In this document: piece by piece, positions 1-64,000 of the stretch
How positions within the stretch are numbered: position 1 is the first letter of the stretch
Layout: every line of letters starts with the position of its first letter
Assembly: GCF_006345805.1 (NCBI RefSeq)
Contig: NW_021832430.1
Coordinates: 62,001 to 126,000 of the forward strand
DNA from: Octopus sinensis
Lineage: Eukaryota
DNA length: 64,000 nucleotides
Reading direction: 5' to 3'
Translations under genes and position numbers: made by a program
Notes under the pieces: model-generated
What the model saw: only the letters and a program-made list of their open reading frames with translations
The model's database searches: none
Told to the model about the DNA's origin: nothing

Positions 1-763
1 GAATTTTCTTTCCTAATTAGAATTGAATTAATTTACATCTAATGCCAAAAAATTTTTAATTAAAATTTTAATTATTTTTTGAATTCTAATTATTTACCAG
101 AAACTAGACCTCAGATATAACCTGATGAGAAATTAACTAATTCATTGATCCTGGTTTTCGGAATTTTTTTCTCTTGTGAGAACTATCCACGAACTTAGTA
201 TTTTGCACTTTCATGCTCCTAATCGTTTATTATTTTCCCTTAATTATATAACTTGTGTTCTGTTCTCTCGGTTTTGCATAAAATAAATAATTTGCCTACT
301 TGTTCATGAGGGGAATATATGCGGGCAACTGTTTTTAAGAGGATTCTAAAGACTATTCGTTTGATGCTCACTGATTCAGTTTTTTTCCTGACATCTAATC
401 AGCAAGAAGCACTGGACTGCAATGTATCGGAATTCTACAAACCCAGAGAAAAGAAGGAAGAAAATAATTGTGTGGAATGACGTTCTTTATTCACTCCGAT
501 GGATCAGTACTAGTAAGATATTAGTTAGCTTATTAATTTATTTTTATTTAATCAAGGTTACGTCAATGCGTCAACCAAAAGGTGCTTCATTTGCGCAGAT
601 AATAGACGTATTTTAAAATAACTTTCTGTCATATTTAAATATATAAATATATTAAATTGTCTGTGAACTAATATTAACATTAGTGTAACCGTGGAAACGG
701 ATTTGATCATATAAAATTAGTAATTCAAATATTTTTGTTATTTTAAAGTACTAACAAGTTTTA

Positions 764-2136
764 ATGAATAAAAACTTGAATAAAGAATATGAAAAACTAG
801 AAAATGGTTTTTCTGTTTATGTGAATGGGCCTAAAATGGTTAAAAAGACGAAAACAGGTCTGTGGCCAGTTCCTTGTAAAAACAGTATTTTGATAACTTA
901 TTTTGAGTATTTAATGAAATTCCCAATGAGTTAAACTATTTCCAGAAAAATAAAAAAGGCACATTAATATAATTATATCAGACTTTCTTGACCAAAAACC
1001 AATCCATAGTTTCTGGCAACTCCCCTCTAAAGAACAATCTGATGACAAGGAAAAAGAATTTATAACGTCTATTGATGAATATATCGAAGATTCAGGATCC
1101 AATTCGCCAAAAAATTCGAATTCTTTTCCAATAGACCCGATAGATTCTTTGAAGTTCGACTGCCTGTCTTCGTCTGTCCAAAAATGCAATTATATTTTTC
1201 AACAAATTCTTAAGCTAGAGAAACAGTTTTTGTTGATTCAATATTTTTAGGGAAAAAATATTGCTTTTACAGCAACTGTCAGAGTATGTTAATCAAGAAT
1301 CGTCAAATTCCCAGCCAGTTAATCCTCCGGATAATGACATTACAAATAGTGTTTATAATCAAATTAGTGAGTTGAATGACTCAAATCAAAATTTAAAAAA
1401 CGACTCAAATGAGTTGAATGAACACAAAATGTCTCGTGCTCCCTTACATTCTCAGTTTGAACCAAAATTCAGTTCAAAAAACAAAAAAATGCTTCCAACA
1501 ATAGAAAAAACAGCTTTAAAGAATTTGGACCTTATCAAAGTTTCAAATAAAAACTGTAACTACAAAACCGACGACATCATCTCTGAAGAATCAAAAATCT
1601 CGAATTTTTGTCAATCTACTGATTTTTTAATTCATAATTTATATTTTGACGGAATAAGTCAGTTTTTACAAAATCCTAATACACTGTTGTTTGAGATTAA
1701 ATCAAATTGGGGAGGTCAGTGCGTCGGAATTGACAAAATTAAAGTCACTATGACAAATGGAAATTTTTTAAACAATGTAAATATAGTTTTGCTTTAACCT
1801 TATAATAGTTCCATGTAATTATGAATAATAAATTATCCTTCTCCACAAATGACGCCAACTTTCTTTTACCTGAGTACAACCCGGAATTAAAAATATTAAT
1901 ATTTTCAAATTTTTGCGAACAATTACAAATTTCTAAAATCGACTTATGGGTATATATGATTATATTTACTTTAGAACTATGGAAATAGTACTCGGGTGGA
2001 CTTTGGAGTAAAATCTATAAAAGTAAGGTTAAACTCACAAGTTCTATTTGATGGAGAAATACCAAAAAATAACGGCAAAAAAAGTTTCGAAGTCTACGTC
2101 GACAATACTGAAGCTATAGTTACAAACCAAAATTAG
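764..2136 (+). CDS. KATNIP: KATNIP/KIAA0556-like ciliary protein (short, spliced)
   Basis: N-terminal EKLENGFSVYVNG resembles KATNIP EQGFSLYVNG. LLFEIKSNWGGQCVGI and NYGNSTRVDFGVKSIKV..LFDGEI resemble one KATNIP beta-sandwich repeat. Several short GT-AG introns; TAG at 2134-2136. Confidence 0.65.
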
Positions 2137-2189
2137 CTCGAATGAGATTTTTATGTTTTGATGATATTTATATTAAATTTAATTTTTTG

Positions 2190-2700
2190 TCTGACGTCGT
2201 CAAAAGGGCACTAGAGTCGGCAGGTTTCCCCTCCACTCTAGAGCCAGTCGGTCTCTGTCGGAGTGATGGAAAGCGTCCTGACGGGATGACTACCTTCCCT
2301 TTCAGGGAAGGCAAGTCCCTGATTTGGGATGCAACTTGTGTTGACTCGTTTTCCGCGACGATGTTACTCAAGTCCATCACTAACCCGGGTTCTGCCAGTG
2401 CTCAGGCTGAAGACGCTAAGAGGACGAAGTATGGAAGTATTTCGGACTCTTACGAGTTTGTCCCCCTCGCCTTCGAAACATCTGGAATCGTTGGCAAGTC
2501 TGGGACTCGCCTTCTTACCGACATTGCCAGTAGGATTGCTAGGAAGACCAACGACCGGAGGGAGACGAGCTGGCTCTTCCAGCGAATCTCGGTCGCGGTG
2601 CTCCGCGGAAACTGCCACTCGATACACAGCGCGGCGTCTTTGAGCTGACCTCCAAACTCTTATAAACTGTTCATATTTTGTTTAAGAATCTAAAAAAATA
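2190..2700 (+). mobile_element. 5'-truncated CRE-clade non-LTR retrotransposon (restriction-like endonuclease C-terminus)
   Basis: Open frame ...LEPVGLCRSDGKRPDGMT...WDATCVD...K..KY...FVPLAFETSG...QRISVAVLRGN ending at 2648. GC-rich relative to flanks, with an A-rich tail near 2692. Confidence 0.85.
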
Positions 2701-3422
2701 TATCAAAAACTAAAGATTTGAAAGATTCATTTTCTTGTATAAATCGAATAAGTTCTTCATTTTGTAAATGGAAGATGCCCTAATGTTTTCAAGGAACTTT
2801 AAATTTCGTCTATTTCAGAAATTCCGACACATTGACATTAAATTGAAACTGAAGATGGCGTATTTGGAGCACTTAGTCAAAAATTCGATATTCAATTTTG
2901 AGAAAAATATTCTCGACTAAAATATCAGCAAATAATTTAATGTAGTTTTCGTGTCAGTAGACAAACGACGTTTAAACTACAGGGAATGAAGCTTTCCTAA
3001 GATAAACTAGCATGAGATTTAATGTCCTGAATTTAGAATTAATAATATTTTGTTTTCCTAAAACATTTGAAACAGTTTAAAATTTGGTGTTCCAAAATTA
3101 CATTTTTTTACCGAAACTTATATTATTTATCTGGAAAAATATGTTGCAAATTAATACATTTATATATTTTAAAAACGTTTAATTAAAATTAAATCAGATA
3201 TCATTAAAGTCTATTAAACTTTTTTGCGGGTTAACCTAATTTAAACAAAAAAATAATAGCATGTTGACCTTGTTTATGGGCATTTGCGGTTTTTGTTGTT
3301 GCGCGTTAATTTGTCAGCACTTTCACTAAACTGCGCAGGGAAGACATACTATAACGTTCGCAAGCTTCATTTTGCCTTCTAAGTTCTCTTGAGAAAAATT
3401 AAATTTTTGTCTTCTCGTAAAA

Positions 3423-4665
3423 ATGACCCCAGAAAACACTCTCAAGCACATATCCGAGGTTATTAAGATGGCAGGCTTCTCTGAAGAAGAAGATTCTTTC
3501 TATGTCGTGGATCTGGACGATATTGTGTGCAAAATTTCAAAGTGGTTTACCTATCTTCCCCAAGTGCGTCCCTTCTACGGTAATCTTTATTTAACCACAT
3601 TTTAGCCGTAAAATGTAACAATGATAGACGGGTTCTTAAGTTGATGGTTGAGGCAGGATTGTCTTTTGACTGTGCTTCTGTGAGTGAAATACAAGCGGTC
3701 ACTTCTTTGGGGGCGACTCCCAGTCAGATAGTTTATGCAAATCCTTGCAAACAACTGAATGCTATAAAATATGCAAAGTCCAACGATATTTCCCTCATGA
3801 CATTCGACAATTATTCAGAACTTGTAAAAATAAAAAATCATTTCCCGACGGCCAGGTGCAGTGTTTTCTCATAAAGCCAGACTTATTCTTCGTATTCTGC
3901 CCCCAAGCAACGGCAAAGTTCAATGCAATCTTGGCCTCAAGTTCGGATGCGCCAAAGAAGATGTCTCAAGTCTGCTATTTGCGGCTAAATCAATGGAATT
4001 GAATATTGTGGGAATTAGGTGTGATTAGCTCATTCAGTTCTAGTTTCCATGTGGGCAGTGGATGTGAGGATCCGAAGCTGTATTGGCATGCTATAGAAGC
4101 TTCTAAATTTGCTTTTTCCGAAGCTATGAGAATCGGTTATTCTCCATACTTGCTGGACATTGGCGGAGGCTTTCCTGGAGCAGATGACAGTCCTGTTTCA
4201 TTTAAGCTGATTTCTGAGTATATAAATTCGGGACTCGCTACTTTCTTTCCTGGTGGTGACTTTCCATATCTCCAAGTCATTTCTGAACCGGGGAGATTTT
4301 TTGTGGCCTCGGCTTATACTTTGGTGACTCGAGTTGTCAGTGTTCGGCAGAGCTCTTCTAAAATGATGTACTATCTCAACGATGGAGTATATGGGGCCTT
4401 CAATTGTGTGATGTATGACCATGCTACACTTGCTCCTTTATGTCAACGGGGCCTGGATTTTAGTAAAATGTACAAATGTGATTTGTGGGGACCAACATGT
4501 GACAGTATCGACTGTATTTGTGAGGGGGTGGAGATGCCACTGCTTAGTGTGGATGATTTGATTGTCTTCAAGAACATGGGTGCTTACACTCTTGTTGCTG
4601 CGTCCAAGTTTAACGGAATGAACCGTGCCAAATGCCTATACTTGAATGATGCCATTATCCGCTGA
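3423..4665 (+). CDS. ODC1: Ornithine decarboxylase
   Basis: Removing introns 3580-3605 (26 nt), 3856-3880 (25 nt) and 4019-4043 (25 nt) restores PFYAVKCN (PLP lysine), FDCAS, SFHVGSG, LDIGGGF, EPGRF and WGPTCDS (catalytic Cys). Confidence 0.95.
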
Positions 4666-4809
4666 CAAACACTTCTACGTTTTCATAATTCTTTTTTTGT
4701 TGTTCGACTATTTCTCGTTTGGAGCTTTTGAATTAGTTTAACATAGGTTTTGTTTAACACTTAAAGAATTTTTAACGTCTAATTACATTTGAAAGTCTTT
4801 TTAGATGAT

Positions 4810-4960
4810 CTACTATGGTTGCGACCAGTCAATGTTAATTAATGTTGAAACTAGCGTACTCAGCAGGGTGACTAAGCTGCTTTTGTCAATGATGTATTAT
4901 CATGTCCGAATGCGGTATTCAGCAGGGTGACCCACTGAGCCCATTGCTGTTTCCCCTCTC
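4810..4960 (+). mobile_element. Reverse-transcriptase relic
   Basis: ggtattcagcagggtgacccactgagcccattgctgttt = GIQQGDPLSPLLF (non-LTR RT motif). cagcagggtgac occurs twice (4861, 4920). Confidence 0.6.
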
Positions 4961-5632
4961 TGTTGACTATATTGTACGGAACCTTTTTTCCAATGAAACT
5001 TATAAATTTAATGTATTGCTTTTATGGTTTTCTAGTTATAGAATGCCTTCGACAAAGTAAAAAAACGGTTACAAAAGGTAGTATGTAATAAATATTCAGG
5101 AAATAAAAAGTTCAACATTCATTTCCTAATTCCGACACTCACAGTAGTCCTAATAGTTACCTATTTTTGACTGAATTAATTTAATATTGGTTGTTTCACT
5201 TTAAAATTCTCATTTGTTTAATTTATGTCAGTTTTTTTAGCATCTTTAATTTTGAAACAAAGTTACTTCAAAGATGTTTATCTTTTCATCAAATTTATAT
5301 TTGAAATTTTTTAGCACGCGGTTGCGCACGTTGGTTTCTATTAGTGTGTTGCGTTGGCCACCAGAATCACCTAATCTAAGGATTTCCTTCAGATGTATGC
5401 ATATGTCTGTTGTAACGGAGTCGGTTCTACTCCCCTTTCCGAACATAACGGCGACGACTCAGACTTGTGCACATTCCCTGTTGGATCTTCAATGGAAAGG
5501 GTTTTCTGGAGACAATGATCTTCTTAATTAGTTCGGATACTTGTTCTCTCATTTTCTTTTTTGCTAAAACAATTGAATCATCAAAAAAAAAAAAATATTA
5601 GAATCTAACCCAGAATTTGACCAAAATATTTA

Positions 5633-6250
5633 TTCCGCATTGGCATCAGCACCAGACTTGGACTGGAGATATTCCGGACTCACAAATGCCGGTGTGGGGC
5701 CACCGTCGATTGTCATGAACACCATGCTCTCTCTTGTCGAAGAAGTGCAGGACGATTTCCAAGACACAAGGCGATCAACGAAACTGTCAAGCGAGCTCTG
5801 GAGTCTGCAGGATACCCAGCCGTACTTGATCCGGTCGGGCTTGACCGAGGAGATGGAAAACGTCCTGATGGGATTACAATTTTCCCATTTGAAGAGGGGA
5901 AACCCCTAGTTTGGGACGCAACCTGTGTGGACACTCTCTGCCCGTCCAACATTGCCGGGAGCGCAGTGGACAGACTGTATGCCGCGGAAAAAACGATGAG
6001 GGCAAAGGAGAGAAAATATGAAGCGCTGCGAGACCGATTCGTGTTCTGTCCGATTGTGGTCGAGACAACTGGAGGAATAAGTGGGAAATCGCTTCGCTTC
6101 CTAAAGAAGCTTGGACGCTTAGCCACATTAAAAAGCCACGACACACGTGAGACCCGGTGGCTTCTCCAGTTGATCTCCGTTGCTATCGTGAAAAGCAACG
6201 CAACGTCAATTATGTTGGCGGGGTCCACTTCGGATAGATGGCTTTGTTAA
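5633..6250 (+). mobile_element. 5'-truncated CRE-type retrotransposon copy
   Basis: RIGISTRLGL..H.CRCG zinc-knuckle region, GDGKRPDGIT, WDATCVDT, ETTGG, ISVAIVKSN. Confidence 0.85.
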
Positions 6251-6399
6251 CTTCTAGTAAATTACAGTAACTTTTGATTGTACAAACTATCTAAAATAAA
6301 TTCCTGATATTGATTTTCTGAACCATTATCATATGATGCTAAAAATATAATACAAATTTTAGATGCAAAATTCTATTTCTAAGAAAACCAAATTATCAT

Positions 6400-7260
6400 G
6401 TCCGAATGCGGAATCTTTCATCCAGTGTTAACTTCTGGTACTTGGATGACGTGACGATTGGTGGACACACAGATGTCGTTATGGAAGACATAAACAGATC
6501 ACTTCTGGGTTTTCAAAGATTGAGCTATCTCTACACGGCGGCAAATGCCAACTTGTTAATATTTCTCTTGCCCCCGCTGCTCTCTTCCACCCATTGAAAA
6601 ACTTTTTTTTTGTTCTCAGACTGACCTAAATTCTCCGGTCTTTCCCGTGTTTCGTTGCCGTTGATTCATTATCCAGAATCGACAATATCGTACATAAACC
6701 CTTAACATTTCATCTCAATCCAAGGATCACTAGCGGTGCTAGCCTACATACACGTTATCAACGTCGGCTTTCAGGAATTCTGTTTGCTCAGTTCTACTTC
6801 TTTCTCTCGAACCTAACGAGCTCTCGGAATACTCATTTGTCTACCGTGATGGTGCTCAATTGGCCTTGATTTCCCTGAGATTCAACTAATCCAAAAGGGC
6901 TGGGATAAAACCTTCTGCTTAAATACATTACGCAACTTTCCTTCAACCTGACCTCACTAAACTGTGCTTGTCATCAGCATACGGGAGACTGGCACAAAGC
7001 ACTCCATATCCCCAATATGCGATTACTACTGGAAGATGAGTCCTTATGGATATCTGTTTACGCTTGGGCTTGGACATGTGCCAGCCCCACCCTTGGCGAT
7101 GCGGGTTCACAATTTCGTCGAATGACTTGCACGCCTTGTCGACGGTAAGCGCCCCGACGGGGAGACAATCCTTCATTTTAGGGAAGAAAAGTCCCTGGTT
7201 TGGGATACCACTTGCTTCGACTCTTTTTCTGGGACGATAGTACCCGGGCTTCACCAGTGC
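6400..7260 (+). mobile_element. Degenerate CRE-type retrotransposon (RT and RLE fragments)
   Basis: NFWYLDDVTIGG (RT catalytic motif), CLRLGLDMCQPH, DGKRPDG; many frameshifts and deletions. Confidence 0.7.
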
Positions 7261-10030
7261 TCAGTGCCACTCTACTGCTAACCATTGGTATCCTTCTGGA
7301 CAATGAGTCCGTTAGGACAGGGGTTTGTTTACGTCTCGGTCTTTGTATATGTGAGCCACATGTCTGCTGCTGTGCTGGCCGTATCCTGCGGCACGGTGCT
7401 CTAAATCAGAGGTTTCCAAGCTTTTTTTTACGCGCCTCCCTTAGAGAAAAAGTACAATCTTGCGCCTCCCTTTATATTCCATAATATAATACAATTATTA
7501 TTTTATCAAAAACAATTTTTTAAAACAAAAAGTTAATGAGAGATAATTTTTTTTCCATCTTGGCGCAAAGTTTTTCAAATCTTGGTGTCATCGCAGAGAG
7601 TGCTACTCTTAGCTCATTAGTCACTACTAAACGAGTTCGATATTTAGATTTAATTGCAGCTAGTGCAGAAAATCCAGTTTCGCATAAATATGAAGTAGCA
7701 AATGGCAACAAAACTTTCATTGCTTTATTCGACAAAATTTCATATTCCGTTCTTACATTCAACAAAAAGAAATTAGCGGTTCTCTCTCAAATTTTTGTTT
7801 CAATAATGTATCGCATGACAATTCTATCAATTTTTCTTTTTCAAAAGTTGTCAATGCAAATTGATTATCTTCTTCATCAATAAATGGATTCTGTATCCAT
7901 TCGAACATTTTACAGTCGAGATCTTAAAATAGTGAGCAAAATGCTTCAACAAACAATCCAAATGTTCAGCAAATATGTCTTTGTTGCTTCAATGTTCACT
8001 ATGGCGCAAAAGGTGTTTAAAAGTGGAAACATGTCATAGATATTTTTTTGTATATTTGATTTCCATAATACCAATTTTTTCATAAATGCTTTTATTTTGT
8101 CCTTTTGAGAGAATAAATGTAGTTGTGGTCCCTGCATTGATTTATTCAATATACTCAATTTCCCAAAAATGTCAACTAAATAGGCAATTTGACAATAAAG
8201 TCATCATCCCTGAACAACTTTGCATCTTCAATATCATTTTCATCAAGAAAATCTGCAACTTGATCTTTGAGTTCAAACACCCTTCTAATCACTTTTGCAC
8301 GAGATAGCCAGCGTACCTCACAATAGTATAAAAGCGATGTATATTTTGAATCCATATCTTCACACAGCTTTGCAAAAAGCTTAGCTCTTAAAGGACTGTG
8401 TTTTATGTAGTTTATAACTTTTGTAATTTGCGCAAAAATATCGTTCAGTTCTGGACTCATATTCTTTGAGACAAGTGCTGATCTGTGCAGCATGCAGTGC
8501 GTCCAGATAATTTCTGGTGCTCTGTTTTTTACAAGAGCTTGAAGACCAGATTTATTTCCTGACATTGACTGTGCTCCGTCTGTACAAAGTCCAACACAAT
8601 TGATCCATTCTATGTTATTTTCTTCAAAAAAAGTATCAATTATATTAAAAATTTCATTGGCCGTGCTCCTTCCAGGAAATGGTTTGCAGAATAATAGATC
8701 TTCTATTATTGTACTTTCTTCAGCATATCTGACATATGCAATTAAATGTGCATTTTTATTTATGTCAGCTCCCTCATCAACTTGTATAGCAAATTTACAG
8801 TTACGTAGTCGAGAAACCAACTGATCACAAAGATCTTCAGATATGTCATCAATTCTTCTAGCGACTGTGTTATCAGCAAGCGGTATTTGCTGTAATTGTT
8901 TTGCATAGGATTCGCCAAACATTGCTTCAACCATATCGATAGCTGCTGGCAAAACTAGAGTTTCTCCGATATTGTGCGGTTTCTTGCATTTTGCAATCCT
9001 GTAAGAAACTTTGTACGATGCTAGTAAAGCATTTGAAGAGACAGAAACAAGTTTTTTTAACGATTTCGTTTGGTTATCAAACTCTTCTAATTTTCTTTTA
9101 AAAAATTCTTCAGACTTATGGACATGTTCAGAATGCATCGTTTCAAAATGTCTTCTTAATTTGCATGGCCTCATACTATCTGCTGCAAGTGTTTTGAGGC
9201 AAAGCAAACAGAGGGGTTTTTCCATAGAATCAACAAGATACGTGTGAATCCTAACAATAAGTAAGATGGAAAGTATTTTCTTGTCTTTGGAGTGGTATTG
9301 ATATTATATTCCAATCATTTTGATTTTTTGAACCATCGTCAAAATCTTTATTATTCGTGAATTTTCTTTTGCAACCACTCAAGAATTTATTCATGTGTTA
9401 AAATTATTTAATTGTCTAATAAATAAATAAATTTTTGAAAAATATAATTTTTAAATTAATAACTCTTATTATGGAATATAGTCACGTTTTTTACATAGAT
9501 ATAATTTTCAAAAATGTTTCTGAAATACTTTTCGCGCCTCCCTTGACACGAGTCAACGCCTCCCTAGGGAGGCGCGCCTCCCCATTTGGAAACCTCTGCT
9601 CTAAATGATCTCATCAGGAGAGCCTTAGAAGTCGCCGGAATCCCCTCTATACTCGGACCCACTGGGATCGATCGGAGAGACGAGAAGAGACCGGACGGAA
9701 TTACTGTGTTTCCCTTCAACAGAGGGAAGCCACTTACCTGGAACCTCATGTGTGTGGACTCATTCTCGCCCGAGAACCTGAGAAGGTTGGCTTTTTAGCG
9801 ATCGCTACTACTGCTGAATGTAAAAGGATGCGAAAGTATTCTTCATTTGTGGAGAAGTGCCAATTCCTTCTATTCGCAGTTGAGACGTCTGGTTCCTTAG
9901 TCGGAAAAGCAATCAGCTTCGTTCAGGAGATCGGGTCACAGGCGACGCCTGCAAATCGAGATGGTTTTTTGAGCGGATATTCCTTGCAATAGTACGCTCG
10001 AAGTCTTTCTCGATCGCGTCAGCCTCTCGC
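7260..10030 (+). mobile_element. CRE-type retrotransposon copy split by a hAT insertion
   Basis: The 5' part GILLDNESVRTGVCLRLGLCICEPHVCCC..RHGALN continues after the hAT as (ALN)DLIRRALEVAGIPS...KRPDGIT...AVETSG. Confidence 0.8.
7407..9598 (-). mobile_element. hAT (Buster/Charlie, ZBED5-like) DNA transposon with frameshifted transposase
   Basis: 13-bp TIRs CAGAGGTTTCCAA; 8-bp TSD CTCTAAAT (7399-7406 and 9599-9606); subterminal CGCCTCCC repeats. Transposase motifs CLLC..LAADSMRP.KLRRH, FAIQVDE, CTDGA, HCMLH, VRWLS, PFATSYLCETGFS across three ORFs. Confidence 0.95.
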
Positions 10031-12067
10031 CCAGTAAAGAATTAGCCTTTTTAATTCATTAAATGTTATAAAATGAAAAAATATATATAATTTGTTGAAT
10101 CATTACTTAATTGATCTTGTCAAGCATAGGAAGTATCGGCCTATCATTACCGGGTATTTACATAATCTATTTTCAAAGAAATTCAATGAAAATTTTATTA
10201 TTAATAATGGTAATCGTTTTTAATCTTCCTTGTTCTTTGCATATTTTTATGTTTAACTCGGAAATTCTTCGATATTTTTTGTAAGAAGTCTTGTATTTTT
10301 ATTGGTGAGTCGAAAAGATTTTATATTCACAAAGTCCAGCAAAAATATCATTTATATTTTGGGATATGATTGAACATGCCCAAATATAGCTTGATTAATT
10401 TCCCCAAAATATCATTTTTGTGCCTTTTTGGAAATATCTACTTTCTCTAAATTTGTACATAATTCTTAAAAAAATTTCAAAAATTCAATATTTCCGTTTT
10501 TTGTTACCCATCCTTCCCAAAATTTCTTTTATATTTATCCGAAAATACACTTTTAGACCAACGGACGACCCGAGAAAGGCAACTGCTTCGCAATCCGTGA
10601 GCCTGAGTGGGCGCCCTAAACTGCGTAGTCTTCAACAATCCTTCTCCATTTTCTAACTGTCATTAATTAACTTGCATGCAAAAAAAGACCAAACGAGTTG
10701 TGGTAAAATTTCTAGCAAAAATATTTCTGGATAATGAATAAAGTGCATCCACCTTAGGATTTTATTTCATTGTTTTCTGTGTTCGAATCTCAGAAAAAAA
10801 GTGCATTTAAACGTTTGCCGATATCAATGGTTTCAAAAATAATGATAACAAAAGACAGGCTCGGAAAGCGGCATACTTTGATCTTTGTTTTTTTTGTTCT
10901 GCAAGGGGCATATCTCGGAATCACAACGAATAAATTCACGAAAGTGTGTGGAACCTTGCGTACAAGAAAAGTGACTTTCCAGACTTGAAAAAAGATTTTA
11001 TTTGACTTGATTGTTCAACATTATTGAATTATTTTCGTTCAACGTGAATTGACTTGTCTGGCACTTTTAATAGTATAAATAATGTTCATCACATTTTAAT
11101 GCATTTATTTAAATTATGTACAAGTACAATGGCCAATTATTATGGCGCCCATAAAGCCATCCACTTTTACAATTTAATTGTTGATTCAAAGTGGCTAAAC
11201 ATGGACTAATTTAGAGAATAAAATAATTATTTGTTTCTATCTAAAAAGTCTGATACAAATCATTGAATTATCATAATTTAAGTATTAATTTACAAATTAA
11301 TGAGTGATCTCTTATGATATAAAATTAATATTTTCCATAATTGAATAAAATTAACATTTAAAGAAAAATTAATTGGGAGATAATGTCACCAGCGAAAAGA
11401 TTGCCATGTAATTATCCCCTAGTATGGAAAAAAAGTTTTTGGTTATTTCGGTAACTAAATAGTTTTATTTAACCTCCTTGGTATTTTGAAATTATTTGAC
11501 AAACATTTAAAGTGCTATAAAATTGACTAGAAACGACCCATTTGATGGCACAGTGAGAATAGATAAGTGGTTTGTCACAATTAGTAACAAACATGAATTG
11601 GTCATCTTGCTGATTAACATTAAATTTAACTAAAACCACAGTCTTCTTTATATGGCCTAAAGATCTACTTAAGCTGAATTAATTTTATCTTTGAACTACA
11701 TGTACTTTAAAATATTTTCAAAATCAGAAAGAAAATCTTGAAATTCCGGAAGAAGACAAAAATATATCCTACAAAATTGAATTAAATGATTAAAAATTCG
11801 AGGTCAATTTAAAGGAATAGCATTTTTTCAAAAAAAATTATCTGACCGCACAAATCGATAATTGCATTTCTGTTTTATCGAATGTAAAATGAGTTTTTAA
11901 CCTTGAAGTGAATCATATTATGTTCATGGGGTACTATTCCATCTGCGTCATCGGCTTCATTCGACGCCATCTAAACCTATCACAATAATTCACGCCAAAT
12001 TATATCGTGATAGAAAATTATTTAACGAGAAACAGCGGTCTATCATACGCTTAGCGGCTGCATTTTT

Positions 12068-12924
12068 ATGTCTCTCTGGGATTTTGATACATCAGTTGAT
12101 ACTTCTTTTGACATTCCTCCACAGTTACTTGAACCAGACTTTCAAATGCCTGAAAGCAACATTGAATTTAATAAATACGATTTTGAATGGCCTAATTATG
12201 CTTGTAACGATTTCAACGACCTTTTTGACGGGATTTATTCTTCTCAGACAAGCTTTTCTCTAAATGAAGATTCCGAATGCAAGTCTCCTCCCTCAAAAAA
12301 AATCAAGATAGAGGATCCCACTTCCTTCCAAGACTATTCCTTCCAAGATCATTCATTTTTAGAGAATTCCTTCCCAGACAAATTTCAGAGTGCTGAAGTG
12401 CCTTTACCAGTTTTAAGTAAGTTAAAATTAATATCAATTTTTTTTACTTTATGTTAATTAGAATGACCTAACCTATTTTAGAGGAAGAAACTCCTTCTCC
12501 TAAACGTTCTACTCCCCATAAAAAGATTGTCCTTCTTGATTCTCTTCCAACTAAAGGGGAGATTCGCTCAATAAAAAGGGAATTTTCTCCGAAAAGAAAC
12601 GATTATACAATATTTGATGATCTTTCTTTTTCTGCAAATTATTTCAATATGGAATATGGACGTCGTTCTGACCATAATGTGAGGGAACAGCAAAGAAGAA
12701 GAGTTATTACTAATCTTATGGAACGACTTCGAGTCACGGTTCCTTATACAAAAGGAGTTGAGAAGGCAACACGGCTAAAAATTCTTCAAGAAACCACAGA
12801 ATTTATTATTCATGAAAAAGAAGCAATTGAACGAAAGATTGACATAGTGAGTTTAATTTCACAAAAGATTGAGAATAAGTCCAAGTTTATTCTTGACTAC
12901 ATTGCATCTGTCCACAATTCTTAA
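12068..12924 (+). CDS. Myc-family-like bHLH-ZIP transcription factor
   Basis: Intron 12417-12481 (GTAAGT..TTTTAG) joins two ORFs in frame. C-terminal RRSDHNVREQQRRR..L..LR..VP....KA....IL..TTEFI has the His-Glu-Arg E-box residues. Confidence 0.7.
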
Positions 12925-13001
12925 TAATTATGCTACTTGATATACTTTAGCTAGTTTTTTAAAATGTTTCAATTAATCATAATGTTAATCTCTATTATAC
13001 C

Positions 13002-13148
13002 TTTCGAGATAGTGCAGCAATTTAGCTGTTTTGCGGTTTGTCAGGCTCTGACACCCTTGACGCAGTGAATTGCCATACTTTAACAGTTATGTCTATCACC
13101 ATGGCGTTTTTCGAGGTCAAGGCTGTTTGCTGTGACTGTTTCTTGAAA
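13002..13148 (+). other. Candidate structured RNA element (long nested stem-loop followed by a T run)
   Basis: Nested complementary segments: tttcgaga/tcttgaaa, agt-gcagcaa/ttgctgt-g-act, ccttgac/gtcaagg, gccat/atggc, plus side hairpin tgtcag-gct-ctgaca. T9 at 13151-13159. Confidence 0.4.
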
Positions 13149-13699
13149 CCTTTTTTTTTAAAAATGTTGATTTTTAATAGTTTTATGAAAAAGTGAATGG
13201 TGATCTTGTTCTGTATATTTTAGAAAAGTAATTTTTTGAGTTCTATAAAAATCTGGTTGTTGATTCTGCATCTTTTGAGGATACCCATAAAAAATAATTC
13301 CTTTAATTTTAATCTAAATCAGATTAAATAATTCAAATTTTATGATCGTTGACCTATGTCCTAATTAAAAAAACTCTTTTAATCCGAATTAAACTTTGAA
13401 GGACTCTAAAGGTTTCTATGGCGGATTGTTTCTAATTTTAAGAATTAATTAAAGGATTAATTTAATTCGCCTTTGTTCTACTTAATGCTGCTTATTTACA
13501 TATTATTGATATAAAGAATCTATTTATGGTGCTTTCTTCCTTTAATTTTTTTTTTAGTTTCCAGCCAAAGAACATTGTTTTCTTCTATTTATTCTACTAT
13601 TTTTCCGGTACCGTGATTTAGTTTCAAATGGAAATCGTTAATTCTTGTTTATAGACAGACAGAGATAATCGATGGATTTGGTAAATAACAATTATAATA

Positions 13700-13952
13700 T
13701 AGGGCCGCGGCCCTGGCGGAAGCCCGCAAAGTAGAAAAGTGCAAGAATCTTGCCACTCGGCATTCCTTCGTGCCTGTGGCTTTTGAGACATCCGGCGCTT
13801 CCGGTCCGCTGACCTCATGCTTCTTAAAAGACCTCGGTATCCTCATTGCTCGGAAGAAGATGGATGCTCGCGAGTCCTCTTGGTTGAGGCAGAGGATCTC
13901 GCTCGCAATCGTGCGCGGGAACGCTCAAGCAATCCGTTCGGCTAGGCTATAA
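13700..13952 (+). mobile_element. Short 3' fragment of CRE-type retrotransposon
   Basis: FVPVAFETSG...RESSWLRQRISLAIVRGNAQAIRSARL*. Confidence 0.85.
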
Positions 13953-14724
13953 CCCCTGAGTAAATCTATAATTTTAACCTGATTTTTTTCATTACATATA
14001 ATTACACTCAAAAAAAAAATTGGACTTGAATAATCACATAATGTAAAAATACAGATAATTTTATGAAACATTTTTACTGACAATAATGACCTATTTTTTT
14101 GAAATTGGTGAAAATAAATTGTTCTACGTTTTTCACAAAATACTCTTTTGAACTATCTTTATGTCGGAAATTTGGGTATTGTAGGAAAATTGATATTTTC
14201 TTATAGCAATAATTGAAGATATAGAATATGTTCACCAATAGAAACGGATAATTTGAATTTCGTTCATCTCTACCACCGGAAACTTGCTTCCAAAAAAGTT
14301 TGATTTTATTGATTATAAAATATACAGTCATGCTAAAAAAATTCTAAATCGTCTTTGTCCTTATTAATGTGCCAATCTTTGAACATGTCTAAGATGTTTG
14401 GTTAAATTTAATGCTATGACGTATATCCACAGCTAAATCAATTACACGATATTGATTGCGGTTATTGAATAATGATAACATCTTTGTCGATACAGGAATG
14501 ATGTGTTTCGTCGTATAAAAACGATTTTTCATTATTAAAATTACAGTACCTTGCTCTAAAAAGAAGAGCAGGAAGCTTTTTAAAATTTCCACGAATTTCT
14601 TTGCCAATTCTCCGAGCGAACTCTAAATAAAACCCATTCAATTGAAAACTTCAATTAGATTATCAAATGAAAGTTTTATTTTTAAAGTTTATTTTGAAAA
14701 GAAATATGAAAAAGAGAAATTTAA

Positions 14725-16090
14725 TGTAGATTAGTCGCCGAGCGGAGGGATATCCGTTGAAAAGACCAGCTCGTTTTGTGACTGTCATGACTCCTCCTTA
14801 AGATGATTAAACCTATCTCTGAAAGGATTTTGAAATTTTTGAGCTAATTACCCCACTGGTTTCGAAAGCCAGGGGGACGAAGCAAGAAGTGTCGATCAAA
14901 GAAGCATACTTTCCGATTTTCTTAGTTTCATCAAGAGCGGAGGAAGCTCCAGTGCGAGGAGCAGAGTCAATGAATGATGATGAGGAAAACGAGTCAACAC
15001 AGTTTGCATACCATACGAAGGCAATTCCTATCTTGAACGTGAATAATGTAGACTTGTCATTACGTTTTCTGTCACCACGGTCTAGCCCAACTGGTTCTAG
15101 TACTGAAGGGAATCTAACAGGGTTAAGCGCACACTTTACAGCATCATTGAGTGAAGCGTGCCTGGGGAACCTGCCAGCACTGAGGCGACAAGAGAGAGGG
15201 TGTAATCCCCTCCTGTCTATGAGTTTGCCACACCTGCATCATATCGGCCGACGAGATCGGTAACTTATTGAGCCAATCTGCTGAATATGGTTGACAAGCG
15301 CAATTAATACTTGCCAATTGGGATGTCAGCGTGTGAGCGGATAGTTTCAAGTATGTGTGAGCAATAAATATTATCCTAATTCCTTTGAACTAAAAGATTT
15401 TCTGAGATTTTAAGCTCACAAGAAACCCATTCGTTAGCACCTGCAGCATATTCTGACAACTTACACTGTTCAAAAAAGGGAAAGAAAACAGAGTTGCCGA
15501 AATTAGTGGAAGCGGACAACGATGATAGGTAACATGGCAGGGCTAAATCCCTGCAAGAGCGGATACCGATGCCCCCGCAACAAATAGCTAAATTGACACG
15601 CAGTTTGTCGCCAGGTTTAAATTTGAGATTCACCATGAATAGCTTTGGAAACCAGATTATCAAGACGAGATAGGTGTTCTTGCTCGAGAAAGCAGGGCGA
15701 TGAGCGCATAAGAAAAGTATGATAGTTCTTCAGTAAGAAAAGCTCCATATGAGATTAAGTTTGCAAATACGTGAGATAAGGATTTCTATTTCATCTTTCT
15801 TGTCACAGAGAGCCTTCTTATAAGTTTGTCTTTGAATAAACTGCGTAAAGAATTCTACTAAATAAATTGATTTTTATTAAATTTTAAAGCTTTTATCATC
15901 ATGAAAAGCTTGCCCCGCATATCTATCCTTTTTGGACTCCAACCGACTGCTGATCAGGATGATTCTCCAACTCCAAACTGAATCATCTAGAATCACAGAC
16001 ATGGAGCATTCCTGAGCAGAAAGATCGTTACAGGACCATCTGCGAAGATAAATATGAGAGGCTTCTGAACCAATCAAACCAACACAGACG
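14725..16090 (-). mobile_element. Longer degenerate CRE-type retrotransposon
   Basis: Minus-strand GGIGIRSCRDLALPCYLSS, GRFPRHASLN, EPVGLDRGD, VPLAFETSG; a plus-strand fragment of the same family abuts it at 16090-16250. Confidence 0.8.
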
Positions 16091-16299
16091 TGCCTGTCTA
16101 GTAACTGGAAGATGCGAATTGAGTGAAGCTTGGATCAACGCACTCCCCGTTGATAGTGTCGGAACCCATCTTGACGACGATAGTGTCCGCATCGGCATCA
16201 GCACCAGACTTGGACTGGAGATTTGCCGGATTCACAAATGGCGGTGAAGGGAAAACTCGCTAAAATTAAACTACAGCTTGAGCAAGTTCAAACTGCTAG

Positions 16300-17545
16300 C
16301 AAAATGATGACGAAGAAGAAACTCAATTACAAAAAACGTGGCACATTGTACTCATATGACTTCAAAAATCGAAAAAAAAGAGTTCGAGAGGATTGAATCT
16401 TTACTTCGAGATGAGATCAACAGTCATATGCACTTGAAACCGACAAACAAAGAAAGACTTTATCTTCCAAGAAAGGAATTCTGGGAAGACCTGGAGTCAG
16501 TTAGTAATAAAGAGGAGACAATTATCCTTCAATTTTATGGTGATTTGAAACATAAGGCGAACTACTGCCTAAGAAGAGCAGGAATTATACCGGTCATTAA
16601 TTCAAAAAAAACACGCATGGTCACTATCGCAGAATTATTATTTTGTAAATACAATGAAAATGTAAATGAATTGACAATATGGAACTTGATGGAAATCCAA
16701 CGTGAATATTTATGAAGTGCAAAGGCAAAGACTTAAAAAATTGAAAAATAACCCTTTCACACTATTTTTTTCTAATGTATGAAGAATATTGATGTTGACG
16801 TTAATGAGGCTTGCGGGTGGATAGTCCACGGAAACAATTCTCCCCCGGACTGAAGCAAGCTTGTACCTGCTACAAGACCGAAATTTGTTTTTCAATAACG
16901 AAGAGAATAAATGAAGCCACTGCAACTCATCCAAAAAACCTTTGATCACCTTTTCTCCAGATGTAGGCGAATGGTTAACGGGCCCTATCTTAGATGCCAT
17001 AACGAAGTGGTCAAATGCTTGCATCTATGCCGTAATATGGAATTAAAAAGTCGAAAAAATAAAAATTCATTCAGTTCAATCTGTTATAACCAAAGAATTT
17101 ATGAAAATTCGAGTTGACACAAACCTTTCGACTGATAATGCTATCCCTAATAACAAGCCCGAAATATTTTTTCACGACAAATCGAGCAACACAATTACAC
17201 TTATTGAGGTGGGGATTACTTCACAAAATTCAAGCAGGTCAAAGTGGAAAAGTATGCAGGTTATTGGAAAATGAACTGGGAGTGATCCACCGGGCAAAAG
17301 TAAAAATTCTTCCTGTTGTTATGACTTGAGACAGAATTGTGTTAAAATTCTTCAAGAACAATCCGGAGACGCTCGGAGTGGAGAACAGGGTAAAGGCATA
17401 TATCCAGACACTGGTGTTACGGAAAGACCTTAAAGAGCATGCAAGCCGAAACAAAATAAGGGTTATTGATACGTGTTGAGGAGGTACTCTCTGAATCTAG
17501 ACTGCGCGCTGACATCCGTGCAGTGAACGTGGACACTAAGAAGGT
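16300..17545 (+). mobile_element. Degenerate R4/Dong-like RLE non-LTR retrotransposon (3' half)
   Basis: LKPTNKERLYLPRKE, YLRCHNEVVKCLHL, NKPEIF..IEVGIT, ELG..KVKILPVVMT; frameshifted. Clade assignment is tentative. Confidence 0.65.
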
Positions 17546-17717
17546 GAGGTTAATATAACAAAATACTAAAAATTACGAAAACGTAAACTAAAGAACTATT
17601 AATTATTTCACTTTTTATTAACTTGACTAGGAAAAGATTTTGAACAGTTTGTGAAGATTTCAGAAGACTTATTTTATAATTCTTTAAAGTCTTAAAATTA
17701 TTTCTCATTGATTTTAA

Positions 17718-18335
17718 ATACGGCTTGGCATAGAGATTTGCCAGCCGCACCATTGCAGATGTGGACAACTCATTGACAGGAGAGGTTTATACCCTCTCTC
17801 TTGTCGCCTCAGTGCAGGCAGGATTCTCAGGCACGCCTCATTGAACGACGTTGTGAAGCGCGCGCTTAACGCCGCTGGATTCCCCTCGATGTTAGAACCG
17901 ATATGACTAGACCGTGGGGACGGAAAACGCCCTGACGGGTCGACTTTATTCCCGTTCAGGGAGGGAATGGCACTCGTGTGGAATGTTACCTGCGTAGACT
18001 CATTTTTATCAACATCGTTGGTTGACTCCGCTTCTCGTCCTGGATCTGCATCTGCCCTTACCGAATCTAGGAAAACTGCAAAATATAGCTCTTTGACCGA
18101 TACCTGCTGCTTCATTCCTCTGGCTTTCGAGACCAGTGGGATAATTGGACCCAAAGCCCTCAAACTCCTTTCAGAGATTGGTTTAATCATCTCGAGGAGG
18201 AGTCACGATAGTCGTGAAACGAGTTGGCTTTTTCAGCGGATATCGTTCGCGATATTACGTGGAAATTCCCTGTCCATCCGCTCGGCGACTCATCTAATTT
18301 AGTCAACTTCTCTATTTTCTTTGGACCTGAAAAAA
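17718..18335 (+). mobile_element. 5'-truncated CRE-type retrotransposon copy
   Basis: [64 protein letters not shown]; A-tail near 18330. Confidence 0.85.
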
Positions 18336-18893
18336 AATTTTAATTAAACAAAATTAATTTTAGTCTTATCTTTAGATGCAATTTTGTGAAAATTTCTATA
18401 TACCATTATTAAATTATCCATTTAAACATTATTTTCATTACAAAAATTTTCAGATTCTTAAATTTAAAGAAGTCTTATTTAATTTGGACATAGTTTATAT
18501 GCTGCTTGTGGTGTTGTTTCTTACAGAATAAATAATTTATTATGTTCCAAAAAATAATTTTATCCTTTTTGTTCAATTATATAAAAAAATTAATTTTTTG
18601 ATAATTAAATTGATTTTATCAGATTTATTGTTGCATCCCAAAAAAAAGTTATTGAAACAAAAAACATTTTATTGAATTTACGTGTAAAGGTTTTTAAACA
18701 GCGAAATAATTAATTGTAGTTTAATTTTACGTAGAATAAAAAATTTTAAAATTGACTTAATTAAATGCAGTTTTTTGAATTAAAATTACTTTCTTAATTA
18801 ATTCTCAGCATGCAATAATAGCTACAAAAAATTAAATTTACCAGTCCAAACACGAATTTTATAATAAGTTTCAAAATTAAATCAAAAAATCTA

Positions 18894-19760
18894 CTAATTA
18901 CATTGGCATTTTGTTGCAATCAATTTCCTTAAAACTTTCATTTTGAGTCGATTTGATTCCAAATATACAATATTTACATTTTCGAATTCGACTGGTACAC
19001 ATGATGCTTTGTTGTTCAAAATTCTTAAATACACATTTAAAGATAATTGGCGGTTGATGTTTCCCATTGAACATCTTCCCACACATTCTTGAGCCAAATA
19101 TGAACTTGGGGACAAAATCCAATCCCATCCCATTTCAGAAAAACTCACTAATTGGCTTTTTAAACAACATCCAAAGCTTTCGCAGTCATTTTGGGTTGAT
19201 CTTTTGACTCTGTTGTTTTTATGAGAAATAAATTTGACAGAAAAATTCTAAAAATTGAAATTTAAATGACTAAACTGTGACTTTTTTCGAAAAACCAACT
19301 ACTACTCTTCTTTTAGAATCGTTGATTTTTATATTTATTTTTCTGTTATCCGATGTATTTATTTTTTTGGAAAAAATAGAATTAGAATAACTTTTTTTCT
19401 GATCTATTTCGAATACTTTTTCAATATTGTTTTCAGAATTTGATTTAAATTGAAGGAACAATTTCTTAATATTGATATTACTGACATTAAATACCAAATC
19501 ACTAGATTCATCTAGAAAAGTGAAGTTCTAACTATACTTGCAATATTGCTCAATACTTTTGTCTGATCATTAACAAAAAGTGATTTTGCGCCAGGATTAT
19601 GTTTAGATAATATTTTGCGAGCTTTGTTTAAAAATTTAACGTCTATTTCGGGAGGTTTTTCAAGTCCGAGTTTAGTAAGAATTTCTAATTTTTGTGTTTC
19701 GATAAACAACGATTCTTTATATTGAAGAGTAAGGTAAACAAATAAGATAGCTTTCCACAT
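18894..19760 (-). CDS. TGF-beta superfamily ligand (activin/myostatin-like Cys pattern)
   Basis: Signal-like N-terminus and prodomain KLEILTKLGLEKPP. Introns 19512-19537 (26 nt) and 19248-19281 (34 nt). Furin site RVKR; mature domain DCESFGCC..VSFSEMGWDWILSP..Y...C.G.C...SCVP...CQCN*. Confidence 0.9.
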
Positions 19761-20582
19761 TATGTTTTACAAAAACACGCCAAGTTAATATATATAACTC
19801 ATTATCTCGGCATGAAATCACAAACACGGAAAATGATGAGTTCTCGCGATTTTTTGTTATCACATTTCAAGTGAAAACATGTTACATTTTGTATAACTAA
19901 TTATATGTTCACAAGTTTTATTCCAAAATCTCGAAATATAAATATAAGATTAGATTATTTTCTTGTAAGACTTTATTAATGGATAGTAAAATTTAACTAC
20001 TATTATTTGTAATAATATTAGTTTGCACACATCCACAAAAAACTATTGTAATTATTTTCGAGTTCTCACGAACTTTTTATCAAATTTCATCACCTGGAAA
20101 ATGCATTTATAAAATTGTGAATTCCAGCTGTTCGCGACTAAACCACATTACCGACTATTGTCTTATTATCAAGATTTCTAAACTTGGTTATCAATGAGTT
20201 AAAACATCTTAGTTAATTTATAATTTCACATTAAAATTTAACAAGCTATGTATCCACTCTGGAGTCTTCATAGGGACAAGTACCTCTTTATAGACGGTGA
20301 TAAATACTTTTTCTAAAAAAGATTTCGATAAAAGACGAGCACAAAATAACCATCATTTTCTATAAGCTTTTTAACAATTATCTTGAAAAATGGCAAAACT
20401 TTCAAGAGCATATCTGTTAGCAGATGCTGGATACCTATTGAAAAATAAAAAATACAACTTGACTGAGAATTTATTATATGGACTAGAAACGGCAATGCAA
20501 AATTTAACTAGAATAGTTGTTTTTAATAGTATCTATTTTGTTTTCTATATAAGCAATTAATATTATTGTATTAATAATAAGA

Positions 20583-21873
20583 TTAGGAAAAAAGGTCAGT
20601 TTCTAGTTCTGTTCGGATACCAAGAAGGGGCATAGTAGGATTCGTATTCAAACTAATTTCTTTTCTGTGCCTAAAAAACTCCCGTGCCATGAAATTAAAC
20701 ATATTTATATTACTTTTTCGAATTGACTAGTCAGAAAATTTAGATATATCAATGTCGTGTATACGTCAAAAAGACGATTAGGAGACGAACCATTTATTTC
20801 ATTGAAAAAATTTAAAATACTTGTCAGAATTACCTCTGACTCAACTGACTCGTTTTTATCTAAAAATATTAAAGTTTTTATTTGCCTATTTTTATTATTT
20901 TGTTGACATCTAGTTTTGCTGCGACGTTTATTTTTTGAATTCTTATTTCTTCTTCGTACCAAGTCGAATATAGTTCATCGAATCGAGTGTGTAATATATA
21001 TACAACCAGAAAAAATATAAATTGTAAAACTTTGTGGTATATCGAAGCCGATACATCCAATTGTTTTTTTGCTTCGAATACGCGTGCAAGATTAAAGTAT
21101 CCCCCAATGGTCAAAATGCTATTTTGATGAGAATCCAAAGAAGCATAAAAAATCTACAAACGTCACTCCTCTAAGGAAAATACGTCTTTCGAGAAGGCTG
21201 TCAATGCGTTTTCATATTTCTTTTTTTCCAAATAAAAAAGACCAAAATTTCTAAACATTTTCGATTTGAGGAGATTCGGAGTATTGCTGTTTTTCATAAC
21301 AATCCATTTAGCTTGCGACAAATAATTTTCTATCTGCGCCATCTTTTTTAAACCTTAAAATTAAAAGCTATGTCTGACCTATGCTTGCTTCACTGAGAAT
21401 TAGGTAAGAAGAAATCAACCCAATGCTCTCCATTCCATTAAGGTCGACATCTAATTTCAAAGCTTGGATTGCAGCAGCCGTCGCCTCGTTATATTTTTTT
21501 TCAAAAATGTATTTTTGTGCCTCTTTCATACACATCTGTAACATGTTTTGCTGACCAAGTGAATCTTAGATTTTACCTTTAATTCAATTATTTTATTTTT
21601 ATATTCCATTCGTTCACGCTCCATTATGAAAAATGGTACCGGAGACCGAACTTGCTCAATTTTATCGCACATTTTTTCATGAACTCCATTAAAATCAGCC
21701 TCCAAGTGTTCGCTACAGCTGACAATGTATTTTATTACAAAAGTTCACCAATAAAATGCGAATTTGCACTTTTTACATTGAAGATGAGCTTCCCTCTGAC
21801 ATAGTTCACAAAAATATTTCCGTTCTTTTGAAAATGCAAGAGGATAGACCACTTTCCCGCGACTTGCAGTCAT
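20583..21873 (-). CDS. ZMYND12: Zinc finger MYND domain protein 12
   Basis: N-terminus VVYPLAFSKERKYFCELCQREAHLQCKKCKFAFY..SEHLEADFNGVHEKMC resembles ZMYND12; TPR-like region includes TIGGYFNLARVF. Multi-intron; 3' end approximate. Confidence 0.8.
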
Positions 21874-22912
21874 TATTGTAAACTTAATAATCAGTCACCA
21901 TGGAAACTAATTATGAGATTTTTTTAAACTATAATTAAAAAATTGATTTTTATTCTGAAATATCACTACATTTTTCGAAATATAGATTTTAATGTTTCTT
22001 TAGTCTTTTAACCCAAAATTCGAATTTTAAAAGATTTTTATTTGATAGAAAAATTTTAATCAAATAAATCATTAACAAATTTTGTTTCCTCCTTTTTGCG
22101 TTCGATCAGCCTCCTTTTGCTAGACTCATGAAGCGGGATACAGCGTACGTATGCTCGACAGGTTCTACTGATGTCTCGTAGTGGCTAATTCATCCATTCA
22201 GTCGCTAATTGATTTCCCCAATTACCAAGACATAGGCACGAGTTGAATATTAGATTATTAGGGAGTTTTGGCAGTGCTGGTAAAATTTTGCTACTATTTC
22301 ATACATGTGGGAATTAGATAAAATTTGATAAACTAGACATTTCATGATTACTTACTGTTAGGACTGAAAATTTATAAAATAGTTCGATTTATAGAATAGA
22401 ATAGTTTTTTATTGTTCAAGAAAAACCAAAGCTTCAAAAACAAGAAAAGATCATTAACGGAGAGATAAAAAAAAACAAAGCACAAAAGTGTCTCTTTCCA
22501 TGTTAACCCCAATTATAATTACATAACATAACTTTTCTCCAGGACTATCCGGATCGTTCTTGCAAGTCTTCTAGCCACCTGTCAAGTTATACTCCACAAG
22601 CCAGTTTCAATGCAAAAAATTCGACTTTTTAAAGATCTTTAAAACGCCTTGTCTTTTTGAGGACTGGGTGTACACACGTTCTTTATACGTAGATGTACGT
22701 TTCCGGACCCAGATAGAACCTGGTTAGGCTTTTAAGGATCCGTACACTCGTTTTCGTTTGATTTTCTAAGTGATCGACGTACGTGCCACGAAAGTTGAAA
22801 AATACTCCAAGATAGAGTAACTTTAGATCACAAAATATTTTAATAATACTTTTTAATAAATTAAATTTTTTGAATATTAAAAATAATAAACTATTTTAGT
22901 AGCTGTTGTTTA

Positions 22913-23894
22913 ATGACTCGTCATGGTAAGAATGCAACTGCAAATTCGGTTTATTCCTACTACGAAAAGAAGAAAGATTCAAAAGCGTCGGGATATGGAT
23001 CTCAAACAATGCGAATGAGTAAATATTCCATGAAAGTCTAAGCTTATATATACTAAAAATAGGACTTTGATTGCTGCTGTCTTACTCTTCAGCCCTGTGT
23101 CCATCCAATGATCACGTAATAATGAAATTTACTAATTCCCCAGTCCCGATGGCTACATATATGAAAAGGAGGCCATTCTTCAATATATAATAAACTCAAA
23201 AAGAGAAATTGAACGGAAAACTAAAGAATGGCATCAATGGAGGGACGATGAAGCCAAAAAAGTTAAAAAAGAAAAAATCAAACAGCTCGAACAAACAAAA
23301 AGGAAATATGCCGATACAGAGTTATCGATTGCCAGTAAGCCATCAAAAATACGGAATGTCTCCACCACGGAAAACGAGGTTTTGTCCTGTTTCTGGATCC
23401 CGTCTCTAACTCCGGAATGCAAGCAAACACCTCCCGAACCTCCAGTAGTGTTAATATTCAATTTGTAGTCAAAAATTGTTAAATGTCCAATGAGTGGGAA
23501 ATCTTTGAAATTCAAGGACCTTTTAGAGATCAAATTTGAACGTCCAAAAGGAACTAATTCTACAAATCTGGCGGCATCAACTGATCGTTGGATATGTCCT
23601 GTCACTGGCGATTATTTGGGGAATTCTGTTCCGTGTGGAGTCTTAAAGACATCGTACTTCGATTTTTATTATGAACAGGGGAATCGTGATGAAGATGGAA
23701 TCTATAAACACCGTTATGAAGACTGATAAAAGGGATCCAATTAATGGAAAGCTGATTCAACCAACAGATGTTATCCAACTTAAAAAAGTGGAATTTTAGT
23801 GCTTATTCTGTTTTAGGGATCTTCGGGTTTTAGTACTACTGGAGACGAGTCTCTCAGTGCGGTGTTTAAGAATGTTCCAATGCAGTCATTTTGA
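22913..23894 (+). CDS. NOSIP: Nitric oxide synthase-interacting protein
   Basis: MTRHGKNATANSVY..SGYG..DFDCCCLTLQPC..PDGYIYEKEAILQYI..FWIPSLTP..CPMSGKSLKFKDL..CPVT. Introns 23036-23062, 23116-23143, 23445-23468, 23654-23678, 23788-23816. Confidence 0.93.
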
Positions 23895-24689
23895 TTAACC
23901 TTTAATTTAAAATTAGAAATTATTTTCACTTTTCTTTCTGTTCGTTATGATTTAAATGAATATTTTTTTCAGGTACGGGTGTCAAATAAGTGGCTAAAAC
24001 ACGTAGTTCCTGTATGTTTATTAGTATATTATAATTGTGGTTTAAAATTGAAAAAGGGAACAATACACCAAGGAGTGAAGCTTTGTATTGCCTCTCGTAA
24101 GATTGAAACTTTTTTCTTGAAGTGGAGTGCTGTGTGATTATTAAAAAAATAAGAAAACAGTAGATTACATGATTACGCAGTGCAGCAGAATGCTATACAG
24201 TGACTATGTGAGAAGGCACAAATAAGTTGTAAAATGAATCCATTTGCAGGTTTACAGACAAACTGGGTAGTTAAAATCTTATTCGTTACAATCTAATTTA
24301 TCTAGCCAAAATTTCAAGATAAAGGTGGATATGTTACAGGCAAATTCATTAATCCGGAAATTACCATAATGAATTTAAATTCTCCATCGGGTTGAGTTTG
24401 CACATCAATTAAATCGACTTAGCTTCTTGAATTAAATTGTTCCTTTGAATAGGTTTAATTACAAGTCTTTTCTTAGGAATTTTCGCTTTTTTCTTGGGAA
24501 AATTCTAATATTCAGTAATACTAAAATTTGATTTTTTCGATTAGATTTTGTAAATTTTTAAGATTTTTTGGTAAAAAGAGATTGTTGAATTTCAAATCCA
24601 GACGTCTAACTATTTTATACACTTATAACCTGATTAAATTAACATTAATTCATGGGAATTAACATAATTAATGACTTTGCCCGTAACAG

Positions 24690-25059
24690 ATACATTAACA
24701 TTGACAGATACTCAAGTTCAATATCTTTATCTATGACAAGTTGAAGAATGAGATTTCCATAATTGAGGTGGAAATTACATCAAAGGAGAGACTTAAGAAA
24801 ACTGAAGTGGAAAAATTACATAAATAAGATCTGGGTGGAGAACTAATGATACTTTACGGGGCACCTGTGAAGATTATTCCAATTTTGCTGACATATGACG
24901 GGGTGCTTTCAAAGTGTTATAAAGCCTATATGGAAAAATTATCAGTACAAGGCCCAACGAGAACATACATTCATGCATTTGTGATTAAGAAGATAATAGA
25001 AAGCATGGTGGCGGAGCATAGGATTGGGATTCATGCGTCTCAAGAAGAAGTCATTACGG
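24690..25059 (+). mobile_element. R4/Dong-like RLE 3' fragment (host of a hAT insertion)
   Basis: IIEVEIT..EVEK..K.DL..ELMILYGAPVKIIPILLTYDGVL; same family as 16300-17545. Confidence 0.6.
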
Positions 25060-26302
25060 CAAGGGTGGCCAACTTTTTTCACCGGCGAGCTACTTTTCAT
25101 ATTGCAATTTTTTGGCGATCGAATTATATATTCTAACAACAAAATTTTTATTTTACAATTAAAAGTTAATAGGATTTTTGGCATTGTAATTCTCTTGCGA
25201 TTATTTCGAATTCTGGCTCATATGAGCTTAGTCCTATTCTCATGCAATCCGCAAGTTAACCGTTAAACGGGCCCTGTACTGAGATTTGTTCATTTTCATG
25301 CTTGAAAATGATGTTTTGCAGAAATATGTGCTTCCAAAGCATGAAAGAATTCGTTGATACGAATCAATCAATATTGGATATTTTTCTGGAGATATAAATC
25401 TCCACATGTCGACATTATAATGTGATTTTAAAATGACACCATTTTTTAGATTTATAATTTCTATTTCACTATGTCTTGGTTCAGCGTTAAAAATCTTTTT
25501 TAATTCTTCTGAAACATTTTTCGATGTCTTTCTCCATGAGCGGAGAAGCTAAGAAACTGCATAATATTGTAATTTTCTTGAAATCGCTAAATCTGTGTTT
25601 AAACTCATTCATTATATTTTTAGTACCATTGCAAATTCATTGAGATAATGATTTTTATCGGCAAGTTGTTTGTGAATTCATCTTCAATCTTAAAATAATT
25701 TTAACGGTAGTCTGCATAACAGTTAAAATTTAACACTTTCCCACATAAGGCATGTTGGTGAATGATGCAATGATATGTTAAAAAAATTCGGGAAATGAAC
25801 ATCTTTCCGCAAAATGCAATAGATCGATTTTGATTTCCGATCATTGCAGGGGCTCCATCTGTTGTTATGGATACAAGTTTCTTCATTAACGGTAATAATT
25901 CCCATGATAACAAAAACTTTTTGAAAGAATTATAAATATTTTTGCCAGTTGTTCTTTCTTTCAAAGGTATGATAGCAAATAACTCTTTTTTCAGTTAGAT
26001 CATTGAAGACTAAACTGGAAAATACACATAGCTGAACAATATCAATCGCATCGTTTGATTCGTCAAATTGTAGAGAAAAATATGAACACACCTGCAGATC
26101 CTTTTTTAATTGCAATAAAAGATTTTTAGAAATACTTTCAGTCTTTCTGACCCAGACTGTTTTGAGAGTGGCAGGTTTTTAATATAATTTGACACATGCG
26201 AAAAAATAACTTTATTATTGGTAATTATTTTTTATAATAGTTTAAATACAAAAATATAATTAGCAATTTATATATCGAAGATCGACTGGTCGGCCATCTC
26301 TG
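25060..26302 (-). mobile_element. Internally deleted hAT (GTF2IRD2/SPIN-like)
   Basis: 8-bp TSD CATTACGG (25052-25059 and 26303-26310); imperfect TIRs CAAGGGTGGCCAAC / CAGAGATGGCCGAC. Remnants FSLQFDES.D..D..QL, SITTDGAPAM.G, YHCIIHQHALC. Confidence 0.88.
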
Positions 26303-26859
26303 CATTACGGAAACCAGCAAGTTGATTGAAATTATAAACAAATTTTGCGAAGACCCCTCGGATAAAACAAATGAGCAAATTATTAATGATTTGGAGCTTA
26401 AATGTACAAATAGTGAGTTAGTGAATAGTTCTCTCAGAGGAAAAAAATTTTCGGAGACCAGGATAAATGAATTTTTGGTTTAGTTGTTAATTGTTGCTTT
26501 AAAATAATCAGTGAGATCATTTCTTTTACGTAATTTAAAACAAGTTTTTACGTAATCGATTTATCGCTTAATTTTTTAAAATTTGCATTTTTATTTTTTA
26601 AACGCTTGTTAGCTCATAGAAGGAGTTAATACATGTCATATTTTATTGATTTCTCAATCAATTCCTAAAAAATTATTCACAACTATTAATATAAATACAT
26701 TTAGCAACATATTGCAATATACAATAGCTTGTGTCGCACAATTAGTGTAATTTATAATGATAAAAACGTATAATAATTATGATGAATCACCTGTTGGGAT
26801 ATTTCATAATTACTGTCTATAGCATTCAAAATGAAATTAAGAAAACAGGTTTAAAATAA

Positions 26860-29443
26860 AATTCACTGTAATTAAAGATGAAAATTATTTCAAGCTGGAA
26901 ACAGTATTTCCTCACAAAATGTATGAACCAATGCATAAATCAAATGAATTTGTTTTTTACGAAATCGACATAAATGGAAGAAAGCAAACACTAAGGCTAT
27001 TTAAAAATTCAAAAAAAGAACAAAACAGAGATACTTGCATTAAACATGGTTCGGTTGTGAACGAACTTGAGTCTTCTGCTATTATCGATATTTGTCATGG
27101 ATTGGTAGACAGATTAATAATAAATGTTAAAGATTGGATATATCCACATTAACAAAGAGGTATATTATATAGAACCAGAAAACTATTCGCAAACGAACGT
27201 CTCAAGAAAGCACATACTTTATCAAAAAAATAATCCAGAAAATGACCAGATTACTCACCATTTATATAGTTCTATCTATTAGAATATACAATAATATAGA
27301 AAGAGGCATCGGAAATAAAAACTACAAATTGGGACAATTTTATCCATTCAAACTAGACGTTGTAATCAAAGTGGAATCAGATAAACCCGAAATCGTTCAC
27401 CGTTTGAATAAATTAGTTCCAATATTAATGCACATGGTATACAATATGATATATTTTTGACCAATGTCTTACTCCATAAGCATTCTCTCGGGGAATTCTT
27501 TTATATAAACGTCGTGAAAATTATTCAGCACGTATACGATTAAATTTAGTTTTATAGATATCCACAAGAGAAGAAAGCATGCATAACTCTGATAATGACG
27601 TGGGGAATTGCGACAGGGATAGAGACTTTGATCATGACATATTCATTAAATTAACGACGTGATAATTCAGTGTAACTAAAAATTATAGAAACTATTTTTC
27701 TAACGACAGAGTATTAGGAAAAGCTCCTGTACTCGGTCTATGTACATCCCACAAATGCATTGCAGTCAGGTTCGTTGGATTACAATCTGCGGTATCTCTT
27801 GTGCATGAAATAGGGCATTTGTACTCTTTTTTTAATCAACTCTACAGTTTGGGGATAAATCACGATGATTCTGGACCCAATCCTTGTCAAGAAGCATTGA
27901 TAATGCGTTCCTATTATGACTCTGACGTTAAACAAAGGTGGTCTTCATGTTCTAAGGACGATATTTTGAAAATGCTAAAGTTATGACAAGTATACTTATT
28001 CTAGATTGAGCAAGTATACAGACTGTATCAAGACATCATTTGTAGAGCGATATTCTTCTTATAATGCCCCTAGTGGATTGAATTTATGCTCAATTTATAA
28101 CAATTTTCCAAACTTTTACAGATCAACAAACAGAGTTAGCAATGAACTAATAAAACACAAAGGATACATGTTGGGGAATATGTTATGATAAACAATATTC
28201 ATACTATAAACAGATACTCTTACCTGACGGAACCCAGTGTGGAAACAACAATGTAATTTGGACTTTGAATACATACAGATTTGCAACCAAGGAGAATGCG
28301 AATACATCAAACCTTTCATACCTTTTATTGACGGGAGGTTTGGACCCTGGTCAGAGTTTGGAAACTGTAAACAAAACTGTGGCCTCTCTATCCGAACTCG
28401 ATACAGGGAATGTAACAATCCACCGTATTAGTCGTTGAATCTTACATAGTCCTTCCGATGGCGCGAAATTCTGCAGGGGAAACTTTGAGAGTTATAACAT
28501 TTGTAAAAATCGGGTCATCTGTAACTTTAAAAAATCTAGGACTGTAATAAAGGCTGGGAACCATATTTAGATTCCCAGTGTTCGGCCATCTACGGAAAAA
28601 CACATTATTTCAGTATCAAAGGTTATCCATATTGAATGAAATGTTTTATCTAGATTTGGATAATAAATGTTCGCTTTGGTGCATTGACAGAATCTCAAAT
28701 AAAAGAAAATATGCTGGAATAAGAAACTCTGGGTCATCCTGTTTAACACCAGATCAAAATAAAGGACTTTGTATTGACGGAGTGTGCCATGTTAATGAAT
28801 CCGGTTTATAAAATGCTTAGGTCATTGGATGTGATTTAAGGGTCGATTCCAAAAAAAGGATTGACATGTGCGGAGTTTGCGGAGGGAAGGATGATACATG
28901 TAATGTAAAAAAAGGATATTTCCATACGGTTAAAGATGGTGAGTGTTATGGTTTTCAACGGTGCAGGAGGGCCAGAATATGAAGCCGGTAGAATACCAAG
29001 ATGGACATCTGAAATAATTTTGGAGACAAAAGCAGATGAGGAGCACTATATTCAGCTTGTTTACGGAAATGAAATATTTAATCCATATCAACTAGTTACT
29101 ACGTACACCCATAGGAGTCGTCTCCATGACCTCATTGTTTATCAAACCAAAACTCTCAAGGGATATAATATTCGAATTGAGGGAAATCTTTTAACTGAAT
29201 TGCAGATTAACGTATTTACGATATTGACTAATTTCAGGTTATAAAATTCAGCAATAATGAGATATCTGTAAAATATATCTATAAATAATATAATTGCATG
29301 TATACTAACAAATTGAATTTTCGTTGTAATAATATTTTATTATTAGATAAATAGGCATTTCCGAGCTTTTATATCGAAGGGTTAACAAATTCCCATGTTC
29401 ATTTGAAATCTTCTAATTTTAGTAGTCAAACTGCTAAAATTTA
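26860..29443 (+). CDS. ADAMTS-family metalloprotease
   Basis: Spliced HEIGHFLGINHD zinc motif (intron 27821-27847) and Met-turn LIMRS. TSP1 DGRFGPWSEFGNCKQNCG..RYRECNNPP; Cys-rich IGCD....KKRIDMCGVCGG.DDTC; spacer domain. Both ends approximate. Confidence 0.85.
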
Positions 29444-29536
29444 AATAAATAAAATTCACAAACTACAATTATAGACTTTATAAATGTTGTATATTTAATT
29501 AAAATAATTTGTATCTAACTTTTACATTTGATAATA

Positions 29537-30724
29537 CAGTGCCTGACAAAAAAAATTGGATTTGTAATAAATCGACTTTTTTTAAAAATAAATTATAATT
29601 TAATTTTCTTACATCATTCTTGGTAAAATTAGAATTATTTTTTTAATTTTTAAAATTATTTTTGGCTTTTAGAATTTAATTTTAAAGCAGAATTTAAAAT
29701 TTGCTGGACAAAAAAAATTGGATTTTTTTGTTTTTGAGCTGATCTCGTATAAATGAAGCGTAATTCAAAAATCCATTTATCTGATTTTACAAAAGGAGTA
29801 ATAATTGGACATTACTCTTCAGGAAAAACAATTGAAGAGATATCTAAAATACTGAAAATTCCCAGATCGACCGTGGGATTTGTGATAAGAAAATTTTCCA
29901 AAGAAAGCACCACTACGCGAAAAATTGAATCTGAACGTTTACCGAAATTCTCTTCAGATCAAAAAAACACAATACAATTAATTTCGAGAGATGAACCCTC
30001 AATTTCTGCTGCGTCTCTTTCTGAGATAACAAAAACTCAATTTAATGTAGAGGTATTTTCCAGAACAATTGGTCGTATACTAAATTCATTTGGATTACAT
30101 GCCCGAGTTGCAAAGCACAAATCTCTTTTAACATCAAAAAACATCGAATCCAGATGGTTAATTGCGAAAAAGTTTTTAGCCATATCTGACGAAGAATGGA
30201 AGAAAGTCATGTTTTTCGATGAGTCATGTTTTGAGGTCTATATCAGCAAACTAAGGATCTATAACAGCAAAAAAACGGTACTGCCTATGAAAAGTCCAAT
30301 ATCGTACCTACTTTTGAGTATGGTGGAGGAAAGCTAATGGTTTGGGGATGTTTCTCATATGAAGGCGTCGGTAATCTTGTTATTATAAATGAAAAAATGA
30401 ACAGTGCTTATTATTTAAACATTTTGTCAAATAATCTGGAGCAATCAACTTTAAAAATGAGGTTAAACTCATGTATTTTTTAACAAGATAATGCTCCATG
30501 CCACAGTTCTCGAAAAGTTAAAGAATTTATATGCGATAGAAAATATAAAATTCTTGATTGGCCGTCTCAATCACCTGACCTTGATCTAATTGAGCATGTT
30601 TGGGCAATGATGAAGAGAAAATTATTGCAAAAACCGCCGAAAAACTTGAAAGATTTGGAGACAAAATTAGTTGTGATATAGAAGTCAATTCTGAAAAAAT
30701 ACCAATTTTTTTTGTCAGGCACTG
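29537..30724 (+). mobile_element. Tc1-family (DD34E-type) transposon, defective
   Basis: Perfect 23-bp TIRs CAGTGCCTGACAAAAAAAATTGG with TA flanks. HTH domain, FFDES, QDNAPCH and WPSQSPDL..IEHVW motifs, with a frameshift and stops. Confidence 0.93.
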
Positions 30725-30773
30725 TAAATCAAGTTAATGTTAAATAAAGTATTCGTTAGTAAATGTTATTCAT

Positions 30774-32460
30774 TCACCATATAAAACCCAACCGATAGTA
30801 CGTGTTAGGTTTTTGTGGTTTGATAGTTTCATTTGCGTCAATCCTTTTGACTGCCCGTTCCATTGGAAATACATTATACCCTCCTGGAATTTTATCTTCA
30901 ATAATCTGTTAATTTGAAATATCTATCATAAACCTCTTTTGCATATTTCTGAAATTGATCTTCTTCTTGTTCATATTGATTCATCATATCTTTAACATAT
31001 TGACGATTTTTTTCTATTTCTAACTTTTCACTTTCTTTTCTTTCTTTCTAAAAACTTAAAAAAATTTTTTCACATTCAAAAGATCATTAAATTTGTTAAT
31101 TTCAGTTAGTTTTTCAAAATTGATTTTTTCTTGCCGTAAATTATTTTCATAATAATTTTTAGCTGCTTCACGTGCATTCGTCAGTATTTTACGCTTCTCT
31201 TCCTTTTCAGCTTCTTGTCTATCGTGGTTCAATTGTTGCTGTCGTTTTTCGCTTATTTCTTACCTGCTGAGCGATGTGTTCTTGTATGCTTTTTAATGCA
31301 TTTTCTTTCTGCTGTCGTTCTTGTTCGGTTTTTGTTTTAAGTTTCTCCTCGGTCTCTTGAACAGCCCGATCCATTCGTTTATTTTCTTCCATAATAATAT
31401 TTTGCATTTTGTCAGACATTTTCGCTTTGATTGCCTCCAATTTTTCAATTTTCTCGCTAAAATATATTGTATCATCATTAAAAACTTTTTTATTTCTTCC
31501 ATTTTAGAATTTCGTATTTTCATCATTTTTTGTTTTACCGAAGCGTATTTCTTCAATTCGTCTTCTTCCTCTTAAAAAATAAAAGAAATGTATATCTTAG
31601 CGTGAGATTGCCTTAGTTCTTCCAATGAGCGGTTAAACATAATTTGCGATTTGTTGTCGGAAGCAATCTGATTTTGTTTTTTTAATTTTTCGTCCTTAAA
31701 ACGCAGTTGGTCCAACTCGAATTGAAGAGCCAAGGCCTTCAAAGTTTCTCCCTCTTTCATGTCTTGATGCTTTAAAGCTTTTTTGTAAATTTCTTGTTCT
31801 TTTATCCTGGTTAGTAGAAATTGATTAAAAAAATACTGATTAAGAATATATTGCTGTGTTTCAAGATTATTGGCCTTTCTTTCCTTTGCTTCTTTTTCTT
31901 CTCTGTCTGTGACTGAGAACAGGCTTCCGTCCGGGAGAGGATCGGGATTTTTAGTAAGATTTTTGAGGTCGATTTGAATGTCTCTCTCCTTGTATATTTC
32001 AGATAACGTCAGTCCGGACTGATCTCGACTAAAACAAACTGGCAAACGTGAAAGTTTTTTACACGGTCTGTTTGGTAAAATAGTTTCTTTTTTGATTCCT
32101 GCAAGAAATCTTTTCTTTCTTTGTCGAGTTCTTGTGCCCATTGTTTGTCTTGTTCAAGCCTTTTTTCTTCTTCAAGTTTTTCTTTAACTTGCATTCTTTC
32201 AATTCGATTTTTGCGTTTGTTCTATAAAATTATGAGCGTGATCACACCATCAAAGTGTTTTCCCATTGGGAAGATATTTCCTTGGATTTTTTGTAGACAT
32301 TATTGCGCTCGTTTTGTATTTTTTGTACTCTGTCTATTTCGTTTTGCTTTCTGTTCAAAGAATTTTGTATTCTCAGGAGATCAGTTCTTGGAATGATGGT
32401 CACTTTTTTTAGTTCCTCCAAATTGGGGTATTTCTCTTTTGGTATATTATTAAAAATATA
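30774..32460 (-). CDS. CFAP210: Cilia- and flagella-associated protein 210 (CCDC173)-like
   Basis: Coiled-coil protein with VTIIP..DL.RIQ..L, WENTL, KLFYQTDRVKNFHSGL.LSE..KERD.QI.LK and C-terminal RLGFIW*. Start codon not resolved. Confidence 0.75.
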
Positions 32461-33177
32461 CTGCAAGACATTTTTAATCAAAACTATGGCTACTAAAATA
32501 TAATAAAAATTAAAAACAATTATGCACAAATTATTAGAAGTGAATATAAAACATATTATTAATTACTTGGCAAACTAAGTTAAAAAAGTTAAAATTGTAT
32601 GTTTAAGTTTTAGCTGGAAAAATACTTATAAATCTTTACCCCAAGTTATTCCATGTGACATGTGCCGTTCATCTATTACACAAAAAAAGAGACTCTTATC
32701 CCGAAATTGATTTAATGATAGTTACTGTACAAGCAGTAATTGACAAAAACAATAGAAGAAAACGAATATTCAAAGACAGAAGCATCGTCATTCTACTTCG
32801 TGTGCATTTGACAAGATGGGGGTCCTGACTTACTGTTCAGAAAATCTGATCGGAGTTGAAAATATTTTCACAATTGAACAATCATATGATTGTTTAGAAT
32901 CGTTAGGATTTGGAAATGACAACAAATTTATTAAAGAATATTTTTTTCTTAATAACATAATTTATTATAAAATAGATATAAAGAATATATAAATAAAAAG
33001 CTTCAAAAAACTATATTTCAAACATAATTAAAATGACCAATTCACACATATCTCCTGCCGAGTATTAATTACTCCTGAATTGTAAATTTAACAACAACAA
33101 ATTCAAATAATATATATTATATATATTAATTTATATTTATATATTTTATCTAATAAATATATTCAGCATTTGTTGTG

Positions 33178-33591
33178 ATGTGTGACGACTCCATTAAAAT
33201 CGCCGCAAAGCCAATACTAAAGAAAGTAATCCCTGAAAATGAACCAGATGATGACACATGTGCAACCTTTATAATACAAGATGAGGATCACACCCTGGGA
33301 AATGCACTTACACATGTCCTCAGTGTTCAGCCAGGGGTTGAGATGTATGGGTATGTCATGCCCCATCCTTCAGAGAGAGAAATCCACGTCAATGTTCAAA
33401 CCAAAAAAGATTTTTCGGCTAATGATACATTCAGGAAGGCTGTGACTGATTTGAGAGATATTGCCTCCGTGATCCTCGAAAGATTTGATGAGGCTGTGGA
33501 AAAAATGCCCTGCGAAACTAATACTAATCTTGATGAGATGTATGACAATCTTCGTGATATTCTCATGGATGCCCATATTAAGCCTTCTTGA
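33178..33591 (+). CDS. POLR1D: RNA polymerase I/III subunit RPAC2 (AC19)
   Basis: TFIIQDEDHTLGNAL..V....VEMYGY.MPHPSE..I.V.VQT; single exon. Confidence 0.88.
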   Translation: MCDDSIKIAAKPILKKVIPENEPDDDTCATFIIQDEDHTLGNALTHVLSVQPGVEMYGYVMPHPSEREIHVNVQTKKDFSANDTFRKAVTDLRDIASVILERFDEAVEKMPCETNTNLDEMYDNLRDILMDAHIKPS

Positions 33592-33678
33592 TTTATTTTT
33601 ATTAATTTTTTGTTTTTTAATTATTAGGAAATTTATTGTATTTTTGTTATATTTAATATAGTTGTATTCGTTGTGGTG

Positions 33679-33921
33679 ATGTCGTTGTTTGTTGATGATA
33701 AACATTTGGCGGCAATTCGTAGAGATTGGATCAATCGTGAGCAAATAAATGTAATTACAACTTCAATTTCAAAATTAGTGGACATTATTAATCTTTTTGG
33801 CAAGTTTTCTAATTTATATGTTTCAGAAAGCTCATGTATGTATCGCCTGTCCCTCCTAAAAAGTCAACTTTATTCTATAAAGATTAAGTTGGATTATGTC
33901 GAAAATGTTATAGGCAAATAA
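33679..33921 (+). CDS. BRK1: BRICK1 / HSPC300 (WAVE complex subunit)
   Basis: IRRDWINREQINVITTSISKLVDIINLF|ESSCMYRLSLL..L..I..KLDYVE aligns with BRK1 after removing GC-AG intron 33800-33826. Confidence 0.85.
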   Translation: MSLFVDDKHLAAIRRDWINREQINVITTSISKLVDIINLFGKFSNLYVSESSCMYRLSLLKSQLYSIKIKLDYVENVIGK

Positions 33922-34557
33922 AATTTGTTTTTTATTAAATCTGTTGCTTTTCTGAATAGGTCTGGGGATGGGGAGGTTTTCTCTATAAATTTAATGCGAT
34001 TTGAAATAATACATCACTGTTTTGAGGATAAATTGAACAATTTTATTGTGAATATAAATTTTTGTAATCGTAAGGGCACAAATCTTCTCTGGAAATGACA
34101 CATTTTTTAATTATTTATTCAAAACATTTTAAAAGAGCCCCTCCTATAATTATGTCATTTATTATTTTAAGTTACATCATCTTTATTTACCATTTAAAGT
34201 CAACAAAGTAATTGTATTTTTTCTGAATTTGGCTTTATAACTAAATTTTAAAATTTAATTAAATTCAGTGAGAACTGTAGTTTTTATTCGAATTTTAAAT
34301 TAAGTATTTAACTGGAAAGCTCAACACAAATCATGTCATCGTGTTCTCGGATTTTTTTGTCAATCGACACGGAGTTTGTCTTAGTTTCCATAGCCATATT
34401 TGGAAAGAACGAGAAGTATCGTCATGACTTAATAATCACTAACTTCCTCAGTGATTTTTCGTAGCGTAAAAATCGCCAAATTGAGAATAAATCCAGATTC
34501 GTCAATCTTTTATTTAAATCAAATTTTAATAAGATTGGCGCACATACAGAGAATATA

Positions 34558-35924
34558 ATGAAGCCACCAGCCTATATTAGAAATCGTCTTGTGAGCTGTG
34601 GATCATCCCTGATATCAGAAAAAGAAAATTTAGCTTTGATTCAAATAATTGGGAAAGGACGTCAGGTTGAACTTCGAATTCTAAATATAGTCATTGAGTG
34701 CAGGAATTGTACAAATTTTTAAAGCCTCTGAGCCTTATTTTGACAAATGGGAACTTGAATATACAGGAGTGGCATGTGTCATCAAAGATCACAGAATTCG
34801 GAGTTATGCAATTTATCTCGTTTCTATGGAGGAGGTTTTTAAGTTTTTAAGACTTCCAGAACCGAGTTATTCTTAAGGAACATCTGTTCGAAGGATTTCA
34901 ATTTTCGACTCCAATGGAAAACTTTCTTACATTTGAAACCAATGTAATATTATTAGTGATATTTTGAATTTATGCAATTAAAAAAACTTTTTTAGAATGC
35001 AATTTATGGACTTAACTTCGCCGATATGACGGAAGCTCAACATTTTAATAAAACTCTTAAAGACAAAACCAGAATAAAAAGTTTCCTTTTCATAGCTAAT
35101 AAATAGTCATGCCCCAAGTTAAACCGTTTATTCCAAAGGTGGCAGTCCCAGATACGACCAACAAATTAGATGACCGATCCGTATGTATCTGTTTATTAAT
35201 TTGAAGATTGATCCACAATTATTGAACATTTTAAAAATTACTGGCTGTGACCCCACGTTTGTTAAAGACAAAAAAACTTTGAATTTTGTGACAGAATTTA
35301 TCAAGAAAAATAAAGAAATAAACTCTATTTTAACCCAAGATAAAAGTTTCTTGTTTATTATAAAAGACCACTAGAATCTGCGGATTATCAATTTGAAGAC
35401 AAATTCCCATCCTCTATTCCAAATCCTCAACCCAAATCTCGAAAATCAAAGAACGCAGTTCAGCCATCACCACCTCAACTCAAAAGTTTATTCATATTTT
35501 TAAATTTTACGCAGTTCAGCCACCACCACCTCAACCAAAAAGTTTATTCATATTTTTAAATTCTACGCAGTTCAGCCATCACCACCCCCTTCAGTAAGCA
35601 TACCTCCCCCTCCTCCACCTCCTCCACCAATTCAAAAAACTTGTACTCCTGGTTCTGCTATATAATTAATGTTTTAGTCAAAATTACCCCTGATCGCGCA
35701 AATCTTCTTTCAAGTATTCGGAAGGGAGTTTCCTTAGTAAAAGTAATATTTGGAAATAAGTCATTTAAGAATGTTCAAGAAAAAAAACCTGCTGTTAGAA
35801 AAATGGGCATTGGAACGATGCTCAAGAAAACGATAGAACAGCGACATCAGGTACTTAATTCAGGTAGTATTGGTTATTTCACAATTTAGATGATTACGAT
35901 GAGCAGATAGAGGAAAATGATTAG
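34558..35924 (+). CDS. WASP/N-WASP-family actin nucleation-promoting factor
   Basis: WH1 (SSL.S..EN..L...IG..R.SL...VQ...W....TGVAC.IKD..RSY), post-CRIB helix IDPQL..IL..TG.....KD..T..FV..FI, polyproline, WH2 RANLLSSIRKGVSL.K, central helix, acidic tail. More than 10 micro-introns. Confidence 0.85.
35453..35586 (+). repeat. 56-bp tandem repeat (27-nt exon + 29-nt intron) within WASP
   Basis: About 2.4 copies of acgcagttcagccaYcaccacctcaac..aaaagtttattcatatttttaaattYt. Confidence 0.9.
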
Positions 35925-36095
35925 ATTGATTACAGAGTTTTAATATTTAATAAAAAAACTTATTTTTTTCATTTTTAAGGATTTTTTACGATTAATGAAA
36001 TTAGATTTTTTACCTTCAACAAGATTTTTTATATGAAAATTCTTTTTAAGTCATGTTAACGGGTAGATTAACCATAATGTTAATTAATTATTCTT

Positions 36096-36755
36096 TTAGT
36101 CGAAGGGAGGGGCAGCGCCTTCATGGATCGCCAAATTGTTCCCACTGAGAACAGCGATCGAGAGTTGCTGGAAAAGCCAGTCCACCTCCAGAGGATCGTG
36201 AGTGCGCACGGAAATTTGACCTCGGGCTTGCGGAGGAAGTTTTCTGTCTTCGGACGTATCTACCGCAATCGGCCGCACAAAAAACTTATCCTAAAAGCCG
36301 GAGTATTTAGTCAGTTTTGCGGCGGATTTAACCTCCGGAGCACATGAAATTAGATGTGAGGCAGAAAATGTATCCCGACAGGTTGCATCTCATACGAGAG
36401 CTATTCCATCCCAAAAGGAAAAAAGGTCCTTCCGTCAGAATGTTTCCCGTCACAGCGGTCGAGACCTGGTAGTTCTAGGACCGAAGGAAATCCCTCCGAG
36501 TCAAAAGCCCTACGTATGACGTAATTCATAGCTGAGTGCATCGGAAATCGTCCGGGACTTTTCCTTCACGATAAAGAATGCAGACTGAAAGGGTCAACAG
36601 AGCAGCCACAACGACACACTTGGGGGACTTAGCCCGAGGCACAAGGAGATTCCAATCCTTACTGATTAGTCATCGAGGAGGGTGGCGGATGAGGCGTTCT
36701 GGAATGCCCAATGCCAAGTTCCACTAACCGGGGATGCTGCCGAAAGTAGACAGTA
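36096..36755 (-). mobile_element. 5'-truncated CRE-type retrotransposon copy
   Basis: Minus-strand ATLLDD..VRIG, GRFPMHSAMNYVIRRA, VDWLFQQLSIAVLSGN. Confidence 0.8.
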
Positions 36756-37540
36756 GCGTTGTTAATTTTGGGGGGCTTCTTCTCGATCTTGTGTTTCCAC
36801 GTCAACAACAGGTCTTTGAGAAATAAGACCTAAATAATGACACAAATGAGTAAACTGAGTCTTTGACAGGCCAATCGGGAAATCAGTCGACGTCGCAAAA
36901 ATATATTACAAAAAGCTCATTCTTGAATTGAGATTAATTATAAGGGGAACTGGACAGAATTGATAGAGGGCCTTGACATTGCTCATCAGACGGATCGTGT
37001 ATTTTAATATGTGAATAGCAATACACTCAATCATGTGATTACAAAGGAATCAGCAAAAATAGACTTACTTCATCTAAGTATTCCAAATCACTTCAGGATT
37101 GTCAAATTCCCGCAAATAAATCCTAGAAAAACTCTTCTAGAGAGTAGTTGACCAGATAGTTTATCATGGCCTTGGGTAGTAGATTGCTTAGAATGCTCTT
37201 TTTGACAAAATCAAATACACCCTCCTACAGAATGAACTCTCACGACAACTTGGTCGCAGTAAAAGTTCTGTTTGTCCTATGTCTGTTTGAGAAAAACGTG
37301 AAATCGGGAATATGTTCAAGTCAGTGTACATCAATATGAAGTAGAATAGTCCAGTCTGATATAGTTTCCCTATTATTGGGTTGTCCTGGACAATTAGGTA
37401 AAGGAGGACAGCACATCTTTCCACGATCGGGAAATAGAACGTTAACAGAAGCTGCCAATTAACTAAGCGGACAACCTGGACTATGTGGTAAGGGTTACTT
37501 CCCGATGTTAGTATTGCTTAATGCGTGAGATTACCGTCTT
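36756..37540 (-). pseudogene. DNAJC13: DNAJC13/RME-8 internal fragment
   Basis: HIVQ|LLLTF.FPIVERCAVLLYLIVQDNP..KLYQTGLFYFILMYT, SILSNLLPKAMINYL.NY...FSRI.L.EFDNPEVIWN and LKDLL.TWK..IEKKPP match the RME-8 mid-region. In-frame stop at 37074-37076, frameshifts, retained 24-nt intron 37452-37475. Confidence 0.8.
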
Positions 37541-37559
37541 ACAGGTCTTGTTTAGCGGG

Positions 37560-38570
37560 AGCTTTTGACTTGGGATGATTCCCTCTAGTGGAAAGTGGCT
37601 GAGGTAATCCTTATCGGAAAATCCGGGATGCCTCATGATGTCCCCGGGGGATACAGGCCCATTTCTTTGCTTTCAGCTGTATCTAAAATCTTAGAAAGGA
37701 TTATGCACAGAAGGCTCCTAGAATAGCTGATGATGGCAGATGCCCTCCCCGAGTTCTGTTTGTGGAAGGTGTCCTCTGAAATGAAGTGCGCCATCTAGAA
37801 GAAAGAGTGCGGTATATTAGTTAGTCTTGACATTGAAAAGGCCTTCGACTTGGTGTGGCACGACGGCTTCCGGAGCTCCCTCGCCACGTGTGGGGTTTCT
37901 CCGTATCTAAGGCGCTGGCTGTCGGGGTTTCTTGAATCTTGCGGACAGGTCGTGCGGAATCAGGGGGTCTTTTCTAAAGTCGCAACAGTCCTTTGTGGGG
38001 TCCCTCAGGGCTCTGTGCTGAGGTCCCACGCTTTTTAATGTCTTTATAGTTTTTGCGCCCATGCCGATTAATGCTCGTACTGAAATGGTAATTTATGCAG
38101 ACGATATAATCCTCTGGGATCACTGAGTGTGCGTGTCGTAGGCTACAGGTTGCTGTGGACGGACTTGTAAACTGGTGTGGGAGTAGGGGTCTAAAGATGC
38201 GTGCAGACAAGTGCAGTGTCCTCAAAGTCTGTAAAAGGACGAGGGGTTACACTAATTACGTCCCTAGGGTATTGCTGAACGGATCAGAAATTGCTGCAGT
38301 TGATCGGATGACTTGTTTGACCGGTAAGTTTGATGATCACATTGCACGTACGAAAATGCGTGCAATGAAGCGTTGTGTGCTTTCCGGCTGCGGAGAGGTG
38401 CCTGGCTACGCGTGCCATGGTGTTGCCCGTGTTTACCTATGGCGTACATGTCTGGCACTTCTGTGAGGACAGGGAGAAGTACGTTGACGCGCTCAAGAAA
38501 GTCAGAAGACGAACCATCCGGCTAGTACATGGTTTAGGATGGCGAGAGGAGCTCTCTAACTTGCCGATCA
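37560..38570 (+). mobile_element. Degenerate LINE (Jockey/I/CR1-like) RT fragment
   Basis: WKVAEVI.I.K.G....GGYRPISLLSAVSKILERI, LDIEKAFD.VWHDG, GVPQGSVL, IYADDI. Confidence 0.85.
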
Positions 38571-39056
38571 CAGGCAGTGCCTGCGACGTATCAATTAAAT
38601 GTCAGCCCTTTAATTTTCAACAGTGAAATAATGGCTTACCGTTGTTAAAACGTGTAAAGGCAATCATAATGAATAGTTTGTGAGACATTTATATCTAAAA
38701 CTAGCTTTACTTTATCTGGGTAGGTGGTTGGTCGAGTTTATTTAAATTGTGGACTGTGTGGAGCACATTTTTGAGATTTCCTGTCCATTCATTTTGTTGA
38801 CTGGTGAAAATGTGGTTTTGAATCGCCAATATATTTTTCAATAAGTAGCTGATTGATATTCAGAGTGAATTTTCTGTTTATTTTGTACTCTCTTTGACTA
38901 CTAACAAGGAACCGATGTCTATTTCCGGATGCGTTTATTTCCGGAGATGGTAAAGTGGATGTCTGTGATCGGAAAAAATAAGAGGATTTTTTTAGAAATT
39001 ATCGGTTTATTTAACATGTACATAAACTTATAATTTAAATTTCAAAATTGCTGTTA

Positions 39057-40052
39057 ATGTTGTTTGCGATTTCGACGAAACGTGTAGAAATATGTCGTGC
39101 AATGTTGAATTGTACAAGAATTGAATATTCTCCATTTCCTTATTTAATTCCTTCGGAGAACTATGCAAAGTCTCCTCGCTTCAAAGTGAAAGTACCAACA
39201 AAGAAACTCCAGAATTACGACAATTTAGGCAACTGTCAATTCCACTTATTAGTAGGGGACACCCAATCATTGGAACCAATCGACTACTCAAATAATCTTT
39301 CCATTTTTGACGAATTCAGCTTTTTCAAGAAGTACGTACTGAATTAATATGTTTAGTTTTGACGGTCCCGCCAGAAAAGTTGTACAGGCTGAATATCTCG
39401 ACTCGGTTTGCGACTTGCGATTTAGTTAGAAACAAATAAGTTCCCACCTCCTATATAAATCCATCAAGACATTTGAGGATAACCCCGGCCCCCTTAATTT
39501 GCACTTAAAAAGTACTTTCCTCACTCATCTTTAGTTGCTCGGATTACTCACCACATTCACCGCATGGTCTCCCATGTTGGCAATAATTCTAAAGTTTGTT
39601 TTCCGTTTAATTGGAAGGACTGGCGGGCTCGGGTAAACATTCACCAAGCAACTCAGAAAAGACAGAGTTACCTCACCAAGTTGTACAATCTCGATTCTGA
39701 GGGACTCCACTTTGTCTGTAACACTCTGGGCATACAGTTTGATCGTCCTCCCATTCATGTCGGCTTTTTACGCAAACAATGGCCTCTGAAAAAGCAGATC
39801 AAGGAGGCTGAAGAAGCTTCCCAGGCGATCAAGGCCTCCATGTGGGAGGAGTTCAGGAATCGAATTGACTCAGAGAAAAAGAAGTATTTCGAGCATAAAC
39901 TAAAATTTCTTCGCGAGTTACAGGAAACTGTGCGCGATTTACCTGACCAGGACTGTCTTCTTACAAAAAAAGTTGACGGAAAGATTGCCTTACTTTTTGA
40001 CTCTGGCTTTGGTCCAACCGTGTTTCCTCGGGGAACTCTACTTATTGATTGA
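39057..40052 (+). CDS. MRPS15: Mitochondrial ribosomal protein uS15m
   Basis: IARIT..IHRMVSH.....KD..AR.....QKR..YL..L...D......VC..LGI.F..PP matches the S15 fold with MRPS15-type extensions; short introns upstream. Confidence 0.7.
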
Positions 40053-40115
40053 CTTACTTTTTAACGTTGTTTTCAATATAGGGCAGAGAGATGTGTTTAA
40101 AGAAAAGGTAGCAAC

Positions 40116-40235
40116 TTTTTTAAGCCCGACAAAATGTGGTTATTTAAAATGAATTTTCAATTTAGCATACGTTTTTTAAGCCCGACAAAATGTGGTTATT
40201 TAAAATGAATTTTCAATTTAGCATACGTTTTTAAG
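40116..40235. repeat. Perfect 56-bp tandem duplication
   Basis: ttttttaagcccgacaaaatgtggttatttaaaatgaattttcaatttagcatacg at 40116 and 40172. Confidence 0.95.
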
Positions 40236-40479
40236 ATATGGGAATTCAACAAAAAGCCAAGCAGACTATTCTGATAAAAATATTTTTTTAATGGTGATTA
40301 ATTATAGTGAATTAATGATTTAATGATCAGACCCTGGACATCGTCGTCTCAGGCCGATCTTGCGGGAGGATTGAACCTTTCAGAAGGATCTCCTCGTTTG
40401 GATCGGCGATCACGGGATTAACTATAATTAACTGGCTTCCCGTATTGGTCTTTAAATAATAATAATAATAATAATAATT

Positions 40480-42420
40480 AGCTGTCTCCGCACCGATCAA
40501 AAAATATGCCTGGTCAGAGAACCACTCCCTTTACTGCACGTGTGTCCTGACTTTTCATGAGAGTTGAACATACCCAAATACTTTGTGTCCAGGAATGGAA
40601 CCAATCATCAGCTTTTTTTACGGTAATTTGGTTTATCCGGGCGCTCTGGATGACCATCATTTCGAGATAATCTGACATGTTTATCCCACAATACCGCTCT
40701 TCTTCAAATTAGTGTTCTGAAAGTTTAGCAAATTTTAATACGGCGAAGGAAAATCAAACTGGTCCAGTGGGAAAAGATGTAAAGGCTTTCTCCCGATGTA
40801 GAATGATGGCCTTCGTTAATTCGTCTCCTCTTGTTTATTAGTTTTTCTACATCTTGTATATAAAGGCCATCGGGGGAGTTTCAAATACCTGGCGAATTAT
40901 TTTGGCATGGATATGGTCGTTTATATCTTGGTTTTTCTCCTTCTGAGATGACATTTTATTGATTCCAAAGTTTTTATACATGTTGCCCAGAAAGAAATTG
41001 TGATGAATTCGTTTTTGACATGAAAGCTATTATCTGGCCTTGCAGCGCACTTGACTGTTATATTCCTTTCTCTGTGTAAACATTAGCGTTTACTTAAAAG
41101 CTGGTCGTCGAATAGAAAAATTACATTATTCATGAGTTTGTAAACTTGTGTTTAAAATATCACATCCACATGTCTTCCAGTCACAGAACCACACAATCAC
41201 GTTTCTTAGGGATCAAGTAAGTTACCAGAGTATAGAAACAGTTATCAGGATGTATTTTTCGTTAATTATTCTGACTATCTCTTTACACAGAAACCCATGC
41301 AAAGAATCCATCTTGATGAAAAAGTTATACGTACCGTCACATCCGCATGCCTGCAGTCAGGTGCATATCCAAAATTTTTACTTAACAAACAAAATAAATT
41401 AACGTTACACTCTTTAATTAAGGCCTTCACTCCTTATTGTTTGAAATTATTCTCTTCTTTTTAGGGAGAGAATTTGCTGCTAGTCCCTCGCTCTCTATCT
41501 CTCCGCCGGACAAAGTTGTACTTCAATTGACGTGTCCTGACAAATGCCAGTTCCACAAGTTAGTCGGTAGCAGAGGCGTATTCTTCACCAGATACCATCA
41601 TTCAATGTTTGTGTCTTCATCGATTTAATTACTACATGTTCTTTAAGGGCGAATATCTTTAGATCGTCAATGAAGAACAAATGATTTATAAAATAAGACA
41701 ACATATTTGGGTCCTCCTGATTAATCTGGACATTTGGAAACACGGAGTTAAGGATCCTCTCAAAAGGTTTATTACCATAACAAATAGTTTCGGGTTAATG
41801 AGTCTCCATGTAGAATTATTCGACTCCGCTTTATAGAACCAATCCTTCTTCCGTCGATATGAAGCTTCACAATCCACATTCGTACAATACTTTTCACAAA
41901 GTCTACCATGCAAACAAGTATTGATTTAATTTCGTTAATTTGGAAATTAAGCTCTTCTAAGCACTTTGTGAAATTGGAAATTTCTAATTGCTTCCTTATG
42001 GGGCTTTTCTTCCTTTTCCGACGACCACTTACATTAATATTGCCATCTATTGTTTTGACCATATTTTTCAGTCCGCTAAGACTCGTACTCTTCAAAAATT
42101 TCGTGTTGAACTTTTCAAGGATAAGATTCCAGCCACTTCTAGGTATTCTCCCCAATCTTCGTTTTGTAAAATGAACAATCTGTGACATCCATTCAATCTC
42201 GGAGACACAATTGACATCTTCGATAATGGCTGAGAGGGAGTGAAAGTTAGAGTTGGGACAGCACGACTTCCAACTGTAAAGTCACTATTTGTCCAGAGAC
42301 AACAGTGCTGTATCCACTATACTTTTTTTATTATTTGATTCTGTAAGATAGCCCATGGGATTCGATTTGTTCTTGTCGGTAAGAACGGACATGCACAAGA
42401 CCACGACAATCTTGTAAATT
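40480..42420 (-). mobile_element. Degenerate R2/R4-group non-LTR retrotransposon
   Basis: IILHGDSL.P.LFV and INHLFFIDDL RT motifs, TKYLGM, basic N-terminal region; (AAT)n at about 40455-40480. Confidence 0.6.
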
Positions 42421-42826
42421 AGACAAATCAAAAATAGAAAATAAGACAGTTCAAAAATAGATTATTCACATTTACATGTGCACCAATAATTATTAAAACG
42501 TGCAATAAAAATAATAAAGAAAACAATTATCATTTACGTCAAGATTTTAAAAAACATTAAAAATTGACACAAAACTTAGATAGCAATAAATTGGATATTG
42601 ATAAGAGAGTTAACAAAAAAACTGAATTGTTATCTTGTAAAAAAGTTTTTTTCCGACTAAGAAATTTCTTAATTTATAAAAATTTAATAGGAAAAGATTA
42701 AACTTAAATATATTTAAAATATAAAATTATTTATAAAATGGTCACAGTGTGGTGAATTACGGTCTAAATATGTAATAGTATAATCATAAACATACACTTA
42801 GCAATAATTAATAACAAGACGTCTAA

Positions 42827-43797
42827 ATGAATAGCAATATATTTCCTAATGGTAAACATTGCTTAAATGATTCCTGAGATTCTCAAGACTATTTGAAAAA
42901 CGTAATCATAACAAAACTCAAAACCGACGACCAGAAACATTTACTTGAATTCGAGTCTTATTTCTCTACTTTTATAGACTCCCAAGAGTTTGTAATTCCC
43001 GCCTAAATATTCAGGGACTCAGATACTCGGTCTTTTGACAATAGGAGAGTTTGTGAACTTTTTGAGTTGGTGGGTGCTTTTTTTGGTGTCCAAACTACCA
43101 GACAACCACCTAATCCATCACCATTTACTATCCTCGTTCAAAAAACAAAATTGACTAAACGGTCCCTTTTTTGTGATAAATGTAGCCCTGGAATAAACTT
43201 CCGGGACCATCTAAATTCGGAGACCACCTTTCAAGTTCTGCGACGAAAGAATAAGCCTGAACAAAAAAAGGTCGAAACTGTCTCCCCTCCTACCGGAAGT
43301 GATATTATGTCCCTCGAAGAGCGTCAAGAAATTTACAGCAAAGCCCGTGCTCGGATATTCAGTGATTTGGAAACGTCTGACATTCCCGAGGTGCCTGTGC
43401 CAGAATGTTTGCTGGAAGCCGAGAAGAAGGTACAAGGATCCACCACTTTTGTCCGTTGGGATGACGGACATTCAGCGGACTTGTACTACAACGATGACAG
43501 TGCTTTTGTCAGATGCACAAGACCAATGTATCCCCAGGAACCTCCAGTCATGATGAAGTAAATCAGTGTTTGTTATATTGCAGTCCTTATTTTGTCCCTT
43601 GTTCGTATCCATCCTCGTACGCTGTTCCTGATTATTATTATGGGAATGTGGGTTGGCCATACCCACCTCCAATGCACTATTATCCGCCCAACAATTTTTA
43701 TGGTGATCCCAGATATTACCTTCCGAGTAATAATCCTCAACAACCAGGAATGAGGCCTTCTACCGAGCCGAAAAATAATCGTCATAATTTATATTAA
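42827..43797 (+). CDS. R3H-SUZ protein (R3HDM/ARPP21/encore-like), compact
   Basis: R3H-like D...LLEFE..F..FI.S...VGAFFG....I.V.KT..T..P; SUZ motif SLEERQEIYSKARARIF; Pro/Tyr-rich tail via intron 43558-43583. Confidence 0.7.
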
Positions 43798-44119
43798 TTG
43801 TTAAATAAATATCTCGTTTATTTGGAATATCGATATTTGTGTCCCTATGGTAATAAGATGTTTTTCTCTTCTTTCGATATCTACTTGTTAATTAACAATT
43901 ATTGTGGGGTTAAAACGATAGGGAAATCAATAATTCAATTTTTCTGAAGTTGCAAACGCAGATTATAAAAGAATGGATAAATGAAAAGTCAATAGAAACA
44001 ATAGACTGATCATCTCAGTTTCCATATTTAAACCCAAAACTTTGATTATTGTCCGATAGGTTGAACTTTTTCGACTTTAGTGTGTGATATTTTTTAATTT
44101 TATGTCTTTAATTGAACAA

Positions 44120-44400
44120 GGGTGCACAGCGACCGAGATTTGCTTTAAGAGTTAGCTCGTTTTTTTTCGAAAAGATTCTTCTACTAATGTCAGCGAGGAG
44201 TTGAGGCGCAGCCTTGCCAACGATTTTGTAGGTTTCGAAAACAGGGGGGACTTAAAAGCGTCTGGAATACACAGCATTTTGTCTTCTTCGACTCTTTGGC
44301 CTAAACACTGACATAATTCGAGTTCCTGCAAGTCTTGGGTAGCGTCGTCTCCAAAAAAAGTCGACGGAGGTGGCATCCCTAAAAGAAAAGGTTTTCGTCC
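44120..44400 (-). mobile_element. CRE-type 3' relic
   Basis: Minus-strand VPPVFETY.IVGKAA..LLADISRRI...QISVAV. Confidence 0.6.
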
Positions 44401-44479
44401 CGTTTTGAGTTTTCTATGACAATTGGTAATTCATTTTCGTATTAATATTTAATTAATTACGATGTATTGTGTTACAACA

Positions 44480-44990
44480 ACCTCCTTCTCTTAGTGTGGG
44501 GAGATCCACGTCAACGCGGAGTACAGATTCATGGCTACTCCTTTAACAGACCTTAATAACTCGTTTCAATTTGCCTGCTTTTTAAGATTTTTTTTAATAC
44601 CAGCCTCTGGATATATGCCTTTAACTTATCCTCTACTCCGAGCGCATCCGGAGGCTTATTGAACAATTTTTATACAATTCTGTTCCAGGATAGTGACCAT
44701 TATGTGTCGTGTCATATATTCTGTTTCAAATTATTTTCATTTTGTGATGGAGCATTTTCTTTGAATTAATTACTTTCAAAATTTCTACTTTTGTTGAGTA
44801 GTAATTTTTCTTATGTTCAAAGCCATCATAAAATTGAAGTAGCATTTTTTTCGCTTTATTACTACTGATTCCAGACATCTTTCAAATTCGTTTCTCGAAA
44901 AATAAAGTCTTTCTGTGTTTGCAAGCTGCAAATAGATATGACTGTTTATAAGGATTCGAGAAATATTCGTATTAATTTGTTCAAAATCTT
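44480..44990 (-). mobile_element. R4/Dong-like 3' relic
   Basis: Reverse complement resembles 17300-17530 (gcatatatccag, gttgacgtgga). Confidence 0.5.
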
Positions 44991-45020
44991 GGATTCAATA
45001 TCAATTAGTCAAATATAATA

Positions 45021-45900
45021 CAGTCCGATCCCGCCTTGGAGCGCCAAATGTTTCAATTTGCCCCAAAATGTGGGGATATTTTAAAAAGTGAGGGTATTTT
45101 AAACATGCTTTTCTTTTTACTATTTTTTATTTTATTTCATTTCTTACAAATGGGTTAGATATGGAATTTGATTTTTAATTTTTAAGTAAATAAGAAACAT
45201 TAATATTTTATAAAAACTGAATTATGAATAATTAAAATAGTCACTAATTGTTCTTCCAATTTTCTCTTTCCTTAACTGTTGGGTTAATTTTATTTTAAAC
45301 TCATAGTAAATTTGTAGATTTTTGGAAAAATTTTGCGTAATCGACGTCATCGAAGAATTTTTAGAATGCATAAATAACTTCATTAACCTATGGATTAAAA
45401 ATTTTCAAAAACCTTTTCACTTTCTTGATTCCACAACATGTGTTACTGGAACTAACAAATAATTTCAATAAAGAAAGTTTGAAATACAACGCCACTTCGT
45501 CAAAGTTAATAGTTCATGCTCCCATTTAAAACGGTCCAACCACCCGTTTGATGCTTTAGATATGTTCAAGCAAAGTTTTCGGCGATTTTGAACGCAATAT
45601 TTTTTTGACAATGTTCCCGAAACTGGAATTGAATCATCCTTTAATTCTTGGAAAGCTGAAAAGACTAGCTTGTCTATCTCCAATAAATTAGACAAGTTCA
45701 AATTATTTTGTATTGATTGGTATGAAGGATACTTATCCTGACTTTGATCATAAAAAACAAGTAAAACTCTTTTTAAGCCGAGAAATGGTAACTAAAATAA
45801 GTAAATAATTTACTCAACATTTTTTACAATTTCACGTTGAGATAAAAAGTGTTCCGTGAAATCTTTAATAATTTTAAATTTTGTATCTTTAGTGAGAAAG
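45021..45900 (-). mobile_element. pogo/Tigger-like relic
   Basis: CENP-B HTH remnant IPVSG.L...KASNGWLDRFK; TA|CAGTC terminus at 45021; other end not found. Confidence 0.6.
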
Positions 45901-46137
45901 AAATAAACTAACGTGTTAATAAAAATAATTTGATAAAATGGTTTAAAATTAAGAAAATTAATGAAAATTATACTTATTTTTTCCCAATTCGAGGTTTCAA
46001 AATTTGCTAGGAACTATGAAAAATAGCATTTATTACTGCCATGTACCAAATGCAAGGCTGCCTCAAAAACTCCTCACAAAGTGAGAGTGGAACTGTTTTT
46101 CTCTGAATGCAGCTAAACTAGTTAGATTGTGCGAATT

Positions 46138-46260
46138 ACATCAAACTAGCATAAATCGATGACGGCGACTGAGGCATCCTGTACAAAGAGACCGTCGGGA
46201 AATACTTCCCTTCAAAAATATCGACAAACCCAACTGACATCAAACTAGCATAAATCGATG
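46138..46260 (-). other. Templated insertion of ASH2L exon sequence between 24-bp direct repeats
   Basis: 46160-46235 is the reverse complement of 54373-54449 with one G missing. acatcaaactagcataaatcgatg occurs at 46138-46161 and 46237-46260. Confidence 0.92.
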
Positions 46261-47026
46261 TCACTCAATTCGATTTAGTAATTGTATAATGAGAGTTCGT
46301 ATTCATTTACCACTTCAAACAGATATTTCCAAACTCTTGACTTTTCTTTACATTGTGAAAAATTGTTTTCATTGCTTTATTTTTTGACATTGCTTCTTCG
46401 ATCTTTTAAGACTCTAAAACCTATCGCTGTCCAGCACAACCATCCTAACATTTTGTACAAATAGATCATATTAGCCTTATACTTTTTGAGATTCTCTTTA
46501 AAAACCAACAGGATCAAAATATTTGTCGACATTTTGCACCATTTTTTAAAACGGTATCTACTTTTTTAGCAAATATTTTTACGTCACTAATAAACAACAA
46601 ATAGTTAGTTAAATATACAACAGGAGAAGAGTTACTTATACACATCTTTGGGAACTATATGTAAACTTTGACTTGACGGATTTATTAACAAAGTGAAAAA
46701 TGGGGAGAGAGTGAGTCTCCATGCGAAATTACTTTCCAGCTTAACTGTTTTAATTCTTTTATTATTCCAAATAAAAATGATTTAAATTTCTATGCAGATC
46801 AAGCACATGATATAATTCATGATTTACAGAGTCCAATGCCTCCTGACATCGATGCATGCAGCAAACAGGTTATTTCTATACTTACTGTTGAAACATTGGT
46901 TTATTAGCACCTTTGCGGTTTGACATGGGTTTTTGCTCCAGCCGATTATCCAAAATAATATTAAAAGCTTTATTTTTTACCATAAAGCATTCAAGCTATC
47001 AGTTTTTATTTTTTAATTAAAATTTA

Positions 47027-49225
47027 ATGGTTACAAGACTGAATGTATGTGTGACTACCTTAAATCAATGGGCACTAGACTTTAAAGGAAACTACGAGCG
47101 AATACGACAATGTTTGAAACAAATAAATTGATCTTAAAGCTTTTTTAAACTCAAAAGACTGTCACTATAGACTTGGACCTGACTTGGAAATTTCTGGAGC
47201 CAGTTGCTGTTCTCATTTCCGACGCCGCGAAGTCCATAAAAACTCATGGAAGATTCTTGCCAAATTAATGAGAGAATTCAGTGATTCCGAGACAGTGTAC
47301 GACGTTGGAATGTGACTATCATTTTTTATGAGCATAGGCCAATTTGTCACAAAGGGGACATTTATGTAACGAGGGCCATTTGTCATAAAGGGTGAGTTAA
47401 TTACATAAAAGTTTAGAAAATTAAAATTTCTTATTCCCAAGCCTCCCTATAAAGCCTTTGAGACGTGGTTTTCGGTGCCGAATGATGAGATTGTGGAGTT
47501 GAAAATACCCGAAGAGGCATTGAATCTCGGGGTGGATTTTTTTCATTTTTGTTAGGAATTTGTATTATTTGGACCTCAGGATTTTGCTATCAACAATATT
47601 TTATTTTCTTATACTACTAAAATAAGGTTATACATATTTTGTAATTAAATTTAGAGAAAATAAATATGTTTATATAAGTTCTGACCCGGTTGCCCTCACT
47701 AGTGAATATATCAGCCAAAAGCGGGAAGTAAATATTATAAATATAAAAATAGACTTTTCATGTCATACTGCAGGTCAATGTCATCGGGTGTGATGGGGCG
47801 GACGTTTACTACGCTGGAAATTCAAAAATAGTAGATTTGAGTGAAAATATTAACATTTCTACAAATCTATTTTCCCTAAAATTAGTGGTAACTAAACTGG
47901 TTTCTAATTCGACAGGAATCATTGACTGCAACTCTACAATTCACAAACAAAGAGGTAAAACTAGATTATCATCTATTTTAAAGGATCGGGAATTAAAAAA
48001 CAATTTAAATGTCTCCGTTCAAAATTTTAAAAAACTGTCTCCCCAAAGCAGAGTACCCCCAGTGAACAAACCGGAAATTTACTAGTAAATATATAATTAT
48101 TAGAATAGCTTTATATATTCTGCGGCCTGTTGGCTGTACGACTATCTGGTCGGGTGTGGTTTAAATGGTTTTTTTCTCGCTTTAAGTGGGGGTGCTGACA
48201 GTGCCTGTGTCTCGCTTATTATTTCTGTTTTACTACGTCATATAAAACAGGAAAATGGTTTGTAGTACAAAAATTGAAATAAGTGAGCTCTCCACTTATT
48301 GGATTCAAGACCTGCTATTTTCAATCAAAACGAAATAGTTCAGAGAATTCCCGATTGAGAGCAGAAAATATAGCAAAAGAGATTGGATCGTATTTTTGAG
48401 GTTTTTGATTAAAGGGATCATTCAATCATCGAAATCGACGACGTCGTGGATTCTGTTGTCCGTTCATTTGACTCTGAAGGAATGTCTAGGGAATCATATG
48501 AAGGTCTTCCTTTAGAGAATTTGCAGGTAATTTGATTTTGTTTGTTTTAGGCCAGAACGCGTATGATGATGTCATATTTCGCTTCTGTAGTAGGTGGGCG
48601 TTCATTGCTAGTATTGGGAACAGGAAATGCAGACGAAAGGCACAAAAGATTTGTTATTTTAGTGCTGTCGGGTATTTTACAAAGTACGACTGTTCAAGCG
48701 CGGATATCAACCCGATTGGAGATGCCGGTAAAGATAAGATCAGAAATATACTCTCATGGTATAAGGAGCATATTACTCAGACTGAACAAGGAAGGGAAGC
48801 TATTGACCAGTATTCTTTTAAAGTTTAATTTTTAAGGGTTTTACTAGCAGTGCCCAGTGCAGAACTTTCAAGCACAGTTGACGGACAGCAAAATCAGACA
48901 GATGAGGTATCGCTATTCACAATTTATTAATAGATGGATTTAGGAATGACGTATAAAGAGATTGGTGAAATCAGAACGCGGTTTTGTGATAAATTGTTTG
49001 TCGTCTTATTAATGCAGTTTAGGGAGGGAATGGATGATTTAGCAGACGCTTTTCAGGAGGTTAGTTTTTTTATATCTATAAAAGAATAAGCTAAAAAAAT
49101 TTTTCTATATGTATTCAAAAAATATGCATAAACAAGTTATACTTCCTCCATTTCTGCGCTTTTTTTCTAGTAATATTGGTCCCCGTCAACTTGTCCTGAT
49201 GAAGTACAGTTTTCCAGTTAATTAA
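47027..49225 (+). CDS. NADSYN1: NAD+ synthetase, two-domain type with degenerate glutaminase domain
   Basis: [110 protein letters not shown]; many micro-introns. Confidence 0.9.
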
Positions 49226-49384
49226 AATTAATTATTGATTTATATTTTCGATTGAATTTAATGTGTCCTCGATTTAAGTTTTTTAGGCATTCTTTCGAAC
49301 TCTTGGAAATTTTCAGGTTAAAGTAAAAGGCGCAAAAATATAATATTTTGTTTAAACCCACATTAAATTAACCATGTTGTAAAT

Positions 49385-49902
49385 CAGCGGTTCTCAAATG
49401 CGGCCCCCATGAATTTTTTTGCGGCCCCTCTAGAGTAACTAACTTTTTTAATTTTTTAATAATGTTTAAATTTAATTATTTATTCTTAAGGTTAAACATA
49501 TCCATAATTGGTGATTTCATAATCAATTTGAAGCACGTTTTGGGGTACATTTATAAAATTTAATTTTTAGAATTTTAAAGAATTCCTTCCTTTAATGAAA
49601 ATATTCACAACTCCATTCAGCGTGGAATTAGGATGCGCCTGCAAAGTTTCAACTAGAACTCATTAATTTACAACATGATATAGAACTGGCGGCATTGTTC
49701 AAAATGCGTCCATTATTAATTTTTACGAATTAATTCTCAAGACAATTCAAAAATATAACACACAATGCATTATGAATCTACTATTTATGCGAATCAATAT
49801 TTAGTAAAATGGAGATATAAAAATATATAAAATATTTTTTGTGCGGCCCGCGAAGCTAATCTTAATTATCGATTTGGCCCTTGAGCTAAAAGGTGAGAAC
49901 CC
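49385..49902. mobile_element. Non-autonomous hAT/Charlie-like element (MITE)
   Basis: Left end CAGCGGTTCTCA, right end TGAGAACCC; subterminal GCGGCCC repeats; degenerate TSD TTGTAA(A)T. Confidence 0.65.
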
Positions 49903-49911
49903 TTTGTAATG

Positions 49912-52564
49912 TTAAAAATTTGTATCCAGAAAAGTGAGTACGCTACAGTACATGTGTAGAAGGGACCCCAAATCATGTCCATCGCCAGGTCGAACTTAAA
50001 AATGAGATAAAAATCGTACATGAAAATGATAAGAAATGTTACATTTATTGAGTTGTGAACATAGTTGAGCTACATGTTCAAAATGAACATTCGAGTCAAG
50101 CAATCCGTGGGAAATAAACAGCCGCCCAGGTCTAAATGTTCACCAAAGAGTAAACTCGTTAGGAAATTTATTATATCTCGACAACGGTGAACACTTAGAG
50201 TAAACAGAAGACGCATTTATTCCCAGATATCTCTCAGTATAGACAGCGTTATACAGCGCCCAACATGATACTGGGGAAACAGCCACAGCTGCTTTAAATA
50301 GATCGGGATAATTCAACAACCCCAACAATGCAAGATAGCCTCCTTGCGAAATATTTCCGAAATACAAACCATAAGATGTTCCAAAAATTGCAACTCGAGA
50401 CAAATCAATAAAATTTTCCATTTGATTTAAAACTCGAAGACCTTCTACCTGATCCTTCAATTCGAAGTTACCCTAAAAGTCACCATATTTATGTTTGACC
50501 AAATCACGGAAAATATATTGTTCAAAATCAAGTCCACGGTTGGCCGAGCCTCTCCCGTCCACGGAAACGGCAACATAGCCCTGATTGCAGAAAATTGAAT
50601 ATCTGATTAATAGCTCGAGGTAAACAAACATCATGTCGTAGCAACAGTGGTAGGAGTTGAAAATCGTCTGAACAGTCGGTCCTCCGTAGACCACAAGCAC
50701 AACTGGCAATTTTTCACACTTATCGCAGTCCATTGGAATGCAATAGTGTCCGTTGATAGTATAACCGTCGACATCAAACTCAAAAACATGTCGAAAAACT
50801 AGAAAAGATGTGAAAACATTTCCAAACAGTTGTGGCGAACGTCAGAACAAAATATATCCACAAGTCGACGTACCCCGATTACCAGATCCACCGAAAATAT
50901 GGAGACTCGTACCCTCGAAGCAACATTAGAATACAAGTCCACAAATTTGGAACAATCCTTCCATTTGAGCTAACAATGAAACCTTGTTGAGAAGGCAGAA
51001 ATGAGTGTAACCAGACCAACTAACAACTCGGGGATCACAGCAAGGCTCCCCAAGTCCGGCATCCACAGAACACCTTAAATGAAGGATGAGAAGTCATACA
51101 AATGTAGTTCCAATCCTGTCTCAAACGAAGCAGTGAAAAATATACGTCCTCTAGCAATATTAATCTGATTGGATTAACAAACAAACCTCGGATTCTGCAA
51201 TACAATTCCATTTCCCGGTGGTTAAAAAACGACAGGAAACAATTTTATCCGAGAACCGACCTGATCCTGAACTCAAATCCACCGTAATTATGTGTAGGTG
51301 ACGGAATCCTGCTGAATCAAACGACAGCGAGTAAAGTTCCAGACCAACAGACTCCCGACAAGTGAATGACGTGTCTTTCTAAACCAATTCGAGGACATGT
51401 GAGTACATATGTATATTTTTTGACTTCAGATATCCTTAAAGTTATCAAATAATCCGAAATATCGAGGTTTTCTTGATCTTTGAGCAAATAAATGTTCACA
51501 TCAAGAAGATATGTGACGAATACATTTTGTCTACGATTACACATATGAATCCACACACTAAAAAGTCATTCTGATAGTATTACTAGTCTCCAGAAGGACT
51601 GAACCCACAATCGACCAAATAAGTCCACTTTTTGAACACATTTCTTAGCGAATTTGGAGGCTCGTGAATATTTGAGATCACCTACGCTTTTAGATTTCCA
51701 CTTGTTTAACTTTTTTAGACAAAAAAGTGAATGAAATAAAAATAAGCCGAAATTCTGGGACTTTATCCCCTATGAGTAAATATGATTGATATACCGGGCT
51801 TGAAATATGAGTGAAGGCCATCGAGGAGGCCTGACTGACTGCTGTTGTACACCGGGATTCCGAAATCGTTGTAGACCTCTGCCAAGACAAATCCTTCATA
51901 TATCCCGTCTCCATCTGGAAAGGATTATTTATGATTAGGCTAACGGGGGATTGTTTTGGGAGACCACCAATATCCAGATGAACGGGAAAATTCGTCTTTT
52001 ATAATTTCATGGGGGCCGAAATTGTCGGGATGTACTGTTAGGTGACATAAAGTCTGTCCAATAAAAGTGTCGAGTAAATAAAAGTCCTTTGTTGTGACCA
52101 AAGACAAGATGGAGTGTGAAAATGGGCAGATTTTTAAAGATTTAAAATTATAGGTATTTTTAATATAAATACAATTTAAATTTTCCTAAAAAATAATTTC
52201 AATTTAAAAATACGGAATCAATTTGAAAAATCCTTTGACATCTTGTGACGCAGTAAATAAATCTAAGATCCTCACTGCCCAAAAAATAAGAAATATAAAC
52301 CAATTCTCCGACTAAACCCCTTTGAGTCAGTTAAGAAACATACCCCAGAGTATCAGGACTAATAACAACTTTAGTCTGCTTGTTATTCTTAGCATCAAAA
52401 TCAGCACACGTAAAGTTAATTAGGCCGGTTTTGGAGTTTCTATTCAGGTAGAATACTCGGTCGTGATTATCGGATGTTGTGGTAAAGACAAGGTTGTAGG
52501 GAGCATCAAAATTGGGTTTTATAGACTTTTTGACATTATTTTTTATCACTGAATATTTATACAT
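49912..52564 (-). CDS. Dipeptidyl peptidase 8/9-like (S9B)
   Basis: EIIKDEFSRSSGYWWSP, LPVVLVVYGGP.VQ, DGRGSANRGLDFE, DQVEGL, IDLSRVAIFGTSYG|GYL (Ser), HGLLDSNVHFEH (Asp), PGDGH (His). Confidence 0.9.
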
Positions 52565-52662
52565 TTAATAACATAAATATAATTCTGTAAAATAAAATTT
52601 ATATATTTAAAAAAATATTAAAATAAAAAAATTTAAACAAATTAATACCTAGTGGGTTATAA
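52565..52662. promoter_or_regulatory. Candidate 98-bp bidirectional promoter (DPP8/9 and ASH2L)
   Basis: Divergent ATGs at 52564 and 52663 separated by an almost pure A/T spacer; no TSS data. Confidence 0.45.
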
Positions 52663-54624
52663 ATGAACCATAGTCAAGAAGAGCGAGTAATTTGTGACCT
52701 ATCCGACATAATGAACGTCGAAACTGAAATCAACGAAAAGACATGCTACTGGTGACTTCCCCACATAACCATCTCAGTGGGGGAAGCCGGCGACATTCCG
52801 AGGTGGAGGTTTACTGTTCCAAATGTGCCTGGTGGTACCACTCCTCTTGTGTCACCAAAAACGTGTCAATCATGACTCCTTTTTCAACTAACTACAATTT
52901 TGTATGCAAGAATTGTTCTGCTGATAATATCGAGCATTTTAGTAGAAAAGAACCAGGTTTGATTGTTTTTATAATTCAAAGGTGTCGTACAAATGTGCCA
53001 CACTGTCTTGGCTAACCTTCTTTATTTGAATTCCAAGTCTACGGACAGGAGAGAATATTATCATGTGGAATTGGTACAGAGGATGTGCTAAGATGGCAGG
53101 ATATTGTCCCTTTTATGGAGTCACATTGGAATGGCCTGACGACGATTCAAAAAATGCCAGTTTCCTCGTGGAAGCCACTTGTTCATAATACATTAGTAAG
53201 TGTCACACATCAACAATGTGATATTTAAATATTTATTTAATAATATATTTTTATAATTAAAGATCAAAAATCGAGATTTATTTATTCCAAGTAATTCTGC
53301 ATATTTAAAATCTTGTTGTCAACTTAACGAAGATATTCCCATGTTCTTCACTCTCTGCTCTCAGGTGAGGCATTGTGGATTACTGGCAGTACCTCAGTAC
53401 AATTTCTCCGCAAATGTTCACCAATAAAAGCATGGAATACCTATCCTCTACCACGGAGAACTGTATTTGTATATTTATATTAATTAAGTGAATAAGAAGG
53501 TTCAGAATAAGAGAGGACAGGCCACGGATTCGAATACTATCAAAAATCGAGTAAAAAAGTATAGTCCTTCACTACCCCGAGGGAACATCCTGTCAAACTC
53601 TATTCCGACGGATATCCGTTAGAACACACGTTCAACCGGGAAGGATATTTCTGGCACTACGCTCAGCCTGACCCATTCGCGCCTTTCCAGTCTCAATTCC
53701 AGGAATGTTTAGAAGGCACCAGTAATAATCCAATTCCCGCCTTTTTGTACCGTGCTTGGCTTCCCGCCAAAGTGCATTTGTCATATGTGGATCGAGGTAC
53801 AACGTGGGTATTCACTATTAGCCCACCAATTGAAACTGGGGGATAATTTGATGGAGGTTACTGGACTGAAGGGGTACTCCATGGTGCGGGCTACTCACGG
53901 AATTTCCCACGGCACGTGGTATTGGGAATGCAAGTTTACTTCCCGCCCTAAGGACGCCCATGTCAGAATCGGATTTTCCCGCCTTTTCTGTATGTATTTA
54001 AGAATATTGGTAAGCGACTACTCAGGCACCGTGTGGTTACGACGAATTGAGTTATTCGTGGAGATCACGGAAGGGGACTGTTTTCCACAACAGTCGAGGG
54101 AGACACTTTTCAGGGGAATACGGCGAGGGGGATGTCCTCGGGTTTATGATTCACATGCCCTCTTTCGACTATGCTTTCCCCGAGTCATTAAAATCGAAGG
54201 TTTGTTGTATTTTTAATTTGTAGGCGTTGATGCGTTATCGAGGGAGTTATTATTTTGAGGAGATTGTGGACGTCCCCAAGTTAAAGCAGTCCACTAAACC
54301 CTGCGAGGGGTCATATGTAGGTCACAGGAGTCTACTTTAGATTGAGTTTTTTAAAAATGGTGTGAGTCAAGGAGTTGGGTTTGTCGATATTTTTGAAGGG
54401 AAGTATTTCCCGACGGTCTCTTTGTACAGGGATGCCTCAGTCGCCGTCAATTTTGGTCCTTGCTTTAGTGCTGTGCCACAAACGGATACGGTCTTTAGTC
54501 CGGTTTTGGTTTGTTTTATTGGCAGTTTAGTGATGTGGTGAGTTATGCCAATGTGGAATCTGTGTTGGCCGATGCTGTGTTTTTTACTGAGAATATGGAC
54601 AAATTAACTGATTCTTTGAACTAA
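52663..54624 (+). CDS. ASH2L: Set1/Ash2 (COMPASS) subunit ASH2
   Basis: PHD-like C..C..W.H..C...PF.TNY.FVC..C, GYPLEHTFNREGY, SPRY domain DRAHQLKL..KGYSMVRATHG...GTWYWE..R.GFS, FFKNGVSQGV.F.DIFEG.YFP.VSLY...V.VNFGP.F. Confidence 0.93.
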
Positions 54625-54819
54625 TAATTTGTTGAGTTTTTTAAATGATTGTGTTTCTTCTCAGACTAGATATATCACTGCAAACGACGTAAACAGTGTA
54701 AAAATTGTTATCGTCGATTAAATTTGAAAAATTAATTAAAATAGTTAAATTATTTATTGTTTTTGTTGATTGAAAGTATAAAAAATATATATTTAGCGGC
54801 ATTACTATCTATCTTTGTG

Positions 54820-57800
54820 ATGGACGAACTACAAGAATTTGATTGTGAAAAAATAAGCGAAATCGAGTCTTTAGGCAATAAATGTCCAAATTAAAATTGT
54901 AGGAATAATTGAAGTTGAGGACGACATATCTGCAGTGCAGAATCTAGCATCAATTCCCGCTACGTAATCGACTACTTGACATTAGAAAACTTCAAATCCT
55001 ATGCAGGGGTCACCAAACTCGGCCCATTTCATAATGTAGGCTAATTTCACATCAATCATAGAACTTTTCGTGCATTGTGGGTCCGAACGGCAGTGGCAAG
55101 TCCAACATAATTGACGCCATTCTGTTCGTGTTCGGTTTCCGTGCACACAAAATACGTTCAAAGACTCTGGCTGTCCATAAAAGTTCAAATTTTCCCCACC
55201 TCAAACACTGTTCGGTCTCCGTGGTCTTTAAACGTGTGGAAATAGACACCGAATCTCCCACCAAACAAGTGATTGCTCATAATCTATTGAAGGAGGACAC
55301 TTTTGTACTTTGACGGACTGTTCAGAATGACGGGACCTCGACTTATTATTTCAACGATGAGAAAGTGACGGCTCGCGATGTTATTTGGAGACTAAAAAGT
55401 TACGGAATCGGCATTCAGAACAACAGATTTTTAATTCTTCAGGTGACGGATGATTGTTTAGCAGTTGGTAGGGAGAAGTGGAGCAGATTGCGATGATGAA
55501 GCCAATATCCTCCAGTGATGAGGGGATGTTGGAGTACCTTGAGGACATTATTGGGACTATTCGCTACAAAAGAGTGATCGATGTGTACCAAAGTCGTATC
55601 AGGATGCTCGGTCTTCATGGTTTTGGATTCAAAACATGTTTTAGCTTGTTAAGATCAAGCATTCGGAAGCTGAGAAGAACGAGCTCAGAGAAGCTCGGGA
55701 CGAGGCGATTTATTTTCTTCAACTTTTAAATCAACTGGCCATTTGGAAGAACAAGTTGTTTTCAAAACATATGTATGTGCATTTAATTGTATTAATTGAT
55801 AATATAATTTGAAAATATATATATTGGTGTATAATATTTATTATTAAGATTTTTACAAATTATTGTTTTTTAGATTTGTTTTGAAAAAACAAATATCTGA
55901 TGATGATTCGAAAGTAAAGATGGCAAAGAAAGAGCTCGAAGAATGCGAAGAAAATCTTCAAAAATTCTATGAATTGAAGGACACAAAGACCAAGGAGTAT
56001 GCCGAATTAAAAAAGTGTGTTTTCAAATCATTTGAAGGGAATTTAAAAAAATAAACAAAATTGGCGAAGACGCGAGACAAAAGTTCAAAAAACTGGAATA
56101 TTTGGACATTCGTGTCAGAGAAGACCAGAAAATATGCAAAAGCAATTTGAAGAATGTTAAAGACTCTGTTGAAGCAGAGAAAACATCAGTTTACCTTAAC
56201 GAGTCAATCTTTATTCATAGATCGATGAATGTCTCAGGAAAATCCCCCAAATAAAAGAAAAGCAGCAGGAATTGAACAGTCACGTTGTAAAACTGAACGA
56301 AAATTACGAAAAACACAACAAAAACTTTCAAGCAGTACTCGAAACACTCAAAACGATAACCAAAGTTTAATTCAAGTATTAATTGCCAGCCAATTCAAAT
56401 CAAAATTCAACGACAGGAGCAGACTATGAGTGAATTGGAGAGCAAGGCTGACAAGGCCAAGCACAATGTACTATACTGGCTAATGTTAGTTTGAAATTGC
56501 CGAATCAGAATTTAATTTTTACAAAAGTGAGACTGACTCGGCAGAAAATAAAGTCGAGTCAATCCAGGCTCAACTCAATGAGTTCAAAGAGTCACTGATT
56601 TCCAAAAAAACGTAGATGGATTGTTTATTGTAGTCTTTATTCCGAAAATCTTGAAAAGCTGCCACAAATCACGACTGAAATCGAATCTATGAAGAAATCG
56701 CTAAAGGAAACAACCTCAAAGGTGGACTCGATTGGGAAAAAGGTATATTTGTGAGTAATTCCAAGATTGCCAACACGAGAGAAAATGTGGAAGAGATGAG
56801 GTCACATTCGTCGGCAAACAAGAGCAAGGGGGCGATAATGAAGACTTTGATGGAAGAAAAGAAGAACGGGACGCTGAAAGGAGTGATTGGACGATTTGTA
56901 TTGACGGACGAATATGTTTAGGGAGATTTGGGGGTCATTGACACAAAATATGATGTGGCTATATCCACGGCCTGTTCAAGACTGGATAATATTCTCGTTG
57001 AGGATCTCGACACCGCAGAAAGGGCAATTCAGTTGTTAAAATCACGGAATCTTGGATCGGCGACTTTTGTGGCCTTGGAGATTATAAGCAAATTAAAGGC
57101 TGAGAGTTCAAAGAGAGTGAAAGTGTAGTTTTGTGGCCAATCATTGTATTTAGGCCGGAAGGGTCGCAGAGGCTGTTTGACCTGATTACACCAACAGAAG
57201 AACGGTTCTCCGTCGCCTTTTTCTTTGCAATTGGAAACACGTTGGTGACAGATAACATCGACAAGGCATCTTCCGTGGCATTCGGAAGTGTTCGTTACCG
57301 GGTAGTGACCCTGGATGGACAACTAATAGAAACATCTGGTAGATTGTGTCTCTTAATCGATATAGGAACATTGAGTGGTGGTGGAAATAGAAGATTGAGT
57401 AACAAAATGGGATTATCGTCGGTTGACTACCAAAAAGGAGTCAATTCGAGTACATTGTTGATTTCCGAGCAGAAACTGGAGACTGTATGATATAAAATGA
57501 CAATTCTTAGTTGATGAAGGAGATGGGAGATCTGGAAGTTCAAAGACAGACTATTTCGGATAGTTTGGATAGACTGGGGACCGATAAGAGAAGAACTGAA
57601 CACGTGTTGGAAAGACTTAAATTGGAGATTCGAGTTGTCGTGGATGTTTGATTTTAAGGGTTGTGAAGAGAACATGTCTTTATGTCAAAAAAAGTTGGAA
57701 GGACTAAAAAAGAAAGCATCTCAGGTGATCGTCGACACCAAGGCTGTGGGCCAATATGAGAAGCGCCTGCAGCAGTGTCGATTAGAAAGGGACTCGACTA

Positions 57801-59176
57801 AGGGTTTGGCAGACAAGCAAAAGTCGGTGGTGGAGAAGTTGTACGCTGAACTGAGCGAGGCCAGAGGAACACGATTCGTGGAAGCTCAGAAATGCCTTGA
57901 TGAAGCCACCACCAAATTGAATTCAGTCAACTCCGAAATTGGTCGTCTTTCAGTAGAACTTCGTCGATATGACATGTTTGGCTGATTCGAATGACTGGCA
58001 GGCATTACAACAAGTCTTCGGAAAGAATGGGCAGTCTGGAGGCTGAGAGGACTAAGTTGGAGGAACGATTGGAACAGATTCAGAAGGAAATCAGCGACAT
58101 TGACTCGCAGGCATCGGAATTGATCATGTCGAACAAGGAGGCGACTGTATGTTCAGATTGACTATTTCAGGAAAATGCAGTCAGTTTGGGAAATACTCTC
58201 AAGTCACTCGAGTCGGAAATAGATGGAATGCGTTCTGAGGAACAAGACCTTCGCCGGTCGAAAATAGCATTGGATGAGAAATTTGAAATGATCAGTCACC
58301 AGTTAAAAGACTGTATGGAGAAAGTGAGCATTGGACCCAACAAGTACTCATTTGTTTTGATTATATATTTAGCGCGATAAACTTACATTGAAAGAAGTGG
58401 ACGGAGTCACGGCAGAGATGCCCCAATTGTCTGACGAGGATTTGGAAGGAATGGTGGTCGGGAAGTTGGACTCGAAAATAAAGGAGATAGAAAAGGAGCA
58501 AAAGACCTTGAATCCGAACATGGCAGCCATTGAGGATTACAAGGAAAAGGTGTGAATTTGGGTATATTTGTGAGGAGGAGCAATATTTGCGACAAGTGGA
58601 TGTGATGGAGAGGATTACCAAAGTCCGGGACCAACAGCACGGTTACTTGGAAAAAACCAAAAAGTTGAGGTTGAAGGAGTTCACTGCTGGATTTGAAGAA
58701 ATTTCCCTTAAACTAAAAGAGATGTACCAAATGATCACATTGGGCGGGGACGCCGAGTTGGAGTTGGTGGATTCACTCAATCCATTCTCTGAGGGAGTCA
58801 TTTTCAGGTGAACTGTCGTGGGAGTATATCTGACAGTGTGCGACCACCAAGGAAGACGTGGAAAAATATATCAAATTTGAGCGGAGGAGAGAAGACAATG
58901 AGCAGTCTGGCTCTGGTGTTTGCACTTCATCACTATAAGCCATCCCCTTTGTATGTAATGGATGAAATTGACGCTGCCTTGGACTATCGGAACGTGTCCA
59001 TTATTGCACATTATATTAAAGTCTGATTGATTTATTATTTTTAGAAATGGACGTCAAATGCCCAGTTTGTCGTGATCTCACTGCGATCTCACATGTTTGA
59101 ACTAAGTGATCGACTGGTCGGGGTGTATAAAAACAATGATTGCACATGTACTGTTTTGTTCCATCCTCATAACTGA
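54820..59176 (+). CDS. SMC4: Condensin subunit SMC4
   Basis: ENFKSYAG, Walker [44 protein letters not shown], hinge [45 protein letters not shown], Walker [13 protein letters not shown]; about 25 micro-introns. Confidence 0.96.
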
Positions 59177-60332
59177 TTTTTTGCTTAATCTTTATTTAAA
59201 TTGACTTGTGAACTATCAAGTGGGATAGGGCTTATTTGCTATTAACGTTTTGTTTTAGATATCGATTGTTAGTGAAGAAATTAATGGTTATTGCCGTTAT
59301 TAGTTTTTGCGTGAGCACAATTTGTAGTTGATTTGTAAAATACACTATCATATTTGTGATTCTTTTTGAGTAATCTTTTTTGAAAAGTTGTGCATAGACG
59401 AAAATTGTTGAAATTGGTTATCAAATTCCTGGTGTTTTTAATTTTATTATTCACCATTTTTTAAAAAGTGAATTGTACTATATATTATCTGAATTTTTTT
59501 CCGATTCCAAATATTGATTATATATTTTAGCTTTTGCATTTTTAAATAATTTTGATAACATAGACACTAGATTAGTTTTTTTCTTTAATCACTTAGATTT
59601 CCATTTTTTTATTTTGTAGAGCAAATGATAATTTTTTCAGCCAAGTTTGATTTACGTTTTTTTACAATTTTTAATAAAAAAATTTATGATTAGACTAATT
59701 TTGTGAATATATCTTTAAAATATTTATTCTTTTACAAAAAATAATTTACAGGACTTAAGCTATTTTCCTATCACATCCGTCTCATTGGTGACTTTAAAGT
59801 GTTATACTATAAATTCCTTTAATAAAAACGGTCTTTTTAATTCTTAAAACTTAAAAAGACTGGATGAAAATTTTGTGAGTTTCTCAAAAAATATCTTTTG
59901 ATATAGAAAGTAATTATAGAGTCACGGTTTCTTTCTCATCAAAACTTCTTTATATAACTGTATAACAAAATTACCTTTGTATTTGAAAATATATCGAACT
60001 GAGCCCTGCTTAGTCAATTTTAACATACCTAACAATCAGTTTCTTACAATATTAAATCAAATTAAACGTTAACGACAGGAATAACATGAGTTGACATAAA
60101 TAGGTGATTATGAACATTAAGTTTACTTTTATTGTACAATACAGGAAAAGTTAATGGATAGATTTTATAAAACGCCAATTATTTTTAGTGCATGTCAATC
60201 AAACCATTGAGGTCCAACATAAATATCAGCAACAAAATATCTAACTAAAATACATGCATCCTAATTGAGTCTTAATTACATATCATTTCGCAAATTTATT
60301 AGTCAGTAAAAATTAAACCATATATACAAATG

Positions 60333-60741
60333 TTATAAATATGATTCATAAAATTTAATAACGAGTTCAGGGTACTCCAAGGATACCTGGGAAGCTAGAA
60401 CGAAATCAACCTCGATAGAGTGCTCCCTAAAAGCAATAAACATAATTAAATACCATTTCACGACAAACCAGAGCTTTTCATCTGCTTTAGTCATAGCCAA
60501 TATAGTCTCAATCTTATGGCCTGCCACTAATCGAGAGGAGAGATCTTGTTTTAAAAATTTTGATTCATATTTGGAAATCAATTCTGGACAAAATAAATTG
60601 TTTTCTGGTTCCCAAGTTTCTCTAAAATGATGTAAAAATTAACTTGTTAAAATCTTTCCATTTGATGAGATAATAATAAACCCCGCCATGTTGGACTCGG
60701 TCTAAAATTTTGTCCACCTCAAATTCAAGACTGTCGTCCAT
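60333..60741 (-). CDS. HP1/chromobox protein (chromo + chromoshadow), 119 aa
   Basis: FEVDKILD..YYLIKWKDF..ETWEPEKNL.CPELI..Y and IETIL.....L.F.VKW...D.V.A......PELVIKFYES. Removing introns 60622-60643 (22 nt) and 60427-60453 (27 nt) gives a 360-nt CDS. Confidence 0.9.
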
Positions 60742-60849
60742 TGTCTATAATTTAACCGTAAAACATGTACAACAACAAGTGGTTTATGAAATAATAGTTT
60801 TCCATTATTAAAAAACAACATTTAATTATTTTATTAAATTTTTTTAAGC

Positions 60850-61270
60850 ATGAAATGAATCGCAGCGCAGGCCGTTTTTCTTGCCACTCGGATATGGAAA
60901 GCGCCAGATGGCAGGACAACATTTCCCTTCGATCACAGGAAAGGCCTCATCTGGGACGTAACAAGCTCCGACAAATTCTCAGCACATAATCTGTTCTCGG
61001 CAGTTGCTGAGTCCGGTTTTACAAAACTTGTCCCTGGCCAGAAATCACAAAGAAATACTTGTTCATGGCTAGAAATCATACATTTGCACCAATAGCTGTT
61101 GAGATGTACGGAATCATTGACCCTGAATCGTTTTCTTTTCTTCGTCGGCTGGGGACGAAGATTGAAAGGCTAAATAAATATCCTAAAGAGACTTCACATC
61201 TTTACCATATAGTCTCGTTGTCAATCGTCTGATGGAACTGTCAGGCCATCTAATACACCGGCACTTTGAA
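60850..61270 (+). mobile_element. CRE-type 3' fragment, degenerate
   Basis: GKRQ.GTT.FPF..GKGLIWDVT..D, FAPIAVE.YG, VSLSIV.*NC. Confidence 0.75.
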
Positions 61271-61379
61271 ATAATTTTCGTCTATTTTTTATTGTCTGAA
61301 AAATGAAATGAATCAATCAGGAAGCAGGAGCTAAATAAATAAATCAACTAAGAAACAAAAAGGATATTCGAGAGGCCAA

Positions 61380-61760
61380 GGGTCAGCTCAACGAAGCCGC
61401 GCCGCGATTAAGTAGCAGTTTCCGCAGCACAGCAATCAAGATTCGCTTGGAAAGCCAGCTACTATTCCTCCGATCGTTAGTTTTCGTTAAAATTTTTTAA
61501 CCAATGTCAGGAGAAAGTTGAGTCGCAGCCTTTCCGTAGATTTTAGAGGTTTTGAAGAAGGGGCGTAAAAACTCGAGAGCGTCCGAAATCCACGCATATT
61601 TTGTAGCCTGAACACTGGCGGAAACCGCCGGTTTGCTGACTGTCTTTTGTTAACAGTCACAGAAAACGCGTCGACACAGGTGGCATTCAAAATCATTAAC
61701 TTTCTTTCTTTAAAGGGAGAGTTAGTCCCATCGGGACATTTTCCTTCACTTTTATTAAAT
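61380..61760 (-). mobile_element. CRE-type 3' fragment, degenerate
   Basis: GKCPDGT..PF...MILNATCVDAFS, SSWLSKRILIAVLRK; lies tail-to-tail with 60850-61270. Confidence 0.7.
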
Positions 61761-62226
61761 TGGAGTAAAAATTGGTTTTAATTTAGTCACTGCGAAACTG
61801 AATTGTCTATCTTGGACCCACACAAGAAAAAAAACAAGTAAGGATCAGACCACGGTTTTACCTAAGATTAACTAAAAATAAAACTCCTTTCTTAAAATAA
61901 AGTGTGTGTCCTACCTATGCGGAACTATAAAATACTATGGCTCTGCGAAAAAGGCTATATTGATTGAGTGATACAAATTAATTGAACTAAAAATATTTTT
62001 GGGAATCACCTAAAACTATTTCGAACATAAAAATGCGGAAGCATACATAATTACTGTCATGCCCCTACTATGAATATAATAACGAAGTGGCCAGAATAAA
62101 CCGAGCAATTTTACAGGGTTCTCGCAACGAATTGCTTTATTTTTATTTAATACAATTTACGCTTGATTTTGTAGTATTAATGACATTTAATTACTTTATT
62201 AATAAAATGTTAGAGATTACAATGAT

Positions 62227-64000
62227 TTATTTATCTTTTTTAAGCAGCCAGGAAATCACCTCTTTATCATCATAATAATTTTCGGGACTTTTGGAAAATA
62301 ATTTATCACCGTCTTTTATCATTCTTAAGGGAATCGAGTTCTATTTGATTTAATTAATGAACATTACAAAATTTTCCATCAGATTCATATTGTCGATCAA
62401 CACCAAATCTTGATTCATAAAAAAGTATTTTTGAAATTGATTCTAAAAGTAAGAGCGTACTTATAACGGTCGAGCGACAAATTGCCTCAAGTTGTTTTCC
62501 CACTAATGTCTTCCATTTTTTCCCTGCAGGTTGCTTTATTTCAAGTAAAGATTGCAGTTTGTTAAAATTTTCACCATAAACCGTCTTAAGCAAGTTCATT
62601 CTGACATTGTTGTGATAGTTTTACCCTGCTTTCATTGACTGACGCATTTGACAAGTTGTTGTCAAGCGGCGAATTGTAATTACTGGACTTCTTGTGGTTT
62701 TCTTTTTTGTTATTTTACTCGGAGTAAGGATTGCCGAAAACATTACAATTCTATCCTGGTCAAATTTTTCATCGAGAAATTTTGTCCCAATAATAGTGGG
62801 TTCGTACCACTGCACAATAAACCCCGGTTCTAAAAGCTGCCATACAATAAATAACTTATTCGACTAGCAGACATTACTGGTAGAAAAATATGTGCTTTCA
62901 GATTTTCTACCATGTCAGAATAGTCTATTGATAATTGAGACAGCAATACTTTTGTCAATGCATGCTAGAAAGGAGTGTAGAAAGAAAAGTCTGTGACTCA
63001 ATTTTGATGAAGAGTAGGGTGTGATTGGAGATAGATTTTCATGTTTTCCAGTTGTTGGAGGATCCATCTTGTTCTCAAAATGTTTGATTATGAAATTTAA
63101 ATGATTGTTACTCATTTGCTGGTATTGAGCAAAAATGTCTATTTTATAGTTACCTACTGTACCGTGATAGTTTTCATTTTCGGATTTTCGAGAGTATATT
63201 TCGGTTTTTTTCAATACGTGGAAAAAAGTCGGATTTATGTTTTTGACATCCATTTTTTGTGCTATTTTAGCATATTTATAAGGAACTCGAAAAAATTTTC
63301 TTTTCTACGAATAATTCTACTGCCTTTTCCATTTTATTTGAAAAATTTCTAGTTTCATTTATTGCATTATCTGCAGAGCTGATCAGACTCACCATTTGTA
63401 ATCCATTCCATGCCTGTAATTTAACATTAGAGCAGTCGATTGGAACTATTCTTAGGCCATCCTCTTCCTTCTAATAATTCAACAAAGAACAACCGTATTG
63501 GCCCCTTCTCTTTCGCTTGCACACGAAGCCACGAAAGTTAAGATCAACTTTTTAAGGTACCTAGATAGTAAAAGAACTCGATACTTTAAATTCATCCCGC
63601 ATTTAAAATATTGGGAAATTCCAATAGTCATGTGCTCAATATTATGATTGGAGATACATCCATGGCAGTACATCAAGGATTGGACATATCCTACCAATTT
63701 ATTATGATGATTACCAATTTCTAGATGAAATTCAGCTTGTAACAAAAAATCAGAATTTTCGATAATTTTTAAATCATCTAGAAGTTGAAACAAGTTTTTT
63801 TGTATTGTGATTAGACTATTTTTTATTTCTTGTGCACTATAAAAATGTCAATTATATAAAAGTGACTTCTCTTCGGGAAAAATAATCGTCTTTCTCAATT
63901 TTAGACAGTTTGTCCTAAATTTCAGTTTGATTAATGGCATCACAAAGGAACTGTATATAGAGTCTCCCTCATATAACGAATACTAGAAATACTTTAATGA
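62227..64000 (-). CDS. 3' part of a large spliced gene running off the window, possibly CFAP54-like
   Basis: Successive minus-strand exons with micro-introns. AWNGLQMVSLIS, MQWYEP and terminal VISWLL loosely recall the CFAP54 C-terminus (from memory, weak). Confidence 0.45.

What the first reader, a model, noticed from the sequence alone, without database searches (positions are those of the whole stretch)
46138..46260. A 76-bp inverted copy of an ASH2L coding exon inserted about 8 kb away, flanked by perfect 24-bp direct repeats
Seen: 46160-46235 is the reverse complement of ASH2L exon sequence 54373-54449 (agttgggtttgtcgatatttttgaagggaagtatttcccgacggtctctttgtacagg(g)atgcctcagtcgccgtca) and differs only by one missing G. 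It lies between two identical 24-mers (46138-46161, 46237-46260). There is a 2-nt TG microhomology at the left junction, one untemplated G at the right, and no poly(A), TIR or LTR. Inference: a recent templated insertion with a long target duplication. Candidate mechanisms are repair synthesis (Pol theta/MMBIR-type) copying a nearby locus, or internally primed reverse transcription of ASH2L RNA by one of the abundant RLE retrotransposons. If such events recur genome-wide they would be an undescribed local exon-capture process.
Basis: partly seen in the sequence, partly recalled or inferred. Interest (0 to 1): 0.75.

Follow-up and report, generated by a model that had tools for sequence, protein, structure and literature searches.

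The report
Repair scar copying a nearby exon
A 77-base piece of a gene is copied backwards into a dead jumping gene 8 kb away, between two copies of a 24-base flank; it is real DNA, likely from a tiny parasite sequenced with its host, and likely an ordinary scar of broken-DNA repair, a kind already described in vertebrates and found repeatedly nearby.

Summary
Short-read contigs of run X1 reach across both junctions at about single-copy depth, so it is unlikely to be an assembly chimera. The 'missing G' is likely an assembly error. The window lies on a gene-dense contig with ~24-nt introns, likely a dicyemid parasite. The acceptor is a decayed non-LTR retrotransposon whose paralogs lack the insert.

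The event recurs. In 1.84 Mb, 30 of 101 short two-copy pairs lie within 10 kb (1.1 expected), and 7 of the 30 have a flanking direct repeat. Donors are coding and non-coding, in both orientations. A sister event has true empty alleles: its 18-bp 'TSD' is a copy of downstream flank, made by serial microhomology switches. So long flank repeats here need not come from staggered cuts. Repeats flanking young mobile elements are 9-16 bp, and no spliced copy was found, so RLE reverse transcription is unlikely.

This is a repair-mediated duplication (Pace et al. 2009). It is neither an undescribed process nor exon-specific. This scan found the class before in other genomes and in the host part of this one. 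What is left of interest is a possibly high density in this parasite.

The parts
46138..46161 (+). Left copy of the 24-mer (target sequence; G>T at 46149 in run X1)
46160..46161 (+). 2-nt TG microhomology shared by the target end and the donor; likely priming site
46160..46235 (-). Inverted copy of an exon-internal piece of ASH2L (76 nt in the assembly, likely 77 nt and identical to the donor in reads)
46235..46241 (+). Right junction with the extra G at 46236; reverse complement of 46257-46263, a possible snap-back footprint
   Evidence: a 5-nt stem at the two ends of a 24-mer arises by chance in 1.4% of random sites
46237..46260 (+). Right copy of the 24-mer; aligns with reverse-transcriptase coding sequence of paralogous elements
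46134..46760 (-). Acceptor: decayed non-LTR retrotransposon copy (RT region) interrupted by the insert; three paralogs hold the site once, without ASH2L sequence
45468..46090 (-). Neighbouring pogo/Tc5-like transposon remnant (multi-copy family), ends before the insertion site
54373..54449 (+). Donor segment, 8.2 kb away, inside one exon (touches no splice junction)
54342..54502 (+). ASH2L SPRY-domain exon; 24-nt GT-AG intron before it (borders read from the sequence)
   Evidence: ASH2 PHD Pfam hit at 52728-53012

Best explanation
The insert is a real copy of 77 bases of the ASH2L exon 8.2 kb away, sitting in a dead retrotransposon, and it was likely written by microhomology-primed repair synthesis on nearby chromosomal DNA at a germline double-strand break (a repair-mediated duplication). 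Shown: the copy, its direction (exon to dead element), its presence in reads, and recurrence with a strong local bias. Inferred steps: (1) a break in the dead element leaves a top-strand 3' end at 46161, with the 24-mer doubled either by nicks 24 nt apart or by a first aborted round of synthesis on the other broken end; (2) this end pairs through TG with the ASH2L sense strand and copies 75 nt; (3) it lets go and is joined to the right end through a 1-nt overlap, possibly after that end snapped back on itself and added two bases. Polymerase theta is the likely junction enzyme; the 75-nt tract may come from an SDSA/MMBIR-like polymerase. The scar is likely neutral.
For: Both junctions lie in short-read contigs at depth 36.5 and 35.9, and the shared piece has 72.7. 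The donor-side remainder computes to about 40, so the insert is in most copies. The acceptor is an interrupted element whose paralogs lack the insert, the same test Pace et al. used. Local bias: 25 of 101 pairs within 5 kb (0.55 expected), 30 within 10 kb (1.1 expected); 13 of the 30 are inverted; 7 of 30 have a flank-repeat score >=10, against 4 of 63 distant pairs and 2 of 250 random sites. Sister event C8901:7748-7899 is filled in 4 contigs and empty in 3 loci; it shows a 5-nt deletion, then switches through TG, TAC and AAAT microhomologies (flank copy, flank copy, 91-nt donor copy from 1.6 kb away). A compact POLQ gene with helicase and polymerase parts lies on contigs C9300/C10643. Direct and inverse flank copies from aborted synthesis are described for Pol theta (PMC7165422 passages).
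Against: No empty allele of the focal site was found, so the origin of the 24-mer is not settled. PMC7165422 says primary Pol theta tracts are rarely over 10 bp and distal templates are under 0.1% of repair, so Pol theta alone fits the 75-nt tract poorly. The 8.2-kb distance is beyond the 5-kb cut-off that Pace et al. used for confident cases. The focal template is the sense strand, which RNA would also supply. X1 may be the source sample and is held as contigs only; the left junction falls short of the tool's bridging rule. The census covers 1.84 Mb, so distant donors are under-counted, and some pairs are transposon ends.
Confidence: 0.8

Rival explanations
1. A retroelement or transposon nuclease made the staggered break, its integration aborted, and host repair then captured nearby DNA. 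This keeps the best explanation's copying step and names the source of the break.
For: RLE-like fragments are dense (260 tblastn HSPs in 1.84 Mb). Five of 9 flank repeats of local copies are 10-16 bp, within the mobile-element range. Pace et al. tie RD rates to L1 activity.
Against: Repeats at young elements are 9-16 bp, 0 of 23 at 17 or more, against 4 of 9 local events at 18 or more (Fisher p=0.0035; small, differently ascertained sets). The 18-mer of the sister event is not a cut duplication at all.
Confidence: 0.25
2. An RLE reverse transcriptase primed internally on ASH2L RNA, perhaps a nascent transcript, and inserted a tail-less cDNA.
For: If the TG end primed, the template was the ASH2L sense strand. 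The copy lies inside one exon, so it cannot exclude RNA. RLE-like elements are abundant.
Against: No tail. The 24-bp repeat is outside the 9-16 bp range. Several donors have no open frame of 45 aa. None of 129 gapped chains in 1.04 Mb looked like a spliced single-copy gene (judged from the listing). The sister event is best read as copied from the antisense strand. In human, 0 of 39 proximal copies had poly(A), against 17 of 29 inter-chromosomal ones.
Confidence: 0.08
3. Artefact of assembly, polishing or amplification.
For: The assembly does carry a likely 1-base error inside the insert. X1 may be the source sample. The left-junction contig has only 18 laid letters in the insert.
Against: Junction contigs have single-copy depth and begin and end where a 31-mer graph predicts. 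They differ from the assembly by 10 of 528 and 2 of 168 substitutions yet keep the insert. The sister event is shared by 4 separate contigs, three of them about 2% apart.
Confidence: 0.03

Closest known systems
Repair-mediated duplications (RDs), Pace, Sen, Batzer, Feschotte 2009, PMC2671141 (read: parts 1-5 of 8 of the text)
   Same: Short single-donor copy inserted in an interrupted transposable element; donor close by on the same molecule; microhomology, filler and sometimes a TSD; no poly(A); exons can be copied in inverted orientation (their ACSBG2 case).
   Different: Host is likely a dicyemid, not a vertebrate. Distance 8.2 kb (their confident set is <=5 kb). Flank repeat 24 bp (their range 4-21). 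Rough density here 3-5 per Mb (>=50 bp, <=5 kb), against 0.08-0.65 per Mb of TE DNA there; the methods are not like for like.
Pol theta templated insertions (TINS; PMC7165422 passages; Drosophila alt-EJ, PMC2895639 passages)
   Same: Serial short-microhomology priming, direct copies of the other end's flank, inverse (snap-back) copies.
   Different: TINS are 3-30 bp and almost always from the immediate flank; here 75-91 nt come from 1.6-8 kb away.
Tandem duplications from paired nicks with protruding ends (PMC5730883, passages)
   Same: Sequence between two nicks is doubled; TMEJ versions can carry templated inserts.
   Different: Those are mostly plain duplications made by cNHEJ; a stagger is not shown for this site.
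MMBIR-linked templated insertions (MMB-TI; PMC8421209, abstract and outline only)
   Same: Template switching at microhomology onto nearby DNA.
   Different: Not compared in detail; only the abstract was seen.

Membership tests
Repair-mediated duplication (Pace 2009) | Insertion of at least 50 bp with a single donor elsewhere in the genome | tested here: met
   76-77 bp, one donor in the assembly
Repair-mediated duplication (Pace 2009) | Acceptor identifiable as an interrupted element or empty site | tested here: met
   Three paralogous RT copies lack the insert; they are about 57-61% identical, so only a proxy
Repair-mediated duplication (Pace 2009) | Donor on the same molecule and close (operational cut-off 5 kb) | tested here: inconclusive
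   Same contig, 8.2 kb: beyond their ad hoc cut-off, inside the local tail seen here (25 pairs <=5 kb, 30 <=10 kb)
Repair-mediated duplication (Pace 2009) | Microhomology, filler, deletion or TSD at junctions; no poly(A/T) tract | tested here: met
   TG microhomology, 1-nt filler, 24-bp repeat, no tail
Pol theta TINS | Insert of 3-30 bp templated from the immediate flank | tested here: not met
   The main tract is 75 nt from 8.2 kb away; only the junction and the sister event's flank copies fit
Pol theta TINS | Dependence on POLQ | not testable with these tools
   A gene is present; no genetics
Non-LTR retroposed copy (TPRT) | 3' tail or element 3' end | tested here: not met
   None at either junction
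Non-LTR retroposed copy (TPRT) | TSD in the range of local elements | tested here: not met
   24 bp against 9-16 bp
Non-LTR retroposed copy (TPRT) | Intron loss in the copy | tested here: inconclusive
   The focal copy is exon-internal; no spliced copy among 129 chains in 1.04 Mb
Dicyemid origin of the contig | Introns under 30 nt, compact genes, GC about 36%, cephalopod host label | tested here: met
   24-nt GT-AG introns; a run X3 contig skips such pieces; GC 0.355, CpG o/e 0.93 against 0.40-0.55 on loci of the large contigs C3, C7, C24; an identical protein carries an octopus label in NCBI, other hits are at most 50% identical; PMC6736024 and PMC13644364 passages
Dicyemid origin of the contig | Phylogenetic placement or rRNA match | not tested
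   No tree built

The most novel reading that the evidence does not exclude
In this retroelement-laden parasite, an RLE retrotransposon protein nicks DNA and, failing to find its own RNA, primes on nascent transcripts or R-loops of genes a few kb away. This would write tail-less local gene fragments with long flank repeats at several times the vertebrate rate. The focal event's strand and exon-internal position do not exclude it.
Probability: 0.08. Interest if true: 0.6.

Novelty: new member of a known kind. Interest (0 to 1): 0.22.

Why it matters
As a single event it is a neutral repair scar. Two points have some value. First, filled and empty alleles in the same assembly show that a long 'TSD' beside a captured sequence can be a templated copy of flank, which warns against reading such repeats as nuclease staggers. 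Second, this likely dicyemid genome may carry proximal captures at several times the vertebrate density. A full census with haplotypes could then test whether mobile-element breaks drive them, as Pace et al. proposed for primates.

Tried and rejected
No RNA holder was listed, and the lack of X3/X2 cover on the flanks is not evidence on expression. X5 (about 93% alike over 47006-48899) does not cover the site, so there is no outgroup empty allele.

Hairpin-directed breakage: the inferred pre-insertion site folds into two hairpins (z=-2.1), but 0 of 6 other events reach z=-2 and 5% of random sites do; rejected as a rule. Loss of classical end joining: a compact Ku70-like gene exists (label from my reading of the frames). 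The ligase IV search rang nowhere, not even for the host, so it is uninformative. An excess of flank repeats over human RDs: 7 of 24 against 6 of 39, p=0.21; 6 of the 30 pairs were set aside by eye first (3 like transposon ends, 2 near-tandem, 1 doubtful).

Three orphan repeat-flanked inserts were searched genome-wide for distant donors: one looks like a local duplication, one is a repeat mosaic, one matches only an identical second contig. The first attempt at CRE TSDs had poor boundaries and was replaced. The pogo family does not span the site. The bacterial promoter scan is irrelevant to this organism. Pfam gave no family for the CRE-like ORF; 'CRE-like/RLE' rests on recalled motifs. Literature searches for RDs or repair in dicyemids listed no such paper, but searches were swamped by loose matches, so absence from print is not shown. 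No supplements were read.

Full report
Observation. The two 24-mers (46138-46161, 46237-46260) are identical, and 46160-46235 is the reverse complement of 54373-54449 at 76 of 77 columns. A search of the whole assembly finds no other source. The donor exon encodes part of the ASH2L SPRY domain, and the copied piece touches no splice junction.

Organism. The window is G000:C8901:62001-126000 in a 2.72-Gb assembly, yet it is gene-dense with 24-nt GT-AG introns. CpG o/e is 0.93, against 0.40-0.55 on loci of the large contigs C3, C7 and C24. A window protein carries an octopus label in NCBI, while its other listed relatives are at most 50% identical. Dicyema japonicum lives in octopus kidneys and has a 67.5-Mb genome, GC 36.7% and mean introns of 38 bp (PMC6736024, passages). 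Among animals only myxobolids and dicyemids have such short introns (PMC13644364, passages). The contig is therefore likely a co-assembled dicyemid; no tree was built.

Real or artefact. Logan contigs of run X1 were laid on 45300-48900. Record 4 (depth 35.9) starts at 46206, the first 31-mer that holds 46236, and crosses the right junction. Record 2 (depth 36.5) crosses the left junction and is laid to 46179, with 10 letters left over. That is what an insert with three C would give, ending at the last unique 31-mer. Only 18 laid letters lie in the insert, below the tool's bridging rule. The contig over the shared piece has the extra C and depth 72.7, and the remaining depth in that bin computes to a donor-side contig of about 40. 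So the insert is likely in most copies and identical to the donor, and the missing G is likely an assembly error. No joint that skips the insert is listed, but contigs drop rare variants. X1 differs from the assembly at 10 of 528 and 2 of 168 flank positions, including one in the left 24-mer, and still holds the insert. X1 may be the source sample.

Acceptor. With one 99-bp unit removed in a script, the site aligns to three diverged copies of a non-LTR element (57-61%). Their RT frame matches 46654-46483 and 46322-46254 (RVT_1 for the paralog), and they hold the 24-mer's counterpart once with no ASH2L sequence. The direction is thus exon to dead element. The site is intergenic, about 1.4 kb before an NAD-synthetase-like gene (weak Pfam hit).

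Recurrence. In 1,839,704 bases from five parasite-type contigs there are 101 two-copy pairs of 30-400 bp at >=90% identity: 50 on the same contig, 25 within 5 kb (0.55 expected) and 30 within 10 kb (1.1 expected). Thirteen of the 30 are inverted. Seven of the 30 have a flank-repeat score >=10, against 4 of 63 distant pairs and 2 of 250 random sites. Some inverted pairs look like transposon ends. Flank repeats of local copies measure 24, 22, 21, 18, 16, 13 and 10 bp, and two more of about 10 come from the smaller first census. Donors include ASH2L, a 431-aa TPR-like frame (weak Pfam hit) and a potassium-channel gene whose copy has no flank repeat. Three other donors have no open frame of 45 aa, so capture is not exon-specific. 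Counting pairs of >=50 bp within 5 kb gives 13, or 6-10 after doubtful ones are set aside by eye: roughly 3-5 per Mb, against 0.62 per Mb of TE DNA in human. The methods differ, so this is a lead only.

The sister event. C8901:7748-7899 is filled in C8901, C268, C9495 and C1801 and empty in C12218 and twice in C10135. The empty allele already holds the apparent filler and one copy of the 18-mer. The filled allele has lost 5 nt. It reads as three templated steps, through TG onto downstream flank, through TAC back to the break end, and through AAAT onto a donor 1.6 kb away, followed by a join without microhomology. The 18-bp 'TSD' is therefore a synthesis product. Read in the direction that gives every start a microhomology, the donor template is the antisense strand, i.e. 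DNA (inference).

RNA route. RLE-like fragments are abundant (87 HSPs in 456 kb; 260 in 1.84 Mb; the clade label is recalled). Of 326 young repeat islands, 23 have a flanking repeat of 9 bp or more, all 9-16 bp (6 of 89 CRE-like islands); 5 of 326 random controls reached 9. None of 129 gapped chains in 1.04 Mb looked like a spliced single-copy gene, judged from the listing. The focal copy has no tail. Its template strand is the sense strand, so RNA is disfavoured but not excluded.

Mechanism. Shown: copy, direction, microhomology, recurrence, local bias, and a POLQ gene with helicase and polymerase parts on compact contigs. Inferred: a break in the dead element; doubling of the 24-mer by staggered nicks (PMC5730883, passages) or by an aborted first synthesis (PMC7165422, passages); TG-primed copying of 75 nt; and closure, perhaps after a snap-back, since 46235-46241 is the reverse complement of 46257-46263 (the 5-nt stem arises by chance in 1.4%). 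Against a pure Pol theta model, its primary tracts are rarely over 10 bp and distal templates are under 0.1% of repair.

Comparison. Pace et al. 2009 (PMC2671141, parts 1-5 of 8) describe 824 human proximal duplications of up to 619 bp. Six of 39 inspected had a TSD (4-21 nt over their table), none had poly(A), and one exon was copied in inverted orientation. The finding works like these and meets their features, except that 8.2 kb exceeds their ad hoc 5-kb cut-off. Earlier notes of this scan report the same class in other genomes and in the host part of this one (unchecked AI notes).

Verdict. Real, recurrent and of a known kind. Interest 0.22.

Noticed in passing
G000:C8901:7748-7899 (L011) against L215-L219, L213: Sister capture with filled (4 contigs) and empty (3 loci) alleles; multi-step template switching, apparent 18-bp TSD is a copy of downstream flank.
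   Followed up: yes
L051:1016-2476 and L052:846-2307 (C11397, C12460): Two 97%-identical copies of a compact Ku70-like gene; the L051 copy is cut off by a CRE-like element at 2476. No compact Ku80-like gene appeared in the Ku search, which scores few candidates.
   Followed up: partly
G000:C8901:316716-317735: CRE-like insertion with a 14-bp TSD whose 5' junction starts with a 100-bp inverted copy of its own 3' end; the TSD is quasi-palindromic.
   Followed up: partly
G000:C8901:54155-54205: 51-bp inverted copy of DNA 3.7 kb away, inserted in the endonuclease region of a CRE-like fragment.
   Followed up: partly
G000:C8901:43499-43546: 48-bp direct copy of an inward-rectifier potassium-channel coding piece 2.0 kb away, no flank repeat.
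   Followed up: partly
G000:C8901:2071-3402: 1.3-kb element with terminal inverted repeats and an 11-14-bp target repeat, absent from C12218 and from one C10135 copy.
   Followed up: partly
G000:C8901 about 900-12500; C12218, C10135, C268, C9495, C1801: The start of the contig exists in at least 7 near-identical copies (haplotypes or a duplicated region), near degenerate TAACCC-like repeats at 2439-2700.
   Followed up: partly
window 40116-40232 and 35453-35586: Perfect 56-bp tandem duplication, and a three-copy 56-bp array beside a WH2-motif frame.
   Followed up: no
G000:C7755:176255-176880: Cluster of three short repeat-flanked inserts within 630 bp, one a 48-bp copy from 463 bp upstream.
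   Followed up: partly
window 47006-48899: Run X5, labelled another organism, holds a contig about 93% alike: a related parasite lineage may be present there.
   Followed up: no
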